Shown piece after piece: positions 1 to 64,000 of a stretch of DNA of 64,000 nucleotides. The notes beneath the pieces are model-generated. The model did no database searches. It was not told the origin of the DNA and was given only the letters and a program-made list of their open reading frames with translations. The position numbers were made by a program, and so were the translations under genes. Numbering within the stretch: position 1 is the first letter of the stretch; every line of letters starts with the position of its first letter. Source of the DNA: Trueperaceae bacterium (GTDB lineage: Bacteria > Deinococcota > Deinococci > Deinococcales > Trueperaceae); contig JAXHNB010000006.1 of the NCBI GenBank assembly GCA_034520945.1, positions 864,001 through 928,000 of the forward strand, given 5' to 3'.

Positions 1-1
1 C

Positions 2-1171
2 AACGGCAAGGGCGCGACCACCGCGGCGTTGGCGGAGATGCTGCGGCAGGCGGGCGTCCGCACCGGACGGTTCGTCAGCCCCCACCTGAGCGAGCCCGGC
101 GAGCGTGTGGTGGTGGACGGCGTGCCCATGTCCCCCGCCGCGTTCGAAGCGGCTGCGGCTCGGATTCGACCGCACGTGGAGGCCACCGGGGCGACGTTCT
201 TCGAGGCGCTGACGGCCATGGCCTGCCAGGCGTTCGCCCGGGCGGGATGCCGGACGGTCGTGGCGGAGGTCGGCATGGGCGGGCGTTGGGATGCCACCAA
301 CGCGCTGGAACCGGTGGCGTCCCTGATCACCTCGGTGGGGCTGGACCACACCGAACGCTTGGGCGACACCGTGGCGGAGGTGGCCGGAGAGAAGGCGGGG
401 ATCCTGCGCAGCGGCCGTCCCGCCTGGACGTCCGCACGGGGCGACGCGCTGGACGCCCTCCGCGCCCGGGCGCGGAGCCTGGGCGCACCGCTCCGCAGCC
501 TTCACGACCCCGAGGTGGAGGTGTCGATTCGGCTTCGCGGCTGGGAGGGATTGGAGGTCGACGTCGCCCAGGGCGGGGAGGGGGCGACCCTTCGCAGCCC
601 CTGGCTGGGGCGGCACCAGGGCGAGAATCTTGCGCTGGCCGCGCTCGGGGCCCGCGAGCTGGGGGTCGGCTGGGACGCCGTCCGCGCCGGCGCGGCGTCG
701 GCCACGTGGCCCGGCCGGCTCGAACGGATCGCGCCGGCCCGACCCGACCTGCCGGCCGTTCGCCTCCTGCTGGACGGGGCGCACAATCCCGACGCCGCCC
801 GCGCCCTGGCGAGCACGCTGGAGGCGCTGTCGTCGAGGCCGGAGCTGGTGTTCGGCGCGTCCAGCGACAAGGACGTCCGCGGGGTCCTAGGGGCCCTGGC
901 ACCCCACGTCACGCAGCTGCATGCGACCCGGGCGCGCCTCAGCCCGCGCGCCCTGTCGGCGGCGGAGGTCGCGGCCGAGGCGGCCGCATGTGGGATTCCC
1001 GTGGCCGGGCACTACCAGGATCCCCGCGAGGCGGTGACGGCAGCGATGTGGGCGGCGCACGGCGCTGGGTCCGCCGCGGGCGTGTTGGTGGCCGGAAGCC
1101 TGTACTTGGTGGGCGAGGTGCGCCCCTGGCTTCTCGGCGAAGCGTCGCCCGCGTTCGAGCGGTGGCAGTAG
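2..1171 (+). CDS. folC: Bifunctional folylpolyglutamate synthase/dihydrofolate synthase (5' end outside window)
   Basis: Frame opens at window edge with NGKGAT P-loop; FVSPHL, EVGMGGRWDATN, GLDHT, KAGI, WPGRLE, LDGAHN and GSLYLVGE motifs. Confidence 0.93.
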   Translation, partial: NGKGATTAALAEMLRQAGVRTGRFVSPHLSEPGERVVVDGVPMSPAAFEAAAARIRPHVEATGATFFEALTAMACQAFARAGCRTVVAEVGMGGRWDATNALEPVASLITSVGLDHTERLGDTVAEVAGEKAGILRSGRPAWTSARGDALDALRARARSLGAPLRSLHDPEVEVSIRLRGWEGLEVDVAQGGEGATLRSPWLGRHQGENLALAALGARELGVGWDAVRAGAASATWPGRLERIAPARPDLPAVRLLLDGAHNPDAARALASTLEALSSRPELVFGASSDKDVRGVLGALAPHVTQLHATRARLSPRALSAAEVAAEAAACGIPVAGHYQDPREAVTAAMWAAHGAGSAAGVLVAGSLYLVGEVRPWLLGEASPAFERWQ

Positions 1172-1185
1172 GCCGGCCCGCGCCG

Positions 1186-1821
1186 TCAGCGCGGCGTGTC
1201 GTCGGGCGCCGTTGCCCCTGGGGGTGGACGGCGGGCCGCCAGCAGGTGCTTCACGATCGAGATCGACGCGCCGGCGGCGGCCGCCGTGGCGACGGCGAAC
1301 GCCCGGTCGGGCACCCAGCCGGCGTTCGTCACCGCGGTGCCGGTCACGAAGGGAAACGCGAGCAGCGCGATCACCGCGGCGAGCGTGGCGCGTCGCAACA
1401 GCAGCACGAGCGCGACCAGGACCGCCAGTCCATAGCCGGCGGCGAGGGGCGCGACGGGCAGGAACATCCCGAACAGCGTCGCCAGCGCCTTGCCGCCGCG
1501 GAGTCCCGCGAAGCACGACCAGGCGTGCCCCAGGACCGCGCCGGTCCCGGCCGCCAGCGACGTCGGCAGCGGATCGACCGTCCCGGCCCACTGCGCCATG
1601 GCGCTCCCGAGGAGGACGGCGCCGGCCCCCTTGCCGGCGTCGCCGATCAGGACCAGCACGCCGGCGCCCCACCCCAGGTTGCGCGCGACGTTCATCGCGC
1701 CCATGTTGCCCGAGCCGAGCTGAAACACGTCACGCCCCCGTCCCCGCGCGATCCAGGCGGCGACCGGGATGCTGCCGATCAGGTACCCCGCGGCGAGCGC
1801 GGCGACCGCGTCCACGATCAC
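1186..1821 (-). CDS. plsY: Glycerol-3-phosphate acyltransferase PlsY
   Basis: GYLIGSIP, GSGNMGAMN, DAGKG, GHAWS, GGKALAT motifs; hydrophobic; GTG start overlaps recO stop (GTGA). Confidence 0.9.
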   Translation of the reverse strand: MIVDAVAALAAGYLIGSIPVAAWIARGRGRDVFQLGSGNMGAMNVARNLGWGAGVLVLIGDAGKGAGAVLLGSAMAQWAGTVDPLPTSLAAGTGAVLGHAWSCFAGLRGGKALATLFGMFLPVAPLAAGYGLAVLVALVLLLRRATLAAVIALLAFPFVTGTAVTNAGWVPDRAFAVATAAAAGASISIVKHLLAARRPPPGATAPDDTPR

Positions 1822-2576
1822 GCGTTCTCCGGGGCGTCGCGTTCGGCGTCGGCGCCCGCCTCGGCCCGCATGGCGGTGACGGCCTGCAGGCTGCGGAGCT
1901 GCTCGACGTGCCAGCCCACGTAGCGGGCCAGCAGGCGCCACTGCAACGCGCGGTCGACGAGGGGCTCGTTCAGGACGTCACGTGCGCGACCCGTGGCCAG
2001 GCGTCGCAGCCCGTAGGCCCCTTGGGGCGACAGGGCGATGCCCTCGCCGTCCCGCGTGAGCGTGCCGCCCGCGACATCGAAGCGTGCCGGCCCCTCGGCG
2101 CTTCCCTCCGGACCGGCGGCCACGGCGGGCCCGAGGCCCGCGACGCGCAGCATCATCCAAGCGTGCACCAGGGCGACGCGTTCGGGATCTCCGTCGGCGT
2201 TCAGACCGCGAAGGCCGCTGGCCAGCCAGGCGTGCAGCGGTTCGCCCAGGTGCACCTCCACGGCCAGCCGGTCGGCGAGCTCGGCCAGCGCGTGGGCGTA
2301 CGGGTACACGTCGGGGTCGGACAGGCGCGGCAAAGCGCCGTTCAAACGCACCTGCGTCACCACGGCCAGGTCGTCGTCTCGCCTGCGGTAGGCCTGCACG
2401 GTGACGTCGTGGAACAGCGACAGCCGACCGGGATTGCCGCCGGGCAGACGGCCCTTCCGGACGATGGCCCGCCACTTCCCGTCCTCGGAGAGCAAGGTGA
2501 CCACCACGTCGCCGGAGGGAAGGGGCGTGCGCCTGAGGACGATGCCGTCGCGCACGCGGTAGCGGCTGCTGGCCAT
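1818..2576 (-). CDS. recO: DNA repair protein RecO
   Basis: GIVLRR...DVVVTLLS..GK OB-fold N-terminus, GRLSLFH motif as in Deinococcus-Thermus RecO; recR nearby. Confidence 0.85.
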   Translation of the reverse strand: MASSRYRVRDGIVLRRTPLPSGDVVVTLLSEDGKWRAIVRKGRLPGGNPGRLSLFHDVTVQAYRRRDDDLAVVTQVRLNGALPRLSDPDVYPYAHALAELADRLAVEVHLGEPLHAWLASGLRGLNADGDPERVALVHAWMMLRVAGLGPAVAAGPEGSAEGPARFDVAGGTLTRDGEGIALSPQGAYGLRRLATGRARDVLNEPLVDRALQWRLLARYVGWHVEQLRSLQAVTAMRAEAGADAERDAPENA

Positions 2577-2658
2577 GGCCTATCGCGGGGCGCGCCGGGC
2601 GCCCGGCCGCCTACGGCCGCCTCGGCCACGCCCGCGGCCGTGGCGGGGCGTGCGCATC

Positions 2659-5658
2659 TCAGCCCTCGGCCTGGCGTCGCGCCTTGCCGTGGGCCATGCG
2701 GAGCTTGAACATGCCTCGCTTGTGCCGCGTCGCCACCTCGTCCTCTTGGAGGCCGAGCTCGTTCGCGACCGCCTGGGTGGACGCCGCGCCGTGCCCGTTC
2801 ATGCCCTCCTTGCGCACGACCACCTCCCGGTCCGGCGCGTCGAGCAGGTCGAGGTGTTCGGCCAGCTGCTGGGGGGAGGCCTTGGGCGTGGCGGCCTTCT
2901 TGGTGCCCGTCGCCTTCTTGCCGCTCGCCTTCTTGCCGCTCGCCTTCTTGCCCGCGGTCTTGGTGCCGGCCGCCTTCTTGCCGGCCGCCTTCTTGCTGGA
3001 CGCGGTGGTGCTGCCGCGGTCTCGGCTCGAGCCCTGTGCCTTGGCCGTCCCCTTGCCGCGCGAGGCGCCGCGTCCCTTGCCGCTGGCCTTGCGTGCTTCG
3101 CGGGCGGCCAGCAGTTCGAGCGCCGTCTCCAACGTCATCTCGTCCGGCTTCTGGTCCTTGCGCAACGAGGCGTTGGTCTTGCCGTGCTTGACGTACGGGC
3201 CGAAGCGACCGTCGTGGAGCTCGACGGGTGCGTCGCTCTCGGGGTGCGTGCCCAGCGTGGCGAGCGGCTCGCGGCGTCCGCGGGACCGTTTGGCGGCCAG
3301 CAGCTGCGCGGCGCGTTCGGGCTCGATCTCGAGCACGTCGTCGCCCTCTTCGAGCGAGGCGTAGGTGCGTTCGTGCCGGACGTACGGCCCGTAGCGGCCG
3401 ATGCCGGCATGGATCGCCTTTCCGGTCTCCGGGTGGGCGCCGACGGGGCGAGGGAGGTCCAGCAGGCGGCGCGCGAGGGACGCGTCCACCTCGGCGGGCT
3501 CGACGCCCGGTGGCAGCGACACGCGTTTGGGCTTGCCCTCCTGATCACTGGGACCCAACTGCAGGTAGGGGCCGTACGGCCCGTTCTTGAGGAGCATCAC
3601 GGGGCCGTCCTCATGGGTGCCGAGCTCCACGTCCCCCTGTCGTTCCCGCGCGATCAGCTCGTCGAGCTGCTCCTTGGTCACGTCCGCAGGGGGCCATTCG
3701 GCGGGCACGGAGGTGGTGATGCGCTCGCCGTCCACGTGCGCCTCGACGTACGGGCCGTATCGTCCTACGCGAATCACGTACGGGTCCCAGCGCGCCGCGC
3801 GAATGGTGCTGATCTCCTTGGGATCGATGCCGTCGATGCCACGCGCCACCCGTGCTTCGATGCCCTCGTCGCCGCCGTAGAAGCCGCGCAGGTAGGGGAT
3901 CGCCTCGAGCGTGCCGGCGGCGATCTCGTCGAGCTTGGCCTCCATCTCGGCGGTGAACTCGGTGTCCACGAGCTGCGCGAACTGCTCCTCGAGCAGGTTG
4001 TTGGTCGCGAACGCCGTGAAGGTCGGCACCAACTGCGAACCGTTCTTGCGCACGTACCCCCGGCGCACGATGGTGTCGATGATGCTGGCGTAGGTGCTCG
4101 GACGGCCGATCCCTTCCTGCTCCAGCGTCTTGACGAGCGACGCCTCGGTGAACCTGGCGGGTGGACGGGTCTCGTGCCCACTGGGGGTCAGCGCCTCCGC
4201 CACCAGCGCCTGGCGTTCCTGCAGCGGGGGGAGCGGCTGGTCGCGGTCGTCGAGCGCGGCGTCGGGGTCGTCGCTGCCCTCCACGTAGGCGCGGAAGAAG
4301 CCCGGGAAGAGCACCGTCCGCCCGCTGGCGCGTAGCGACAGGGTGCGGCCTTCCGCCTCCGTCTCGATACGCGCCGTGACGAACTTCAGTTTCGCCTCGG
4401 CCATCTGGGTGGCGACCGTGCGCTTCCAGATCAGGTCGTACAGAGCGCGTTCGCGGCCCCTCAAGGCATGCTCGTCGGCGGTCCGCATCGTGGTGCCCGC
4501 GGGGCGGATGGCCTCGTGCGCTTCCTGGGTCCCGCGCGACTTGCTGCGGTACTGCCGCGGGCGGGTGGACAGGTAGTCGCTGCCGTAGAGCGCCTCGATG
4601 CGTGCCCGGCTGGCGTGGATCGCCTCGCCCGAGAGGTGCGTCGAGTCGGTTCGCATGTAGGTGATCAGCCCGCGCTCGTACAGCCCCTGTGCGACGCTCA
4701 TGGTGTCGCGCGCCGACAGGCCCAGCTTGCGGCTGGACTCCTGTTGAAGGGTCGACGTCGTGAACGGGGCCGAAGGGTGCCGCGTCTGCTCCTTCTCCTC
4801 CACGCTGCGGACCGTGAACGGCGCCTCAGCTGCCGCGTCCGCCAACCGCGTGGCCGTGTCGCCGCCGAGCAGGACGAGGTCGCGGCCCTCCTCCAGCCCG
4901 GGTGCCAGCCTGCCGGTGTCGGGATCGAAGTCCTTCCCGGCCGCCAGGCGGATCCCGTCCAGGTGCGTGAGGGTCGCGCCGAACGGCCGGGCGGCCCCCT
5001 CGGCGCCGCGCAGTGTCGCGTCGATACCCCAGTACGACGCCGGCACGAACGCCAGGCGCTCCTTCTCCCGCTGCACCAGGATGCGCACCGCCACCGACTG
5101 AACGCGCCCCGCCGAAAGGCGGGGGGCGATCTTGCGCCACAGCAGCGGGCTGATGGTGTAGCCCACCAGCCGGTCCAACAGGCGGCGGGTCTCCTGCGCC
5201 TCGACCAGGCTGCGGTCGATGTCGCGCGTGTCCGCCAGCGCGTTCTCGATCGCCTCCTCGGTGATCTCGTGGAACACCATGCGCTTCACGGGCACGTCGG
5301 GCTTCAGGAGCTCCAGCAGGTGCCACCCGATCGATTCGCCCTCGCGGTCCTCGTCCGTCGCGATGACCAACTCGTCCACGTTGCGGAGGGCCTTCTTGAG
5401 GTCGCGCACCACGTCCGGTTTCGTGACCACGTACAACGGCTCGAAGTCGTTGTCGACGCGCATGCCCAGACGGGCCCAGCTCTCGCCACGGTACCGGTCG
5501 GGGATGTCGTTCGCCGAGGCGGGCAGGTCGCGCACGTGGCCCATGCTGGCCATCACCTCGTACCTGCTGGGCAGGTAGCGGCGGATGGTCCGAGCTTTGG
5601 TGGGCGACTCCACGATGACGAGGCTTCGTCCCGAAGATGCGTTGGTCGTAGGTGCCAT
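2659..5658 (-). CDS. topA: DNA topoisomerase I (type IA) with Topo C-terminal repeats, Lys-rich repeat linker and terminal sigma4-like domain
   Basis: LVIVESPTKA, ATDEDREGE TOPRIM, SAGRVQS, ITYMRTDS (catalytic Tyr), QEAHEAIRP, GIGRPSTY; repeated GRYGPYV; SD-like AAGGGA before ATG 5658. Confidence 0.96.
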   Translation of the reverse strand: MAPTTNASSGRSLVIVESPTKARTIRRYLPSRYEVMASMGHVRDLPASANDIPDRYRGESWARLGMRVDNDFEPLYVVTKPDVVRDLKKALRNVDELVIATDEDREGESIGWHLLELLKPDVPVKRMVFHEITEEAIENALADTRDIDRSLVEAQETRRLLDRLVGYTISPLLWRKIAPRLSAGRVQSVAVRILVQREKERLAFVPASYWGIDATLRGAEGAARPFGATLTHLDGIRLAAGKDFDPDTGRLAPGLEEGRDLVLLGGDTATRLADAAAEAPFTVRSVEEKEQTRHPSAPFTTSTLQQESSRKLGLSARDTMSVAQGLYERGLITYMRTDSTHLSGEAIHASRARIEALYGSDYLSTRPRQYRSKSRGTQEAHEAIRPAGTTMRTADEHALRGRERALYDLIWKRTVATQMAEAKLKFVTARIETEAEGRTLSLRASGRTVLFPGFFRAYVEGSDDPDAALDDRDQPLPPLQERQALVAEALTPSGHETRPPARFTEASLVKTLEQEGIGRPSTYASIIDTIVRRGYVRKNGSQLVPTFTAFATNNLLEEQFAQLVDTEFTAEMEAKLDEIAAGTLEAIPYLRGFYGGDEGIEARVARGIDGIDPKEISTIRAARWDPYVIRVGRYGPYVEAHVDGERITTSVPAEWPPADVTKEQLDELIARERQGDVELGTHEDGPVMLLKNGPYGPYLQLGPSDQEGKPKRVSLPPGVEPAEVDASLARRLLDLPRPVGAHPETGKAIHAGIGRYGPYVRHERTYASLEEGDDVLEIEPERAAQLLAAKRSRGRREPLATLGTHPESDAPVELHDGRFGPYVKHGKTNASLRKDQKPDEMTLETALELLAAREARKASGKGRGASRGKGTAKAQGSSRDRGSTTASSKKAAGKKAAGTKTAGKKASGKKASGKKATGTKKAATPKASPQQLAEHLDLLDAPDREVVVRKEGMNGHGAASTQAVANELGLQEDEVATRHKRGMFKLRMAHGKARRQAEG
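2894..2999. repeat. Degenerate 15-bp coding tandem repeat encoding KKAAG/KKASG units in the TopA tail
   Basis: Repeated gccttcttgccgctc / gccttcttgccggcc units. Confidence 0.85.
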
Positions 5659-5683
5659 GCGGTCCCTTCCGGTTCGCGCCGCC

Positions 5684-5711
5684 ATTATATGGACGCCCGG
5701 CCTGAAGTCAA
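5684..5711 (-). promoter_or_regulatory. Near-consensus sigma70-type promoter for topA (TTGACT-16-TATAAT)
   Basis: Minus-strand TTGACT at 5711-5706 and TATAAT at 5689-5684, which stand out in GC-rich DNA. Confidence 0.7.
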
Positions 5712-5748
5712 GACGTCGCCACGGTCCGTGGGGTCGTGCGCTTACGGT

Positions 5749-6351
5749 TCAGAGCCGGCGTCGATGCGTGATGGCGCGCCCCAAGGTCACCTCGTCGGCG
5801 TACTCCAGATCGCCCCCGACCGGCAGACCGTACGCGATGCGCGACACGGGCACGTCGCGTTCGCCCAGCGAGCGCGCCAGGTACATCGCGGTCGCTTCGC
5901 CCTCCACCGTGGTGGAGGTGGCCAGGATGACCTCCTCGGCGGCGCCGTGCGTCAGGCGATCGAACAGCGCGGCGAGTGTGAGCTGCTCGGGGCCGATGCC
6001 GTTCATGGGCGACAGCGCGCCGTGCAGCACGTGGTACATGCCGCGGTACTCGCCGGAACGCTCGATGGCCAGCAGGTCCGCCGGGTGTTCCACCACGCAC
6101 ACGAGGCTGGCGTCTCGGTTCGGATCGTCACACACGTGGCACCGATCCTGTCCCTTCGTCATCACGTTGAAGCAGACCGGGCACCGCGCCAGCGACGCTT
6201 CGGCGTCGCGGATCGCCGACGCCAGCGCCTCGATCTCCTCGCTGGGTCGGTTGAACAGGTGGAACGCCAAGCGCTGCGCGCTCTTCGGCCCGATGCCGGG
6301 GAGCCTTCCCAATTCACGGATCAGGGTGGTCAGGGCCGGCGGGAAGCTCAC
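5749..6351 (-). CDS. recR: Recombination mediator RecR
   Basis: LPGIGPKSAQRLAF HhH, CPVC..CHVC zinc finger, YHVLHGALSP, EGEATA TOPRIM. Confidence 0.96.
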   Translation of the reverse strand: MSFPPALTTLIRELGRLPGIGPKSAQRLAFHLFNRPSEEIEALASAIRDAEASLARCPVCFNVMTKGQDRCHVCDDPNRDASLVCVVEHPADLLAIERSGEYRGMYHVLHGALSPMNGIGPEQLTLAALFDRLTHGAAEEVILATSTTVEGEATAMYLARSLGERDVPVSRIAYGLPVGGDLEYADEVTLGRAITHRRRL

Positions 6352-6358
6352 CTTCGGG

Positions 6359-6697
6359 TCAGAACTGGCCGGGCAGACCGCCCATGCCGCCCATGCCGCC
6401 GAGACCGCCCATGTCCCCCATGGCGCCGCCCATCTCCTCCTGCTGGAGCTCCTTGGCCTTGCGCTGCGCGTCCGCGACGGCGGCGGCGACCAGATCCTCG
6501 AGCAGTTCGGCGTCCTCGGGATCGATCGCGCTGGGATCGATGTGCACCTTGGTGACGTCGCCCGCCCCGGTGGCGGTCACGGTGACGAGGCCCCCGCCCG
6601 CGCTCCCCTCGACCGTCATCTCGGCCAGTCGTTCCTGGGCCTGCGACATCTTCTCTTGCGCCTTTTGCGCTTCCTTCATGAGCTTCTGGATGTTCAT
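6359..6697 (-). CDS. ybaB: YbaB/EbfC nucleoid-associated protein
   Basis: MNIQKLMKEAQKAQ..., GSAGGGLVTV, DPEDAELLEDLVAAA; canonical dnaX-ybaB-recR order. Confidence 0.93.
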   Translation of the reverse strand: MNIQKLMKEAQKAQEKMSQAQERLAEMTVEGSAGGGLVTVTATGAGDVTKVHIDPSAIDPEDAELLEDLVAAAVADAQRKAKELQQEEMGGAMGDMGGLGGMGGMGGLPGQF

Positions 6698-6744
6698 CCC
6701 GGCCACTGTACCCGGTCCGACGCCGCCGTCGCGTCCCCCGGCGG

Positions 6745-7389
6745 TCACGCCTCGGGGTCGGCGGCCGGCGCTGCGCCCGTTGCGTCTTCGGCGTCGGCAT
6801 CCGCCTCGGCCGCTGCCGTGGGCTCCGTCGCGACGGTCGCCGTGTCGGTCGCTGCGTCGTCCTCGCTGGGCGACGAGCCGGGATCCAGGGCCACCATCCG
6901 GCCGGGGAACAGCCGTTGCACCATCTCGAACGGATCGTCCGCTGTGGCGGTGGCTCCGGCCTCTGGGGCGGCCGCGGGCGCCCCGGGCTCCACGGCCGCG
7001 CCCGCGGGGCGCTCTTCCGGCGGAGCCGGGGCCGGAGGAGCGGCCGGCTCGTTCGGCGGCGGGGTCGACGGCGCCTCGTCCGACGGCGCCTCGTCCGACG
7101 GCGCTGCGTCCGATAACGCTGCGTCCGACGGCGCAGCCTCGGAGAACAGGTCGGCAGGCAGGTCTTCGTAGCTGGTGACGGCGTCGGCTGGGGGGCCCGA
7201 CGGGGCCGGGGCGCGGGCGGTGGCAGAGGGCGCATCGTCCTGCGGTGCGGCCCAAGCCTGCGCCGCCTTCTGTGCCGGCGCCGACGACGCCTCCGGTTTC
7301 GCTTCGGTCGTCTTCGGTGGTACCGGCGTGGGCGGTTCCGGCGTGGGCGGCGGGGCGGCGGGCCCTGAGCCCTGCCGCCCCGTCAGGCT
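6745..7389 (-). CDS. dnaX: C-terminal extension of DnaX tau, reached by a -1 shift (or +1 A) at the A7 run
   Basis: Open -1 frame continuing KK-SLTG..., Pro/Ala/acidic linker, then DDPFEMVQRLFPGRMV resembling the Thermus-type tau C-terminal motif; no own start signal; ends just before ybaB. Confidence 0.75.
   Translation of the reverse strand, partial: SLTGRQGSGPAAPPPTPEPPTPVPPKTTEAKPEASSAPAQKAAQAWAAPQDDAPSATARAPAPSGPPADAVTSYEDLPADLFSEAAPSDAALSDAAPSDEAPSDEAPSTPPPNEPAAPPAPAPPEERPAGAAVEPGAPAAAPEAGATATADDPFEMVQRLFPGRMVALDPGSSPSEDDAATDTATVATEPTAAAEADADAEDATGAAPAADPEA
7067..7140. repeat. Five 15-bp tandem repeats in the tau linker (AAPSD/EAPSD)
   Basis: gacggcgcctcgtcc x2, gacggcgctgcgtcc, gataacgctgcgtcc, gacggcgcagcctc. 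Confidence 0.85.
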
Positions 7390-7395
7390 TTTTTT
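7352..7395 (-). promoter_or_regulatory. Putative programmed -1 frameshift cassette: A_AAA_AAA slippery site, 7-nt spacer, GC hairpin
   Basis: CGA AAA AAA GCC TGA C followed by GGGGCGGC-A-GGGC-TCAGG-GCCC-GCCGCCCC (12-bp stem, one bulge). Confidence 0.75.
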
Positions 7396-8990
7396 CGGAT
7401 CGTCTCGTCTGGCCCTTCGATCTCGATCGACCAGCCCGGCCCCCCCACCTCTTCGATCAGCGCGGCCAACTCGTCCTGCCGGCGCACCAGCTGCGAGAAG
7501 TGGAAGCGGTGCTTCTCGCCGTAGCGCAAGCGGACGACGCCGTCCGCGACGTGGTCGTCGGCCGGTTGCAGGAACGCCTTGAGCTGGGCGCCGGCCTTGG
7601 ACTTGACCTGATGCCAGCTGAGCTTGTCGGCGCTGGCCGCAGGGGGCGCGGCACGATCCTCCTCCGCCGGGGCCTCGGCCGGGGCGTCCGCCACCTCGGT
7701 GGCTGGCGGGTCCGTGGGGGCCTGGGGCGATGGGTCCGCGGATGCGGACGGCGTGGCGGCCGCCGCGTCGGCGCTCGCCGGCGCCGGTGGGTGTGCTGGG
7801 GGGGCCGCTGCCGGCGCCGCGCCGGCAGGGGCCGCGGTCGAGGCCGCGGGCGGCCGTGCGGCGCGCCCTGTGTCGTCGCGCGCGTCGCCTGCGCCGCCCG
7901 CGGTGGTGCCCTTCGCGACGGCTTCGGCGACGAAGGGGGCGGGCAGATTGCCGGCCGCCGCGTTGCTGGCCTTGAGCAGCGCGGCCTCCAGCGCGTACAG
8001 GTCGCCGTGGCGCTGGAAGCGTTCGAGCTCGTCGTCGAACTGGTGCAGCGTGCGCAGCAGGCCGTCTCGGTCCAGCGGCACGAGGAACGCCCCCTCCTCG
8101 CCCGTGACGTCGGCGACCAACGCGTCGCGCAGGGTGCGGGCGACCTGCTCCGCCACCGTGCGGGGCGAGAAGCCGTCGCGGTACAGCGCGGTCGCCTCGT
8201 CCAACAACGGGGCGAGGTCGGCCGACGCGACGGCGCGGGCGAGCGCCTCCAGTCGCTCCCGTGGGGGAAGGCCCAGGGCGCGCTCGGCGTCGAAGCGGCG
8301 AATCGGCTCCCCGGAGGCCAACAGTCGTTCCAGCAGCGACTCGGCGTCCCGCATCGCGCCGTCCGCGGCGCGGGCGACGAGGGCCAACGCCTCGGGCTCC
8401 GCCTCCACGCCGGCCCCGTCGCAGAGGCCGGCCAGCTTGCCGGTGATCTCCGGGACCGACAGGCGACGGAAGCGGAAATGCTGGCACCGAGACAGCACCG
8501 TCGGCGGCAGCTTTTCTGGTTCCGTCGTGGCCAGAACGAACACCAGGCCGGGCGGGGGCTCCTCCAACGTCTTGAGGAGCGCGTTGGCGGCCGGAGTGGA
8601 CAGCATGTGCGCCTCGTCGAGGATCCAGACCCGCCACCCGCCGTGCAGGGAGGCCAAGCGAACGCGCTCCCGCAGTTCGCGGACGTCCTCGACGGAGTTG
8701 TTGCTGGCCGCGTCCAGCTCGGTGACGTCTGGATGCCTCGCGGCGCGGATCATGGTGCAGCTCTCGCAGTGCCCGCACGGCCGCGCTTCGGGATCGTCCG
8801 CCGCGCAGTTGAGGGCCATCGCCAGAAGGCGCGCGCTGGTGGTCTTGCCCACGCCCCGGGGGCCGGAGAAGAGGTAGGCGTGCGACGTCCTCTCACGGCG
8901 CAACGCCGCGAGAAGGACGTCCTTCACGTGCTCCTGCCCCACGACCTCTTTGAATGTGGCCGGCCGTGCCGACTGGTAGATGGCCTCCAT
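7383..8990 (-). CDS. dnaX: DNA polymerase III subunit gamma/tau (zero-frame product = gamma-length, about 535 aa)
   Basis: VVGQEHV, FSGPRGVGKTT Walker A, CGHCESC, ELDAASN, LDEAHML, NALLKTLEEPP, SRCQ; TACCAT -10 box 7 nt before ATG 8990. Confidence 0.95.
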   Translation of the reverse strand: MEAIYQSARPATFKEVVGQEHVKDVLLAALRRERTSHAYLFSGPRGVGKTTSARLLAMALNCAADDPEARPCGHCESCTMIRAARHPDVTELDAASNNSVEDVRELRERVRLASLHGGWRVWILDEAHMLSTPAANALLKTLEEPPPGLVFVLATTEPEKLPPTVLSRCQHFRFRRLSVPEITGKLAGLCDGAGVEAEPEALALVARAADGAMRDAESLLERLLASGEPIRRFDAERALGLPPRERLEALARAVASADLAPLLDEATALYRDGFSPRTVAEQVARTLRDALVADVTGEEGAFLVPLDRDGLLRTLHQFDDELERFQRHGDLYALEAALLKASNAAAGNLPAPFVAEAVAKGTTAGGAGDARDDTGRAARPPAASTAAPAGAAPAAAPPAHPPAPASADAAAATPSASADPSPQAPTDPPATEVADAPAEAPAEEDRAAPPAASADKLSWHQVKSKAGAQLKAFLQPADDHVADGVVRLRYGEKHRFHFSQLVRRQDELAALIEEVGGPGWSIEIEGPDETIRKKA

Positions 8991-9046
8991 CCGAGGCATG
9001 GTACCACCGGCCAGTCGGGGCCCCATTCGTCGTAGGATGGCGGATC

Positions 9047-9922
9047 ATGGCAGCGATGACGCCTTCGGGACCCGGGCTGGCGTTGGGGGGTGGGACGGCA
9101 CGCGGCATGGCCCACATCGGCGCGCTCAAGGCGCTCGAGGCGGCCGGCGAGCCCCCCGAGGCCTTGGCCGGGACCAGCTCGGGTGCGATCATTGCCGCCA
9201 TGTATGCCCTGGGGGCCCCCGCGCTCGAGATCGAACGCGTCGTGCGCCGGCAGAACGTGATGGAGTTGTGGGCGCAAGCGTTCGACTTCGGCCTGCACCG
9301 CGCCGCGCTGGTGCACGGCGAGCGGTTCACCCGCTGGCTGGACCGCAAGATCTTCTTCGGTGCGCGCATCGAGGACACGGAACGACCGCTCGTCATCGCC
9401 GCCACCGACCTGCTTCGGGGGCACACGGTGGCCCTGCGGAGCGGCTCGGTCGCCGAGGCGGTGCGCGCATCGTGCGCCCTGCCCGGGCTGTTCGCACCGG
9501 TGGAGCGGGACGGCCGGCACCTGGTCGACGGCGGGTTCGCCGAGCCGGTCCCGTTCGCCGCGTTGGCCGCGCTCGAGCCCGCTCGCATGGTCGGCATCCA
9601 CACCGGATTGGACCTGTCGGGGTCGAAGACGCTGCGGGTCTTGCGGCGACTGGACGCCAGCGGCCTCGGCCGCACGCTGCACGACCGCGCGGGGCGCGTG
9701 CGCGGCCGGAACCCGTGGAGCCGCCTGTTCGTCGGGTTGTCGCTCTCGCTTCGGAGCTACCGGCACGACCCCCGCGCGCCCGAGGGCGCAGACCTGGTGA
9801 TCGTGGCGCCCCCCGTCGCCTGGTGGGACTTCCACCGCTCGCCCGTGGCGATCGGGGCGGGCGAGGCGGCGGTCGAGGCCTGGCTGGCCGCGCGGGACGC
9901 CGTGGAGGTGCCTGCAGGGTGA
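9047..9922 (+). CDS. Patatin-like phospholipase (RssA/NTE family)
   Basis: LALGGGTARG, GTSSG nucleophile elbow, ASCALPG, LVDGG. Confidence 0.9.
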   Translation: MAAMTPSGPGLALGGGTARGMAHIGALKALEAAGEPPEALAGTSSGAIIAAMYALGAPALEIERVVRRQNVMELWAQAFDFGLHRAALVHGERFTRWLDRKIFFGARIEDTERPLVIAATDLLRGHTVALRSGSVAEAVRASCALPGLFAPVERDGRHLVDGGFAEPVPFAALAALEPARMVGIHTGLDLSGSKTLRVLRRLDASGLGRTLHDRAGRVRGRNPWSRLFVGLSLSLRSYRHDPRAPEGADLVIVAPPVAWWDFHRSPVAIGAGEAAVEAWLAARDAVEVPAG

Positions 9923-11088
9923 GCGTGCTGTACCTGCTCGAAGGCGACGTGCCCTGGTGGGACGCGTTGCAGCGCGCGTCCCGAGGCGGCGCCGAGGCGC
10001 ACGCGGCGTATGCCGCCGTGCTGCGGGCCTGCGTGGACGTGGGTGCGGAGGACGCCTACGTGGCGGTGGCCGACGCCCTGGTGTATGGCGCGTCGTCCGC
10101 CTGGGCCCGCGCCCGGGTTGCCGACGGCGTGCGGCGCGCGCTGGCTCACGACGTCGGCACGCTGCGCGAGGCCACGCGGGCGGTATCGCGCACCGGTGCC
10201 CACGATCGCGTGCCGCTGCGGGCATTGGCGCCCCCGGCCGCGCCGCTCCTCGGTGACATCGCGTCGTCGTTGCGCGGCGAAGCGACGGACGACGCGGTCG
10301 TGGCGGAGGTGTGCCGCGTGCGCCTGGAAACCGGAGGCGGACCGCTGGGCCGCCACCGGGCGTATCAATGGGACGGCGAACGGCTCTTGGGCGTGCGGCG
10401 GCCCGACCCGGTGGACCCCGGTGGCCTGCACGGCCTGGACGCGCAGCTCGCCAAGCTGACCGCCAACACGGAGGCATTCCTACGCGGGGAGCCGGCCATG
10501 CACGCGCTGTTGTACGGGCCGCGGGGCAGCGGCAAGTCGACGGTGGTGCGCGGCCTGCTGAGCCGGTTCGCGCCGGAGGGGCTTCGGCTGGTGGCGCTCC
10601 CGGCGCATGCGCTGCGGGACCTCGGCACCGTCGTACAGCAGCTCCAGGATCGGCCGGAACGATTCCTGGTGTTCGTGGACGACCTGTCGTTCGACGCGGG
10701 CGACGACCGCTATCACCCGCTGAAGAGCCTTCTGGAGGGCGGCATCGAGGCGCAGCCGGACAACGTGCGGTTGATCGCGACCAGCAATCGTCGCCATTTG
10801 GTCCAGGAGCGCCTGCGGGACAGGCCCGACCCGCTGGACGACGACGTGCACGGGTGGGACACGCATCATGAGCGCTTGGCGCTGGCCGACCGGTTCGGGT
10901 TGCTGGTCACGTTTCCGGACGCCGACCGCCGGCGCTACCTCGACATCGTGCAGCACCTGGTCGCGGTCGAGGGGGTGGACGCGGATGACCTGGAGGGGCG
11001 GGCGGATCGGTTCGCGCGGCACGGGAACGGGTACTCGGGCCGGACCGCCCGGCAGTTCGTCGATGCCGTGCGTGCTGGCTTGGCCTGA
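9919..11088 (+). CDS. DUF815-family AAA+ ATPase
   Basis: GPRGSGKS Walker A, FVDDLSF Walker B, LKSLLEGG, ATSNRRHL, LADRFGL, SGRTARQF; GTG start overlaps patatin stop. Confidence 0.85.
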   Translation: MSVLYLLEGDVPWWDALQRASRGGAEAHAAYAAVLRACVDVGAEDAYVAVADALVYGASSAWARARVADGVRRALAHDVGTLREATRAVSRTGAHDRVPLRALAPPAAPLLGDIASSLRGEATDDAVVAEVCRVRLETGGGPLGRHRAYQWDGERLLGVRRPDPVDPGGLHGLDAQLAKLTANTEAFLRGEPAMHALLYGPRGSGKSTVVRGLLSRFAPEGLRLVALPAHALRDLGTVVQQLQDRPERFLVFVDDLSFDAGDDRYHPLKSLLEGGIEAQPDNVRLIATSNRRHLVQERLRDRPDPLDDDVHGWDTHHERLALADRFGLLVTFPDADRRRYLDIVQHLVAVEGVDADDLEGRADRFARHGNGYSGRTARQFVDAVRAGLA

Positions 11089-11102
11089 GCGTTCCGGCGT
11101 GC

Positions 11103-12377
11103 CTACGCCATGGTTCGTGCCGGCCGCAGGAACGGCGCGGCCAAGGCGACGGCCGCCGGCAGCGCGGCGGAGAGGATGAGCGTGGCGGCGTGACCGCCGG
11201 CTAGGTCGAACCCGAGCGCGAACACCCACGGTCCGAACGCGGTGCCCGCGATGGAGACGGTGGTGGCCACGCCCTTGATGGCACCGTAGTGCCTGCGGCC
11301 GAAGTAGTGGGCGTACACCCCCGCCTGCAACGCGGCGTGCATGCCCTGGGCGCTCCCCAGGAACGCCCCGTACAGCAGGACCTGCGTCGGGGTGGCGACG
11401 AACGCCGCGCCGAGCAACGAGGCCAGCAACAGGAGCTGGTCGGCGCTGAGCAGGAAGCGGGGGGCGACCCGGTCCATCAGGTAGCCCGACGCCAGGTTGG
11501 CGCTGGCCATGATCACGCCGAACGCTACGAACATCGTCGCCGCTTCGGTGCGCGCCAGTCCGTTGCCGGCCATGATGGCGTAGTGGTGGAACACCAACCC
11601 GGTCCCGAGCGCCGACATGGCGAACCCACCCGCCACGTACAGCCAAAAGGTCATGGTGCGGGCGGCGGCGCGTGCGGTGAGCGCGGGTTCGTCGACGGCT
11701 TCGGCCGCCTCGGGGTCGCCGGCGTCACCGTCGGGCCGCAGGCCGAACGTCTCCGGATTGGACCGGAACAGGCCTACGCCCACCGGCACCAGCGTGACCA
11801 GCACCAGCGCCCCCAGGATCAGGTAGGCGCTTCGCCAGGTGCCCCACGACAACAGCAGCTCGATCAGCGGGGGGAACGCGGCCGTGCCGAGCGCGATGCC
11901 GAGACCGGCGGTGCCGACGGCCAGGCCACGGCGCCGCACGAACCACTGATTCACGGCGTGCAAGCTCACCAGCTGAAGCGATCCCTGCCCCAGCAGGCGG
12001 ATCAAGGTGAACCCCAGCAGGAGCGTGAGGGGCCCCACCACCAGCGCCATGCCCATGCAGGCGAGGGCGAAGGTCACGCCGACCACGCCGATCCCGATTC
12101 GCGCGCCGAACCGGTCGATGGCGCGACCGACGAAGGTGAGCGACGAGGCGCCTGCCAGGGTGGCGATGGCGTACAGGAGCGACACCTGCGTCCGCGAGAC
12201 GGCGAGGTCCGCGATGATGGCGTCCAGGAACACGGAGATGCCGGCCGTCTGTCCCGGCAGCGTCATGAACATGCCGAACGTGCCGGTGGCCAGCACCACC
12301 CAGCCGTAGTAGAACGGCGTGCGCCGAATCGTGCGGCTGGTGCGGGGTGGGGTGGGGGCCGGGTCGGGGGGCGTCAC
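11103..12377 (-). CDS. MFS transporter
   Basis: FYYGWVV start, GRAIDRFGAR motif A, WFVRRRGLA, about 12 hydrophobic segments. Confidence 0.88.
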   Translation of the reverse strand: MTPPDPAPTPPRTSRTIRRTPFYYGWVVLATGTFGMFMTLPGQTAGISVFLDAIIADLAVSRTQVSLLYAIATLAGASSLTFVGRAIDRFGARIGIGVVGVTFALACMGMALVVGPLTLLLGFTLIRLLGQGSLQLVSLHAVNQWFVRRRGLAVGTAGLGIALGTAAFPPLIELLLSWGTWRSAYLILGALVLVTLVPVGVGLFRSNPETFGLRPDGDAGDPEAAEAVDEPALTARAAARTMTFWLYVAGGFAMSALGTGLVFHHYAIMAGNGLARTEAATMFVAFGVIMASANLASGYLMDRVAPRFLLSADQLLLLASLLGAAFVATPTQVLLYGAFLGSAQGMHAALQAGVYAHYFGRRHYGAIKGVATTVSIAGTAFGPWVFALGFDLAGGHAATLILSAALPAAVALAAPFLRPARTMA

Positions 12378-12464
12378 GGCCCTAGCCTACGCGGCCGGCC
12401 GGCGGCCGGGCCGTGGGCGCGGGGACGATGTCCCGACGCGGGCGCCGAGTCGGACGTTGCGACG

Positions 12465-13325
12465 TCAGGTCGCCAGGTGCGGGTCGGCGATGTCGCGGAA
12501 GCCGTCGCCCAGCAGGTTGAAGGCCAGCACCGCCAACAGGATCGCGATGCCGGGGAACACCGCCACCCACCAGGCGCTGGTCAGGTAGTCCAGGCCGGTT
12601 CGGATCATGTTGCCCCAGGTCGGCGTGGGCGGGGAGACGCCGAGCCCTAGGAAGCTCAGGTTGGCCTCCAGCCGAATCGCGGTGCCCATCCACAGCGAGC
12701 CCATCACCAGCAGTTCGCCCGCGATGTTGGGCAGCACGTGCCGAAGCAGGATGCGCCAGCGCCGCGCCCCCATCGACTGCGCGGCGGTGATGAACTCGCG
12801 CTCGGACAGCGCCAGGGTCGGGCCGTGGCTGAGCCGAATGAAGCGCGGCGTCATCAGCAGGCCGATCGCCACGATCAGGTTGGTCAGGCCGGTGCCGATC
12901 GCGACCATCACCATGATGCCGAACACCTCGTCGGGGAACGACATCATCACGTCGGTGGCGCGCATGATCAGCGTCTCGACGCGGCCGCGCAGGTAGCCGG
13001 CGACCATGCCGAGCACGACGCCGAGCACCATGCCGATCGCCACCGAGGCGATGCCGACCAACAACGAGACGCGCGCGCCGTGCAGCACGCGACTGAGGAC
13101 GTCGCGCCCGAAGAAGTCGGAGCCGAGGAGGTGCGTGCCGCCCGGGTCGGTGAAGCGGCTGGCGATGCCTTGCTGCAGCGGATCGTACGGGGCGATCCAC
13201 GGCGCCGCCAGCGCCAGCGTCACCATCAGGGCCACCATCACGGCCCCGACGCCCGCCAGGCGGTTGCGGCGGAAGGCGCGCCAGGTGCGGTTCTGGCTGG
13301 GCTGGGGAGCGTTGGCGGTCGACAC
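12465..13325 (-). CDS. Peptide/nickel-type ABC transporter permease (DppC/OppC-like)
   Basis: HLLGSDFFGRDVLSRV, EFITAAQSMGA EAA loop, LSFLGLG, PTWG. Confidence 0.92.
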   Translation of the reverse strand: MSTANAPQPSQNRTWRAFRRNRLAGVGAVMVALMVTLALAAPWIAPYDPLQQGIASRFTDPGGTHLLGSDFFGRDVLSRVLHGARVSLLVGIASVAIGMVLGVVLGMVAGYLRGRVETLIMRATDVMMSFPDEVFGIMVMVAIGTGLTNLIVAIGLLMTPRFIRLSHGPTLALSEREFITAAQSMGARRWRILLRHVLPNIAGELLVMGSLWMGTAIRLEANLSFLGLGVSPPTPTWGNMIRTGLDYLTSAWWVAVFPGIAILLAVLAFNLLGDGFRDIADPHLAT

Positions 13326-13343
13326 GGCGGTCCTCCAGGGAGC

Positions 13344-14285
13344 CTAGTCGTAGCGGATGTTCGGGTCGGCCACGGCGTAGGCGAGGTCCGTGACCAGGTT
13401 GACGAAGACGACGAACACGGCGTAGATCACCATCACGGACTGCAGGGTGATGTAGTCACGCTGCAGCATCGCGCCGACCAGCAACCGTCCCAGGCCGGGC
13501 CGCGAGAACACCACCTCGACCACCAGCGAGCCACCGGTGAGCACGATCGAGTAGATGCCCGCGATCGAAATGATGGGCACGAAGGCGTTGCGCAGGACGT
13601 GCTTGTACACCACCGAACGTTGCTGCAGCCCCTTCGAGCGCGCCGTTCTGATGTAGTCCTCGCCGAGAACGTTCAGAACGGACGAGCGCGTCAGGCGCGT
13701 CACGTAGGCGGTCATGATCAGGCCCAGCGTGACGGCGGGCAGCACCAGGTGTCGCAGGGCGCTCACGGGGTCCTGCAAGTCGCCGCCGCCCACGGCCGGC
13801 AGCAACCCGAGCCGGACCGAGAACAACAGGATCAGCAGGATGCCGAGAAAGAAACTCGGGAACGACAACCCGACCAGCGACAGGGTTCGGACGAGGTAAT
13901 CGGCCGCGGTGTTGCGCCGCAAGGCGGTGAAGATGCCGAGCGGGATGCCGACGACCAAGCCCAGCACGATGCCCGACAGCGTCAACTGGACCGTGTACGG
14001 CAGCGCGTTGCCGATCTGGCGGGCGACGGGCACGCCGGAGATCATGGAGTTGCCCAGGTCGCCGGTGGCCAGGCCTTTGAGGAAATCGGCGTACTGCGCG
14101 TACAGCGGTTGGTCGAGGCCCATGCGTTCCCGTAGCGCCTCGACCGCGGCTTGGGAGGCGTAGTCGCCGAGCACCGCCCGGGCGGGATCGCCCGGGGCGA
14201 CGCGCACCACCATGAACACCAGCGTCAGCACCACCAACAGGGTGGGGACGGCGATGGCGAGCCTGCGGAGGGCGAAGGTGAACAC
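13344..14285 (-). CDS. Peptide/nickel-type ABC transporter permease (DppB/OppB-like)
   Basis: PGDPA, GLDQPL..QY, GDLGNS, DYIRTARSKGL, DPNIRY. Confidence 0.92.
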   Translation of the reverse strand: MFTFALRRLAIAVPTLLVVLTLVFMVVRVAPGDPARAVLGDYASQAAVEALRERMGLDQPLYAQYADFLKGLATGDLGNSMISGVPVARQIGNALPYTVQLTLSGIVLGLVVGIPLGIFTALRRNTAADYLVRTLSLVGLSFPSFFLGILLILLFSVRLGLLPAVGGGDLQDPVSALRHLVLPAVTLGLIMTAYVTRLTRSSVLNVLGEDYIRTARSKGLQQRSVVYKHVLRNAFVPIISIAGIYSIVLTGGSLVVEVVFSRPGLGRLLVGAMLQRDYITLQSVMVIYAVFVVFVNLVTDLAYAVADPNIRYD

Positions 14286-14325
14286 GAAGAATGCTCCGCG
14301 GAATGCGTGGCGTGGCGGCTAGGTA

Positions 14326-14350
14326 GGGGAGGGCGCAAACCACCCTCCCC
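14326..14350 (-). terminator. Intercistronic stem-loop after the SBP gene (partial terminator or mRNA stabiliser)
   Basis: GGGGAGGG...CCCTCCCC inverted repeat between SBP stop and permease start; no U-tract. Confidence 0.5.
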
Positions 14351-14374
14351 GAGCGTCAGCGTCTGGCGTGCGCC

Positions 14375-15994
14375 TTACTGCAGCGAGGTCTGCTCGTTGA
14401 TCTGCGGGTACAGCGCCAGGGTCGAGTCGATCTCGTAGCCGAAGTCGACGTTCGTGTTCCGCGCGAACACCAGCTTCTTGATGTACAGCGGGTAGGCCAC
14501 CGCCCAGTCCAGGATGTCGAGCTGGGCCTCCCGCCAGGCGTCGGCCTGCGCGTCGGCGTCGAGCTCGCCGCGGGCCCGTTCGATGATGGCGTCGATCGAC
14601 TCCACGTCGCCGTCGCCGTTCAGGTCGGTCTCGCCGAGGTGCGAGAAGTTGGTGTCGGGGCTGTCGCCCGTCACCACGGCCGAATCGCTGTGATAGAAGC
14701 GCGTCAGGAACACGTCCGCGTTCGGGCGCCACGCGATGTACAGCACGATCTGGTTGGCGTCCTCGCGGATCAAGGTGTGCATGGTGGAGTGGTCGACCAC
14801 GCGAAGGTCGAGCTGCACCCCGCACTGCGTCAACTGCGATTGCAGGTTCTGCATCGGCGCCAGGTAGGAGGCGCGTTCCGATACCACGACCTCGGTGGTG
14901 AATCCCTCGGCGCCGGCGTCGGCGAGGGCTTGGCTGGCCGCCTCACGGTCGAGCGGGTACAGCAGACCTTCCGCGCCGACCTCCTCTTCGGTCATGCCGC
15001 CCGCCAGAAGCGGCGGAACCGGCGATACGAGCGGGTCGGTGACGGTCTCGCCGACGGTGGCGCGCACCAAGCTGCGGTCGATGCAGCGTGCCAGCGCCCG
15101 CCGTACCTCCAGCTGCCCCAGCGGTTCGGTGCTGGTGTCGAAGTGCAGGGTGGCCGTCTCGCCGGGACCGAAGACCATCACTTCGCCCACCTCGCGGTCC
15201 TGCATCGATTCGACCCACGGTTGTTCGGGCGGCCCTTCGATCACGTCCAGTTCACCCGTTTCCAGGCCGGCCTCGCGCGAGGAGACGCTGGGCATGTAGC
15301 GCACGGTGACGCCGTCGAGTTTGGGCTCACCGCGGAAGTACGCCTCGTTCGCGGTGAGGCGGGTCTCCTGTTGCGGCACGTAGTTGCTGAACATGAACGG
15401 GCCCGTCCCGACCGGGTTCGACGCGAACGCTTCCTGGCCGAGGTCCTCGGCCGCCTGCTGGCACACCACGAAGCCGCCGGAGTAGTCCGCGACCTTCGGC
15501 AGCATCAACGATTCGGACACGGGCTGGGGCACGCTGATCTCGACCGTGTACGGGCCGGTTGCTTCAAAACTCATCCCTTGGTACTCGCCGGCATAGGCCG
15601 AGGTATCGGGATCGGCCGCCTTGCGCAGCGAGTAGACGACGTCCTGGGAGGTCAGCTCGTAGCCGTCGTTGCCGTTCCACGGGTGGCACTGCACCCCCTC
15701 GCGCAGGTGGAACGTCCAGGTGAGCCCATCACTGGAGACGTCCCAGGCGACGGCGAGGTCGGGTTCGAAGGTCGTGATGTCGCCCGGGCGGTACCGCACC
15801 AGGCCGTTGAACACCATGTCCGCCACGGCGCGGTCCTGCGTGGCGGCGGCGAAGTGGGGATCGGCGGTCGTGAGGTCCGAGGCGTCGAACGCGATCGACA
15901 GTTGGTCGTCCTCTTGGGCGAACGACGCGCTGCCCAGCGCGACGAGCGCCACGCTCAGCATCGTGACGAGGGACCTGAACAGGCGTACAGACAT
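14375..15994 (-). CDS. ABC transporter substrate-binding protein, family 5
   Basis: Signal peptide (ASFA-QE), PDLAVAWDVSSDGLTWTFHLREGV, NPVGTGPF; precedes permeases. Confidence 0.92.
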   Translation of the reverse strand: MSVRLFRSLVTMLSVALVALGSASFAQEDDQLSIAFDASDLTTADPHFAAATQDRAVADMVFNGLVRYRPGDITTFEPDLAVAWDVSSDGLTWTFHLREGVQCHPWNGNDGYELTSQDVVYSLRKAADPDTSAYAGEYQGMSFEATGPYTVEISVPQPVSESLMLPKVADYSGGFVVCQQAAEDLGQEAFASNPVGTGPFMFSNYVPQQETRLTANEAYFRGEPKLDGVTVRYMPSVSSREAGLETGELDVIEGPPEQPWVESMQDREVGEVMVFGPGETATLHFDTSTEPLGQLEVRRALARCIDRSLVRATVGETVTDPLVSPVPPLLAGGMTEEEVGAEGLLYPLDREAASQALADAGAEGFTTEVVVSERASYLAPMQNLQSQLTQCGVQLDLRVVDHSTMHTLIREDANQIVLYIAWRPNADVFLTRFYHSDSAVVTGDSPDTNFSHLGETDLNGDGDVESIDAIIERARGELDADAQADAWREAQLDILDWAVAYPLYIKKLVFARNTNVDFGYEIDSTLALYPQINEQTSLQ

Positions 15995-16189
15995 GAAGCG
16001 TCACCTCCGAATCGCAGGTTGCTCCCGGGTGCGGCGTCCTAGCACCGTACATCGGACGCTGAAGCGCCCCATGGGATGGAGGTACCGCGTCGCGAGAGCG
16101 TTGATGTGCGTACATGGCGAATCTATGTGTCTGGGCCGCGTGCGGATGTCGGGTGCGCGACGCCGCTTGGGGCGCGTCGCGCCGCGTCT

Positions 16190-16954
16190 TCAGCGGGACC
16201 GACCGGCGGATGCGCCCAACACGAGCCTCACGAAGCGAACCAGGCGAGGGGCGCGGTGCCACCGCTTGGGGTCGAGCCCCACCCGCCACGCCCACTCCAG
16301 CCCCGCGCGCCGCGTCCACGCCGGCGTGCGGTGCGCGGTGCCGGCCAGCACGTCCAAGGTGCCGCCCACGCCGATCGCGGCACAGGCCCCGAGCGCATGC
16401 TCGTGCGCGGCGAGGAACGTCTCTTGTCGTTCGCCCAGACCGGCCAGCACCAGGTTGGCGCGGCTGGCGCCCACCGCCTCGGCGACGGTGGCTGCTTCCT
16501 CTGGTGCGAAGTAGCCGTCGCGCACGCCGGCGACGCGGACGCCGTAGCGCCCGACCGCTACCTGGGCGGCGGCCTCCGCGACGCCGGGGCGCCCGCCCAG
16601 GAAGTACACGCGGAGCGCGTCCGCGCCGCGCCGGAGCGTGCCCTCCACCAGGTCGACGCCCGGCACCCGGCCCGGGATGCGCACGCCGCCGCGGCGGGCC
16701 GCCCACACCATGCCGACGCCGTCGGCCACGCACAGATCGGCCGTGTCGATCGCGCGCGCCAGCGCCTCGTCGGCGCGGGCGCGCACCACGAGTTCCGGAT
16801 TCAGGGTGACCGCGCGGGAAAAACGCCCTGCGCGGCTCAGCCGCAGAAGGCGATTCGAGGCTTCGTTTAAATCGACCAGGTCCAGCGGGTGCCCCAGGAC
16901 GCGGGCGCGCGGACCGTCCTCGGGCGCTTCGCTCGTCTGGGCGTCACCCGCCAT
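16190..16954 (-). CDS. WecB/TagA/CpsF family glycosyltransferase
   Basis: VTLNPE, ADGVG, RVPGVDL, YFLGG, GVGGTLD, GLEWAWR..P.RW.R. Confidence 0.9.
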   Translation of the reverse strand: MAGDAQTSEAPEDGPRARVLGHPLDLVDLNEASNRLLRLSRAGRFSRAVTLNPELVVRARADEALARAIDTADLCVADGVGMVWAARRGGVRIPGRVPGVDLVEGTLRRGADALRVYFLGGRPGVAEAAAQVAVGRYGVRVAGVRDGYFAPEEAATVAEAVGASRANLVLAGLGERQETFLAAHEHALGACAAIGVGGTLDVLAGTAHRTPAWTRRAGLEWAWRVGLDPKRWHRAPRLVRFVRLVLGASAGRSR

Positions 16955-17744
16955 GGCAGGACGCGGGCCGGAACGGGTACAGGACGCCCCCGTGCACCCG
17001 TTCCGGGTCGTCCATGCGCGGCACGGTCCGTGAACGGTCGAGGTCGGCGGCGAAGCCGATGTCGCGTTCCAGTCCCAGACCGCGCAGATAGGCCGCAGCA
17101 CGCGACGCCCACAGTGCGGTGAGCGGGTCGGCGTAGCTCTGGACGGCGGAGAGGGCCAGGCGCGTCGCGCCGGTCGGCCGCAACGCGGCGTGCCGTCGCA
17201 TCATGCCGTCCGCCAGCAGGCCCGCCGTGACCAGGTCGTCCAGGTCGGGCTCTCCGCTGAAGCCGCAGCACACCAGGTCGACGCGGGTGCGCACCTTCGC
17301 GATCGCCCAATCGCAGACGGCGTCGAGGTTCACCATCGATCCCAACGCCACCGCGCGCGCATCGGACAGGTAGGTGAGGGCCTCCGGGGCGTTCTCGGAC
17401 ACCATGATCGCGTCGTGGCCCGAGAGGTCGCATTGCGCGAGCGTGACCGGCGAATTGCCGTAGTTGAACCCTTCGGGCGGCACGCCGCGGCGTTCGCCGA
17501 CCAGCAGGTCGCCCCGTGCCGCGGCGGCCCGACGCGCCACACGGAGGCTGGGGGAGAGCCGCACCGCCGCCAGCCCCTGATCGAACAGGACCGGCACGGT
17601 GGTGGTGGTCCGCAGGACGTCCACGACGATCACGACGTCCGTGTACGGCGACGCGCCCTCGAGGTCGGCGCGCGCGGGCAGCAGGTCGACGTTCACGACG
17701 GGGGTCGTGGCTGCGCTGGAAGGGGCCGGAGCAGGCTCGGACAC
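16944..17744 (-). CDS. 2-phosphosulfolactate phosphatase family protein (ComB-like)
   Basis: [34 protein letters not shown]. Confidence 0.85.
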
Positions 17745-17901
17745 GGGCGGGAGGATAGCACGCGCCCGCCCTCTGGCGCCCCCGTGCGGCCCTCGGCGGC
17801 ACGCGACACGACGTTCGTCCCTGGTCGGGCGGGGGGGTCCTGCGCCATGCTGGGACGATCAGCGCGGATGGACCGGCTCCGCGAACGAAACGGGGGTAGG
17901 C

Positions 17902-19327
<1,426 letters not shown>

Positions 19328-19335
<8 letters not shown>

Positions 19336-20605
19336 CGAGGTCCCGCGTCATCTAGACGCCGCCTACGACGTGGTGGTCGTCGGCGGAGGGCCGGCCGGCA
19401 TGGCCGCCGCCCTGGGCGCCAAGGACGGGGGCGCGGAGCGCGTGTTGATCGTCGACCGGGAGCGCGAAGCGGGCGGCATCCTCACGCAGTGCATCCACCA
19501 CGGCTTCGGCGCGCACTGGTTCAAGGAGGAATTGACGGGGCCCGAGTACGCCCAGCGCTTCTTCGAGCAGGTTCTGGAGCACGACGTGGACGTACTCACC
19601 GATGCGTACGTGCTGGACGTCGACGCAGACCGGCGGGTGCGCTTGATGTCGCCCGAGCACGGGGTACGCACGGTCGAGGGGCGCGCTGCGGTGCTCGCGA
19701 TGGGCGCGCGCGAACGGACGCGGGGCGCCGTCCGCATCCCCGGTGACCGGCCCGCAGGCGTGATGACGGCCGGCTTCGCCCAGAAGCTCGTCAACATGGC
19801 GGGGTACCTTCCCGGCAAGCGCGTGGTGATCCTCGGCTCCGGCGACATCGGACTCATCATGGCGCGACGGATGGTGCTGGAGGGCGCCGAGGTGATGGGC
19901 GTGTTCGAGCTGCTGCCCCACGCCAACGGCCTGAACCGCAACATCGTGCAGTGCCTGTACGACTTCGACATTCCGTTGCACCTGTCGACGACCGTGGCGA
20001 GGATCCACGGCCGGGAGCGGGTGGAGAAGGTCACCGTTGCGCCGGTGGACGCCAACCTGAACGTGATCCCGGAGAGGGCGTGGGACGTTCCGTGCGACAC
20101 GCTGCTGGTGTCGATCGGCCTGATCCCCGAGAACGAACTGTCCCGGCACCTCCGGGTCCGTCTGGACCCCGTCACCGGCGGCCCGATCGTGACCAGCGCC
20201 ATGGAGACCTCCCGCGACGGCCTGTTCGCGTGCGGCAACGTGGTGCACGTCCACGACCTGGTCGACTTCGTGAGCCAGGAAGCGTTGCTGGCCGGTCGAA
20301 GCGCCGGCGCGTTCGCCAGCGGGGAGCGACCCCGCAGCGACAACGTGCGCCTGGTGCCCGGCGAGAACGTGCGCTATTGCGTGCCGCACACCATTTCCAC
20401 TGATCGCGAGCACACGGTGTACATGCGGGTCTCGAAACCGTTCGAGGCGTGTACGTTGCATCTGGGCGACGTGCATGCCAAGCCGCTCCGCTACGCCGTC
20501 CCCGGGGAGATGGTGACGCTGAAGGTACGCCCCCGCTTCCTGGAGAACTTCCACGGCGACACGCTCAAGATCGACGTCCTGCCCCGCGAAGGAGGTGCAC
20601 GGTGA
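19328..20605 (+). CDS. FAD/NAD(P)-dependent oxidoreductase, partner of the upstream dehydrogenase
   Basis: [47 protein letters not shown]. Confidence 0.85.
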
Positions 20606-20991
20606 GAGAGACCACGGAGTACCTATGCATCGGGTGCCCGCTGGGGTGCCGCCTCGAGGTCGACGAGGACGAGGACGGCGAGATCGTGGAGGTTCGCGGC
20701 TTCTCCTGCAAGCGCGGCAAGCAGTTCGCTCTTCAGGAGCACACCCAACCGGTGCGGTCCGTCGCCACCACGGTCCATGTGAAGGGGGGCGCGTGGCCGC
20801 GACTGCCCGTCCGGACGACCGATCCGATCCCGAAGGACCGGGTGGCGGCCTTGTGTGACGCGCTTCATGGGGTCACGCTGCACGCCCCCGTCCAGATGGG
20901 CCAGGTGGTGCTCGACGGACCGGACGGCACCGTGGTCGCGAGCCGGGACATGCCCGCCGCGGCGGAGGCGGGCGCCCAAGTGGGCGCCTGA
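20602..20991 (+). CDS. DUF1667-type small Cys-rich metal-binding protein
   Basis: CIGCPLGC...SCKRG, P.R...TTV; GTG start overlapping the previous stop. Confidence 0.82.
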
Positions 20992-21051
20992 ACGCGGAAC
21001 CGGGCGTTCCGGGCGACAGGTGCGCGACGGGCCGTCGCGGTACGCTCCGGC

Positions 21052-22659
21052 GTGATCGATTCCGCCACGGAGGCGCACCCCTCGTTCCTGGATCGGTACC
21101 GCGCTGGGGCGTTGAACGCCTTCTACGGAAGGCCCGCCGGCGACCTGGCGGCCGGCCTGAACCGTCCGCCCGTCGACGATCCGGCGGGCCTCGCCGAGGC
21201 CTTGCGGGTGCAGGCACGGGCTCGGGGCGACCGTCCTGCCCAGCTTGCCGCGATCGATCGCCTGCGGGAGCCGGGCGCGCGGGCGATCGTGACCGGGCAG
21301 CAGGCCGGCCTGCTGCTGGGCCCGATGTACACGCTCAGCAAGGCGATCACGGCCGTTCGCCTGGCGCAACGCCTGGACGCCCCCCGACGCCCCGTGGTGC
21401 CGGTGTTCTGGGTGGCGTCTCAGGATCATGACAGCGCCGAAATCGATCACGCCTGGCTGATGGACGCAGGCGAGGAATGGCAGCGCCTGTCGCTGCCGTT
21501 CCCGCCCGATCTGCCCTCGGGCCGCACGGCCTGGCAGCCTGGCTGGACGGAGTCGCTGGTCCAGGGTCTGGATGCGCTGGGCGTGGCCGGGGCGGGCGCC
21601 GACGCGGCACGTACGCTGGTTCGCGAGGCGTGCGCGTCGGCCGACAGCGTGGCGGACGTGTTCGCGCGCATGTTGTCCCGACTGCTGGGCGACGACGGAC
21701 TGGTGGTGCTGGATCCGGTGCGCCCCGAGATGGCGCGCCGATTCGCACCGGTGCTGGGTGCGGAGTTGCGCGATCCGCGCGCCAGCACGGCGTCCATCCG
21801 TCGTGCGGGGGAGGCGCTCCGTGCGGAGGGGATCAAGCCGCAGCTCGGACGCGGGGAGGACGCCACCAATCTTTTCGTGCAGCAGGAGGGGGGCCCGCGT
21901 CAGTCGTTGCGCTTCGACGGGCGGCGGTTCCATCCCGACGGGCACCCGGAGGTCCGCTGGACGGCGGCCGACCTCGAGGCGCGCCTGGCGGACGATCCCG
22001 CCGCGATCACCCCGGCGGCGGGCCTACGGCCGATCGTGCAGGATGCGGCGCTGCCCACCGCGGCGGTGGTGGTGGGTCCGGGCGAGTTGCGCTACTTCGC
22101 CCAGTTGCGGGGCGTGTACCAGCACCACGAGGTGGCCATGCCGACGGTGTGGCCACGGGCGGAGGCCACGGTGCTCACGCCGCCGGTGGTGCGGCTGTTG
22201 GACCGGCACGGCCTCACCGCGCAGCGCTTCATGTCGGACCCGGACGAGGCGCTGCGTGCGCGCCTGCTGACGCTCCATGGGCACCACCAGCGGTTCGCCT
22301 CGGCTCATGCCCGGCTGGAGGAGGAGATGGCCACGATGTTGCACGACGTCGAGGCGATCGACCCCACCCTGCACGGGCCGGTTCGGCGCGGCCGGGGCGT
22401 GCTGGACCACACCGTGACGCGCCTTCGGAACAAGACGGCCGACGCCCTGAGCCGACGCGACCGCGTCACGACGAGGCAGTTCGCCCGTCTGCGGACGCAC
22501 CTTTTGCCGCAGGACCAGCCGCAGGAGCGGGTGGCGTCGCCGTTCTCGTTCTTCGCGTGGTTCGGCGTGGCGCCCATGATGGCGCGGCTCCGCGGCCTCG
22601 AGCCCGAAGGGGCCCAGGGGGTCACGGTCGACCCGCACGACCCGCCGCCGGACGGGTGA
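21052..22659 (+). CDS. bshC: Bacillithiol biosynthesis cysteine-adding enzyme BshC
   Basis: IVTGQQAGLLLGPMYTLSKA, VPVFWVASQDHD.AEI, LRPIVQD..LPT...GPGELRY.AQL, PQER. Confidence 0.92.
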   Translation: MIDSATEAHPSFLDRYRAGALNAFYGRPAGDLAAGLNRPPVDDPAGLAEALRVQARARGDRPAQLAAIDRLREPGARAIVTGQQAGLLLGPMYTLSKAITAVRLAQRLDAPRRPVVPVFWVASQDHDSAEIDHAWLMDAGEEWQRLSLPFPPDLPSGRTAWQPGWTESLVQGLDALGVAGAGADAARTLVREACASADSVADVFARMLSRLLGDDGLVVLDPVRPEMARRFAPVLGAELRDPRASTASIRRAGEALRAEGIKPQLGRGEDATNLFVQQEGGPRQSLRFDGRRFHPDGHPEVRWTAADLEARLADDPAAITPAAGLRPIVQDAALPTAAVVVGPGELRYFAQLRGVYQHHEVAMPTVWPRAEATVLTPPVVRLLDRHGLTAQRFMSDPDEALRARLLTLHGHHQRFASAHARLEEEMATMLHDVEAIDPTLHGPVRRGRGVLDHTVTRLRNKTADALSRRDRVTTRQFARLRTHLLPQDQPQERVASPFSFFAWFGVAPMMARLRGLEPEGAQGVTVDPHDPPPDG

Positions 22660-22677
22660 GGGGCGCAGGCGCGGGCG

Positions 22678-24240
<1,563 letters not shown>

Positions 24241-24651
24241 TCAGGGGGCGTCGCGTGGTCCCTCCGCCGCGTGCGGAGCCAGCGCGTCCGACCACGCGAC
24301 CGGAAGCCGGACCGCGCGTCCACGCCGGTCTGTCGGCACGTGCTCGCTGAGGGCGGACGCGACGGGCGTGTCGTCCTCGAGGCGGATGTCGTATTCGAAG
24401 CGGGCGTAGCGGCTTCGCAGGCGCGTCATGGCACAGTCGATCCGCACCAGATCGTCGAAGTGCGCGGCGTGGCGGTAGCGGACGTCGATCCGCGACACCG
24501 CCATCGACACGCCCGACGCCTCGAGGGCCGCGTACGACAGGCCCAACGTGCGCATCCACTCCACCCGCGCGACCTCCATCCACACCACGTAGGCGCCGTG
24601 GTGGGCCACGCCCATCTGGTCGGTCTCGGCGAAGCGCACGCGCAGGGTCAT
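24241..24651 (-). CDS. Acyl-CoA thioesterase (YbgC/4HBT family)
   Basis: RVRFAETDQMGVAHH..Y..W.E..R hot-dog-fold motif. Confidence 0.88.
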   Translation of the reverse strand: MTLRVRFAETDQMGVAHHGAYVVWMEVARVEWMRTLGLSYAALEASGVSMAVSRIDVRYRHAAHFDDLVRIDCAMTRLRSRYARFEYDIRLEDDTPVASALSEHVPTDRRGRAVRLPVAWSDALAPHAAEGPRDAP

Positions 24652-25691
24652 GTCTCAGAGGCTAGCAGCCGTTCCTCGCGCAAGCGCTGGATGACGGCCC
24701 TGTCGACGCGGGACATGGGCAGGTCTTGCAGGTCGCGCGGGTGGACCCAGGCGCACCGGTCGGACCGGTCGCCGCCGTCGCGCTGCGCGGGGTCGGGCGG
24801 TGCGTGCACCACGACGGGAACCAGCTCCAGCCGGAAGTGGCTGTACACATGGCGTACCGTCGCCAGGCGCCGCCCGTCCGGTTCGAGGTCCTGCTGTGGG
24901 GGGCCCCACAGGCCCCCGAGCAGCCCGTCGGCGGAACGCCGGACCAGGTACAGGTGCCCGCCGTCGAGGTGCAGCCGCGCGAAGCGGCGGCGCGTCGGCA
25001 CGGCGGCGCGTGCGCGAGGGGTTGGATACGCCTCGGGCGTGCCGCTGGCGTGTCCCCGGCAGATGGCCGCCAGGGGGCAACGCCCGCAGGCCGGTGTGCT
25101 CGGGCCGCACACGGTCGCGCCCAGCTCGATCAGCGCCTCCGCCCCTCGGCCGGAACGCGTCCGGGGGAGGAGGGTCGCCAGCTCGCGCCGAAGATCGGCG
25201 TCCCGAGGGGCTTCCTGGGCCAGCAGGCGGGCGCCGACGCGGCGCACGTTGCCGTCGACGGCGACCGTCGGCGCGTCGAACGCCATCGCGCAGACGGCGG
25301 CGGCGGTGTAGGGACCGACGCCAGGCAAGGCCCGCCATCCCTCTTCGGATCTTGGAAACACGCCGCCGTGATCGAAGACGATGCGGCGGGCGGCGCGATG
25401 CAGCATGCGGGCGCGCCGGTAGTAGCCGAGGCCCTCCCAGTACCGGAGCACCTCGGCTTCCTCCGCGGCGGCCAGGGACGTCACGTCGGGGAAGCGTGCC
25501 ATCCAGCTCGGGTAGTACGCCGCGGCGGTGGCGGCCCGCGTCTGTTGCAGCATGATTTCGGCGACCCAGGCCGCGTAGGGGCGCCGGTCCCGGCGCCATG
25601 GCAGCGGGCGCGCGTTCGCCTCGAACCAGGCGATCAGCTCGGAGCCCGCCTGCGCGATGGCGTGGGGCGGTGGGGGGGCACGGTCCGGCAC
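24648..25691 (-). CDS. mutY: A/G-specific adenine glycosylase MutY
   Basis: R.LPWR, EIMLQQT, WEGLGYY.RAR, LPGVGPYTA HhH, VDGNV.RV, C-X6-C-X2-C-X5-C 4Fe-4S motif, NUDIX-like tail; TATCGT 7 nt before GTG. Confidence 0.93.
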   Translation of the reverse strand: MPDRAPPPPHAIAQAGSELIAWFEANARPLPWRRDRRPYAAWVAEIMLQQTRAATAAAYYPSWMARFPDVTSLAAAEEAEVLRYWEGLGYYRRARMLHRAARRIVFDHGGVFPRSEEGWRALPGVGPYTAAAVCAMAFDAPTVAVDGNVRRVGARLLAQEAPRDADLRRELATLLPRTRSGRGAEALIELGATVCGPSTPACGRCPLAAICRGHASGTPEAYPTPRARAAVPTRRRFARLHLDGGHLYLVRRSADGLLGGLWGPPQQDLEPDGRRLATVRHVYSHFRLELVPVVVHAPPDPAQRDGGDRSDRCAWVHPRDLQDLPMSRVDRAVIQRLREERLLASET

Positions 25692-25866
25692 GGCCCCGAC
25701 GATATCGCGCCCCCCGTCGCGGACGGTACGGTTTCGACTCGAAAGCGTTGTGCGTGGTCGGCCGGCATCCCCGCTGGGTGCATGCGCAGGGCGGGGGTGG
25801 TTCGTGCGGCCGACGCCGCCCGACCACCGACGAATCGAATCCCTTATATGTGCGTCAGGGACGGGG

Positions 25867-25896
25867 TTGACGCCGCTCACGCCGAAGGCGTACCAT
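25867..25896 (+). promoter_or_regulatory. Putative sigma70-type promoter of the lys operon (TTGACG-18-TACCAT)
   Basis: Near-consensus hexamers upstream of lysW. Confidence 0.6.
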
Positions 25897-26033
25897 CGCG
25901 TTCGTGCCATTGGGGGCACCGAAGGCCGCAGCGCGGCCGTCCCCCTTCGCAGCAGCAATCTTACGAATCGAAATGCAGCGTGCCGGGCGCGGTACGCGGC
26001 GTGCCGGCCCCGGACCGGCGGAAAGGACGAAGC

Positions 26034-26201
26034 ATGATGCAACAACTCGCCACCCCCTACGGAACGTTGGACATCGATCCCCGCTCGCTCGAACTCGGCG
26101 AACTGGTCGTCAGCGACGAAGGGGTCGAGCTCGAAGTGGTGTCGCTGGACCCGCTGCACTTCGAGGTCGCCCCCGACGAGGTCGAGGACTGGGGCGAGTG
26201 A
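26034..26201 (+). CDS. lysW: Amino-group carrier protein LysW (55 aa, not called as a separate ORF in the track)
   Basis: ELGELVV...ELEVVSLDP...EDWGE C-terminus; SD AAAGGA; first gene of lysXYZJK. Confidence 0.93.
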
Positions 26202-27064
26202 CGGCCGGCGGCGACGGGGGTCCGCGCACCGTCGCCGTGGTGTACGACCGCCTCCGGCCGGAGGAACGCCTCCTGTTCGATGCGCTGGACGGCGCGGGCC
26301 TCTCCGTGTCGCGCCTGTACGCCAACGATCTGGCCTGGCGCAGCGACGCGGCGATGGCCCGCGCCGACGTGGTGCTGCTTCGCACGCTGTCGCAGGCGCG
26401 CACCTTGGCGATCGCCCGCATGTTCGAGGCGGAGGGCCTGCCGGTGGTGAACGCCGCGAAGGTGGTCGAGACCTGCGGCGACAAGGCCGCCACCAGCGCC
26501 GCGCTGAAGGCCGCGGGCGTGCCGCAACCGCGAAGCGGCGTCGCCTTCGGCCGGGAGGCGGTGCTCGCCTTGTGCGACGCGTTCGGGTGGCCCGTGGTGA
26601 TCAAGCCGGTGGTGGGCAGTTGGGGGCGGATGGTGTCGCGGCTGTCCGATGCCGACGCCGTCGATGCGGTGCTGGAGCACAAGCGCGTGTTGGGGGGGCC
26701 GTCGCATCAGGTGTTCTACGTGCAGGAGCACGTCGACAAGCCGGGGCGCGACATCCGGGCCTTCGTGCTCGGCGACCGCGTGGTGGCGGCCATCACGCGC
26801 GAGAGCGATCACTGGATCACCAATACGGCCCGGGGCGCCCAAGCTCGCGGCCGCGAGGTCGACGATGCGCTGGCCCGTGTGGCCCAAGGCGCCGCCCGCG
26901 CGGTCGGTGGGGGCGCGTTGGCCGTCGACCTGGTCGAGTCGTCCCGGGGCCTGCTGGTGGTGGAGGTGAATCACACCATGGAGTTCCGCAATTCGATCGA
27001 GCCGACCGGCGTGGACCTGCCGGCGCGCATCGCGGCGTGGATTCGGGACGAGGTCGCGGCGTGA
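26198..27064 (+). CDS. lysX: Alpha-aminoadipate--LysW ligase LysX (ATP-grasp)
   Basis: [48 protein letters not shown]. Confidence 0.93.
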
Positions 27065-28107
27065 GTGCCGCAGCGCCGCTTCGGGTCGCGATCGCGGGGG
27101 GATCCGGCTACGCCGGCGGCGAGTTCCTGCGCTTGGCGCTGTTCCACCCCGACCTCGAGGTGACGCAGGTGACCAGCGAGCGGCAGGCCGGGCGGCCCGT
27201 GTCCATGGTGCACCCCAACCTCCGTTCCGTCACCCGCGCGCGTTTCGTGCGGTCGGCGGGGTTAGAGGAGGCCGACGTCCTCGTGTCGGCCCTTCCCCAC
27301 GGGGCGTTCGTGGAGCGCGTGGACGAATTCGCCGCCCTGGCGCCCCGCCTGATCGACCTGTCGTCCGACATGCGTCTTCGCGACCCCGAGGCCTACCAGC
27401 ACGCCTACGGACGTCCCCACCCGCGCCCAAACCTGCTGGGGAGCTTCGTGTACGGCGTGCCGGAGTTGAGCCGCGAGGCGCTGCCCGGCGCGACCCGCAT
27501 CGCCGGCGCTGGGTGCCTGGCCACCGCCGGCGCGCTGGCCACCTGGCCGTTGGTGCGCCACGGCTTGCTGGCGCGACGCGACGTGATCATCGACGCCAAG
27601 ATCGGGTCGTCCGCTGCCGGAGCCAAGTCCGGGCCGGCCGGGCATCACCCCGAGCGCGCCGGTGCGGTCCGCACCTACGCGCCGACCGGACACCGTCACC
27701 AGCGCGAGATCGAACAGGTGCTGGGCGGGGGCGTGAACGTCCACCTGAGCGCGACGGCCATCGAGCGCGTCCGCGGCGTTCTCGCGGCGGTACACGGCTT
27801 CATCCCGGACGGAACCTCCGAGCGGGACGTGCTGGCCGCGTTTCAGGACGCCTACGAGGATGCGCCGTTCGTGCGGATCGTCCAGGCTCGGCGCGGCATT
27901 CACCGTGTGCCCGACCCGAAGATCCTGGACGGCACCAACTGGTGCGACGTCGGCTTCGAGCTGGACGCGGCGACGGGGCGGGTGGTGGTGATGAGCGCGA
28001 TCGACAACCTGGTCAAGGGCACCGCCGGCCAGGCGCTGCAGGCCTTGAACCTGGCCATGGGTTGGGACGAGACGCTGGGCCTGGCGTTCCCGGGATTGCA
28101 CCCGTGA
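27061..28107 (+). CDS. lysY: [LysW]-aminoadipyl-phosphate reductase LysY (ArgC family)
   Basis: [37 protein letters not shown]-terminal FPGLHP. Confidence 0.92.
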
Positions 28108-28973
28108 TCGTCGTCAAGGTCGGCGGGGGCAGCGGCATCGATGTCGGCGCCGTGTGCGACGACGTGGCCGCCATGTGGAACGAGGGGCGCGAGGTCGTGA
28201 TGCTGCACGGCGCCAGCGATGAGACGAACCGGGTCGCCGAGGCGCTCGGGCACCCGCCGCGCTTCGTCACCAGCCCCAGCGGGCACGAGAGCCGGTTCAC
28301 CGACCGCCACACGCTCGAGATCTTCGAAATGGTGTACTGCGGGCGGGCCAACAAGGCCATCGTGGAACGCCTGCAACTCGCGGGCGTGAACGCCGTCGGC
28401 CTGTCCGGCATCGACGGACGGCTGTTCGAGGGGCGCCGCAAGTCGACGGTCCGCGCCGTCGAGAACGGCAAGACCAAGCTGTTGCGGGGTGACTGGACCG
28501 GCACGGTCGAGCGCGTGAACGCGCAATTGCTGCGCCTGCTGCTGGCGGAGGCGTACCTGCCGGTGCTGTCGCCGCCGGGATGGAGCGCCGAGGGCGCGAT
28601 CAACGTGGACGGCGACCGCGCGGCCGCCGCGGTGGCGCAGGCGCTGGGCGCGGAGGCGCTGGTGGTGCTCTCCAACGTGCCCGGTCTGTTGCGCGACCCC
28701 GCGGATGAGACCACCTGCGTGCCGTGGGTCGATGCGGACGCCGCCTCGGAGGCCGCGGGCTTCGCACGTGGGAGGATGAAGCGCAAGGTGCTCGCCGCGA
28801 CCGACGCCGTCGCCGGCGGTGTGCACCGCGCCGTGCTGGCCGACGCGCGCCTCGACGCGCCCGTCCGTGCCGCGCTGAGAGGCCACGGCACGGTCGTGTC
28901 GCGTGGTCCCCGCCCCCCCGCCCCCGGCCCTGGCGCGCCGGGTGCGCCCCCCTCGCCCGAGGAGGCCTCATGA
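28104..28973 (+). CDS. lysZ: [LysW]-aminoadipate kinase LysZ
   Basis: IVVKVGG, VTSPSG..SRFTD, NVDGDRAA, LSNVPGL, GRMKRKV. Confidence 0.92.
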   Translation: MIVVKVGGGSGIDVGAVCDDVAAMWNEGREVVMLHGASDETNRVAEALGHPPRFVTSPSGHESRFTDRHTLEIFEMVYCGRANKAIVERLQLAGVNAVGLSGIDGRLFEGRRKSTVRAVENGKTKLLRGDWTGTVERVNAQLLRLLLAEAYLPVLSPPGWSAEGAINVDGDRAAAAVAQALGAEALVVLSNVPGLLRDPADETTCVPWVDADAASEAAGFARGRMKRKVLAATDAVAGGVHRAVLADARLDAPVRAALRGHGTVVSRGPRPPAPGPGAPGAPPSPEEAS

Positions 28974-30178
28974 GCTTCGAAGAGCCCCACGCTTCTCGCA
29001 CCGCTTCGATCCTGGAACGCGACGCGCGTCGCAACTCGGGCCTGTGGTCGCCGTCCGCGGCGTTCGTCCGCGGCGAAGGCGTCCGGCTCTACGACGCGGA
29101 TGGGAACACCTACCTGGACCTGATGGCCGGCATCGCCGTCGCCTCGCTCGGGCACGCCCACCCCGACCTGACGCGCGCCATCTGCGAGCAGGCGGGCCGG
29201 CTGACCGTCTCCCCGCAGAATCTCGCCAACGACGTACGGACCGACTTCCTGGAGGCGCTGTTCGAACTGGCGCCCGCGCCGCTGGCGCGCGCGTTCCTGT
29301 GCAGCTCCGGCTCCGAAGCCAACGAGGCGGCCATCAAGTGGGCCCGCACCGCCACCGGCCGGACGCGGTTCGTGGCGTTCAAGCGGGGGTTCTCCGGCCG
29401 GACGCTGGGGGCGTTGCCGCTCACCTGGACCAAGGCGTACCGCGAGCCGTTCGAACCGCTGGCCACCCAGGTCGACTTCGTTCCCTACGGAGACGCGGCC
29501 GCCCTGGAGGAGGCCGTGGGCGACGAGACGGCCGCCGTGCTGATGGAGCCGGTGCAGGGCGAGGGCGGCATCCATCCCGCCGACGAGCAGGTGGTGCAGG
29601 CCGCGCGGCGCGTGACGCGCGAACGCGGCGCGCTGCTGATCTTCGACGAGATCCAGTCGGGGGCGGGCCGGACCGGGCGCTTCCTGGCGCACGAGCATTT
29701 CGGGGTCGAGGCGGACGCCGTCACCATGGCCAAAGGCCTGGGGGGCGGCGTGCCGATCGGGGCGCTGCTGATGTCCGAAGAGGTGGCCCGCAGCATGCCC
29801 AAGGGCGGGCACGGGACGACGTTCGGTGGCAATCCCCTGGCGTCCGCAGCGGGGCTGGCCGTCGTGAACGCGCTGAAGGGCGGCCTGCTGGCGCACGTGC
29901 GCGAGGTGGGGGAACATTTCCGCGACGGGCTGGACCGGCTCGCAGGCGAGGAGCCGCGCATTCGCGAGGTGCGTGGCATGGGCCTCATGCTCGGCGTCGA
30001 GCTGAAGGAGAAGGTCGCGCCGTTGTTGGACGCATTGCGCGCGCGCGGCGTGCTGGCGATCAACGCCGGCCCCACGGTCCTGCGGCTGGTGCCGCCGCTG
30101 GTGATCACGCGTGGTGAGGTCGACGAGGCGCTGGAGGCGTTGCGCGGGGCGCTGGCCGACAGCGCCGGAACGGCGTAG
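28970..30178 (+). CDS. lysJ: [LysW]-aminoadipate semialdehyde transaminase LysJ (class III PLP)
   Basis: SGSEANEAA, GFSGRTLGAL (Ser variant typical of LysJ), EPVQGEGG, DEIQSG, AKGLGGG, HGTTFGGNP. Confidence 0.92.
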   Translation: MSFEEPHASRTASILERDARRNSGLWSPSAAFVRGEGVRLYDADGNTYLDLMAGIAVASLGHAHPDLTRAICEQAGRLTVSPQNLANDVRTDFLEALFELAPAPLARAFLCSSGSEANEAAIKWARTATGRTRFVAFKRGFSGRTLGALPLTWTKAYREPFEPLATQVDFVPYGDAAALEEAVGDETAAVLMEPVQGEGGIHPADEQVVQAARRVTRERGALLIFDEIQSGAGRTGRFLAHEHFGVEADAVTMAKGLGGGVPIGALLMSEEVARSMPKGGHGTTFGGNPLASAAGLAVVNALKGGLLAHVREVGEHFRDGLDRLAGEEPRIREVRGMGLMLGVELKEKVAPLLDALRARGVLAINAGPTVLRLVPPLVITRGEVDEALEALRGALADSAGTA

Positions 30179-30199
30179 GGGGTCGCGACGCACGACCTG

Positions 30200-31309
30200 T
30201 TGACCCGCTTCGTCGCCACGCCCACCCTCTCCGGCGAAGAGCAGGAGGGGGTGGCGTTGCTGGCCTCCGAGCTCGCCGGCGCGTTCGCTGCCCTGTGGGT
30301 CGACGACGCCGGCAACCTCGTCGCCCGGCAGGGGGAGGGCGCGGTCGCCGTCACGTTCCTGGGGCACGTCGACACCGTGCCCGGCCAGATCCCCGTGGAG
30401 GTCGTGGACGGCGTGCTGCACGGCCGGGGTGCGGTGGACGCCAAGGGACCCCTCTGTGCCGCGTTGGCCGCCGCCGCGAAGCTAGGCGATGCGGCCCGCA
30501 GCGCATTGACGGTCCGCGTGGTGGGCGCCGTGGGGGAGGAGGCGCCCGGCAGCGTCGGAGCGCGCCACGCCGCGGCCACGCTGCCGGCGCCCGACCTGCT
30601 GATCGTGTGCGAACCGTCCGGGTGGGACGGGGTGACATTGGGCTACAAGGGCCGGCTCGGCGTCGAGCTGACCTGCGAACGCCCGGGGGCGCACAGCGCC
30701 GGACCGGAGGCCAACGCGAGCGACCGTGTCGTCGAGGCGTATCATCGCATTCGGGCGCGCCTTTCGTCCGAGGAGGACGTGCCCGCCGCGCCGGGCGCGT
30801 TCGACCGCGTGCAGGTGGCGTTGCTCGACATCGTCGGCGGCTCGGACGGGATGCGCGACGCCTGCCGCGCGCGCGTCGGCATTCGCTTGCCACCGGCCCT
30901 CCCGCCCGACGCGGCCTGGGCGCGGATCGAGGCCAGCGAGCGTCCGGGTGGCGTGCGCGTGGAGCGGGGCGAGTCCGTCCCGGCCGTACGCGGGCCTCGG
31001 GACACGCCGTTGGTGAGGGCGTTCCGGCGCGCGATACGCGCGGCCGGCGGTCGCGCGCGCACCTCGGTCAAGACCGGGACCGCCGACATGAACGTGGTGG
31101 CGGACGCGTGGCCCGTGCCCATGGTGGCGTACGGACCCGGCGACGCAGCGTTGGACCACACGCCGCACGAACGCCTGGACCTACGCGAGTTCGACGCGTC
31201 CGTGGGGGTGTTACGTGACGTACTGGACGGCCTGGCCCGCGGCACCCACGGTGGAGGGACCGCGAGCACGGCACGTCGCCGCGACAACGGGCCGTCGCGA
31301 CAAGGCTAG
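30200..31309 (+). CDS. lysK: [LysW]-lysine hydrolase LysK (M20); start uncertain
   Basis: LGHVDTVPG, GRGAVDAKGPL, GEE, EPSGW, KTGTADMN, YGPGD..LDHTP.E. Confidence 0.88.
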   Translation: MTRFVATPTLSGEEQEGVALLASELAGAFAALWVDDAGNLVARQGEGAVAVTFLGHVDTVPGQIPVEVVDGVLHGRGAVDAKGPLCAALAAAAKLGDAARSALTVRVVGAVGEEAPGSVGARHAAATLPAPDLLIVCEPSGWDGVTLGYKGRLGVELTCERPGAHSAGPEANASDRVVEAYHRIRARLSSEEDVPAAPGAFDRVQVALLDIVGGSDGMRDACRARVGIRLPPALPPDAAWARIEASERPGGVRVERGESVPAVRGPRDTPLVRAFRRAIRAAGGRARTSVKTGTADMNVVADAWPVPMVAYGPGDAALDHTPHERLDLREFDASVGVLRDVLDGLARGTHGGGTASTARRRDNGPSRQG

Positions 31310-31319
31310 CAACGCGGAG

Positions 31320-31556
31320 CTAGAGCCCCGAGAGCTCGTAGTTCTTCTGGATGAACGACTCCCACTCGGGGGGGACGTCCTCCTCGGTGTAGATCGCGCT
31401 CACCGGGCAGGCGGGGATGCACGCCCCGCAGTCGATGCACTCCTCGGGGTGAATGTAGAACTGGTCTTCGGCTTCGTAAATGCACTCGACCGGGCACACG
31501 TCGACGCACGACGCGTCCTTTGTGCCGATGCACGGTTCGGTGATGATGTGGGGCAT
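31320..31556 (-). CDS. 7Fe-type ferredoxin ([3Fe-4S]+[4Fe-4S])
   Basis: C-X7-C-X3-CP and CIDCGACIPACP motifs; SD GGAG. Confidence 0.92.
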   Translation of the reverse strand: MPHIITEPCIGTKDASCVDVCPVECIYEAEDQFYIHPEECIDCGACIPACPVSAIYTEEDVPPEWESFIQKNYELSGL

Positions 31557-31702
31557 TCAGGAGACCTCCGCAGGCGATCGACCGCCCTAGAGGTTTCATC
31601 ATCTCCCAGCCCTGCGAGACCGTCAAGCGGGCGGCGAACGCGCCCGGCGAGTGTGCGAAGCGTCCCGCGATCCGCAGCGTCGGGACCGTATACTTGGTGG
31701 AC

Positions 31703-33667
31703 GTGACGGATGACGGCACTCGGATCGCACTCGAGCTGCTCGAGTACAAGATGGACGACCTTCGGCGGCAGCGCCCCGTGCGGGGCGGCGTGGCGTCGGT
31801 GTGGGAACTTCACGCGCGCCTGAGCAGGCGGGTCGACGGCATGGATCCGGACGACAAGCAGCGCTTCCGGTCGTTGAGCCGGGAGTTGGAGGGGCGTCGC
31901 GGGGGGTCTGCACCGCCGGCCATGACGGGAAGCGAACGGTCCTTGGCGTTCGACGATCTGGTGCTCGACGAGAACCCGGTGCGAGGGGTCGGCGGGACGG
32001 CCCGTCAGGCGGAGGACACGCCCCTCGTCGACTTCGGAGAGGACGACGCGCCGCTGCTGGCGGGGCCGGAGCGCGCACCGCCAGCGAGTCCCGAGGACAA
32101 GCGAGAGCAGGAGGCGCTGCAGCGCCTGGCTGCGCGCGTGTTCGGGCGGGAGGTGTCCCGCTTCGCCGACGGGGTCGCGGCCGCATGGCGTGCCGAGCGC
32201 GAACGCGCCACGGCCCGCCTGATGTTCGCGACGCTGCGCAACTTCGAACGGCACCGGCAGTCCCCCGATTTCGCCCGGGACGCCAACCTGCGCCAGTTTC
32301 GCGTCACCGAGCCCATCCCCCAGCGAGGCGATCCGCTTCTCGACCTCACCAACGTGGACAGCCTCAGCGTCGTCGCCCGGGAACTGGTCGAAGCGATCCT
32401 GTACCTGCGCGACGGGAACCCCGCGCCCCAGATCGAGCGGCGGCAGTCGTTCGACTACATGCGCCGCTTGGCGCTCGAAGTGGCCAAGGACCCCTACGCC
32501 GGCAAGCGGTCGCCGGTCGACACGCCCGGTCCTTCGGCGTCCGACCTGCGGACCGCGCTCCGCGATTTGGGTCGGGAACGCCTGCCCGAATGGCAGCGTC
32601 AGGCACGGCGGCAGGAGCTGGAGCGTCGCATTCGCGAACGGCAGGAGCTGGAACGGGAACAGCGCACCATGCTTCGCCGGGACACCATGCGCTTCACCGA
32701 GTTGGCGGAGGCGTTCTTCGTCCGGCTGGCGCGGTTGCTGCCCAGGTCGGTCGGCGGCGACGCCGAGGAGCCTCAGCTGACGGGTGGCGTGCTGTTCGCT
32801 GTCTCCGACGCGCTTCGCCGCAAGGAGATTCCCGCCGACGCCCGCACCCTGACGCTGCGCTTGGCCGGACCTGTGCGCCTGGCGTTCCTGGGCCGGACGT
32901 TGGCGGTGACGGTCGAAGGTCGCGATCGGCACCTGTTCCTGGAGGATCGCGAGGTGCCGTTGGACGGCGACCGCGTCACGTCGATGAACGGCTACGAGCT
33001 CGAGACGTTCGTCGAGGGCGACTACGTGCACGTGCGCGCACGGGACACGGGGGGGTCGTTGGTGGCGCGCGTGGCGGAGGCGGCGACCGCCCTGTTCGTG
33101 TTGACGTCGCCCCAGGCGGAGATGCGGCTGGCGGCGCTGCGGTTGCTGGCGCCGGGCGCCGCGGCGGAACCGGTCGGGGTGGTCGCGGAGGCGGTGCGAC
33201 GTGCCGGTCAGATCGTGGTCAAGGCGCCCGACCGTCACCAGGCGATGGAGCGCTTGGTGGCCGGTTCGGTGCGGGCGGTCGGGGGCGAGGCCGAGCTCGG
33301 ATGGCTCCAGGGGTTCGTGCAGCGCGCCATGCTGGCGTTGGCAGCGCGGCCCGAGCAGCTCCCCGAAGCACTTGCCATGCTGATCTCCCAGGATCCCGCT
33401 GCGGAGGAGCCGACGGTCGCGCCCTTTTCCGGCGAGCCGGTCGACGTCACCGTCGGGGGGCGCACCGTCACGGTGCGAACGTTCGGCGCCAAGGGCGGTG
33501 ACCATCTGGTGGCGATGCTTCCCGGCCAAGTGATCGGCTCGTTCCGTGAGCACCTGGTGGAGCAGATGGGGGCAGGCACCATCGCCTGCGTGTTCGGCGA
33601 GCAGCAGCTCGTGGCGGCGTACCTGCCCGGCACCCGCGTTCGCGCGGCCCACGACGCCTCGGCCTGA
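31703..33667 (+). CDS. Large hypothetical protein with central coiled coil
   Basis: Long ORF with protein-like composition, TATACT -10 box 8 nt before GTG, coiled-coil RQELERRIRERQELERE; no family recognised. Confidence 0.75.
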   Translation: MTDDGTRIALELLEYKMDDLRRQRPVRGGVASVWELHARLSRRVDGMDPDDKQRFRSLSRELEGRRGGSAPPAMTGSERSLAFDDLVLDENPVRGVGGTARQAEDTPLVDFGEDDAPLLAGPERAPPASPEDKREQEALQRLAARVFGREVSRFADGVAAAWRAERERATARLMFATLRNFERHRQSPDFARDANLRQFRVTEPIPQRGDPLLDLTNVDSLSVVARELVEAILYLRDGNPAPQIERRQSFDYMRRLALEVAKDPYAGKRSPVDTPGPSASDLRTALRDLGRERLPEWQRQARRQELERRIRERQELEREQRTMLRRDTMRFTELAEAFFVRLARLLPRSVGGDAEEPQLTGGVLFAVSDALRRKEIPADARTLTLRLAGPVRLAFLGRTLAVTVEGRDRHLFLEDREVPLDGDRVTSMNGYELETFVEGDYVHVRARDTGGSLVARVAEAATALFVLTSPQAEMRLAALRLLAPGAAAEPVGVVAEAVRRAGQIVVKAPDRHQAMERLVAGSVRAVGGEAELGWLQGFVQRAMLALAARPEQLPEALAMLISQDPAAEEPTVAPFSGEPVDVTVGGRTVTVRTFGAKGGDHLVAMLPGQVIGSFREHLVEQMGAGTIACVFGEQQLVAAYLPGTRVRAAHDASA

Positions 33668-33733
33668 TTCCATGCCGTCCTGACGCCACGCGCTCGCTCG
33701 GCGCCGTGTCAGGCTACGGGCCAGGAGGTGCGC

Positions 33734-34018
33734 ATGTCTGAACCGCTGTCCCAAGACCGCATCGAACGAGCCCTTCAGGAGTTGCCGTCCTGGTCCCTTC
33801 ACGATGGCAAGCTGCGACGCGAGCTGCGTTTCGACGGGTTTCCCGCCGCACTGTCGTTCCTGGTGCGGGTCGGACTCCTGGCCGAATCACGAGGGCACCA
33901 CCCCGAGATCTACAACGCCTACGCCAAGGTGACGCTGGAACTCGTCACCCACGACGCGGGCGGCATCACCGAGAAGGACCTGTCGTTCGCGCGGGAGGTC
34001 GAGGCGTTCACGCCCTGA
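33734..34018 (+). CDS. Pterin-4-alpha-carbinolamine dehydratase
   Basis: L..W...L.R...F..F, HHPE, THDAGGITEKD; SD AGGAGG. Confidence 0.92.
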   Translation: MSEPLSQDRIERALQELPSWSLHDGKLRRELRFDGFPAALSFLVRVGLLAESRGHHPEIYNAYAKVTLELVTHDAGGITEKDLSFAREVEAFTP

Positions 34019-34037
34019 GCGTCGTCCGAACCGCCGT

Positions 34038-35431
<1,394 letters not shown>

Positions 35432-35435
<4 letters not shown>

Positions 35436-36319
35436 GGCCCTCCTCCGTTCTCCTCGGCATCGTCCTCGGGCGGGTTCGGTGGGTCTTCCGACTCGCCGCC
35501 GTCGTCACCGTCGTCCGAACCGTTCTCGTCCGAACCGTTCTCGTCGTCGCCGTTCCCGTCGGCCTCGTCGGCGTCGTCGGGCCTCGCGTCCTGGCCCGGA
35601 CGTGTCCCTTCGAAGCGGCTCAGGTAGTGGTGACGCCCGGCGTACAGCACCTCGGCGCGCACCTCCATCCCCAGCCGCACCGCTTCGTCGATCTCCAACG
35701 CGACCGTGGCCAAGGTCGCGCTGCCGTTCAGGGGCTCGCCCAACGCGGCGAGGTCCATCGCCAGGCCGTCCTCGCGGGCCTCGGAGAACACGGTGACATT
35801 ATCGCGCGCGGCGCGGACGCCCTCCTCGGCCAAGCGGACGCCCTTCAGCTCCCACGACAGGCGTACGCGCGCGGCCCGGAGGTCGCGGGCGTCTTCGACG
35901 CGGACCCGCAGGGTGACCGTGTCGCGCACTTCGGTGTCGGGAAGGTCCAGCGTCAGCCGGGGCACCGGTACGTCGCGGACGGTGAGCGTGAACTCCTGGA
36001 ACGTCGAGGCGAGGTTGGCGTCGGATACCGCGACGGTGAACTCGAAGCGCCCCTCGGACGTCGGGGTGCCCAGCAGCGTTCCGCCCTGCAGGGCCAGCCC
36101 GGGGGGGAGCGTGCCGTCCTCCAGCCGGTAGGTGTGCGGGCGCAGCCCCCCGGTGGCCACGACGTCCCGTTGATAGCGCTCGTTGATGACGCCGTCCGGC
36201 AGGGACCGGGTGGCGAATCGCAGGGCCTCGCCGGGAAGCGGCGCTTCGTCCGAGCAGGCCACCAGTATGACGGCGAGGACCACCGCCAGCACGCGCCTTC
36301 GCGGTCGGCGCCATGGCAC
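35432..36319 (-). CDS. Lipoprotein with putative Ig (He_PIG-like) domain and cohesin-like domain; start uncertain
   Basis: RRPRRR-hydrophobic-LVAC lipobox; LPDG..Y...ATGG..P...G.LPPGL.L..G...GTPT..G.F.FTV.VSDA; VTLRVRVEDARDLRAARVRLSWE...LNGSATLATV; acidic tail; stop overlaps next ATG. Confidence 0.7.
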
Positions 36320-36541
36320 GACGCGCGCCGTGCGGGTGGGTCGGGGACGGTCGTGGGGTCTCAACGGGCCTCCAGGCGGACGGTCGGCATCGGGATCGAT
36401 GAGGCAGAGTGTACCGGAGCGTCGCCGGCCTGCATGGTACCGTTCCAGCACGTCGCCCACGCCCACCCAGGCGGACCCGCCATTTCGTGCGGCGGTTCCG
36501 CTTCGGGGTTCTGGTACGCACTCGCATGAGCAGGAGCGAAG

Positions 36542-39500
36542 ATGACCCGCTATCCGCTGCCCCCAGGCGTTCGGCTCCGGCGCGCGTTCCACGTGCGCGG
36601 CGATGCGCGCCGCAGGTACGGCCTGCAGGGAGAGGTCGTCGACCTTCGCGGCCGTGTGTTGGTCGCCGATCCGGCCGCGTCGGAACGGGTGGCGGCCCGC
36701 GTGAACGAGGTGCGCGAGGCGCGACGCTTTCCCGAGTCGGGCGTGTCGGGCGCCGAGGTGTTCGCGGCCGGCCTGCTGGACGAGGCGGTGCACCTGATGC
36801 TGGACGCCTACCGCCGTGAGCGCGACCCTGCCTGGTTGGCGTCGGTGGAGTCGCGCCTGGTGGACGCGCTCGGGCAGGAGCGCCTGGACCGTGCGCGCCT
36901 GTCGTTCGTGGAGGCGTTCCCGACCGCGGAGGTGGCGGCGGGGGAGGTCGGCCCGGAGGCGTGGTTGTCCGGGACCCAGGAGGACGTCCCCAACCGGTTG
37001 GTGGCGCTCGAAGAGCGGCTCGCGGTACGCCTCGCCAACGAGAACCCCGCCCTGGAACGACTGCGGGATCTGATCGACGATGGGGACGTTTCGGACGACG
37101 ACGCTGCCTGCGCCGCGTCGCTCGAGGAGGCCGTGCAGGGATTGCCCGGCCCGGGGGGCGACGAGGCCACCGGCGAGGACCTGTTGTCGGTGCTGCGGGC
37201 GCCGATGCAAACCAGCCCCACCTCGCTGGAAGGGCAGCTGGGGTACGTACGGGATCACTGGGGCCGCTGGCTCGGCGTGGCGTTCGAAGGGTTGCTGAGG
37301 CGCATCACGCAGGGCGAGGACCTGCTGGCGGAGCGACGCGAACGGGGGACGCCCGGGCCGCCCGGTCCGGCGCCGGTGTTCCGGTCGGAGGAGATCGACG
37401 AGGCACCGGTGGCGTTCAGCCCCGACGCCGACTGGATGGGCACGCTGGTGCTGGTGGCCAAGAACGCCTACGTCTGGTTGGACCAGTTGTCGCGCCGGAC
37501 GGGGCGGGACATCGGGCGTCTGGACGAGGTGCCGGACGAGGCGTTGGCGGAGCTCGCGCGTCGCGGCTTCAGCGGGCTGTGGCTGATCGGCCTGTGGCAG
37601 CGGAGCGAGGCGTCCGCACGCATCAAGCGGCGCCGGGGGCAGGCGGACGCCGTCGCCAGCGCGTACGCATTGTACGACTATCGCGTGTCGGACGATCTCG
37701 GCGGTGAGGAGGCGTGGCGGGCGCTGCGCGATGCCGCGCAGCGGCACGGCATTCGCTTGGCGGCCGACATGGTGCCGAATCACGTCGGGGTGGACGCGCG
37801 CTGGGTGGCGGAGCACCCCGAGTGGTTCCTGAGCCTGCCGGAGCCGCCCTATCCGGGCTACCGCTTCACCGGCCCGGACCTGTCCGATGATCCTCGGATG
37901 GAGGTCCGGATCGAGGACGGGTATTGGGACGGCAGTGACGCGGCGGTGGTGTTCGAGCGCGCGGACACCGCCAGTGGTCAGCGCCGTTACGTCTATCACG
38001 GCAACGACGGCACCTCGATGCCGTGGAACGACACCGCGCAGCTGGACTACCTGAAGCCCGAGGTGCGCGAGGCGGTGACGCAGACCGTCCTCGAGGTCGC
38101 GCGCCGGTTCCCGATCATCCGGTTCGATGCGGCGATGACGCTGGCGAAGCGGCACGTGCGCCGCTTGTGGTACCCGCCGCCTGGCGGCGGGGGCGCGATC
38201 CCCTCGCGGAGCGCGTACGGCGCGATGGACGACGAGGCCTTCGAGCGCAGCATGCCGCGCGAGTTCTGGCGCGAGGTCGTGGACCGTGTCGCGGCCGAGG
38301 CGCCGGACACGCTGCTGTTGGCCGAGGCGTTCTGGATGATGGAGGGGTACTTCGTCCGCTCGCTGGGCATGCACCGCGTGTACAACAGCGCGTTCATGAA
38401 CATGTTGGCGCGCGAGGCGAACGAGTCGTACCAGACGCACCTCCGTAAGGTGTTGACGTTCGATCCGCAGATCCTGGGCCGCTTCGTCAACTTCATGAAC
38501 AACCCGGACGAGGAAACCGCCGTCGAACAGTTCGGGGACGGCGACAAGGCGTTCGGGGTGACGGCGTTGATGGCGACCCTGCCGGGCCTGCCGATGTTCG
38601 GGCACGGCCAGGTCGAGGGTCTGCGCGAGAAGTACGGCATGGAGTACCGCCGCGCGAAGCTCGACGAATCGCCGCGCGAGGAGATGGTGGCGCGTCACCT
38701 GCGCGAGATCGCGCCGCTGTTGGCGCGCCGCGAGGCGTTCGCGGGCACGACCCACTTCCGCCTGTTCGAGGTGGAGGGCGCGCACGGGCCGCTGCCCGAC
38801 GTGTTCGCGTACGCGAACCGCGCGCCCGGTGGCCCGGCGCACCTGGTGCTCTACCACAACCGGTACGCGGAGGCGCGCGGCCGGGTACGGCGCAGCGTGC
38901 CGTTCGTCCGGCCGGGCGGTCAGGAGGAGGTGACCGAGACCCTCGGCGAGGCGCTCGGCCTCCAGGGCGGTCCGGACCGCTTCGTTCGGTATCGCGCGCA
39001 CCCGACCGGGCGCGAGCACCTCGCCCGGGCCGACCATTGGCTGCACGACGGTATGGAGGTCGCGCTGGACGCGTATCAGCACCGTGTGTTGCTGGACGTG
39101 CAGGAGGTGCGCGACACGGACGGGCGGTGGGCTCGCCTGTGGGATCGGATCGGGGATCGTGGCGTGCCGAGCCTGGAGGAGGCGCTGCGCGACATGGAGT
39201 TGGCCCCCGTGCACCGGGCATTCCTGGCTTGGGTACGGCAGGACGAGGCGTTCTCGGCCGAGGTGGGGCGTGCGGTGGCGGACCGTGCGGACGCCGTCCC
39301 GCCGGCGGCCTTGGACGCGGCGGAGGCGTTCGCGCGAGCCCTGGCCCAGCGCGAGGATCCGCCCGCCTTCTCGGCCGCAGCGGCGTTTCGCTCCTCGGCG
39401 CGGGTCGGTCGTGGCGACGCGCCGCCCGGAAGCGCGTGGCGACGGGCGTGGGCGATCGCGTCGGGCTTCGAGGCGCCGCGGGCGGCGGTCCGGGCACTGC

Positions 39501-39925
39501 GTCTGGACCGCGTGCTGCGCGACGAGTTGGCGACGGCGACGTGGGTGGGGCCGCAGGCGTGGGCCACCCTGTGGCTGCGGACGCTTCCTGGGGCCGGGCG
39601 CGCCGCGGCGGTGGCGCCGCGGCGACTCGATCGCACCGAGGTCGCAGCGGCGTTGCGTGCGTTGGGCGAGGATCGGTCGTTGCAGGAGGTGCTGGGCGTG
39701 CACGAGTACGGGGGGACGCGTTGGTTCCGGCGTGAAGGCTATCGCGCGTGGGCCGCGGCGTGGCTCTCGGCGCGGGCGCTGGAAGGGGCGACCACGCCGC
39801 GGATCGTCGCCTGGGCCGACGCATTGGTGGAGGCGGAGACGCAGAGCGCCTACCGCTTCGACGCGTTGCTGGCGCCCGCGTCGTTCGAGACCGAGCGAAG
39901 GGACCCGGACGGCAGCGGGGTGTGA
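36542..39925 (+). CDS. Large GH13 alpha-amylase-family protein (no signal peptide)
   Basis: WLIGLW, SAYALYDY, DMVPNH, IRFDAAM (nucleophile), LAEAFW (acid/base), NNPDE; SD AGGAG. Confidence 0.85.
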   Translation: MTRYPLPPGVRLRRAFHVRGDARRRYGLQGEVVDLRGRVLVADPAASERVAARVNEVREARRFPESGVSGAEVFAAGLLDEAVHLMLDAYRRERDPAWLASVESRLVDALGQERLDRARLSFVEAFPTAEVAAGEVGPEAWLSGTQEDVPNRLVALEERLAVRLANENPALERLRDLIDDGDVSDDDAACAASLEEAVQGLPGPGGDEATGEDLLSVLRAPMQTSPTSLEGQLGYVRDHWGRWLGVAFEGLLRRITQGEDLLAERRERGTPGPPGPAPVFRSEEIDEAPVAFSPDADWMGTLVLVAKNAYVWLDQLSRRTGRDIGRLDEVPDEALAELARRGFSGLWLIGLWQRSEASARIKRRRGQADAVASAYALYDYRVSDDLGGEEAWRALRDAAQRHGIRLAADMVPNHVGVDARWVAEHPEWFLSLPEPPYPGYRFTGPDLSDDPRMEVRIEDGYWDGSDAAVVFERADTASGQRRYVYHGNDGTSMPWNDTAQLDYLKPEVREAVTQTVLEVARRFPIIRFDAAMTLAKRHVRRLWYPPPGGGGAIPSRSAYGAMDDEAFERSMPREFWREVVDRVAAEAPDTLLLAEAFWMMEGYFVRSLGMHRVYNSAFMNMLAREANESYQTHLRKVLTFDPQILGRFVNFMNNPDEETAVEQFGDGDKAFGVTALMATLPGLPMFGHGQVEGLREKYGMEYRRAKLDESPREEMVARHLREIAPLLARREAFAGTTHFRLFEVEGAHGPLPDVFAYANRAPGGPAHLVLYHNRYAEARGRVRRSVPFVRPGGQEEVTETLGEALGLQGGPDRFVRYRAHPTGREHLARADHWLHDGMEVALDAYQHRVLLDVQEVRDTDGRWARLWDRIGDRGVPSLEEALRDMELAPVHRAFLAWVRQDEAFSAEVGRAVADRADAVPPAALDAAEAFARALAQREDPPAFSAAAAFRSSARVGRGDAPPGSAWRRAWAIASGFEAPRAAVRALRLDRVLRDELATATWVGPQAWATLWLRTLPGAGRAAAVAPRRLDRTEVAAALRALGEDRSLQEVLGVHEYGGTRWFRREGYRAWAAAWLSARALEGATTPRIVAWADALVEAETQSAYRFDALLAPASFETERRDPDGSGV

Positions 39926-39982
39926 ACGCGTGCGCCCCGCAGCGTCGGCGGGGCGCACGAAGGCAGGTGCTGGATTCGGGGC

Positions 39983-41320
39983 TCAGTACGTGCTGAGGTA
40001 GGCGTCCAACTCCCAGCGGTGCACCTCGATGCGGTACTCCTCGAACTCCGCGTTCTTGGCGGCCAGGAAGTGCTGCGCGATGTGCTCGCCGAGGGCGTCG
40101 CGCATCTGCTTGTCTTTGTCCAGCGCGACGAGCGCTTCGCGCAGGGTGGGCGGCAGCTCCTTGATCTTGTGACGCCGGCGGTCCCGCACGCTCATGTCGA
40201 AGATGTTGCGTTGGATGTGGGGGGGCGGCGGCAGCTTCCGCTCGATGCCGTCGCGGCCGGCGGCCGCCATCACGGCGAGCGCCAGGTACGGATTGCAGGT
40301 GGGATCGGGCATGCGCAGCTCGGAGCGCGTCGACATGCCACGCCGCGCCGGGATGCGGACCATGGCGCTGCGGTTGGCGGCCGACCAGGCGATGTTGGTG
40401 GGCGCCTCGTAGCCGGGCGTGAGCCGCTTGTAGCTGTTCACGGTGGGGTTGGTGATGGCCACCATGCCGGCGGCGTGCGTCAACAGGCCTGCGATCCAGG
40501 CGAGCGCCGTGCTGCTGAGCTGCAGGTCCGCCTTCGGGTCGTAGAAGGCGTTCTTGCCGTTCTTGAACAGCGACAGGTGCGTGTGCATCCCCGATCCGTT
40601 GATGCCCGCCACCGGCTTGGGCATGAAGGTGGCGTGGAGGCCGTGGTTGAGGGCGATCTTCTTGACCACGTAGCGGAAGGTCGCGATGTTGTCCGCCGTC
40701 TGCAGGGCGCCGGCGTACTTGAAGTCGATCTCGTGCTGACCGGGGGCGACCTCGTGGTGGGCGGCCTCGATCTCGAAACCCATCTCGACCAGCGCGTTGA
40801 CCATGTCGCGGCGCGCCTCCTCGCCGCGGTCCAGCGGTGCGAGGTCGAAGTACCCCGCCGCGTCGTGCGTGGCGGTGGTGGGGGCGCCGTGTTCGTCCCT
40901 GGTGAACAGGAAGAACTCCGGCTCGGGCCCGGCGGACATGTCGTCGAAGCCGGCCGTGCGGAGGGCGTCGATCTGGCGCCGCAGGGCGTAGCGCGGGTCG
41001 CCCTCGAAGGGGGTGCCGTCCGGCAACGCGACGTCGCAGATCAGGCGCGCCACCTTGCCGCGCCCTGTCCCCTCCACGATCTCGGGAAGGATCACGAAGG
41101 TGTCGTAGTCCGGCTTCAGGAGCATGTCCGACTCTTCGATCCGGGAGAACCCCTGGATCGACGAGCCGTCGAACATCAATTCGCCGTCGAGCGCCTTCTC
41201 GAACTGCGAGGTCGGAACCTCGACGTTCTTGTTGTGGCCGAGGATGTCGGTGAACTGCAGACGTAGGAAGCTGACGTTTTCCTGGTCGAGGCTCCGCTTG
41301 ATTTCGTGGCGGGTGGTCAT
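39983..41320 (-). CDS. glnA: Glutamine synthetase type I
   Basis: [57 protein letters not shown] lacks the adenylylated Tyr. Confidence 0.96.
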
Positions 41321-41389
41321 GGTCGGCCCTCCGGTTCGCGCGGGATTGGGGCGCGGCCTCCCGCTGGGAAAGGTCGCGGCCGCTGCACG

Positions 41390-41418
41390 ATGATACGTGC
41401 GCAGTGTGCAATATGCAA
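41390..41418 (-). promoter_or_regulatory. Putative sigma70-type glnA promoter (TTGCAT-17-TATCAT)
   Basis: Hexamers at 41418-41413 and 41395-41390 in a relatively AT-rich intergenic patch. Confidence 0.65.
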
Positions 41419-41593
41419 GCCCACATCTGCACGAATAGAGGCGTCGTTGGCTAGGAAATGGCTGTTGAACCTGCGTATCGTGCACGATGAACGTGCCAGG
41501 CGTGCGGAGTTTCGTTCTTCCAAGAACGGCCCAAACCGGTGGCGGCCCGACCGTCCGGCCGGGCCGCCACCGCGTGCGGTGCCCATGTCGCCC

Positions 41594-42967
41594 TCAGTCG
41601 TCGGCGCGTGCGCGCTGCAACATCTCGTCGACGTTCACGACCTTGACGCGCGGGCGTCCGGCCGGTTCGCCGGCGCGGGTCTCCCAGCGATCCAGGGCCA
41701 ACCAACCGTCGAAGTCGACCGCCTCCACGCCACGCGAAGCGAGGAGCGAGGGGATGGCCTCGTCGGAGACGTCTTCCGGCGCGAGGGGCGGATCGGCCAG
41801 CAGCGCGCGGACGGTCTCCATGGCGTCGGCCTTGTTCGTTCCGATCACGCCGGTCGGACCACGCTTGATCCATCCGGCGACGTACGTTCCCGGCACCGCC
41901 TGCCCGTTTTCGTCCAACACCCGGCCGGCGTCGTTCGGCACCACGCCGCGGCGCGCGTCGAACGGCAGGTCCGGCAGCGCCTCGCCGCGGTATCCGACCG
42001 AGCGCAGGACCCACGACGCGGGGAGCGTCTCGCGCGCCCCGGTGTCGACGGCGGCGAGGTACCCGCCCTCGCGTTCCTCCAGCCGGTTGCGCGCCAACAC
42101 CACCTCGCGCACGCGGCCGTTCTGGCCACGAAGCTCCACGGGCGAGACGAAGAAGTGGAGGTGAAGCCGGCGGGGCCGCCCCTCGGGTTCATGGGTCGCG
42201 AAGTCGCGCAGCACCGACATGTTCTTCTTGGTGGGCGCGTCCTCCTCGACCTGGGCGGCGGAGGCCGCGTCCAGCTCGAGCTCGGCCGGGTCGACCACCA
42301 CGTCGGCGTTCGGGATCTGGCCGAGTTCTCGAAGCTCCTTGGTGGTCCACTTCGCCTGGGCTGGGCCGCGCCGCCCCAACATGTGGATGTCCTCCACCTT
42401 GCTTTCGGCCAGCGCCTCTAGCGCGTGATCGGCGATGTCGGTGCTGCGTAGCGCGTCCACGCTCTTCGCCAGGATCCGGGCGACGTCGACGGCGACGTTC
42501 CCGACACCCACCACGGCGACCGAACGGGCGCGAAGCGGCGGCTCGAGGTCGACGTAGTCGGGGTGCCCGTTGTACCAGGCGACGAACTCCGTGGCGGACA
42601 TGCTCCCCTCGAGCTCTTCGCCGTCGACCCCGAGCGAGCGGTCGCTGTTCGCGCCGACGGCGAGGATGACGGCGTGCGCGTGCTTGCGAAGATCGCTGAG
42701 CGTGATGTCCTCGCCGAACGCGACGTTGCCGAAGTAGCGGACGCGCGGATCTCGGCAGGTCCGTTCGAACGTCTTGGTGACGCTCTTGATGCGGTGGTGG
42801 TCCGGAGCCACGCCGTAGCGCACCAGTCCGTAGGGGGTGGGAAGGCGATCGAAGACATCGACACGCACGTCCTCACGCGTCTTGAGCAGGGCGTCGGCGG
42901 CGAACAGGCCCGAGGGGCCCGCCCCGACGATCGCTACGCACAGGGGAGAAGGGTCGACACGGTCCAT
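41594..42967 (-). CDS. Ferredoxin--NADP+ reductase (FprA/adrenodoxin-reductase type)
   Basis: GAGPSG, PYGLVRYGVAPDH, FVAWYNGHP, GVGNVAVDVAR, GRRGP, GWIKRGPTGVIGTN. Confidence 0.92.
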   Translation of the reverse strand: MDRVDPSPLCVAIVGAGPSGLFAADALLKTREDVRVDVFDRLPTPYGLVRYGVAPDHHRIKSVTKTFERTCRDPRVRYFGNVAFGEDITLSDLRKHAHAVILAVGANSDRSLGVDGEELEGSMSATEFVAWYNGHPDYVDLEPPLRARSVAVVGVGNVAVDVARILAKSVDALRSTDIADHALEALAESKVEDIHMLGRRGPAQAKWTTKELRELGQIPNADVVVDPAELELDAASAAQVEEDAPTKKNMSVLRDFATHEPEGRPRRLHLHFFVSPVELRGQNGRVREVVLARNRLEEREGGYLAAVDTGARETLPASWVLRSVGYRGEALPDLPFDARRGVVPNDAGRVLDENGQAVPGTYVAGWIKRGPTGVIGTNKADAMETVRALLADPPLAPEDVSDEAIPSLLASRGVEAVDFDGWLALDRWETRAGEPAGRPRVKVVNVDEMLQRARADD

Positions 42968-43041
42968 GCGTTCATTGTTTCACGTGCCGGGGCGGGTCGC
43001 CCGGGACCAATGCCACCCCGCCTGGGGTATCCTCGCCCCTC

Positions 43042-44319
43042 ATGGACCGCCCGGCTGCCGCCCCAGGACCCCTTTCTCAGACGACGCTCCGCGTGTTCAA
43101 GTTCGGCGGGACCAGCGTCGGCGACCTAGATCGGATCCGCAAGGTGGCGGGACGGATCGCTCGGCACGTGGCTCGCGGCGAGCGGATCGCCGTGACCGTT
43201 TCTGCGATGGGACGGACGACCGATCAGCTGGTCGGGATGGCGCGGAACCTGGTGGACCGGCCCGAGCGTCGCGAGTTGGACGCCCTGATGGCGACCGGCG
43301 AGCAGGTGTCCAGCGCCCTGTTGTGCCTGGCGCTGCAGGGCCTCGGGGTGAAGGCGCGCTCGTTCAGCGGCGCGCAGGCGGGGTTTCGAACCAGCGATCT
43401 CCACGGCGAGGCGCGCATTCTGGAACTGGATCCGGCGCGGCTGCAGGGCGCGCTGGCCCAGGTACCGGTGGTGGTGGTGGCGGGGTTCCAAGGCGTGAAC
43501 GCCGCCGGCGACGTGACCACGCTGGGCCGGGGCGGGTCGGACACTACCGCCGTGGCGCTCGCGGCGGCGCTCGGCACGCCCGAGTGCGAGATCTACACCG
43601 ACACCGACGGCATCTTCACCACCGATCCGCACCTGGTGCCGACCGCGACCTGCCTGGCCGAGATCGACTACGACGAGATGCTGGAGCTCGCCGTCCTCGG
43701 GGCGCGCGTCCTGCACCCGCGCAGCGTGTGGTACGCCCGCCGCTACGGCATCCGCATCCACGTTCGGAACGCCTTCGGCTTCGCGCCCGGCACCCTGGTG
43801 CGGACGCTTCCCCGTTCGGAGGAACGCATGATCACCGATCGACCCGTCACCGGCGTCGCCCTGGACCTGCACCACGCACGCATCGACCTTCTGGACGTGC
43901 CCGACGCGCCCGGCGTGGCCGCGCGCGTGTTCACGGCCTTGGGCCGTGCCAACGTGCCCGTGGACATGATCATCCAAGGTGTCCCCGGCGACGGGACCAG
44001 CCGACAGCAGATGGCGTTCACCGTGGCGGAGGACGCCGTGCCGGACGCCATGGAGGCCGTCGCGCCGGTTCTGGAGGAACTGGGCGGGCGCGCCGAAGCC
44101 AACCCCGACGTCGCCAAGCTGTCCATCGTGGGGGTCGCGGTCGGTTCCACGCCGGGCGTGGCCGGGACCATGTTCGACGCCATCGCCTCCGTGGGGGCCA
44201 ACATCGAGATGATCGCCACCAGTGAAGTGCGCGTCTCGGCGGTCCTTCCGGTGCGGCACGCGGAGGACGCCCTCAAGGCGGTCCATGCCGCGTTCGGTTT
44301 GGACGCGCCCGAGGGGTGA
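43042..44319 (+). CDS. ask: Aspartate kinase alpha subunit
   Basis: KFGGTSV, VSAMG.TTD, TTLGRGGSDTTA, DGIFTTDP, two ACT domains. Confidence 0.94.
   Translation: MDRPAAAPGPLSQTTLRVFKFGGTSVGDLDRIRKVAGRIARHVARGERIAVTVSAMGRTTDQLVGMARNLVDRPERRELDALMATGEQVSSALLCLALQGLGVKARSFSGAQAGFRTSDLHGEARILELDPARLQGALAQVPVVVVAGFQGVNAAGDVTTLGRGGSDTTAVALAAALGTPECEIYTDTDGIFTTDPHLVPTATCLAEIDYDEMLELAVLGARVLHPRSVWYARRYGIRIHVRNAFGFAPGTLVRTLPRSEERMITDRPVTGVALDLHHARIDLLDVPDAPGVAARVFTALGRANVPVDMIIQGVPGDGTSRQQMAFTVAEDAVPDAMEAVAPVLEELGGRAEANPDVAKLSIVGVAVGSTPGVAGTMFDAIASVGANIEMIATSEVRVSAVLPVRHAEDALKAVHAAFGLDAPEG
43828..44319 (+). CDS. Aspartate kinase beta subunit (in-frame internal start)
   Basis: Internal GGAGG SD at 43818-43822 before in-frame ATG at the kinase/ACT boundary, as in alpha2beta2 aspartate kinases. 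Confidence 0.75.
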   Translation: MITDRPVTGVALDLHHARIDLLDVPDAPGVAARVFTALGRANVPVDMIIQGVPGDGTSRQQMAFTVAEDAVPDAMEAVAPVLEELGGRAEANPDVAKLSIVGVAVGSTPGVAGTMFDAIASVGANIEMIATSEVRVSAVLPVRHAEDALKAVHAAFGLDAPEG

Positions 44320-44359
44320 GTGCCCCGCGACACGGGCGGCGGGGGGCGACGAGGAGGCC

Positions 44360-44656
44360 ATGGACACCGAACGGCGGGTACAGCAGTTGTTCGTGCGCCG
44401 CAGGGGCGGCCGGATCGAACTGTCGTGGGTCCTGGAGGATCCCGCCGGGGCGCGGTTTCGCGAGACCTTTCCCACCATGGACACCGCCGCGGACGCCGCG
44501 GTGGGCACCGCCGCCCGCCACCTGGCGCGACGCGGCGACGTGGTGGGCGCCCCGAAGCTTCGGGTTCGCGTAGAGGGGAACGGCACGCTCACCGACGCCC
44601 CCGAGCTGGCGCGGGCGTTTCGGCGGGCCTGGCGCGCCGAACGGAACCGGACCTGA
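44360..44656 (+). CDS. Small hypothetical protein (98 aa)
   Basis: Strong SD GAGGAGG; fills the gap after ask. Confidence 0.65.
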   Translation: MDTERRVQQLFVRRRGGRIELSWVLEDPAGARFRETFPTMDTAADAAVGTAARHLARRGDVVGAPKLRVRVEGNGTLTDAPELARAFRRAWRAERNRT

Positions 44657-44704
44657 CTCGGCCGGCGGCGCGGCCACGGCGCGCCGCCGGGGCGTGTCGT
44701 CGCT

Positions 44705-45031
44705 TCAGGTGAGCTCGGCCAGCCGCTTCCGGTCGACCAGCCCGACCAGCCGTTGGGCCAAGGTCATGTCCCCCTTCACCACGATGCGGCCGGTCATGAA
44801 CGCCGTCATGGGGTTCAGCTCCCCGCGGAACAACGCGACCAGGTCGTCGTCCGCCATGCGAACCACCAGGTCGGGCGCCTGCGCCGGTCCTTCGTGGATG
44901 GTGAGCTCGCCCTCCTGGAGGACGTGATGCACCGGGGAGGACACGTCGTACTGGATGGTGGCGTCCACGCCCTCGGCCGCCGCCCGGTCCAGCACCTCCG
45001 GCATGCGGCGAAGCAACTCGTGTGCGGTCAT
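44705..45031 (-). CDS. SCP2 sterol/lipid-binding domain protein
   Basis: GELNPMTAFMTGRIVVKGDM.LA; TATCGT 6 nt before ATG. Confidence 0.88.
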   Translation of the reverse strand: MTAHELLRRMPEVLDRAAAEGVDATIQYDVSSPVHHVLQEGELTIHEGPAQAPDLVVRMADDDLVALFRGELNPMTAFMTGRIVVKGDMTLAQRLVGLVDRKRLAELT

Positions 45032-45157
45032 GCCGGCACGATACCCGTCGCATTCGGCTCGGTCCCCGATCGGCGCACCAGGCGCGCCCGGACGTCGGCG
45101 GAACGCGGCGGGGCGCGGTGGTAGACTCCGCGCCATGCGCGCCCGTGGGGTCACGTC

Positions 45158-46321
45158 GTGAACTTCGAGCTGCCGGCCGAGCTCGAGGTGATGCGACGGC
45201 ACGTGCGCAAGTTCGCGCGCGAACGCATTGCACCCGTCGCGGCCGAACTGGACGAGACGCACGCCTTCCCTCGCGACACCCTTCGCGAGATGGGGGCGTT
45301 GGGGCTCCTCGGCGTGACGACCCCCGAACGGTACGGCGGTGCCGGGCTCGACGAGCTCGCCTACGTGGTCCTGTTGGAGGAGATCGCCGTCGCGGACGCA
45401 TCGCACGCCACCCTGATGGCGGTCACCAACGGGCTTCCCCAGAAGATGCTGTTGTCCTACGGCACCGATGATCAGCGGGACCGCTACCTCCCCGCGTTGG
45501 CGCGCGGCAGTTGGCTGGGGGCGTTCTGTCTGTCCGAGGCCGACGCAGGCTCCGATGCGGCCGCGATCCGGACCCGCGCCGTGCGTGATGGTGACGGCTA
45601 CCGGTTGCGCGGCAGCAAGGCGTGGGTGAGCGGGGGCGGCCACGCCGACCTGTACCTGGTGCTGGCCAAGACCGATCCCGACGCGGGCGCGCGCGGGATG
45701 AGCTGCTTCTTGCTGCCCGCTGGCACCGAGGGCGTCTCGTTCGGCGCGCCGGAGCGAAAGATGGGGCAGCATGCGGCGGTCACCTGCACCATGGCGCTGG
45801 ACGACGTGTACGTTCCGGACGCCGACCGGTTGGGGGACGAGGGGGACGGGTTCGTGCTGGCGATGAGCTCGTTGGACGGGGGCCGGATCGGCATCGCGGC
45901 GCAGTCGGTCGGCATCGCCCGGGCGGCGTTCGAGGCAGCGCGCGATCACGCCGACGTGCGACACGCCTTCGGCCGAAAAATCCGCGAGTACCAGGGGGTA
46001 TCGTTTCCGCTGGCGGACATGGCGACCCGCATCGAGGCGGCCCGCCTGCTGACGTGGCGCGCCGCGTGGCTCGCGGGCCGGGGGTTCCGCGTCACGCGCG
46101 AGGCGTCGATGGCCAAGCTGTACGCCTCGGAGGCGGCCGCGTTCGTGACCGACGCCGCCGTGCAGGTGCTCGGCGGGGCCGGGTACACCCGCGATCATCC
46201 GGTCGAACGCTACCTCCGCGACGCCCGCGTGACGCGCATCTACGAAGGGAGCAGCGAGATTCAGCGCATCGTGATCGCACGGCAGGTCTACCGGGACCTG
46301 GAGAGGTACGACGAGGCGTGA
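45158..46321 (+). CDS. Acyl-CoA dehydrogenase
   Basis: FCLSEADAGSD, GSKAWVS, GRIGIAAQ, SMAKL, IYEGSSEIQR. Confidence 0.94.
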   Translation: MNFELPAELEVMRRHVRKFARERIAPVAAELDETHAFPRDTLREMGALGLLGVTTPERYGGAGLDELAYVVLLEEIAVADASHATLMAVTNGLPQKMLLSYGTDDQRDRYLPALARGSWLGAFCLSEADAGSDAAAIRTRAVRDGDGYRLRGSKAWVSGGGHADLYLVLAKTDPDAGARGMSCFLLPAGTEGVSFGAPERKMGQHAAVTCTMALDDVYVPDADRLGDEGDGFVLAMSSLDGGRIGIAAQSVGIARAAFEAARDHADVRHAFGRKIREYQGVSFPLADMATRIEAARLLTWRAAWLAGRGFRVTREASMAKLYASEAAAFVTDAAVQVLGGAGYTRDHPVERYLRDARVTRIYEGSSEIQRIVIARQVYRDLERYDEA

Positions 46322-47475
46322 TCGACTTCCGCCCGACGTCCGAGCAGGAACAGATGCGGGCGTTGGCCCGACGCTTCGCGATCGATCACGTCGCGCCGGT
46401 CGCGGCGCAGCACGATCGCTTTGAGACCTACCCCGAGGCGGTGGTGGCGAAGGCTGCCGAGCTGGGGCTGCTCAACCTGCGGGTCCCCGCGGACTGCGGC
46501 GGGGTCGGCCTCGGGGTGTTGGACGAGGTGCTGGTCGGCGAGGAGATCGCCTGGGGCTGCATGGGCACGTACACGATCCTGATGGCCTCCGATCTCGGCG
46601 TCACGCCCGTGCTGCTGTTCGGCACCGAGGCGCAACGCCGGCGCTTCCTGGCGCCGCTGACCGATGGAACGCCGCGCCTGGCGGCCTTCGCCCTGTCCGA
46701 GCCGGACAACGGCAGCGACGCGGCCGCCATGCGGACGCGGGCCGTCGAGGACGGCGACGCGCTGGTGCTGCACGGCACCAAGATGTGGATCAGCAACGGG
46801 GCGCTGGCCGACTACACGGTGGTGTTCGCCAGCGCGCGTCCGGGTGGCGGCGCACCCGCCAGCCTGGCGGTGGTGGTGCCCCGAGACGCGGACGGCCTGT
46901 CCTGGCGCAAGATCGACGGCAAGCTCGGCCAGCGGGCCAGCCCCACCTACGAGATGGTCCTGGACGGCGTGCGCGTGCCGCGAGACAACCTGCTGGGCGA
47001 CGTCGGCGAGGGCATGCGCATCGCCCTGGCTACGCTGGACCAGACGCGCATCCCGGTCGCCGCGGGGGCGATCGGTGTCGCGCGGCGGGCGCGGGACGAG
47101 GCGGCGCGCTACGCCAATCAGCGCACCGCGTTCGGCAAGCCGATCGCGTCGTTCCAGGCGGTCGCGTTCAAGCTGGCCGAGATGGAGATCGGCCTCCGCA
47201 CCGCGCGCGCCATGACCTGGGAGGCCGCCTGGCGCGCCGACGCCGGTCTCTCCTGCGGGCACGAGGCCGCGATCGCCAAGGCGTACGCCAGCGACATGGC
47301 GTTCCGGTCCGCCAGCGAGGCGGTGAACGTGCTGGGCGGGTACGGGTACGTCGACGAGTTCCCCGTCGGCAAGCTGATGCGGGACGTCAAACTGAACCAG
47401 ATCTACGAAGGCACCAACGAAATCCAACGGCTGGTGATCTCGCGCAAGGTGACGCGGGACGCCGACCTGACGTAG
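46318..47475 (+). CDS. Acyl-CoA dehydrogenase
   Basis: [40 protein letters not shown] overlap. Confidence 0.94.
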
Positions 47476-47487
47476 AGGGAGGCAGTG

Positions 47488-48228
47488 ATGAAGATCGTGA
47501 CCGTGATCCGGCAGGTGCCGGACGCCGAGGCGCGCGTCCGCGTCGAGGACGGCCAGGTGGCGCTCTCCGGCGCGGCCTGGGTGATCGACGGGATGGACGA
47601 GTACGGCGTCGAGCAGGCGCTGCGCATGCGCGACGACGGCCTGGACGCGGAGATCGTGGCCCTGGCGCTGGGACCGGAACGGACGGAGGAGGCGTTGCGG
47701 ACCGCATTGGCGATGGGGGCGGACCGGGCGCGCCTGTTGACCCATCAGGGGGACCTCGACCCGCTGAGCACGGCCGTGCGGCTGGCCGACGCGGTTCGCG
47801 ACGAAAACGCCGATCTGGTGTTGGTGGGCGGCCGCCAGGCGGACTGGGACAGCGCGGCGTTGGCGCCGGCGTTGGCCGAGGCGCTGGGGTGGCCGTTGTC
47901 GGACTGGACGACCGAGCTGCGCCTGGAGGGGAGCGACCTGCACACGGTGCACGACGCCGACGTGGGCACGGAGCGGTTGCGCGCCTCCTTGCCCGCGGTG
48001 GTGTCCACCCAACAGGGCCTGAACGAACCGCGCTACCCGACCCTGCCGAACATCATGAAGGCCAAGCGCAAGGAGCTCGCGCGGGAGCCGGCCGGGGAGA
48101 TCGCCGCACGGATGGCCGTGACGGGACGCACGGTGGAGCGCCGGGAGCGTGCTCGGCGGATGCTGGACGGCGACGCCGGCGAGGTCGCCGCCGAACTCGC
48201 GCGGGCGTTGCAGAAGGAGCTGGCATGA
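47488..48228 (+). CDS. etfB: Electron transfer flavoprotein beta subunit
   Basis: [33 protein letters not shown]. Confidence 0.92.
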
Positions 48229-49202
48229 ACGCAAACGGCGTGACGCCGCTCGTCGTGGTCGAGGTGACCGCCGGAACCCCGACCCGCGGTGCGCTGCAGG
48301 CGATCGCGGCGGCCCGCGCACTGACGGCCGCGGGGGGCGGCCAGCCGCAGGGTCTGGTGTTCGGCCGCGACGCCGCCGAGGCCGCGGCCGCCTACCTGCC
48401 GGTCGTGCACGCGGTCGACCTGGAGGTGGACAACCAAGAGGGCCGGGCGCGCGCATGGACGCACGCCCTCGAGGCCAGCGGCGCGTCGGTGCTGATCGCG
48501 TCCGCCAGCCGTACGGGCGCCGCGGTCGCGCCCCGCGTCGCCCTGCGCGCCGGCGGGGCGTTTCTGGAGGAAGCGACCTCGTTGGGTGTGGAGGACGGCA
48601 TGATCATCGCGACGCGATTGACGCAACTGCAGCGCGTCACCGAGTCGCTCCGGGCGGAGGCGCAGCCGGCGGTGGTCACGGTCGACCCGGGGGCCTTCGA
48701 GCCGGCCGAGCCCGCCGGCGTCCAGGGGGAGGTGCGGACGCTGCCGGTCGCGTTCGAGGCGTCGGATGCTCGCGTCGAGGTCGAGGGCGGCGACACGGCC
48801 GCCGTCGCGGCGATCCCGCTGGAGGAGGCCGACGTGGTGATCGCCGGTGGGCGCGGCCTGGGCGACGCGTCGTCGTTCACGTCGTTGCTGGAACCGTTGG
48901 CGTCGCGCCTGGGGGGCGCCATCGGCGCGACGCGGGCGGTGGTCGATGCCGGCTGGCGTCCCTATGGGGAGCAGATCGGGCAGACCGGCAAGACGGTCGC
49001 GCCCAGCCTGTACCTGGCGCTGGGCGTTTCCGGTGCGGTGCAGCACCTGTCCGGCATGAACCGCAGCCGCACCGTCATTGCGATCAACAAGGACGAGGAC
49101 GCCCCGATCTTCAAGCACTGCGACGTGGGGGCGGTCGGAGACGTGCACGAGATCGTCCCCGCCCTGCTGCGCGCCCTGGAGGACGACGCGAACGCGGGAT
49201 AG
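48225..49202 (+). CDS. etfA: Electron transfer flavoprotein alpha subunit
   Basis: [45 protein letters not shown]. Confidence 0.94.
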
Positions 49203-49229
49203 GGGGAGGCGCCGGGGTGCGCCGGCGCC

Positions 49230-50408
49230 TCAGCGGCGCAGGACCGCGATGCCGGGCAGGTCGGTTCCCTCCAAAAACTCGAGCGACGCGCCCCCGCCGG
49301 TGCTGACGTGATCGATCCGGTCGGACAGGCCCGTGGCGGCCAGGGCGGCGACCGAATCGCCGCCCCCGACGACGGTGAACGCATCGAGGTGGGCGACGTT
49401 CTTGGCCATGGCCCGCGTGGCGGCGTCGAAGGGGGGCACCTCGAACACGCCCAGCGGACCGTTCCAGAACACCGTGCGGGCACCCTGCAACGCCTCTCGC
49501 CAGCGCGCCACCGCGCTGGGGCCGGCGTCCAGACCCTTGAAGCCGTCGGGGATCGCGTCGGAGGGGAACACCTCCGCGCCGGCGTCCGCCGCGACCTCGC
49601 GCGCGCACACCGAATCGGACGGCAGGTGCAACGACACACCGGCGTCGCTCGCCTGCTGCATCAGCGCGGACGCCTGCTCCAGGCGGTCGCGTTCGACCAG
49701 CGAATCGCCCACGCGGCCGCCGCGCGCCGCGAAGAAGGTGTACGCCATGGCGCCCCCGACGAACAGCTCGTCCACGGTGGTGAGCAGGTTCTCGATCACG
49801 CCGATCTTGTCGCTGACCTTGGCGCCGCCGAGGATCACCTTGAACGGGCGTTCGGGGTCGGTGATCAAGCGGCCGAGCACGTCGATCTCGCGTTCCATCA
49901 GCCGCCCCACCGCGCCGGGCAGGTGCCGCGCGACCCCCTCGGTCGAGGCGTGCGCCCGGTGGGCCGCACCGAAGGCGTCGTTCACGTAGCACGCCGCGTA
50001 GCCGGCCAGCACCCGCGCCAACTCGGGGTCGTTCTTCGTTTCGCGTGGGTCGAAGCGGGTGTTCTCGAGCATGGTGACCGAGCCGCCCGGCGCGTCGGCG
50101 ATGAAGGCGCGCTGCTCGTCGCTGGCGGGACCGTCGCAGGCCAGGTAGCGCACCTCGTGGCCCAGAAGCTCCGTCAGTCGCTCGGCCACGGGCCCCATGC
50201 GAGCGTCGTCTTGGGGCCCTTTGGGGCGGCCCAGGTGGCTCATCAGGAACAGCGTGGCGCCGCCGTCCACCAGCTCGCGCAGGGTGGGCAGCGTGGCGCG
50301 GATGCGGGTGTCGTCCCCTACGACGCCGTCGTGTACGGGAACGTTGAAGTCGACGCGTACCAGGACCCGTCGTCCGTCGATGTCCAGGTCCTGAAGGGTG
50401 GGGATCAT
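49230..50408 (-). CDS. pgk: Phosphoglycerate kinase
   Basis: [50 protein letters not shown]. Confidence 0.97.
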
Positions 50409-50523
50409 GGGCACCTCCCGGTGTGAAACGGCGCGTACCTGCACATGGCCGAAGCGGACCTGCGGAGGGCCGACCGGTGGGGTCGGCGTTTCCGCGTTGT
50501 CCCTCCGGGTGGGGCGGTCCGAC

Positions 50524-51564
<1,041 letters not shown>

Positions 51565-51808
51565 CTATCGCATGCTGCTCGGCGCGCCGTGGGACAAATG
51601 GGCCTGGGAACGTCGTTCGCACGCCCGCCGCCCATGGCGCGCACGATGATGGCCACCAGCGCCGAGTCGCGTGCTGGACGGAATCTCGGGCTTCGGGCGC
51701 GTTGACGACGCGCACGGAGACGGGCTAGGATGCGCACACCCTAGCCAAATAGGGGAGCCATGGGTCGCGAACGTCGCGTACCCCCGTCTCGCAGATCGAG
51801 GAGGCCAC

Positions 51809-53071
51809 ATGAAAAAGTTGCTCGCCATTCCCTTCGCGTTCGCATTCCTGATGGGAACCGTCACGGCGCAGGACGCGCCCGACGTGGTTCCGATCGGCAC
51901 GCTCCTGAGCTTCACGGGGGCGCTGGCCGAGTTCGGGGCAGCGCACCAGAACGCCGCCGACATGGCCTTGACACAGATGAACGAAGCGGCGGAGTCGGTG
52001 TTCGGTGGCCCCATCGTCGAGCTCGTCCACGAGGATTCCGCCACCAGCCCGTCCACCGGCGTGGACCGTGCGCGCAAGCTGGTCGACATCGACGGCGTGC
52101 CCGGCATCATGGGCGCCCTCTCCAGCGGCGTCTCCACCAACGTGGCCGAAGCCGTCACCATCCCCACCGAGACCGTGCAGATCTCTCCTGCGTCGACCTC
52201 GCCGCTGATCAGCTTCCTCGAGGACGACGACTTCATCTTCCGCACCGTCGCCTCCGACGCGCTGCAGGGCATCGTCGCCGCACAGATCGCCCGGGGCGAG
52301 CTGGAGGGCACCGAGGCGTACGACACCGCCTCCACCATCTACGTCAACAACCCGTACGGCCAGGGGCTGTCCAACGCCTTCACCGAGGCGTTCGAGGCCC
52401 GCGGTGGCGAGGTCCTGGCCGAGGTGGCGCACCCCGAGGAGCCCCAGCCGACCTACTCCGGCATCCTGGAGTCGGCCCTGGACGGCGACCCGGACGTGCT
52501 GATCGTGGTCAGCTACCCGGGCCAGGCCACGGTGTACCTGCAGGAGGCACGCGACCTGTTCGACTTCACCAACTTCCAGTTCGTGGACGGCTCCAAGTCG
52601 CAGGACATCATCGAAGCGGTCGGGGCCGACGTGCTGGAAGGCTCCTGGGGCACGGCGCCCGGATCGGACCCCGAGCGGCCCGGCTTCCAGCGCTTCACGG
52701 CCGCCTACGAGGACATGTACGGCGAAACGCCGCCCCTGCCCTTCATGGACGCCGCCTACGACGCCACCTCCGTGCTCGGCCTGGCGGTCGCCCTGCTGCA
52801 CGTCGAGGGCACCGACGTGAACGGGCCCAACCTGCGTGACGCCGTGCGCCGCGTCGGCGACGGCGAAGGCGAAGTGGTCAGCGTCGGCGAGTTCGACGTC
52901 GCGTTCAGCCTGATGCAGAACGGCGTCGAGATCGACTACAGCGGCGCCGCCAGCAACGTCGACTTCGACGAGGCCGGCGACGTGATCACCCCGGTGGAGG
53001 TGTGGCGCTACATGGGTGGCGGCATCCCCACCATCGAAGTCCGCACCGCCGATCAGATCCCGGCCGAGTAA
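51809..53071 (+). CDS. Branched-chain amino-acid-type ABC substrate-binding protein
   Basis: Signal peptide, IG.LLS.TG.LA..G, QISPASTSP, FRTVASDALQG, YDA; SD GAGGAGG. Confidence 0.9.
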   Translation: MKKLLAIPFAFAFLMGTVTAQDAPDVVPIGTLLSFTGALAEFGAAHQNAADMALTQMNEAAESVFGGPIVELVHEDSATSPSTGVDRARKLVDIDGVPGIMGALSSGVSTNVAEAVTIPTETVQISPASTSPLISFLEDDDFIFRTVASDALQGIVAAQIARGELEGTEAYDTASTIYVNNPYGQGLSNAFTEAFEARGGEVLAEVAHPEEPQPTYSGILESALDGDPDVLIVVSYPGQATVYLQEARDLFDFTNFQFVDGSKSQDIIEAVGADVLEGSWGTAPGSDPERPGFQRFTAAYEDMYGETPPLPFMDAAYDATSVLGLAVALLHVEGTDVNGPNLRDAVRRVGDGEGEVVSVGEFDVAFSLMQNGVEIDYSGAASNVDFDEAGDVITPVEVWRYMGGGIPTIEVRTADQIPAE

Positions 53072-53096
53072 CGCCTCGGCCCAGCACCGATCGAAT

Positions 53097-53134
53097 GGGT
53101 GGGGCCCCGCATCGCGGGGCCCCACTCGTGTTTT
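53097..53134 (+). terminator. Intrinsic terminator between convergent SBP and livM-like genes
   Basis: GGGTGGGGCCCCGC-ATC-GCGGGGCCCCACTC stem followed by GTGTTTT. Confidence 0.75.
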
Positions 53135-53167
53135 CGGGCGCGTCCTTGGGTCGCGGGGTCGTTCCCT

Positions 53168-54340
53168 TCACTCCACGCGGCGTCGCTCCCCGATCATGCC
53201 CTGAGGGCGCAGGTGGAGGATCGCCAGCAGCAACACCGAGATGAACAGGAAGCGTAGGTAGGGGGCACGGCCGGGAAGCTCGGGCGAGATGAACTCCAGC
53301 GCCGGGCGCAGCGCGTCCACCAAGGAGGCGGTGCCGCTCCAGATCCCCCACACCACGAAGGCGCCCAGGATGGCGCCGCGGTTGTTGCCGCTGCCCCCCA
53401 GCATCAGCATCACCCAGATCAGGAACGTCGCGTACAACGGATCGAAGTGGCTGTAATCGATCGACGCCATGTAGTGCGCGTACAGGGCCCCGCCCACGCC
53501 CATCACGACGGCACCGACTACGAACGCCTGCACCTTGAAGCTGGCGGCGTCCTTGCCGTACATGCGCGCAGAGCTCTCCTCCTCACGCACGGCGCGCAGC
53601 ACGCGGCCCCACGGCGATTCGATCATCCGCTCCAGCAGCAGGTACACCACCGCCAGGACCAACGCCGCCACGGCAAGGTACACGTACGGGTAGTCGCGGG
53701 GTCCGAGGGCTACGAACGCGTCGTTCACCACGGACGGCAGCCAGGCGCAGCCGTCACCCGTCAGGCACGCCAGCGGCTGAGGGATGCCGCGCAGCGGTTG
53801 CGGACCGTTGGCCAACCACCGTTCGTTCTGGAAGAACAACCGCACCACCTCGGCGATCCCGATGGTGGCGATCGCCAGGTAGTCGTCACGAAGCTTCAGG
53901 GTCGGCCGGCCCACCAACCACGCCAACAATCCCGACGTCACGCCCGCGGCCACGACGCCGACCAAGAACGGGGCGCCCAACCCGAACGCCTGCTGGCTGA
54001 ACGCCGCCATGGGGCCGGTCGGCGGGACCGTGGTCACCAGGGCGGTCGTGAACGCCCCCATCGCGAAGAACGCCGCCACCCCGATGTTGAACAGGCCCGT
54101 GTACCCCCACTGCACGTTGAGGCCCAGGGTGAGCACGGCGTAGATCGATCCCATCAGCGTGAACGACACCAGGTAGGAGGTCAGTCCGCCCGGGCCCCAC
54201 GCGGTGATCGCCACACCGGCGGCCGCCCCGGCCGGCAGCGCCAGCAGCCTCCAGAGACCCCAGCCGCGCAGCAGCTGCGCCAGCAGCAGCGCCAAGGGCA
54301 CGCCCAGCAGCAGGCCCTTGACCCACGTCTCGGCGGTCAT
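53168..54340 (-). CDS. Branched-chain amino-acid ABC permease (LivM-like)
   Basis: LGLNVQWGYTGLFNIG, LRDDYLAIAT, SPWGRVLRAVRE, LGGSGNN.GA. Confidence 0.92.
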   Translation of the reverse strand: MTAETWVKGLLLGVPLALLLAQLLRGWGLWRLLALPAGAAAGVAITAWGPGGLTSYLVSFTLMGSIYAVLTLGLNVQWGYTGLFNIGVAAFFAMGAFTTALVTTVPPTGPMAAFSQQAFGLGAPFLVGVVAAGVTSGLLAWLVGRPTLKLRDDYLAIATIGIAEVVRLFFQNERWLANGPQPLRGIPQPLACLTGDGCAWLPSVVNDAFVALGPRDYPYVYLAVAALVLAVVYLLLERMIESPWGRVLRAVREEESSARMYGKDAASFKVQAFVVGAVVMGVGGALYAHYMASIDYSHFDPLYATFLIWVMLMLGGSGNNRGAILGAFVVWGIWSGTASLVDALRPALEFISPELPGRAPYLRFLFISVLLLAILHLRPQGMIGERRRVE

Positions 54341-55386
54341 GCTCGCCTCCCAGGCACCCCGAACAACCCTTCGGGGCGAACCAGCAGCACCAGGATCATC
54401 AGCACGAAGGCGACGGCGGGACCGTAGGCCGGGTCGAGGAAGGCGGTGGATACCTGCCACACCACCCCGATGATCATCGCGCCGGCCAGCGCCCCGTAGG
54501 GATTGCCGATCGTGCCCAGAATGACGGACGCGAACAACGGCAGCAGCAACCACCACCCCATCTCGGGGCGCATCTGCGCGTCGAGCCCGTACATCGACCC
54601 GCCGATCGCGGCCAGGCTTCCGCCCAGCATCCAGGTGAACATCACCACGCGGTCGGTGTCGATGCCGGCGACGCGGGCCAACTCGGCGTTGTCGGCGGTG
54701 GCCCGCATCGCCTTGCCCATCTTGGTCTTGTCCAGCACGAGGTACACGCCCAGGATCAGCACCAGCGCCAGCCCGACGATGAACAGCTGATCGGGCCGGA
54801 CGCGAATGCCGGCGAACAGCTCGAACGCCGGGCGCGTACGGCCGGTGTAGAAGAACCGGAAGTCGGAGCCCCATGCCAGGTAGACCAGGCTGCGGATCCC
54901 GAACGCCAGCGCCAGAGACGCCATCGCCAGGTAGATGGGGGGATTGCCCCGTTCCCGCAACGGCCGGTAGACGAACCGGTCCAGCTGCGAGGTCAGCAGC
55001 CCGATGAGGGGCGCGATCAGCACCAGCGCCACCACGAACTCCAGCCCGAACGAGAACGGCCTCAGCGGCGCGGAGTGGGGGAAGACGGCCACCAGCGTCA
55101 GCGTCAGGTACGCCCCCAACGTCATCAGATCGCCGTGCGCGAAGTGCGGAAGGTTCAGGACGCCGAAGATCAGCGACAGCCCGATGGCGCCCAGGGCCAG
55201 GATGCCGCCCAGCATCAGGCCCCGCACCACCAGCGACGCGAAGCGCGTGGCGTCGACGCCCTGGACCGCCGCCAGGATCGCGGTGAGGAGCAGAATTCCG
55301 CCCAGGAGGGCGAGCAGGCTCGAGCGGCCGCGAAACCATGCTGCGATCCTGCGTTCACGCCCGGCGGCGAGTGTGGCGTTCTCCAT
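54337..55386 (-). CDS. Branched-chain amino-acid ABC permease (LivH-like)
   Basis: ALGAIGLSLIFG...FAHG, TKMGKAMRA.ADN..LA...GID, RPEGLFG. Confidence 0.92.
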   Translation of the reverse strand: MENATLAAGRERRIAAWFRGRSSLLALLGGILLLTAILAAVQGVDATRFASLVVRGLMLGGILALGAIGLSLIFGVLNLPHFAHGDLMTLGAYLTLTLVAVFPHSAPLRPFSFGLEFVVALVLIAPLIGLLTSQLDRFVYRPLRERGNPPIYLAMASLALAFGIRSLVYLAWGSDFRFFYTGRTRPAFELFAGIRVRPDQLFIVGLALVLILGVYLVLDKTKMGKAMRATADNAELARVAGIDTDRVVMFTWMLGGSLAAIGGSMYGLDAQMRPEMGWWLLLPLFASVILGTIGNPYGALAGAMIIGVVWQVSTAFLDPAYGPAVAFVLMILVLLVRPEGLFGVPGRRA

Positions 55387-55388
55387 GC

Positions 55389-56093
55389 TCAGCCTCCCAG
55401 GTACAGCCGACCCACGTCCGGGTCGTTCAACAGGCGCGGGCCGGGGCCGTCCAGTTCGTTGCGGCCGGCGGCCAGGACGTAGCCGCGGTCGGCCAACTGC
55501 AGCGACTTGCGGGCGTTCTGCTCCACCATCAGGATGGCGATCCCCGCCTCGTTCACGTCCTTGATCCGCTCGAAGATGTGATCCACCAGCAGTGGCGCCA
55601 GGCCGGCGGACGGTTCGTCGAGCATCAACAACGTCGGTTCCAGCATCAGCGCGCGGCCCATCGCCACCATCTGACGTTCGCCGCCGGACATCTGCCCGGC
55701 CCGTTGGCGGCGCCGCTCATGAAGCTTGGGAAACAGTTCGTACACGCGTTCCTTGCGTGGCTCCAGTGGTCCCGACACCGTGAACGCCCCCATTTCCAGG
55801 TTCTCTTCGACCGTCAGGGTGCGAAAGATGTTGGCCACCTGCGGCACGTACGCCAGGCCGCGCTGCACCAGCTTGTTGGGGGGCAGGCCCGAGACGTCCT
55901 CGTCCTGGAACCGGACGCGTCCCTCCCACGGCTTCAACAGCCCGAACACGAGTTTCATCGCGGTCGACTTGCCGGCGCCGTTGGGGCCGATGATGGACAC
56001 GATCTCGCCGGTGCGGACCTCCAGCGACACGTCGCGGAGCACCTCCATCGAGCCGTAGCCGCTGGTGACGCCCTCGACCTCAAGCAGCGCCAT
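55389..56093 (-). CDS. ABC ATP-binding protein (LivF-like)
   Basis: GPNGAGKST, SGGERQM, LDEPSAGLAP, VEQN. Confidence 0.93.
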   Translation of the reverse strand: MALLEVEGVTSGYGSMEVLRDVSLEVRTGEIVSIIGPNGAGKSTAMKLVFGLLKPWEGRVRFQDEDVSGLPPNKLVQRGLAYVPQVANIFRTLTVEENLEMGAFTVSGPLEPRKERVYELFPKLHERRRQRAGQMSGGERQMVAMGRALMLEPTLLMLDEPSAGLAPLLVDHIFERIKDVNEAGIAILMVEQNARKSLQLADRGYVLAAGRNELDGPGPRLLNDPDVGRLYLGG

Positions 56094-56868
56094 GCTGCCC
56101 TCCCAGGTAGGCCTCCAGGACCCGTGGATCGCGGCGCACCTCGGCGGGCGGGCCGACGGCCAACTCCCGCCCCTGGTTCATCACGATCACCGGGTCGCAC
56201 AGGTCCATGACGAGTTGCATGTCGTGCTCGATCAGCAAAAACGTGATGCCGCGTTCCCGGGCCAGTAGCTCGATGCGCCCCCGGATCTCGGACATGAGCG
56301 TAGGGTTCACGCCGGCGGCGGGTTCGTCCAGGAGGACCAACGCAGGATCCGCCATCAGCGTTCGTGCCATCTCCAGCAGCTTTTTCTGCCCACCGGACAG
56401 GGACTGCGCGTACTCGTGCGCCAACGGTTCGAGCTGCAGGAACGAAAGCACGTCCATGGCCTTGTCGCGATTGGCCCGCTCCTGGCGGCGGACGGCTCCG
56501 GGACGCAGCAGGGGGTTCCACAGGCGTTCACCCATCTGTCCTTTGGGGACCAGCAGTAGGTTCTCCAGGACGGTCATGCTGCCGTGCTCCCGCGGGATCT
56601 GGAAGGTGCGGCACAGGCCCTGGCGGAACACGCGATGCGGGGGCCAGCCGGTGATGTCGACGCCGTCGAACGTGACGCGCCCCTCGTCGGGCGTGATAAA
56701 GCCCGACACCAGGCTGAACAGGGTGGTCTTGCCGGCCCCGTTCGGGCCGATCAGGCCGGTGATGGTGCCGCGCTGCACCGTGACGTTGCAGCGGTCCACG
56801 GCGCGGAGCCCCCCGAAGTCCTTGGTCAGGGCCTCGATGGTCAGGATGTGATCCTCGCCTGCGCCCAT
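56080..56868 (-). CDS. ABC ATP-binding protein (LivG-like)
   Basis: FGGLRAV, GPNGAGKTT, LSGGQKKL, LDEPAAGVNP, IEHDM, EAYLG. Confidence 0.93.
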   Translation of the reverse strand: MGAGEDHILTIEALTKDFGGLRAVDRCNVTVQRGTITGLIGPNGAGKTTLFSLVSGFITPDEGRVTFDGVDITGWPPHRVFRQGLCRTFQIPREHGSMTVLENLLLVPKGQMGERLWNPLLRPGAVRRQERANRDKAMDVLSFLQLEPLAHEYAQSLSGGQKKLLEMARTLMADPALVLLDEPAAGVNPTLMSEIRGRIELLARERGITFLLIEHDMQLVMDLCDPVIVMNQGRELAVGPPAEVRRDPRVLEAYLGGQHGAA

Positions 56869-57001
56869 GCCTCTCCTTCCATGTGCCGTGGCCGCGGTCG
56901 CCCCGCGCAGCCAGGTCGCGTGGGGCGCGCCGTTCCCGCCGCGCGAGGGCGGGCCGGGCCTCCGTTCTTCTACCACGGGCTCGCCCCGTACACGCCAGCC
57001 C

Positions 57002-60000
57002 TCACTCCGCCTCGCGGGAGAGGACGACCTCCAGCGTGGTGCCGTTCGCGCCGTCCAGCGTGCCCGTCTCCCGGTGCTCGCCCTCGGGCCGCGCGCCGGT
57101 GTCGTGGCGCGTCATGACGCGTGCCAGCGTCTCCTCCTGCACGGTGGCCTGGTGCTCCTGCAACGCCGCCACGACCTCTGGGGCGTCGCTGGCCCAGGAG
57201 AGGCGGATCCGGTCGGACACCGCGAAGCCCGCCTTCTTGCGGGCGTTCTGAACCAGGCGGACCGCGTCGCGCGCCATCCCCTCGCGCCGCAAGGCGTCGG
57301 TGAGGGTGGTGTCCAGCGCCGCCAGGTAGCCGCGGTCCTCGACCGCCGCGAACCCCTCGGGGCTGCGGGCGTCCAACAGGAACGCCTCGGCTTCGAGCTC
57401 CACCGTGTCGCCGTCCAACTCGAAGCGGACCGAACGTCCCTCCGAGACCTCCTTCGCGAGCTGACGGGGGTCGCGCTGCGCCAGTGCCTCGCGGAGTGCG
57501 GGGATCTTGGGACCCAGGCGCCGGCCCAACCGCGGCAGGTTCGGCTTGACGTCGTAGTCCACGAAGGCGTCGTTCACGCTCAGGTAGCGGGCCTCCTTGA
57601 CGTTCAGCTCCTCCAGCAACTGCCCCTCGAGGCGGCGCACGCCTTCGGCCTCCGCCTCGCTGCGCACCCGCACCAGCACCGCGGGAAGCGGTTGACGAAT
57701 CTTGACGCCCGATTGGGCGCGGGCGGCGCGGCCCAGTTCCACCACGCGGATCAAGGCGCGCATGTCGCGCATCAACGCGTCGTCGATGACGGCCTCGTCG
57801 GCCAGGGGCCAGTCGGCCAAGTGCACCGAGGCCGGCGCTTCGAGATCGAGGTTCACGACCAGGTTGCGGTACAGGAGCTCGGCCAGGAACGGCGCCATCG
57901 GCGCGATGAGCTTGGCGACCGTGACCAACGCTTCGTGCAGGGCTTGGTAGGCACTGACCTGATCGGCGGCGTCACGCGACTTCCAGAAGCGCTTGCGGTT
58001 GCGCCGCACGTACCAGTTGGACAGGTCGTCCACCACGAAGTCGCGAACCTGGCGGCTGGCGCCGGTGGCGTCGAAGGCCTCCAGTCGCTCGGTCACGTCG
58101 CGCACCAGCGCGTGCGCGCGGCTGACCAGCCAGCGGTCCATCTCGGGGCGTTCCGCGGCGCGCGGGCGGGCGCTCAGGTCCGGCCGGTCCAGGTTGGCGT
58201 ACATCACGAAGAAGCCGTACACGTTCCACAGCGTCATCATGAAATCGCGCTGCGACGCTTCGACCAGGCCGGGGCTGAACCGCTTGGTCGCCTCTGGCGG
58301 GCTGGCGCTGTACATGTACCAGCGCAGCGCGTCGGAGCCCTGCGCGTTCAGGACGGTCCACGGGTCGACCACGTTGCCCTTCGACTTCGACATCTTCTCG
58401 CCGTTCTCGTCGACGATGTGGCCCAGCACGATCACGTTGCGAAACGCGCTGGTGTTCGGGGCGAGGTGCGCCAGCGGTCCCGCCGGCCGCTCGCCCGCGC
58501 CGTCGTCGGTGAGCAGCGTCCCCAACGCGTGCAGGCTGTAGAACCAGCCGCGGGTCTGGTCGATCGCTTCGCAGATGTAGTCGGCGGGGAAGGCGCGTTC
58601 GAACGCGCGCCGGTCGTCGGGCTCGGTCGCGTTTCCGAGGTAGTGGTGCTGCGCGTAGGGCATGGCGCCGGACTCGAACCACACGTCCACGGTGTAGGGG
58701 ACGCGCGTGAACCTCTTGCCATTTTTGTCGAAGGTCACCTCGTCCACGTACGGGCGGTGCAGGTCCAGGCCGGACAGGTCCCGGCCGGTCAAGGATTCGA
58801 GCTGCGCGACGGATCCGACGCAGATCCGTTCGCTGCCGTCCTCCGCCTCCCAGATCGGCAGGGGACAGCCCCAGTACCGTTCGCGGCTGATCGCCCAGTC
58901 GACGTTGCCCTCGAGCCAGTTGCCGAAGCGGCCGGTCCGGATGTGGTCCGGAACCCAGTCGACCCGGTCGTTGTTCGCCAGCAGCCGGTCCTTGAGGGCG
59001 GTCGTGCGGATGTACCAACTCTTCTTGGCGACGTTCATGAGCGGTTTGCCGTCACGCCAGTTGAAGGGGTAGGCGTGGCGGATCACGTCCCGCCGGTACA
59101 TCAGGCCGCGCGCGATCAGGTCGTCCGCAATGGCGCCGTCGGCCTCCTTGAACCAGCGCCCGGCGTAGGGGCCCGGCGTCCCGTCGGAATGGTCGAGGGG
59201 GGCGACCTCCGGGAGCACCTCGCCGGTGAGGGAGACGCTGAACAGGGTGGGCAGGCCGTGGGTGCGGCCCTGCTCCAGGTCGCCGTAGGCGGGTGCCAGG
59301 TGCAGCACGCCTGTGCCGTCCTCCAAACTCACCGAGGGATCCAGCACCACGCGGTGGCCGCGCGCCGCGTCGTCCGTCGCCTCGGCGCGGCCACGCAGGA
59401 TCGGCCGGTAGGGAAGCCCCTCCAGCGCGCGTCCCGCGAAGGTGGTGAGCGTGTCGTGCGGATCGTCCCCGAACACGTCCGCCACCCGGTCTTGGGCCAG
59501 GATGAACGCCGTGTCCATCTCCGACCCGCCGCGGCGCGCGGGCGCGTGGACCAGCGCATAGGTGGCGTCGGCAGCGACCGCCAGGCCCGTGTTGGCCGGC
59601 AGCGTCCAGGGGGTGGTGGTCCAGGCCAGCAGTCGCACGGGCGTCGTTAGCCCGCTCGGCAGCAGGTCGCGGGCCCGCAGCTCTTCCTCGTCAGCGGGAA
59701 AGGCGGGGTAGACCGAGGGGTCCTCGACGTCCTCCTCGTAGCCCAACGAGACCTCGTGCGAGGCGAGGGTGGTGTTGCTGCTGGGGCTGTGCCAGGTGGT
59801 CTTGTAGTCCTCCTGCAGCAGGCCGCGCTGGTAGAGGTTCTCGAAGATCCACCAGCAGGACTCGATGTAGTCGTTGTCGTAGGTGACGTACGCGTTTTCG
59901 AGGTCCAGCCAGAACGCGATCCGCTCCGTCATGGCGGTCCAGTCCTGGATGTTCTCGAACACGTACTCGCGGCACAGCCGGTTGAACGCCTCGATGCCGT

Positions 60001-60331
60001 ATTCCTCGATCTGCTGCTTGCTGGTGAACCCCAGGCGCTGCTCGATGGCGATCTCGACCGGGAGGCCGTGCGTGTCCCAGCCGCCCTTGCGCTCCACGTG
60101 GTAGCCCTGCATGGTGCGGAAGCGCGGAAACAGATCCTTGAACGCGCGGCTGATGACGTGGTGCACGCCGGGTTTGCCGTTGGCGGTCGGGGGGCCCTCG
60201 TAGAACACCCAAGGCCCCTTCGGTGCTGGTTTGCGCAGCGATGCGCCGAACACGTCGCGTTCGCGCCAGCGTTCGATCACCTCGCGCTCCAACGCGGGAA
60301 AGTCGGGATCGTTCGGTACCTCGTCGAACAT
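57002..60331 (-). CDS. ileS: Isoleucyl-tRNA synthetase, type 2
   Basis: FYEGPPTANG, GWDTHGLP, WTTTPWTLP, SRERYWG, DQTRGWF, KMSKS; long type-2 C-terminus; upstream Ile T-box. Confidence 0.96.
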   Translation of the reverse strand: MFDEVPNDPDFPALEREVIERWRERDVFGASLRKPAPKGPWVFYEGPPTANGKPGVHHVISRAFKDLFPRFRTMQGYHVERKGGWDTHGLPVEIAIEQRLGFTSKQQIEEYGIEAFNRLCREYVFENIQDWTAMTERIAFWLDLENAYVTYDNDYIESCWWIFENLYQRGLLQEDYKTTWHSPSSNTTLASHEVSLGYEEDVEDPSVYPAFPADEEELRARDLLPSGLTTPVRLLAWTTTPWTLPANTGLAVAADATYALVHAPARRGGSEMDTAFILAQDRVADVFGDDPHDTLTTFAGRALEGLPYRPILRGRAEATDDAARGHRVVLDPSVSLEDGTGVLHLAPAYGDLEQGRTHGLPTLFSVSLTGEVLPEVAPLDHSDGTPGPYAGRWFKEADGAIADDLIARGLMYRRDVIRHAYPFNWRDGKPLMNVAKKSWYIRTTALKDRLLANNDRVDWVPDHIRTGRFGNWLEGNVDWAISRERYWGCPLPIWEAEDGSERICVGSVAQLESLTGRDLSGLDLHRPYVDEVTFDKNGKRFTRVPYTVDVWFESGAMPYAQHHYLGNATEPDDRRAFERAFPADYICEAIDQTRGWFYSLHALGTLLTDDGAGERPAGPLAHLAPNTSAFRNVIVLGHIVDENGEKMSKSKGNVVDPWTVLNAQGSDALRWYMYSASPPEATKRFSPGLVEASQRDFMMTLWNVYGFFVMYANLDRPDLSARPRAAERPEMDRWLVSRAHALVRDVTERLEAFDATGASRQVRDFVVDDLSNWYVRRNRKRFWKSRDAADQVSAYQALHEALVTVAKLIAPMAPFLAELLYRNLVVNLDLEAPASVHLADWPLADEAVIDDALMRDMRALIRVVELGRAARAQSGVKIRQPLPAVLVRVRSEAEAEGVRRLEGQLLEELNVKEARYLSVNDAFVDYDVKPNLPRLGRRLGPKIPALREALAQRDPRQLAKEVSEGRSVRFELDGDTVELEAEAFLLDARSPEGFAAVEDRGYLAALDTTLTDALRREGMARDAVRLVQNARKKAGFAVSDRIRLSWASDAPEVVAALQEHQATVQEETLARVMTRHDTGARPEGEHRETGTLDGANGTTLEVVLSREAE

Positions 60332-60365
60332 CTCTTCGCCTCGCCTCCTCCGGCCCGGGCCCACG

Positions 60366-60660
60366 CAGAACGGGGCGTCCGGACGCGCGTGCGTCGGGAC
60401 GCCCCGTGGAGCGTGGTACCACCCGAACGTCGCCTCGGCCCCTACGACCGCAGCCTCTCGGTCGCCCGCACCGCCGCGGGAGCGGCGCGAGGACCCGGCG
60501 CGATGACGTGCGCCACGCGGCTCCGTCTACTGACCGGCCTCCGCCGGCGTTCGGGGAGCGGCTCGGGGAGGATATCCGCCGGTGGCCACCGCCGGGCTCG
60601 CACCGTTCCCGGCTCGCTGGGCGTGGTTCGCTTCCGTCGAACGTGTTCCCGTCGTCGCCT
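60366..60660 (-). ncRNA. T-box riboswitch (Ile) upstream of ileS
   Basis: Stem I with AGCGA and GGTG motifs, ATC specifier (60573-60571), AGTA box, T-box GGGTGGTACCACG (about 60424-60412), CGTCCC antiterminator strand, GGGGCGTCC/GGACGCCCC hairpin. Confidence 0.88.
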
Positions 60661-60693
60661 GAACTCGGGCCGCGCTCCGGTGAACCGAAAAGG

Positions 60694-60723
60694 TTGCATC
60701 GTGCCCCGCGACCCGCGTATACT
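60694..60723 (+). promoter_or_regulatory. Putative rho promoter (TTGCAT-18-TATACT)
   Basis: Near-consensus hexamers about 200 nt before the rho ATG. Confidence 0.55.
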
Positions 60724-60920
60724 CGACGCTAGCAGCCGGTCCGTAAGCGCGTCAATACGCCGGTGCGCCCCGACCACAACCTGATCGCGCCGCGCGCATG
60801 CACGTACCCCGTGTCGCGTTCAGGCCTAGCGGCGCACCGGTCCGCCGGTCCGCACGCGTGACCTGATACCCCAGACCAAGACGCTTCGCGAATATCCGTC
60901 GTGTCTGGAACGGAGCCGAG

Positions 60921-62705
60921 ATGAGCCCACGTACCAAGAAGCAGGACGCCGACGAGCAGCCCGAGGCCTCGGACGCGGACGCGCCCAAGAAGCGGCGCGG
61001 ACGCCCGCGCAAGAACGCGGACGAAACCGTAGACACCAGCGACGGTTCCGCCACGAGCAGCGAGGGCAGCGAGGGGGGCGAGGCCGCATCCGCGCCGAAG
61101 AAGCGTGGGCGCCCCCGCAAGAAGAAGGCGGACGAAAGCAGCGAAGCGGCGGACGCCGCCTCCATCGGCGAGGCCACGGCGTCCGGCGAAGCCGACGCTT
61201 CGGCCGGCGAGGACACGGCACCGCGCAAGGAGGCCCGCCGCGGCCGCAAGAAGAAGCGCGACGCGGAGGAGGCGGACACGGGCGGAGAGGACGACGGCGA
61301 GTCCGGCCGTTCGTCCGACGACGCGGACCGGAGGGACGAGGGGGATGACGCGGCCGCGTCGGCCTCCGAACGTGACGAGGACGAGGGCAGCGAGGGCGAG
61401 GACGAGCCTCAGGGTGGCAGTCGCCGTCGCTCGCGCCGTTCGCGCGGGAACCTGCGTGTCAACTACCGGGACCTGCAGGCCAAGATTCTGCCCGAGCTGC
61501 ACCTGCTGGCCAAAGAGGTAGGGCTCGACGACTACCGTGCCATGGAGAAGGACGACCTGGCCGTCGCCATCCTGGCGCGACTGTCGGAGTCCGAGGGGCT
61601 GAAGCTGGTCAACGGCTACCTGGAGATCTCCAGCGACGGCTACGGGTTCCTGCAGGACTCCCTGTTGCAGAACGACACCCGCAAGGTGATCGTGTCGGCC
61701 GGCCTCATCAAGCAGTTCCGCCTGCGGACCGGCGACTTCATCATGGGCAAGTCCCGGGCCCCCCGCAAGAACGAGCGGTACGGCACCCTGATCCGCGTGG
61801 AGGCGGTGAACGGCGTCGACCCGTTCCAAGCGTCCAAGCGGCCCCGCTTCGACGACCTGGTGCCGACCTTCCCCGAGGAGCGCATCAAGCTCGAGACCAC
61901 CCCGAATGAGTTGTCGGCCCGCGTGATCGACCTGCTGGCGCCGATCGGCCGGGGTCAGCGCGGGCTCATCGTGGCGCCCCCCAAGGGCGGCAAGACCACC
62001 CTGCTCAAGACCATCGCGCACTCGGTCGTCACCAACGAAACCGACGTGAAGGTGATCGTGCTGCTGGTCGACGAACGGCCGGAGGAGGTCACCGACTTCC
62101 GCGAGTCCGTCGACGGCGTCGAAGTGGTCGCCTCCACCTTCGACGAGCCGCCCACCAACCACATCCGCGTCGCCGAATTCGTGCACGAACGCTCGCGCCG
62201 CATCGTCGAAGAGGGCGGCAACGTGGTGATCCTGCTCGACTCGATCACCCGCCTGGCGCGCGCCAACAACCTGGTGACGCCCCCGACGGGTCGCACCCTG
62301 TCGGGCGGCCTGGACAGCAGCGCGCTGCACTGGCCCAAGCGCTTCCTCGGCGCCGCCCGCAACATCCGCGGTGGGGGCAGCCTCTCCATCCTGGCGACCG
62401 CGTTGGTCGAGACCGGCTCCCGCATGGACGACGTGATCTTCGAGGAGTTCAAGGGCACCGGCAACATGGAGCTGCACCTCAGCCGCCGCCTCGAGGAGCG
62501 CCGCATCTTCCCGGCCATCGACATCCTCAAGTCGGGCACGCGGCGGGAGGACCTGCTGCTGGACGAGTCCAGCCTGGCCAAGATGTGGCTCTTGCGGAAG
62601 GTGATCAGCGACATGGACGCCTCCGAGGCGATGGAGATGCTGCTGTCGCGCCTGTCGCGCACCAAGACCAACGAAGAGTTCCTCTCCACCCTGGGCCAGG
62701 GCTGA
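60921..62705 (+). CDS. rho: Transcription termination factor Rho with long disordered N-terminal extension
   Basis: DGYGFL RNP1, APIGRGQR, APPKGGKT, LVDERPEE, DSITRLAR, FEEFKGTGNME. Confidence 0.97.
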   Translation: MSPRTKKQDADEQPEASDADAPKKRRGRPRKNADETVDTSDGSATSSEGSEGGEAASAPKKRGRPRKKKADESSEAADAASIGEATASGEADASAGEDTAPRKEARRGRKKKRDAEEADTGGEDDGESGRSSDDADRRDEGDDAAASASERDEDEGSEGEDEPQGGSRRRSRRSRGNLRVNYRDLQAKILPELHLLAKEVGLDDYRAMEKDDLAVAILARLSESEGLKLVNGYLEISSDGYGFLQDSLLQNDTRKVIVSAGLIKQFRLRTGDFIMGKSRAPRKNERYGTLIRVEAVNGVDPFQASKRPRFDDLVPTFPEERIKLETTPNELSARVIDLLAPIGRGQRGLIVAPPKGGKTTLLKTIAHSVVTNETDVKVIVLLVDERPEEVTDFRESVDGVEVVASTFDEPPTNHIRVAEFVHERSRRIVEEGGNVVILLDSITRLARANNLVTPPTGRTLSGGLDSSALHWPKRFLGAARNIRGGGSLSILATALVETGSRMDDVIFEEFKGTGNMELHLSRRLEERRIFPAIDILKSGTRREDLLLDESSLAKMWLLRKVISDMDASEAMEMLLSRLSRTKTNEEFLSTLGQG

Positions 62706-62766
62706 GCGAAGGCCGGTGGCGCATGGCGGCCCGCCGGCACCGGCCCCTTCGCCCGCGCGGTGTGGC

Positions 62767-63849
62767 ATGCGCGCCTGGACGGGTCGGGTGCTGCGCCGGA
62801 TCGTGCTGGCCGGAAGCCTCGCCGGCTGCCTGATCGTCTCCGTGGCCGCCGCTCAGGGCGAGCACGTGGTGCGCCCGGGCGACACCCTGTACGACCTGGC
62901 GGTGCGCTACGACACCGACGTGGCGACGCTGCGGGAACTGAACGACCTCAGCGGCGACCTGCTGCGGGTCGGTTCGGTCCTGCGTCTGCCGGGCCCGGAC
63001 GGTTGGCGTCAGGCGCGTGCCCCAGGCGACGCCACCTGGGCCACCATGGCGGACGCGACCGGCCGCGCGGAGCAGGTGTTACGGGCCGCCAACCCCGAGC
63101 GTGACGATCCGGCGGGGCGCACCGTGCGCATCCCGCCCGCCGACGGCGCCGTCACCTGGGTGCGGGACGGCGAGGACCTCGTGCTGGTGGCCGGGCGTAC
63201 GGGGGTCTCGCCGGGCACCCTGGCCGAACGGAACGGGCTGGAGCCGCCCTACCGGCTGAAGGTGGGACAGCCGTTGGTGGTGCCCCTCGGTGCGGCCGGC
63301 GTCGCCCCCGCGAACGGGATGGGCGGTGCCGAGGGCGAGCCCCAGGACCAGGGGGACGCCTCGACGGCGGCGACGCACGCCGAGCTGCGACAGGCCGCCT
63401 TGGCGGCGCTGCCCGAAGTGCTGGGGCGGCAACAGCTCGACCCGCCCGAGGAGGGCTTCGCGTGGCCTTTGGCGGGTTCACCGCGCATCACCAGCCGCTT
63501 CGGTTGGCGGAACCTCTCCGTCCTCGGCAACCGCTACCATCAGGGCCTGGACCTGGCGGCCGCGCCCGGCACGCCGGTGCTGGCCGCCCGCGCGGGCGAG
63601 GTGGTGCGCGCCGGCTGGGCGGGGGCCTACGGGTACGCCGTCTACGTGCGGCACACGGACGGGTTCGAGACGCGCTACGCGCACCTGCAGCGCCTCGGCG
63701 TTCGCGTGGGACAGAGGGTGGCCCGCGGCGCCGAGCTCGGGCGCGTCGGCTCCACCGGCGCCTCGACCGGCCCGCACCTGCACTTCGAGACGCGCCTGGG
63801 CGCGTCGGCGGTGGATCCGCTGGAGGTGCTGCCGCCCGCTGGGCGTTGA
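62767..63849 (+). CDS. LysM-domain M23 family peptidase
   Basis: Signal peptide, HVVRPGDTLY LysM, ITSRFG.R, H.GLD, YAHL, STGPHLHFE. Confidence 0.9.
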   Translation: MRAWTGRVLRRIVLAGSLAGCLIVSVAAAQGEHVVRPGDTLYDLAVRYDTDVATLRELNDLSGDLLRVGSVLRLPGPDGWRQARAPGDATWATMADATGRAEQVLRAANPERDDPAGRTVRIPPADGAVTWVRDGEDLVLVAGRTGVSPGTLAERNGLEPPYRLKVGQPLVVPLGAAGVAPANGMGGAEGEPQDQGDASTAATHAELRQAALAALPEVLGRQQLDPPEEGFAWPLAGSPRITSRFGWRNLSVLGNRYHQGLDLAAAPGTPVLAARAGEVVRAGWAGAYGYAVYVRHTDGFETRYAHLQRLGVRVGQRVARGAELGRVGSTGASTGPHLHFETRLGASAVDPLEVLPPAGR

Positions 63850-63866
63850 GCACGTTCACGGCGGCG

Positions 63867-63895
63867 TTGACCGCCTCACCGGGCCGGGATATCGT
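63867..63895 (+). promoter_or_regulatory. Putative promoter for the Rrf2 gene (TTGACC-17-TATCGT)
   Basis: Near-consensus hexamers; SD GGAGG downstream. Confidence 0.6.
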
Positions 63896-63923
63896 GCAGG
63901 TGAAACGGACGGAGGCGACGCCC

Positions 63924-64000
63924 ATGTGGGTCTCGACCAAAGCACAGTACGGGATGCGGGCGCTCGTCGAGGTGGCGCTCAGCGGCGAGCGTCCCACCAG
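63924..64000 (+). CDS. Rrf2-family transcriptional regulator (runs off window)
   Basis: MWVSTKAQYGMRALVEVA N-terminus typical of IscR/CymR/Rrf2. Confidence 0.8.
   Translation, partial: MWVSTKAQYGMRALVEVALSGERPT

Follow-up and report, generated by a model that had tools for sequence, protein, structure and literature searches.

The essential tau subunit links the polymerases with both the clamp loader and the helicase. Two-ORF dnaX genes that depend on recoding to make tau were described by Antonov et al. 2013 (in the accessible portion of PMC3711429) and taken up by Atkins et al. 2016 (PMC5009743), and reversed dnaX wiring is already known as a kind. The locus analysed here therefore has less novelty than the original prediction implied. 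According to the accessible portion of PMC3711429, poly-A runs occur in 12 of 17 such genes (12 genera), nine of them with A10; the Chloroherpeton/Chlorobium runs are A9, A8 and A7, and transcriptional realignment is favoured. That A_AAA_AAG is especially shift-prone in E. coli has been tied to the single tRNA-Lys of that species (PMC5009743). No published report of a reversed dnaX in Trueperaceae was found, and Truepera radiovictrix may be among the 17 of Antonov et al., whose text was accessible in part. Searches for literature on Truepera and ribosomal frameshifting gave no result, and the one paper found on dnaX and Truepera concerns D. radiodurans strains.

The window analysed here is a stretch of 64,000 nucleotides from a Trueperaceae bacterium (GenBank assembly GCA_034520945.1, contig JAXHNB010000006.1, positions 864,001 to 928,000). 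The genome comprises 3.47 Mb with 70.8% GC and only 8 A or T runs of seven or more nucleotides, and it encodes both tRNA-Lys(UUU) and tRNA-Lys(CUU). dnaX is located on the minus strand in the usual gene order dnaX-ybaB-recR, which is complete here. The genes and the elements of the recoding site are as follows.

7383..9026, minus strand: dnaX zero-frame ORF, gamma-like product (ORF list, Pfam and PDB matches)
6745..7389, minus strand: -1 frame extension, the putative tau-specific C-terminal region (ORF list, tblastn, motifs)
7389..7395, minus strand: slippery heptamer A_AAA_AAA in X_XXY_YYZ phase, zero-frame codons CGA AAA AAA (sequence)
7383..7388, minus strand: spacer of 6 nt, consisting of one sense codon GCC (Ala) and the zero-frame stop TGA (sequence)
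7351..7382, minus strand: 3′ stem-loop, candidate frameshift stimulator (RNAfold; covariation in relatives)
6359..6688, minus strand: ybaB/ebfC, the next gene downstream of dnaX (PF02575, 3.1e-34)
5749..6351, minus strand: recR (Toprim_4, RecR_HhH and RecR_C matches)

The zero frame of dnaX ends with ATC CGA AAA AAA GCC TGA (stop at 7385..7383). Its product is 547 amino acids long when counted from the first ATG at 9026; the start may instead be ATG 8999 (538 aa) or ATG 8990 (MEAIYQ..., 535 aa), and the last of these gives the length that had been read from the sequence originally. Pfam searches with this product detected DNA_pol3_delta2 (PF13177, 1.3e-44) and DNAX_ATPase_lid (PF22608, 1.3e-10), together with weak matches to DNA_pol3_gamma3 (PF12169) and to DnaX_C (PF20964), the latter at residues 464-535. 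E. coli gamma/tau chains in the PDB matched it with E values of about 1e-63. With an AAA+ module, its lid and a collar recognizable in the sequence, the protein is assigned to the DnaX (clamp-loader gamma/tau) family. The zero-frame product would differ from a bare gamma of domains I-III, since it appears to retain a C-terminal globular domain, as Thermus gamma does. The C-terminal domain preceding the site in the window's DnaX gave no match when searched against the PDB.

The -1 frame reads K-K-S-L-T-G-R across the site; after the two lysines it contains 214 open codons to position 6748 and is closed by a stop at 6747..6745. The trans-frame product would be about 748 amino acids in total from ATG 8990, and up to about 760 with an earlier start, and the ORF reading thus agreed with the extension and total length given in the original prediction. 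Two segments of the extension, identified from aligned tails, are conserved.

7144..7170, minus strand: acidic/aromatic motif Y-E-D-L-P-A-D-L-F
6886..6939, minus strand: C-terminal motif DDPFEMVQRLFPGRMVAL, likely the Pol III alpha-binding segment (predicted)

Most loci that need the shift carry an LPxDLF / LPxxFW motif in the extension. Across 40 aligned tails the F and G of the C-terminal motif are invariant and the P is at least 90% conserved. tblastn searches with the extension matched the -1 frame of relatives with E values of 1e-12 to 1e-29. GC3 in the extension region is 0.84 in the -1 frame versus 0.80 and 0.70 in the other frames, and a strain-level indel is 15 nt long, a multiple of three. 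Judged by the two conserved motifs, GC3 and the indel of a multiple of three, the -1 ORF is coding. Searches for homologous proteins with the extension gave no matches, the query being of low complexity and the result uninformative on public annotation.

The same C-terminal motif recurs where relatives encode tau in one frame and in the Thermus-type tau tail, and 12 loci of the family as well as all 12 outgroup loci encode the extension sequence in frame with the rest of DnaX. Because these motifs are in frame not only in the 12 family loci but also in the order's other families, the extension is predicted to be the tau tail. Its LFPGR motif has a match in the Thermus tau_c tail (PDB 4IQJ), which is encoded downstream of the Thermus A9 site, in keeping with the tau-like C-terminal motif proposed at the outset. 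The tail of a Thermus-type relative matched 4iqj_M (the tau_c chain) with an E value of 1.8e-44 on both sides of the A9 site; the window's own extension gave no match in the PDB, and its link to 4IQJ runs through this Thermus-like relative. In the 4IQJ work of Liu, Lin and Steitz from 2013, the C-terminal helix of tau_c is said to bind the C-terminal domain of alpha. A complex prediction for the tail with the C-terminal 300 amino acids of DnaE scored 0.53 versus 0.00 for the best control, a weak score that may mirror the solved structure. The homology of the motif, this 4IQJ work and the complex score together suggest that the LFPGR segment likely holds Pol III alpha.

The predicted stem-loop begins at the 7th nucleotide past the heptamer, directly behind the zero-frame stop, and RNAfold gave 9 + 5 pairs (14) with one bulged A and -29.6 kcal/mol. 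The hairpin and stimulator geometry described in the original prediction were thereby recovered. An equally strong hairpin at a fixed start was found at 1 of 3000 random window positions. A cmscan of 7250..7500 against Rfam (E up to 10) found no family match, the curated dnaX element included; two sub-threshold matches to miRNA models both lay on the hairpin. No Shine-Dalgarno (SD)-like element was present upstream of the heptamer in the window's own dnaX locus.

Conservation was assessed on 74 decidable species-level loci of Trueperaceae, membership being taken from the genome records and all genomes being metagenome assemblies. Several locus classes were checked by eye, and L079, whose site is masked by N, was not classed as in-frame. 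Tau requires a -1 shift in 62 of the 74 loci and lies in one frame in 12, which supports the proposal that gamma is read in the zero frame and tau by shifting to -1 at the run of A's. In 61 of the 74, an X_XXY_YYZ heptamer stands in phase ahead of a zero-frame stop and the -1 ORF is open; L091 has G_AAA_AAA and likewise needs the -1 shift. The heptamers of the shift loci are A_AAA_AAA (30), A_AAA_AAG (28) and C_CCA_AAA (3), with six A's in 27 of these loci and four in 3; runs of A8 or A9 occur in seven family loci. Between heptamer and stop lies one codon in 55 of the 61 shift loci, two in 5 and nine in 1, and the stop itself is TGA in 36, TAG in 13 and TAA in 12. L062, a locus from a MAG related to T. 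radiovictrix, combines A7 with TAA. The direction of the shift is -1 in all cases. Among the first 28 loci walked, the reversed layout was present in 13, all from the window's family.

The suggestion that the arrangement is a shared clade trait held for Trueperaceae and failed for Deinococcus: in the three genomes of a sister family, one frame encodes all of tau and the A-run is absent. The split of DR_2410/DR_2411 in D. radiodurans R1 is, in the accessible part of PMC11219805, reported as a one-base sequence discrepancy.

GGAG or GAGG was found 8-15 nt upstream of the site in 30 of the 61 shift loci, against 13.8% of random positions. This upstream sequence overlaps conserved Gly-Pro-Gly/Glu codons.

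In 13 of 13 loci the stem-loop starts exactly behind the stop of the zero frame, and compared with random positions of the respective locus its strength ranks within the top 0 to 5%. A covariance model of site and hairpin, trained on 8 loci, found the site in other shift loci and gave no match in the 12 in-frame loci or at any outgroup site. In 48 rows not used for training, 94% of the paired cells were pairable, compared with 81.5% on average in 500 shuffles (maximum 85.3%), and compensatory changes were seen, for example at pair 24-92 (GC 36, AT 16, GT 3); these counts overstate independence, because the alignment was fitted to the model and the sequences are related. RNAalifold on a plain MAFFT alignment recovered just 4 pairs because loop lengths differ, and the covariance model was used instead. 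The stable 3′ structure, which starts within the 5-9 nt downstream of the heptamer expected for such a cassette, is thus conserved as a structure.

The site probably serves a programmed -1 ribosomal frameshift that follows E. coli dnaX in design but is reversed, with the gamma-like subunit as the standard product and tau made by the shift. Ribosomes on CGA AAA AAA would as a rule add one alanine and then stop at UGA, and the gamma-like DnaX they release would comprise the clamp-loader ATPase, the collar and a small globular domain at the C-terminus. Some ribosomes would instead shift, the two tRNA-Lys slipping back by a single base on A_AAA_AAA as the stem-loop 6 nt downstream withstands unwinding. 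The -1 frame would then be read for 214 codons, yielding tau with the LFPGR tail. Heptamers of the A7, A6G and C_CCA_AAA types together with a covarying 3′ hairpin point to the ribosome. The genome also has tRNA-Lys(CUU), so the E. coli-type shiftiness of A_AAA_AAG need not apply to those relatives with AAG.

Transcriptional slippage as in Thermus thermophilus dnaX, in which RNA polymerase would add an A and standard translation would give tau, was weighed against a ribosomal shift. Thermus-like relatives have their A9 site at the homologous position, and seven family loci do have A8 or A9. For two-ORF dnaX genes whose runs range from A7 to A10, realignment was also proposed by Antonov et al. 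2013 (accessible portion of PMC3711429), and Baranov et al. 2005 inferred productive slippage on A8 in IS elements of D. radiodurans (PMC1088944, as far as its accessible text goes). However, runs of six or four A's, as in 27 and 3 of the shift loci, are poor substrates for RNA polymerase slippage, and with at most 8 A or T runs of seven or more, the genome gives little precedent for judging how it tolerates A7. The X_XXY_YYZ phase rule, the single direction and the covarying hairpin 6 nt 3′ are ribosomal signals that have no role in slippage. Slippage of the Thermus type typically goes with a run of about nine A's, tau encoded in the zero frame and stops in the two remaining frames; this combination was not found at the site. 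We therefore regard slippage as an improbable explanation of the locus, and it may contribute to a ribosomal shift at A7 and at the A8/A9 runs of relatives.

The downstream ORF might alternatively encode a separate small protein, or not be made at all, with the functions of tau supplied otherwise. Gene callers would indeed see two ORFs, and no product has been observed so far. However, the extension lacks ATG, GTG and TTG throughout its first 132 codons, so that a separate product would be without the first conserved motif. The in-frame joining of the same sequence to DnaX elsewhere and the family-wide maintenance of the -1 frame motifs also speak against this reading, which we consider highly improbable. 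The original prediction itself raised the possibility that an A8 run had been read as A7, in which case the true gene would have tau in frame; a recent pseudogene was considered together with this reading. Homopolymers are error-prone, and all compared genomes are metagenome assemblies. Nevertheless, the same frame relation recurs in 61 other species-level genomes with differing heptamers and stop codons, by which a homopolymer assembly error is ruled out, and the zero-frame stop is maintained one codon past the site. Logan contigs from two studies, one of which may be the source sample, cross the A7 run with no indel there. The probability left to an error or pseudogene is negligible.

If tau is made through recoding alone, as the programmed ribosomal frameshift would require, shifting must be efficient, and this efficiency determines the tau:gamma ratio. 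Organisms of the Trueperaceae are desiccation- and radiation-tolerant. It is conceivable, though we hold the idea with low confidence, that the reversed site is ancestral to the whole family, that its efficiency sets the supply of this replisome organiser, and that tau:gamma could respond to hairpin stability or to lysyl-tRNA supply (temperature, salt, growth or stress state). Were the site ancestral, four or so independent returns to in-frame tau would be natural experiments on the interconversion of the wirings, and L073 would be a return to wiring of the Thermus/E. coli type. The family offers about 60 natural variants of one cassette, with three heptamers, many stems and a stop-fixed spacer, and includes several loci that have gone back to in-frame tau, which makes it well suited to comparing how -1 signals evolve. 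As regards annotation, gene callers will give a truncated dnaX and an orphan ORF in Trueperaceae genomes.

As for the two-ORF dnaX genes of Antonov et al. 2013, what is accessible of PMC3711429 indicates that there, as here, the zero frame ends directly past the site to give the short subunit and a -1 shift is needed for the long one. Both cases are computational predictions resting on conservation among relatives, and in both the C-terminal part that sets tau apart comes from the downstream ORF. The Trueperaceae sites differ from the set described in that portion in having A7 or A6G runs, or C_CCA_AAA, with a covarying 3′ hairpin.

Thermus thermophilus belongs to the same taxonomic order; its dnaX shares the position of the site and the amino-acid context K-K-S-(P)-L-T, and Thermus gamma keeps the globular part of tau_c, with the tail alone missing. 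In contrast, Thermus tau is encoded in the zero frame, both other frames stop soon after the run, and the run is A9 with a transcriptional mechanism shown (PMC1088944, accessible part).

E. coli dnaX (PMC5009743) shares with the Trueperaceae locus an A_AAA_AAR-type heptamer, a simple stem-loop few nucleotides downstream, a stop one codon past the site in one of two frames, and two DnaX forms from one gene (predicted here). An upstream SD-like element, a candidate counterpart of the E. coli stimulator, is found in about half of the relatives; the window's copy is without it. No sequence likeness to the curated E. coli element was seen, as judged by the lack of an Rfam match. The Trueperaceae site lies close to where the globular C-terminal domain ends and not behind domain III, and the stop is in the zero frame instead of the -1 frame of E. 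coli, so that the roles of the two products are swapped.

The dnaX gene of the window is on the minus strand, and its zero frame ends ATC CGA AAA AAA GCC TGA. The original prediction was of inverted recoding, with gamma made in frame 0 and tau by a −1 shift at an A7 run followed by a hairpin. The relevant features are as follows.

9026 to stop 7385..7383, minus strand: dnaX zero-frame ORF, 547 aa from the first ATG
7395..7389, minus strand: A7 run of dnaX, in X_XXY_YYZ phase
−1 frame of dnaX, minus strand: reads K-K-S-L-T-G-R, with 214 open codons past the lysines, to 6748
7382..7351, minus strand: stem-loop of 32 nt, directly 3′ of the stop and 6 nt past the heptamer
Downstream of dnaX: ybaB, then recR

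The real start may be ATG 8999 or 8990 rather than 9026; the predicted zero-frame length of 535 aa was reproduced from ATG 8990. The zero-frame protein contains the clamp-loader ATPase and lid, with weak Pfam matches to the collar and, at residues 464-535, to DnaX_C. The −1 frame ORF (the extension, 6745..7389) had no match in a Pfam search. In this region GC3 is 0.84 in the −1 frame versus 0.80 and 0.70 in the other frames, and none of the first 132 codons of the extension is start-like. Elsewhere in the window, the translation of topA (2659-5685, minus strand), inspected by eye, shows an extended repeat tail rich in Lys, Ala and Gly; the roughly 70 residues after it resemble a small helical DNA-binding module.

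dnaX was found in all 31 genomes of a first set (the window's own, 18 of the same family and 12 from four other families of the order), and frames were walked in 28 of these loci; L012 ran past a contig end, and L008 and L009, truncated at contig ends, were left unwalked. A zero-frame stop one sense codon after A_AAA_AAR, with the −1 frame open, was present in 13 loci, every one of them belonging to the window's family. Tau was encoded in one frame in two family loci (L014, L016) and in 12/12 loci of the other families. For the full set, one genome per species was scanned and the best 80 loci of 219 relatives were added, with family assigned by record titles (Trueperaceae, Truepera or Deinococcota MAGs). 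After 11 duplicates were dropped, 87 unique family loci were obtained, the window's own counted: 61 whose zero-frame stop follows an in-phase heptamer and whose −1 ORF is open, one (L091) in which G_AAA_AAA also needs a −1 shift, 12 with tau in frame, one (L079) with the site masked by N and 12 cut by contig ends. The predicted −1 relation therefore held in 62 of the 74 decidable loci. The 61 canonical heptamers are A_AAA_AAA (30), A_AAA_AAG (28) and C_CCA_AAA (3), in A runs of 6 (27 loci), 7 (24), 8 (5), 9 (2) or 4 (3), with one sense codon before the stop in 55, two in 5 and nine in 1.

The stem-loop is conserved with the site. In the window it comprises 14 pairs with a single bulged A (−29.6 kcal/mol). 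In 13/13 first-set shift loci the stem begins at the very nucleotide after the stop; an equally strong stem occurred at 0 to 5.3% of random positions within each locus. A covariance model trained on 8 loci and run across 99 gave 72 matches, 56 of them having the slippery run on the 5′ side. It matched none of the 12 in-frame loci and, among the outgroups, only L028, partially, away from the site and at E 0.19. In 48 non-training site rows 94% of cells were paired, versus a mean of 81.5% and a maximum of 85.3% in 500 shuffles, and double changes were seen at stem pairs 24-92 (GC 36, AT 16, GT 3), 25-91 (GC 40, GT 7, AT 5, CG 2) and 31-85 (GC 8, CG 8). These counts overstate independence, as the alignment is fitted to the model and its rows are related to one another.

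Sequence conservation identifies the −1 ORF as the tail of tau. The extension matched the −1 frame of nine first-set loci by tblastn (E 1e-12 to 1e-29). Two −1 frame motifs are kept across the family, L-P-x-D-L-F / L-P-x-x-F-W and (Q)-x-L-F-P-G-R, the F and G of LFPGR being invariant in 40 aligned tails. The window has Y-E-D-L-P-A-D-L-F at 7144-7170 (minus strand), where other genera have L-P-x-x-F-W, a motif also present in in-frame family taus. In the 12 family loci whose tau is in frame, both motifs lie in that frame, and recognisable variants occur in every other family of the order. A Thermus-like relative has an A9 run at the place homologous to the window's site. PDB chain 4iqj_M (Taq tau_c) spans the globular domain before the A9 run and the tail after it, matching motif included, so that Thermus gamma, like the window's zero-frame product, retains the globular domain but not the tail.

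In the 4IQJ structure the C-terminal helix of tau_c reportedly contacts the alpha C-terminal domain. The C-terminal 300 aa of the genome's own DnaE (21-row alignment) and a 49-aa tail segment (40 rows) gave a predicted complex scoring 0.53 (best of 3 controls, 0.00), with contacts agreeing at least 83% between runs and partner pLDDT at least 56. The mark it passed was reached by 116/157 solved complexes and 2/215 mismatched pairs, and at 0.60 or below by just 18 of the 157 and both of those mismatches. This weakly suggests that the tail segment pairs with the DnaE C-terminal part; the pass may reflect the already solved structure of a like complex. Replicative DnaE ends V-P-F in 16 of 21 sequences compared across the order, own genome included (L113, L115-L143). 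The own genome (G000) encodes replicative dnaE on contig C5 and a second DNA_pol3_alpha-family gene on contig C2 (G000:C2:205848-206627; open frame 1123 aa).

Chance and assembly error are poor accounts of the site. The own genome (3.47 Mb, 70.8% GC) has only 8 A/T runs of at least 7, and a fixed-start hairpin as strong or stronger occurred at 1/3000 random window positions. A miscounted homopolymer was the alternative raised with the original prediction. Logan contigs from sequencing runs of two studies crossed the A7 without an indel (X1 record 5, X3 record 13; X1 may be the source sample). Their lengths differed only by a 15-nt indel near 7322, inside the extension and a multiple of three. 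The 15-nt unit (about 7308-7337, minus strand) codes for a Pro/Thr-rich pentapeptide whose copy number varies in frame, with one more copy than the window in one X1 contig and one fewer in one X3 contig. Two of the genome's three A8 runs lie in near-identical 30-nt contexts just past ATG or GTG (G000:C6:541798-541805, G000:C9:171590-171597), which suggests a repeated gene or element with A8 at its start.

As for mechanism, RNA polymerase slippage may make some contribution at the A7 to A9 runs. The comparisons point to ribosomal −1 frameshifting rather than to such slippage, because the in-phase heptamer rule survives turnover to C_CCA_AAA, many loci have just six A's, the shift has one direction only and the spacing to the covarying 3′ stem is fixed at 6 nt. 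Both slipped tRNAs would re-pair perfectly on A_AAA_AAA; the own genome encodes tRNA-Lys(UUU) and tRNA-Lys(CUU). An SD-like 4-mer 8-15 nt upstream was present in 30/61 shift loci versus 13.8% at random, overlapping conserved codons, and was absent from the window's own copy.

A quick maximum likelihood tree built on the N-terminal region of DnaX (86 rows, 347 columns, LG+G4, SH-aLRT only; L023 omitted) had the shift state on all deep family branches, with the in-frame loci nested inside. It required at least 4 state changes without masked L079 and 5 with 12 outgroup rows coded in-frame. As a suggestion only, from a gene tree made by a short search, the shift state may have come early and the in-frame state later. 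In 9/9 loci of three other families (L019, L022, L024-L030) tau is in frame and the homologous K-K position holds A8 or A9; 3/3 loci of the fourth lack such a run. The A-rich site seems to predate both wirings. L073, from a Trueperaceae-type MAG nested among reverse-wired family members, has the wiring of Thermus and E. coli: tau in frame via A9, and a −1 frame stop two codons later, after the DnaX C-terminal domain.

The site in the window is, by these comparisons, real and family-wide, and a probable recoding site. The suggestion that split dnaX in Deinococcus is a shared trait did not hold, the D. radiodurans R1 split being reported as a one-base sequence discrepancy (PMC11219805). Our literature search found no paper tying Truepera to ribosomal frameshifting or to this dnaX layout; the genera of the Antonov et al. 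cluster lay outside our comparison. Antonov et al. 2013 (PMC3711429) list 17 such dnaX genes in 12 genera; 12 of the genes have poly-A runs, and the authors favour transcriptional realignment. Atkins et al. 2016 (PMC5009743) mention a single candidate, unpublished, whose signals resemble those of E. coli, in Chlorobium phaeobacteroides. This kind of site is already known, and the Trueperaceae are a further case.
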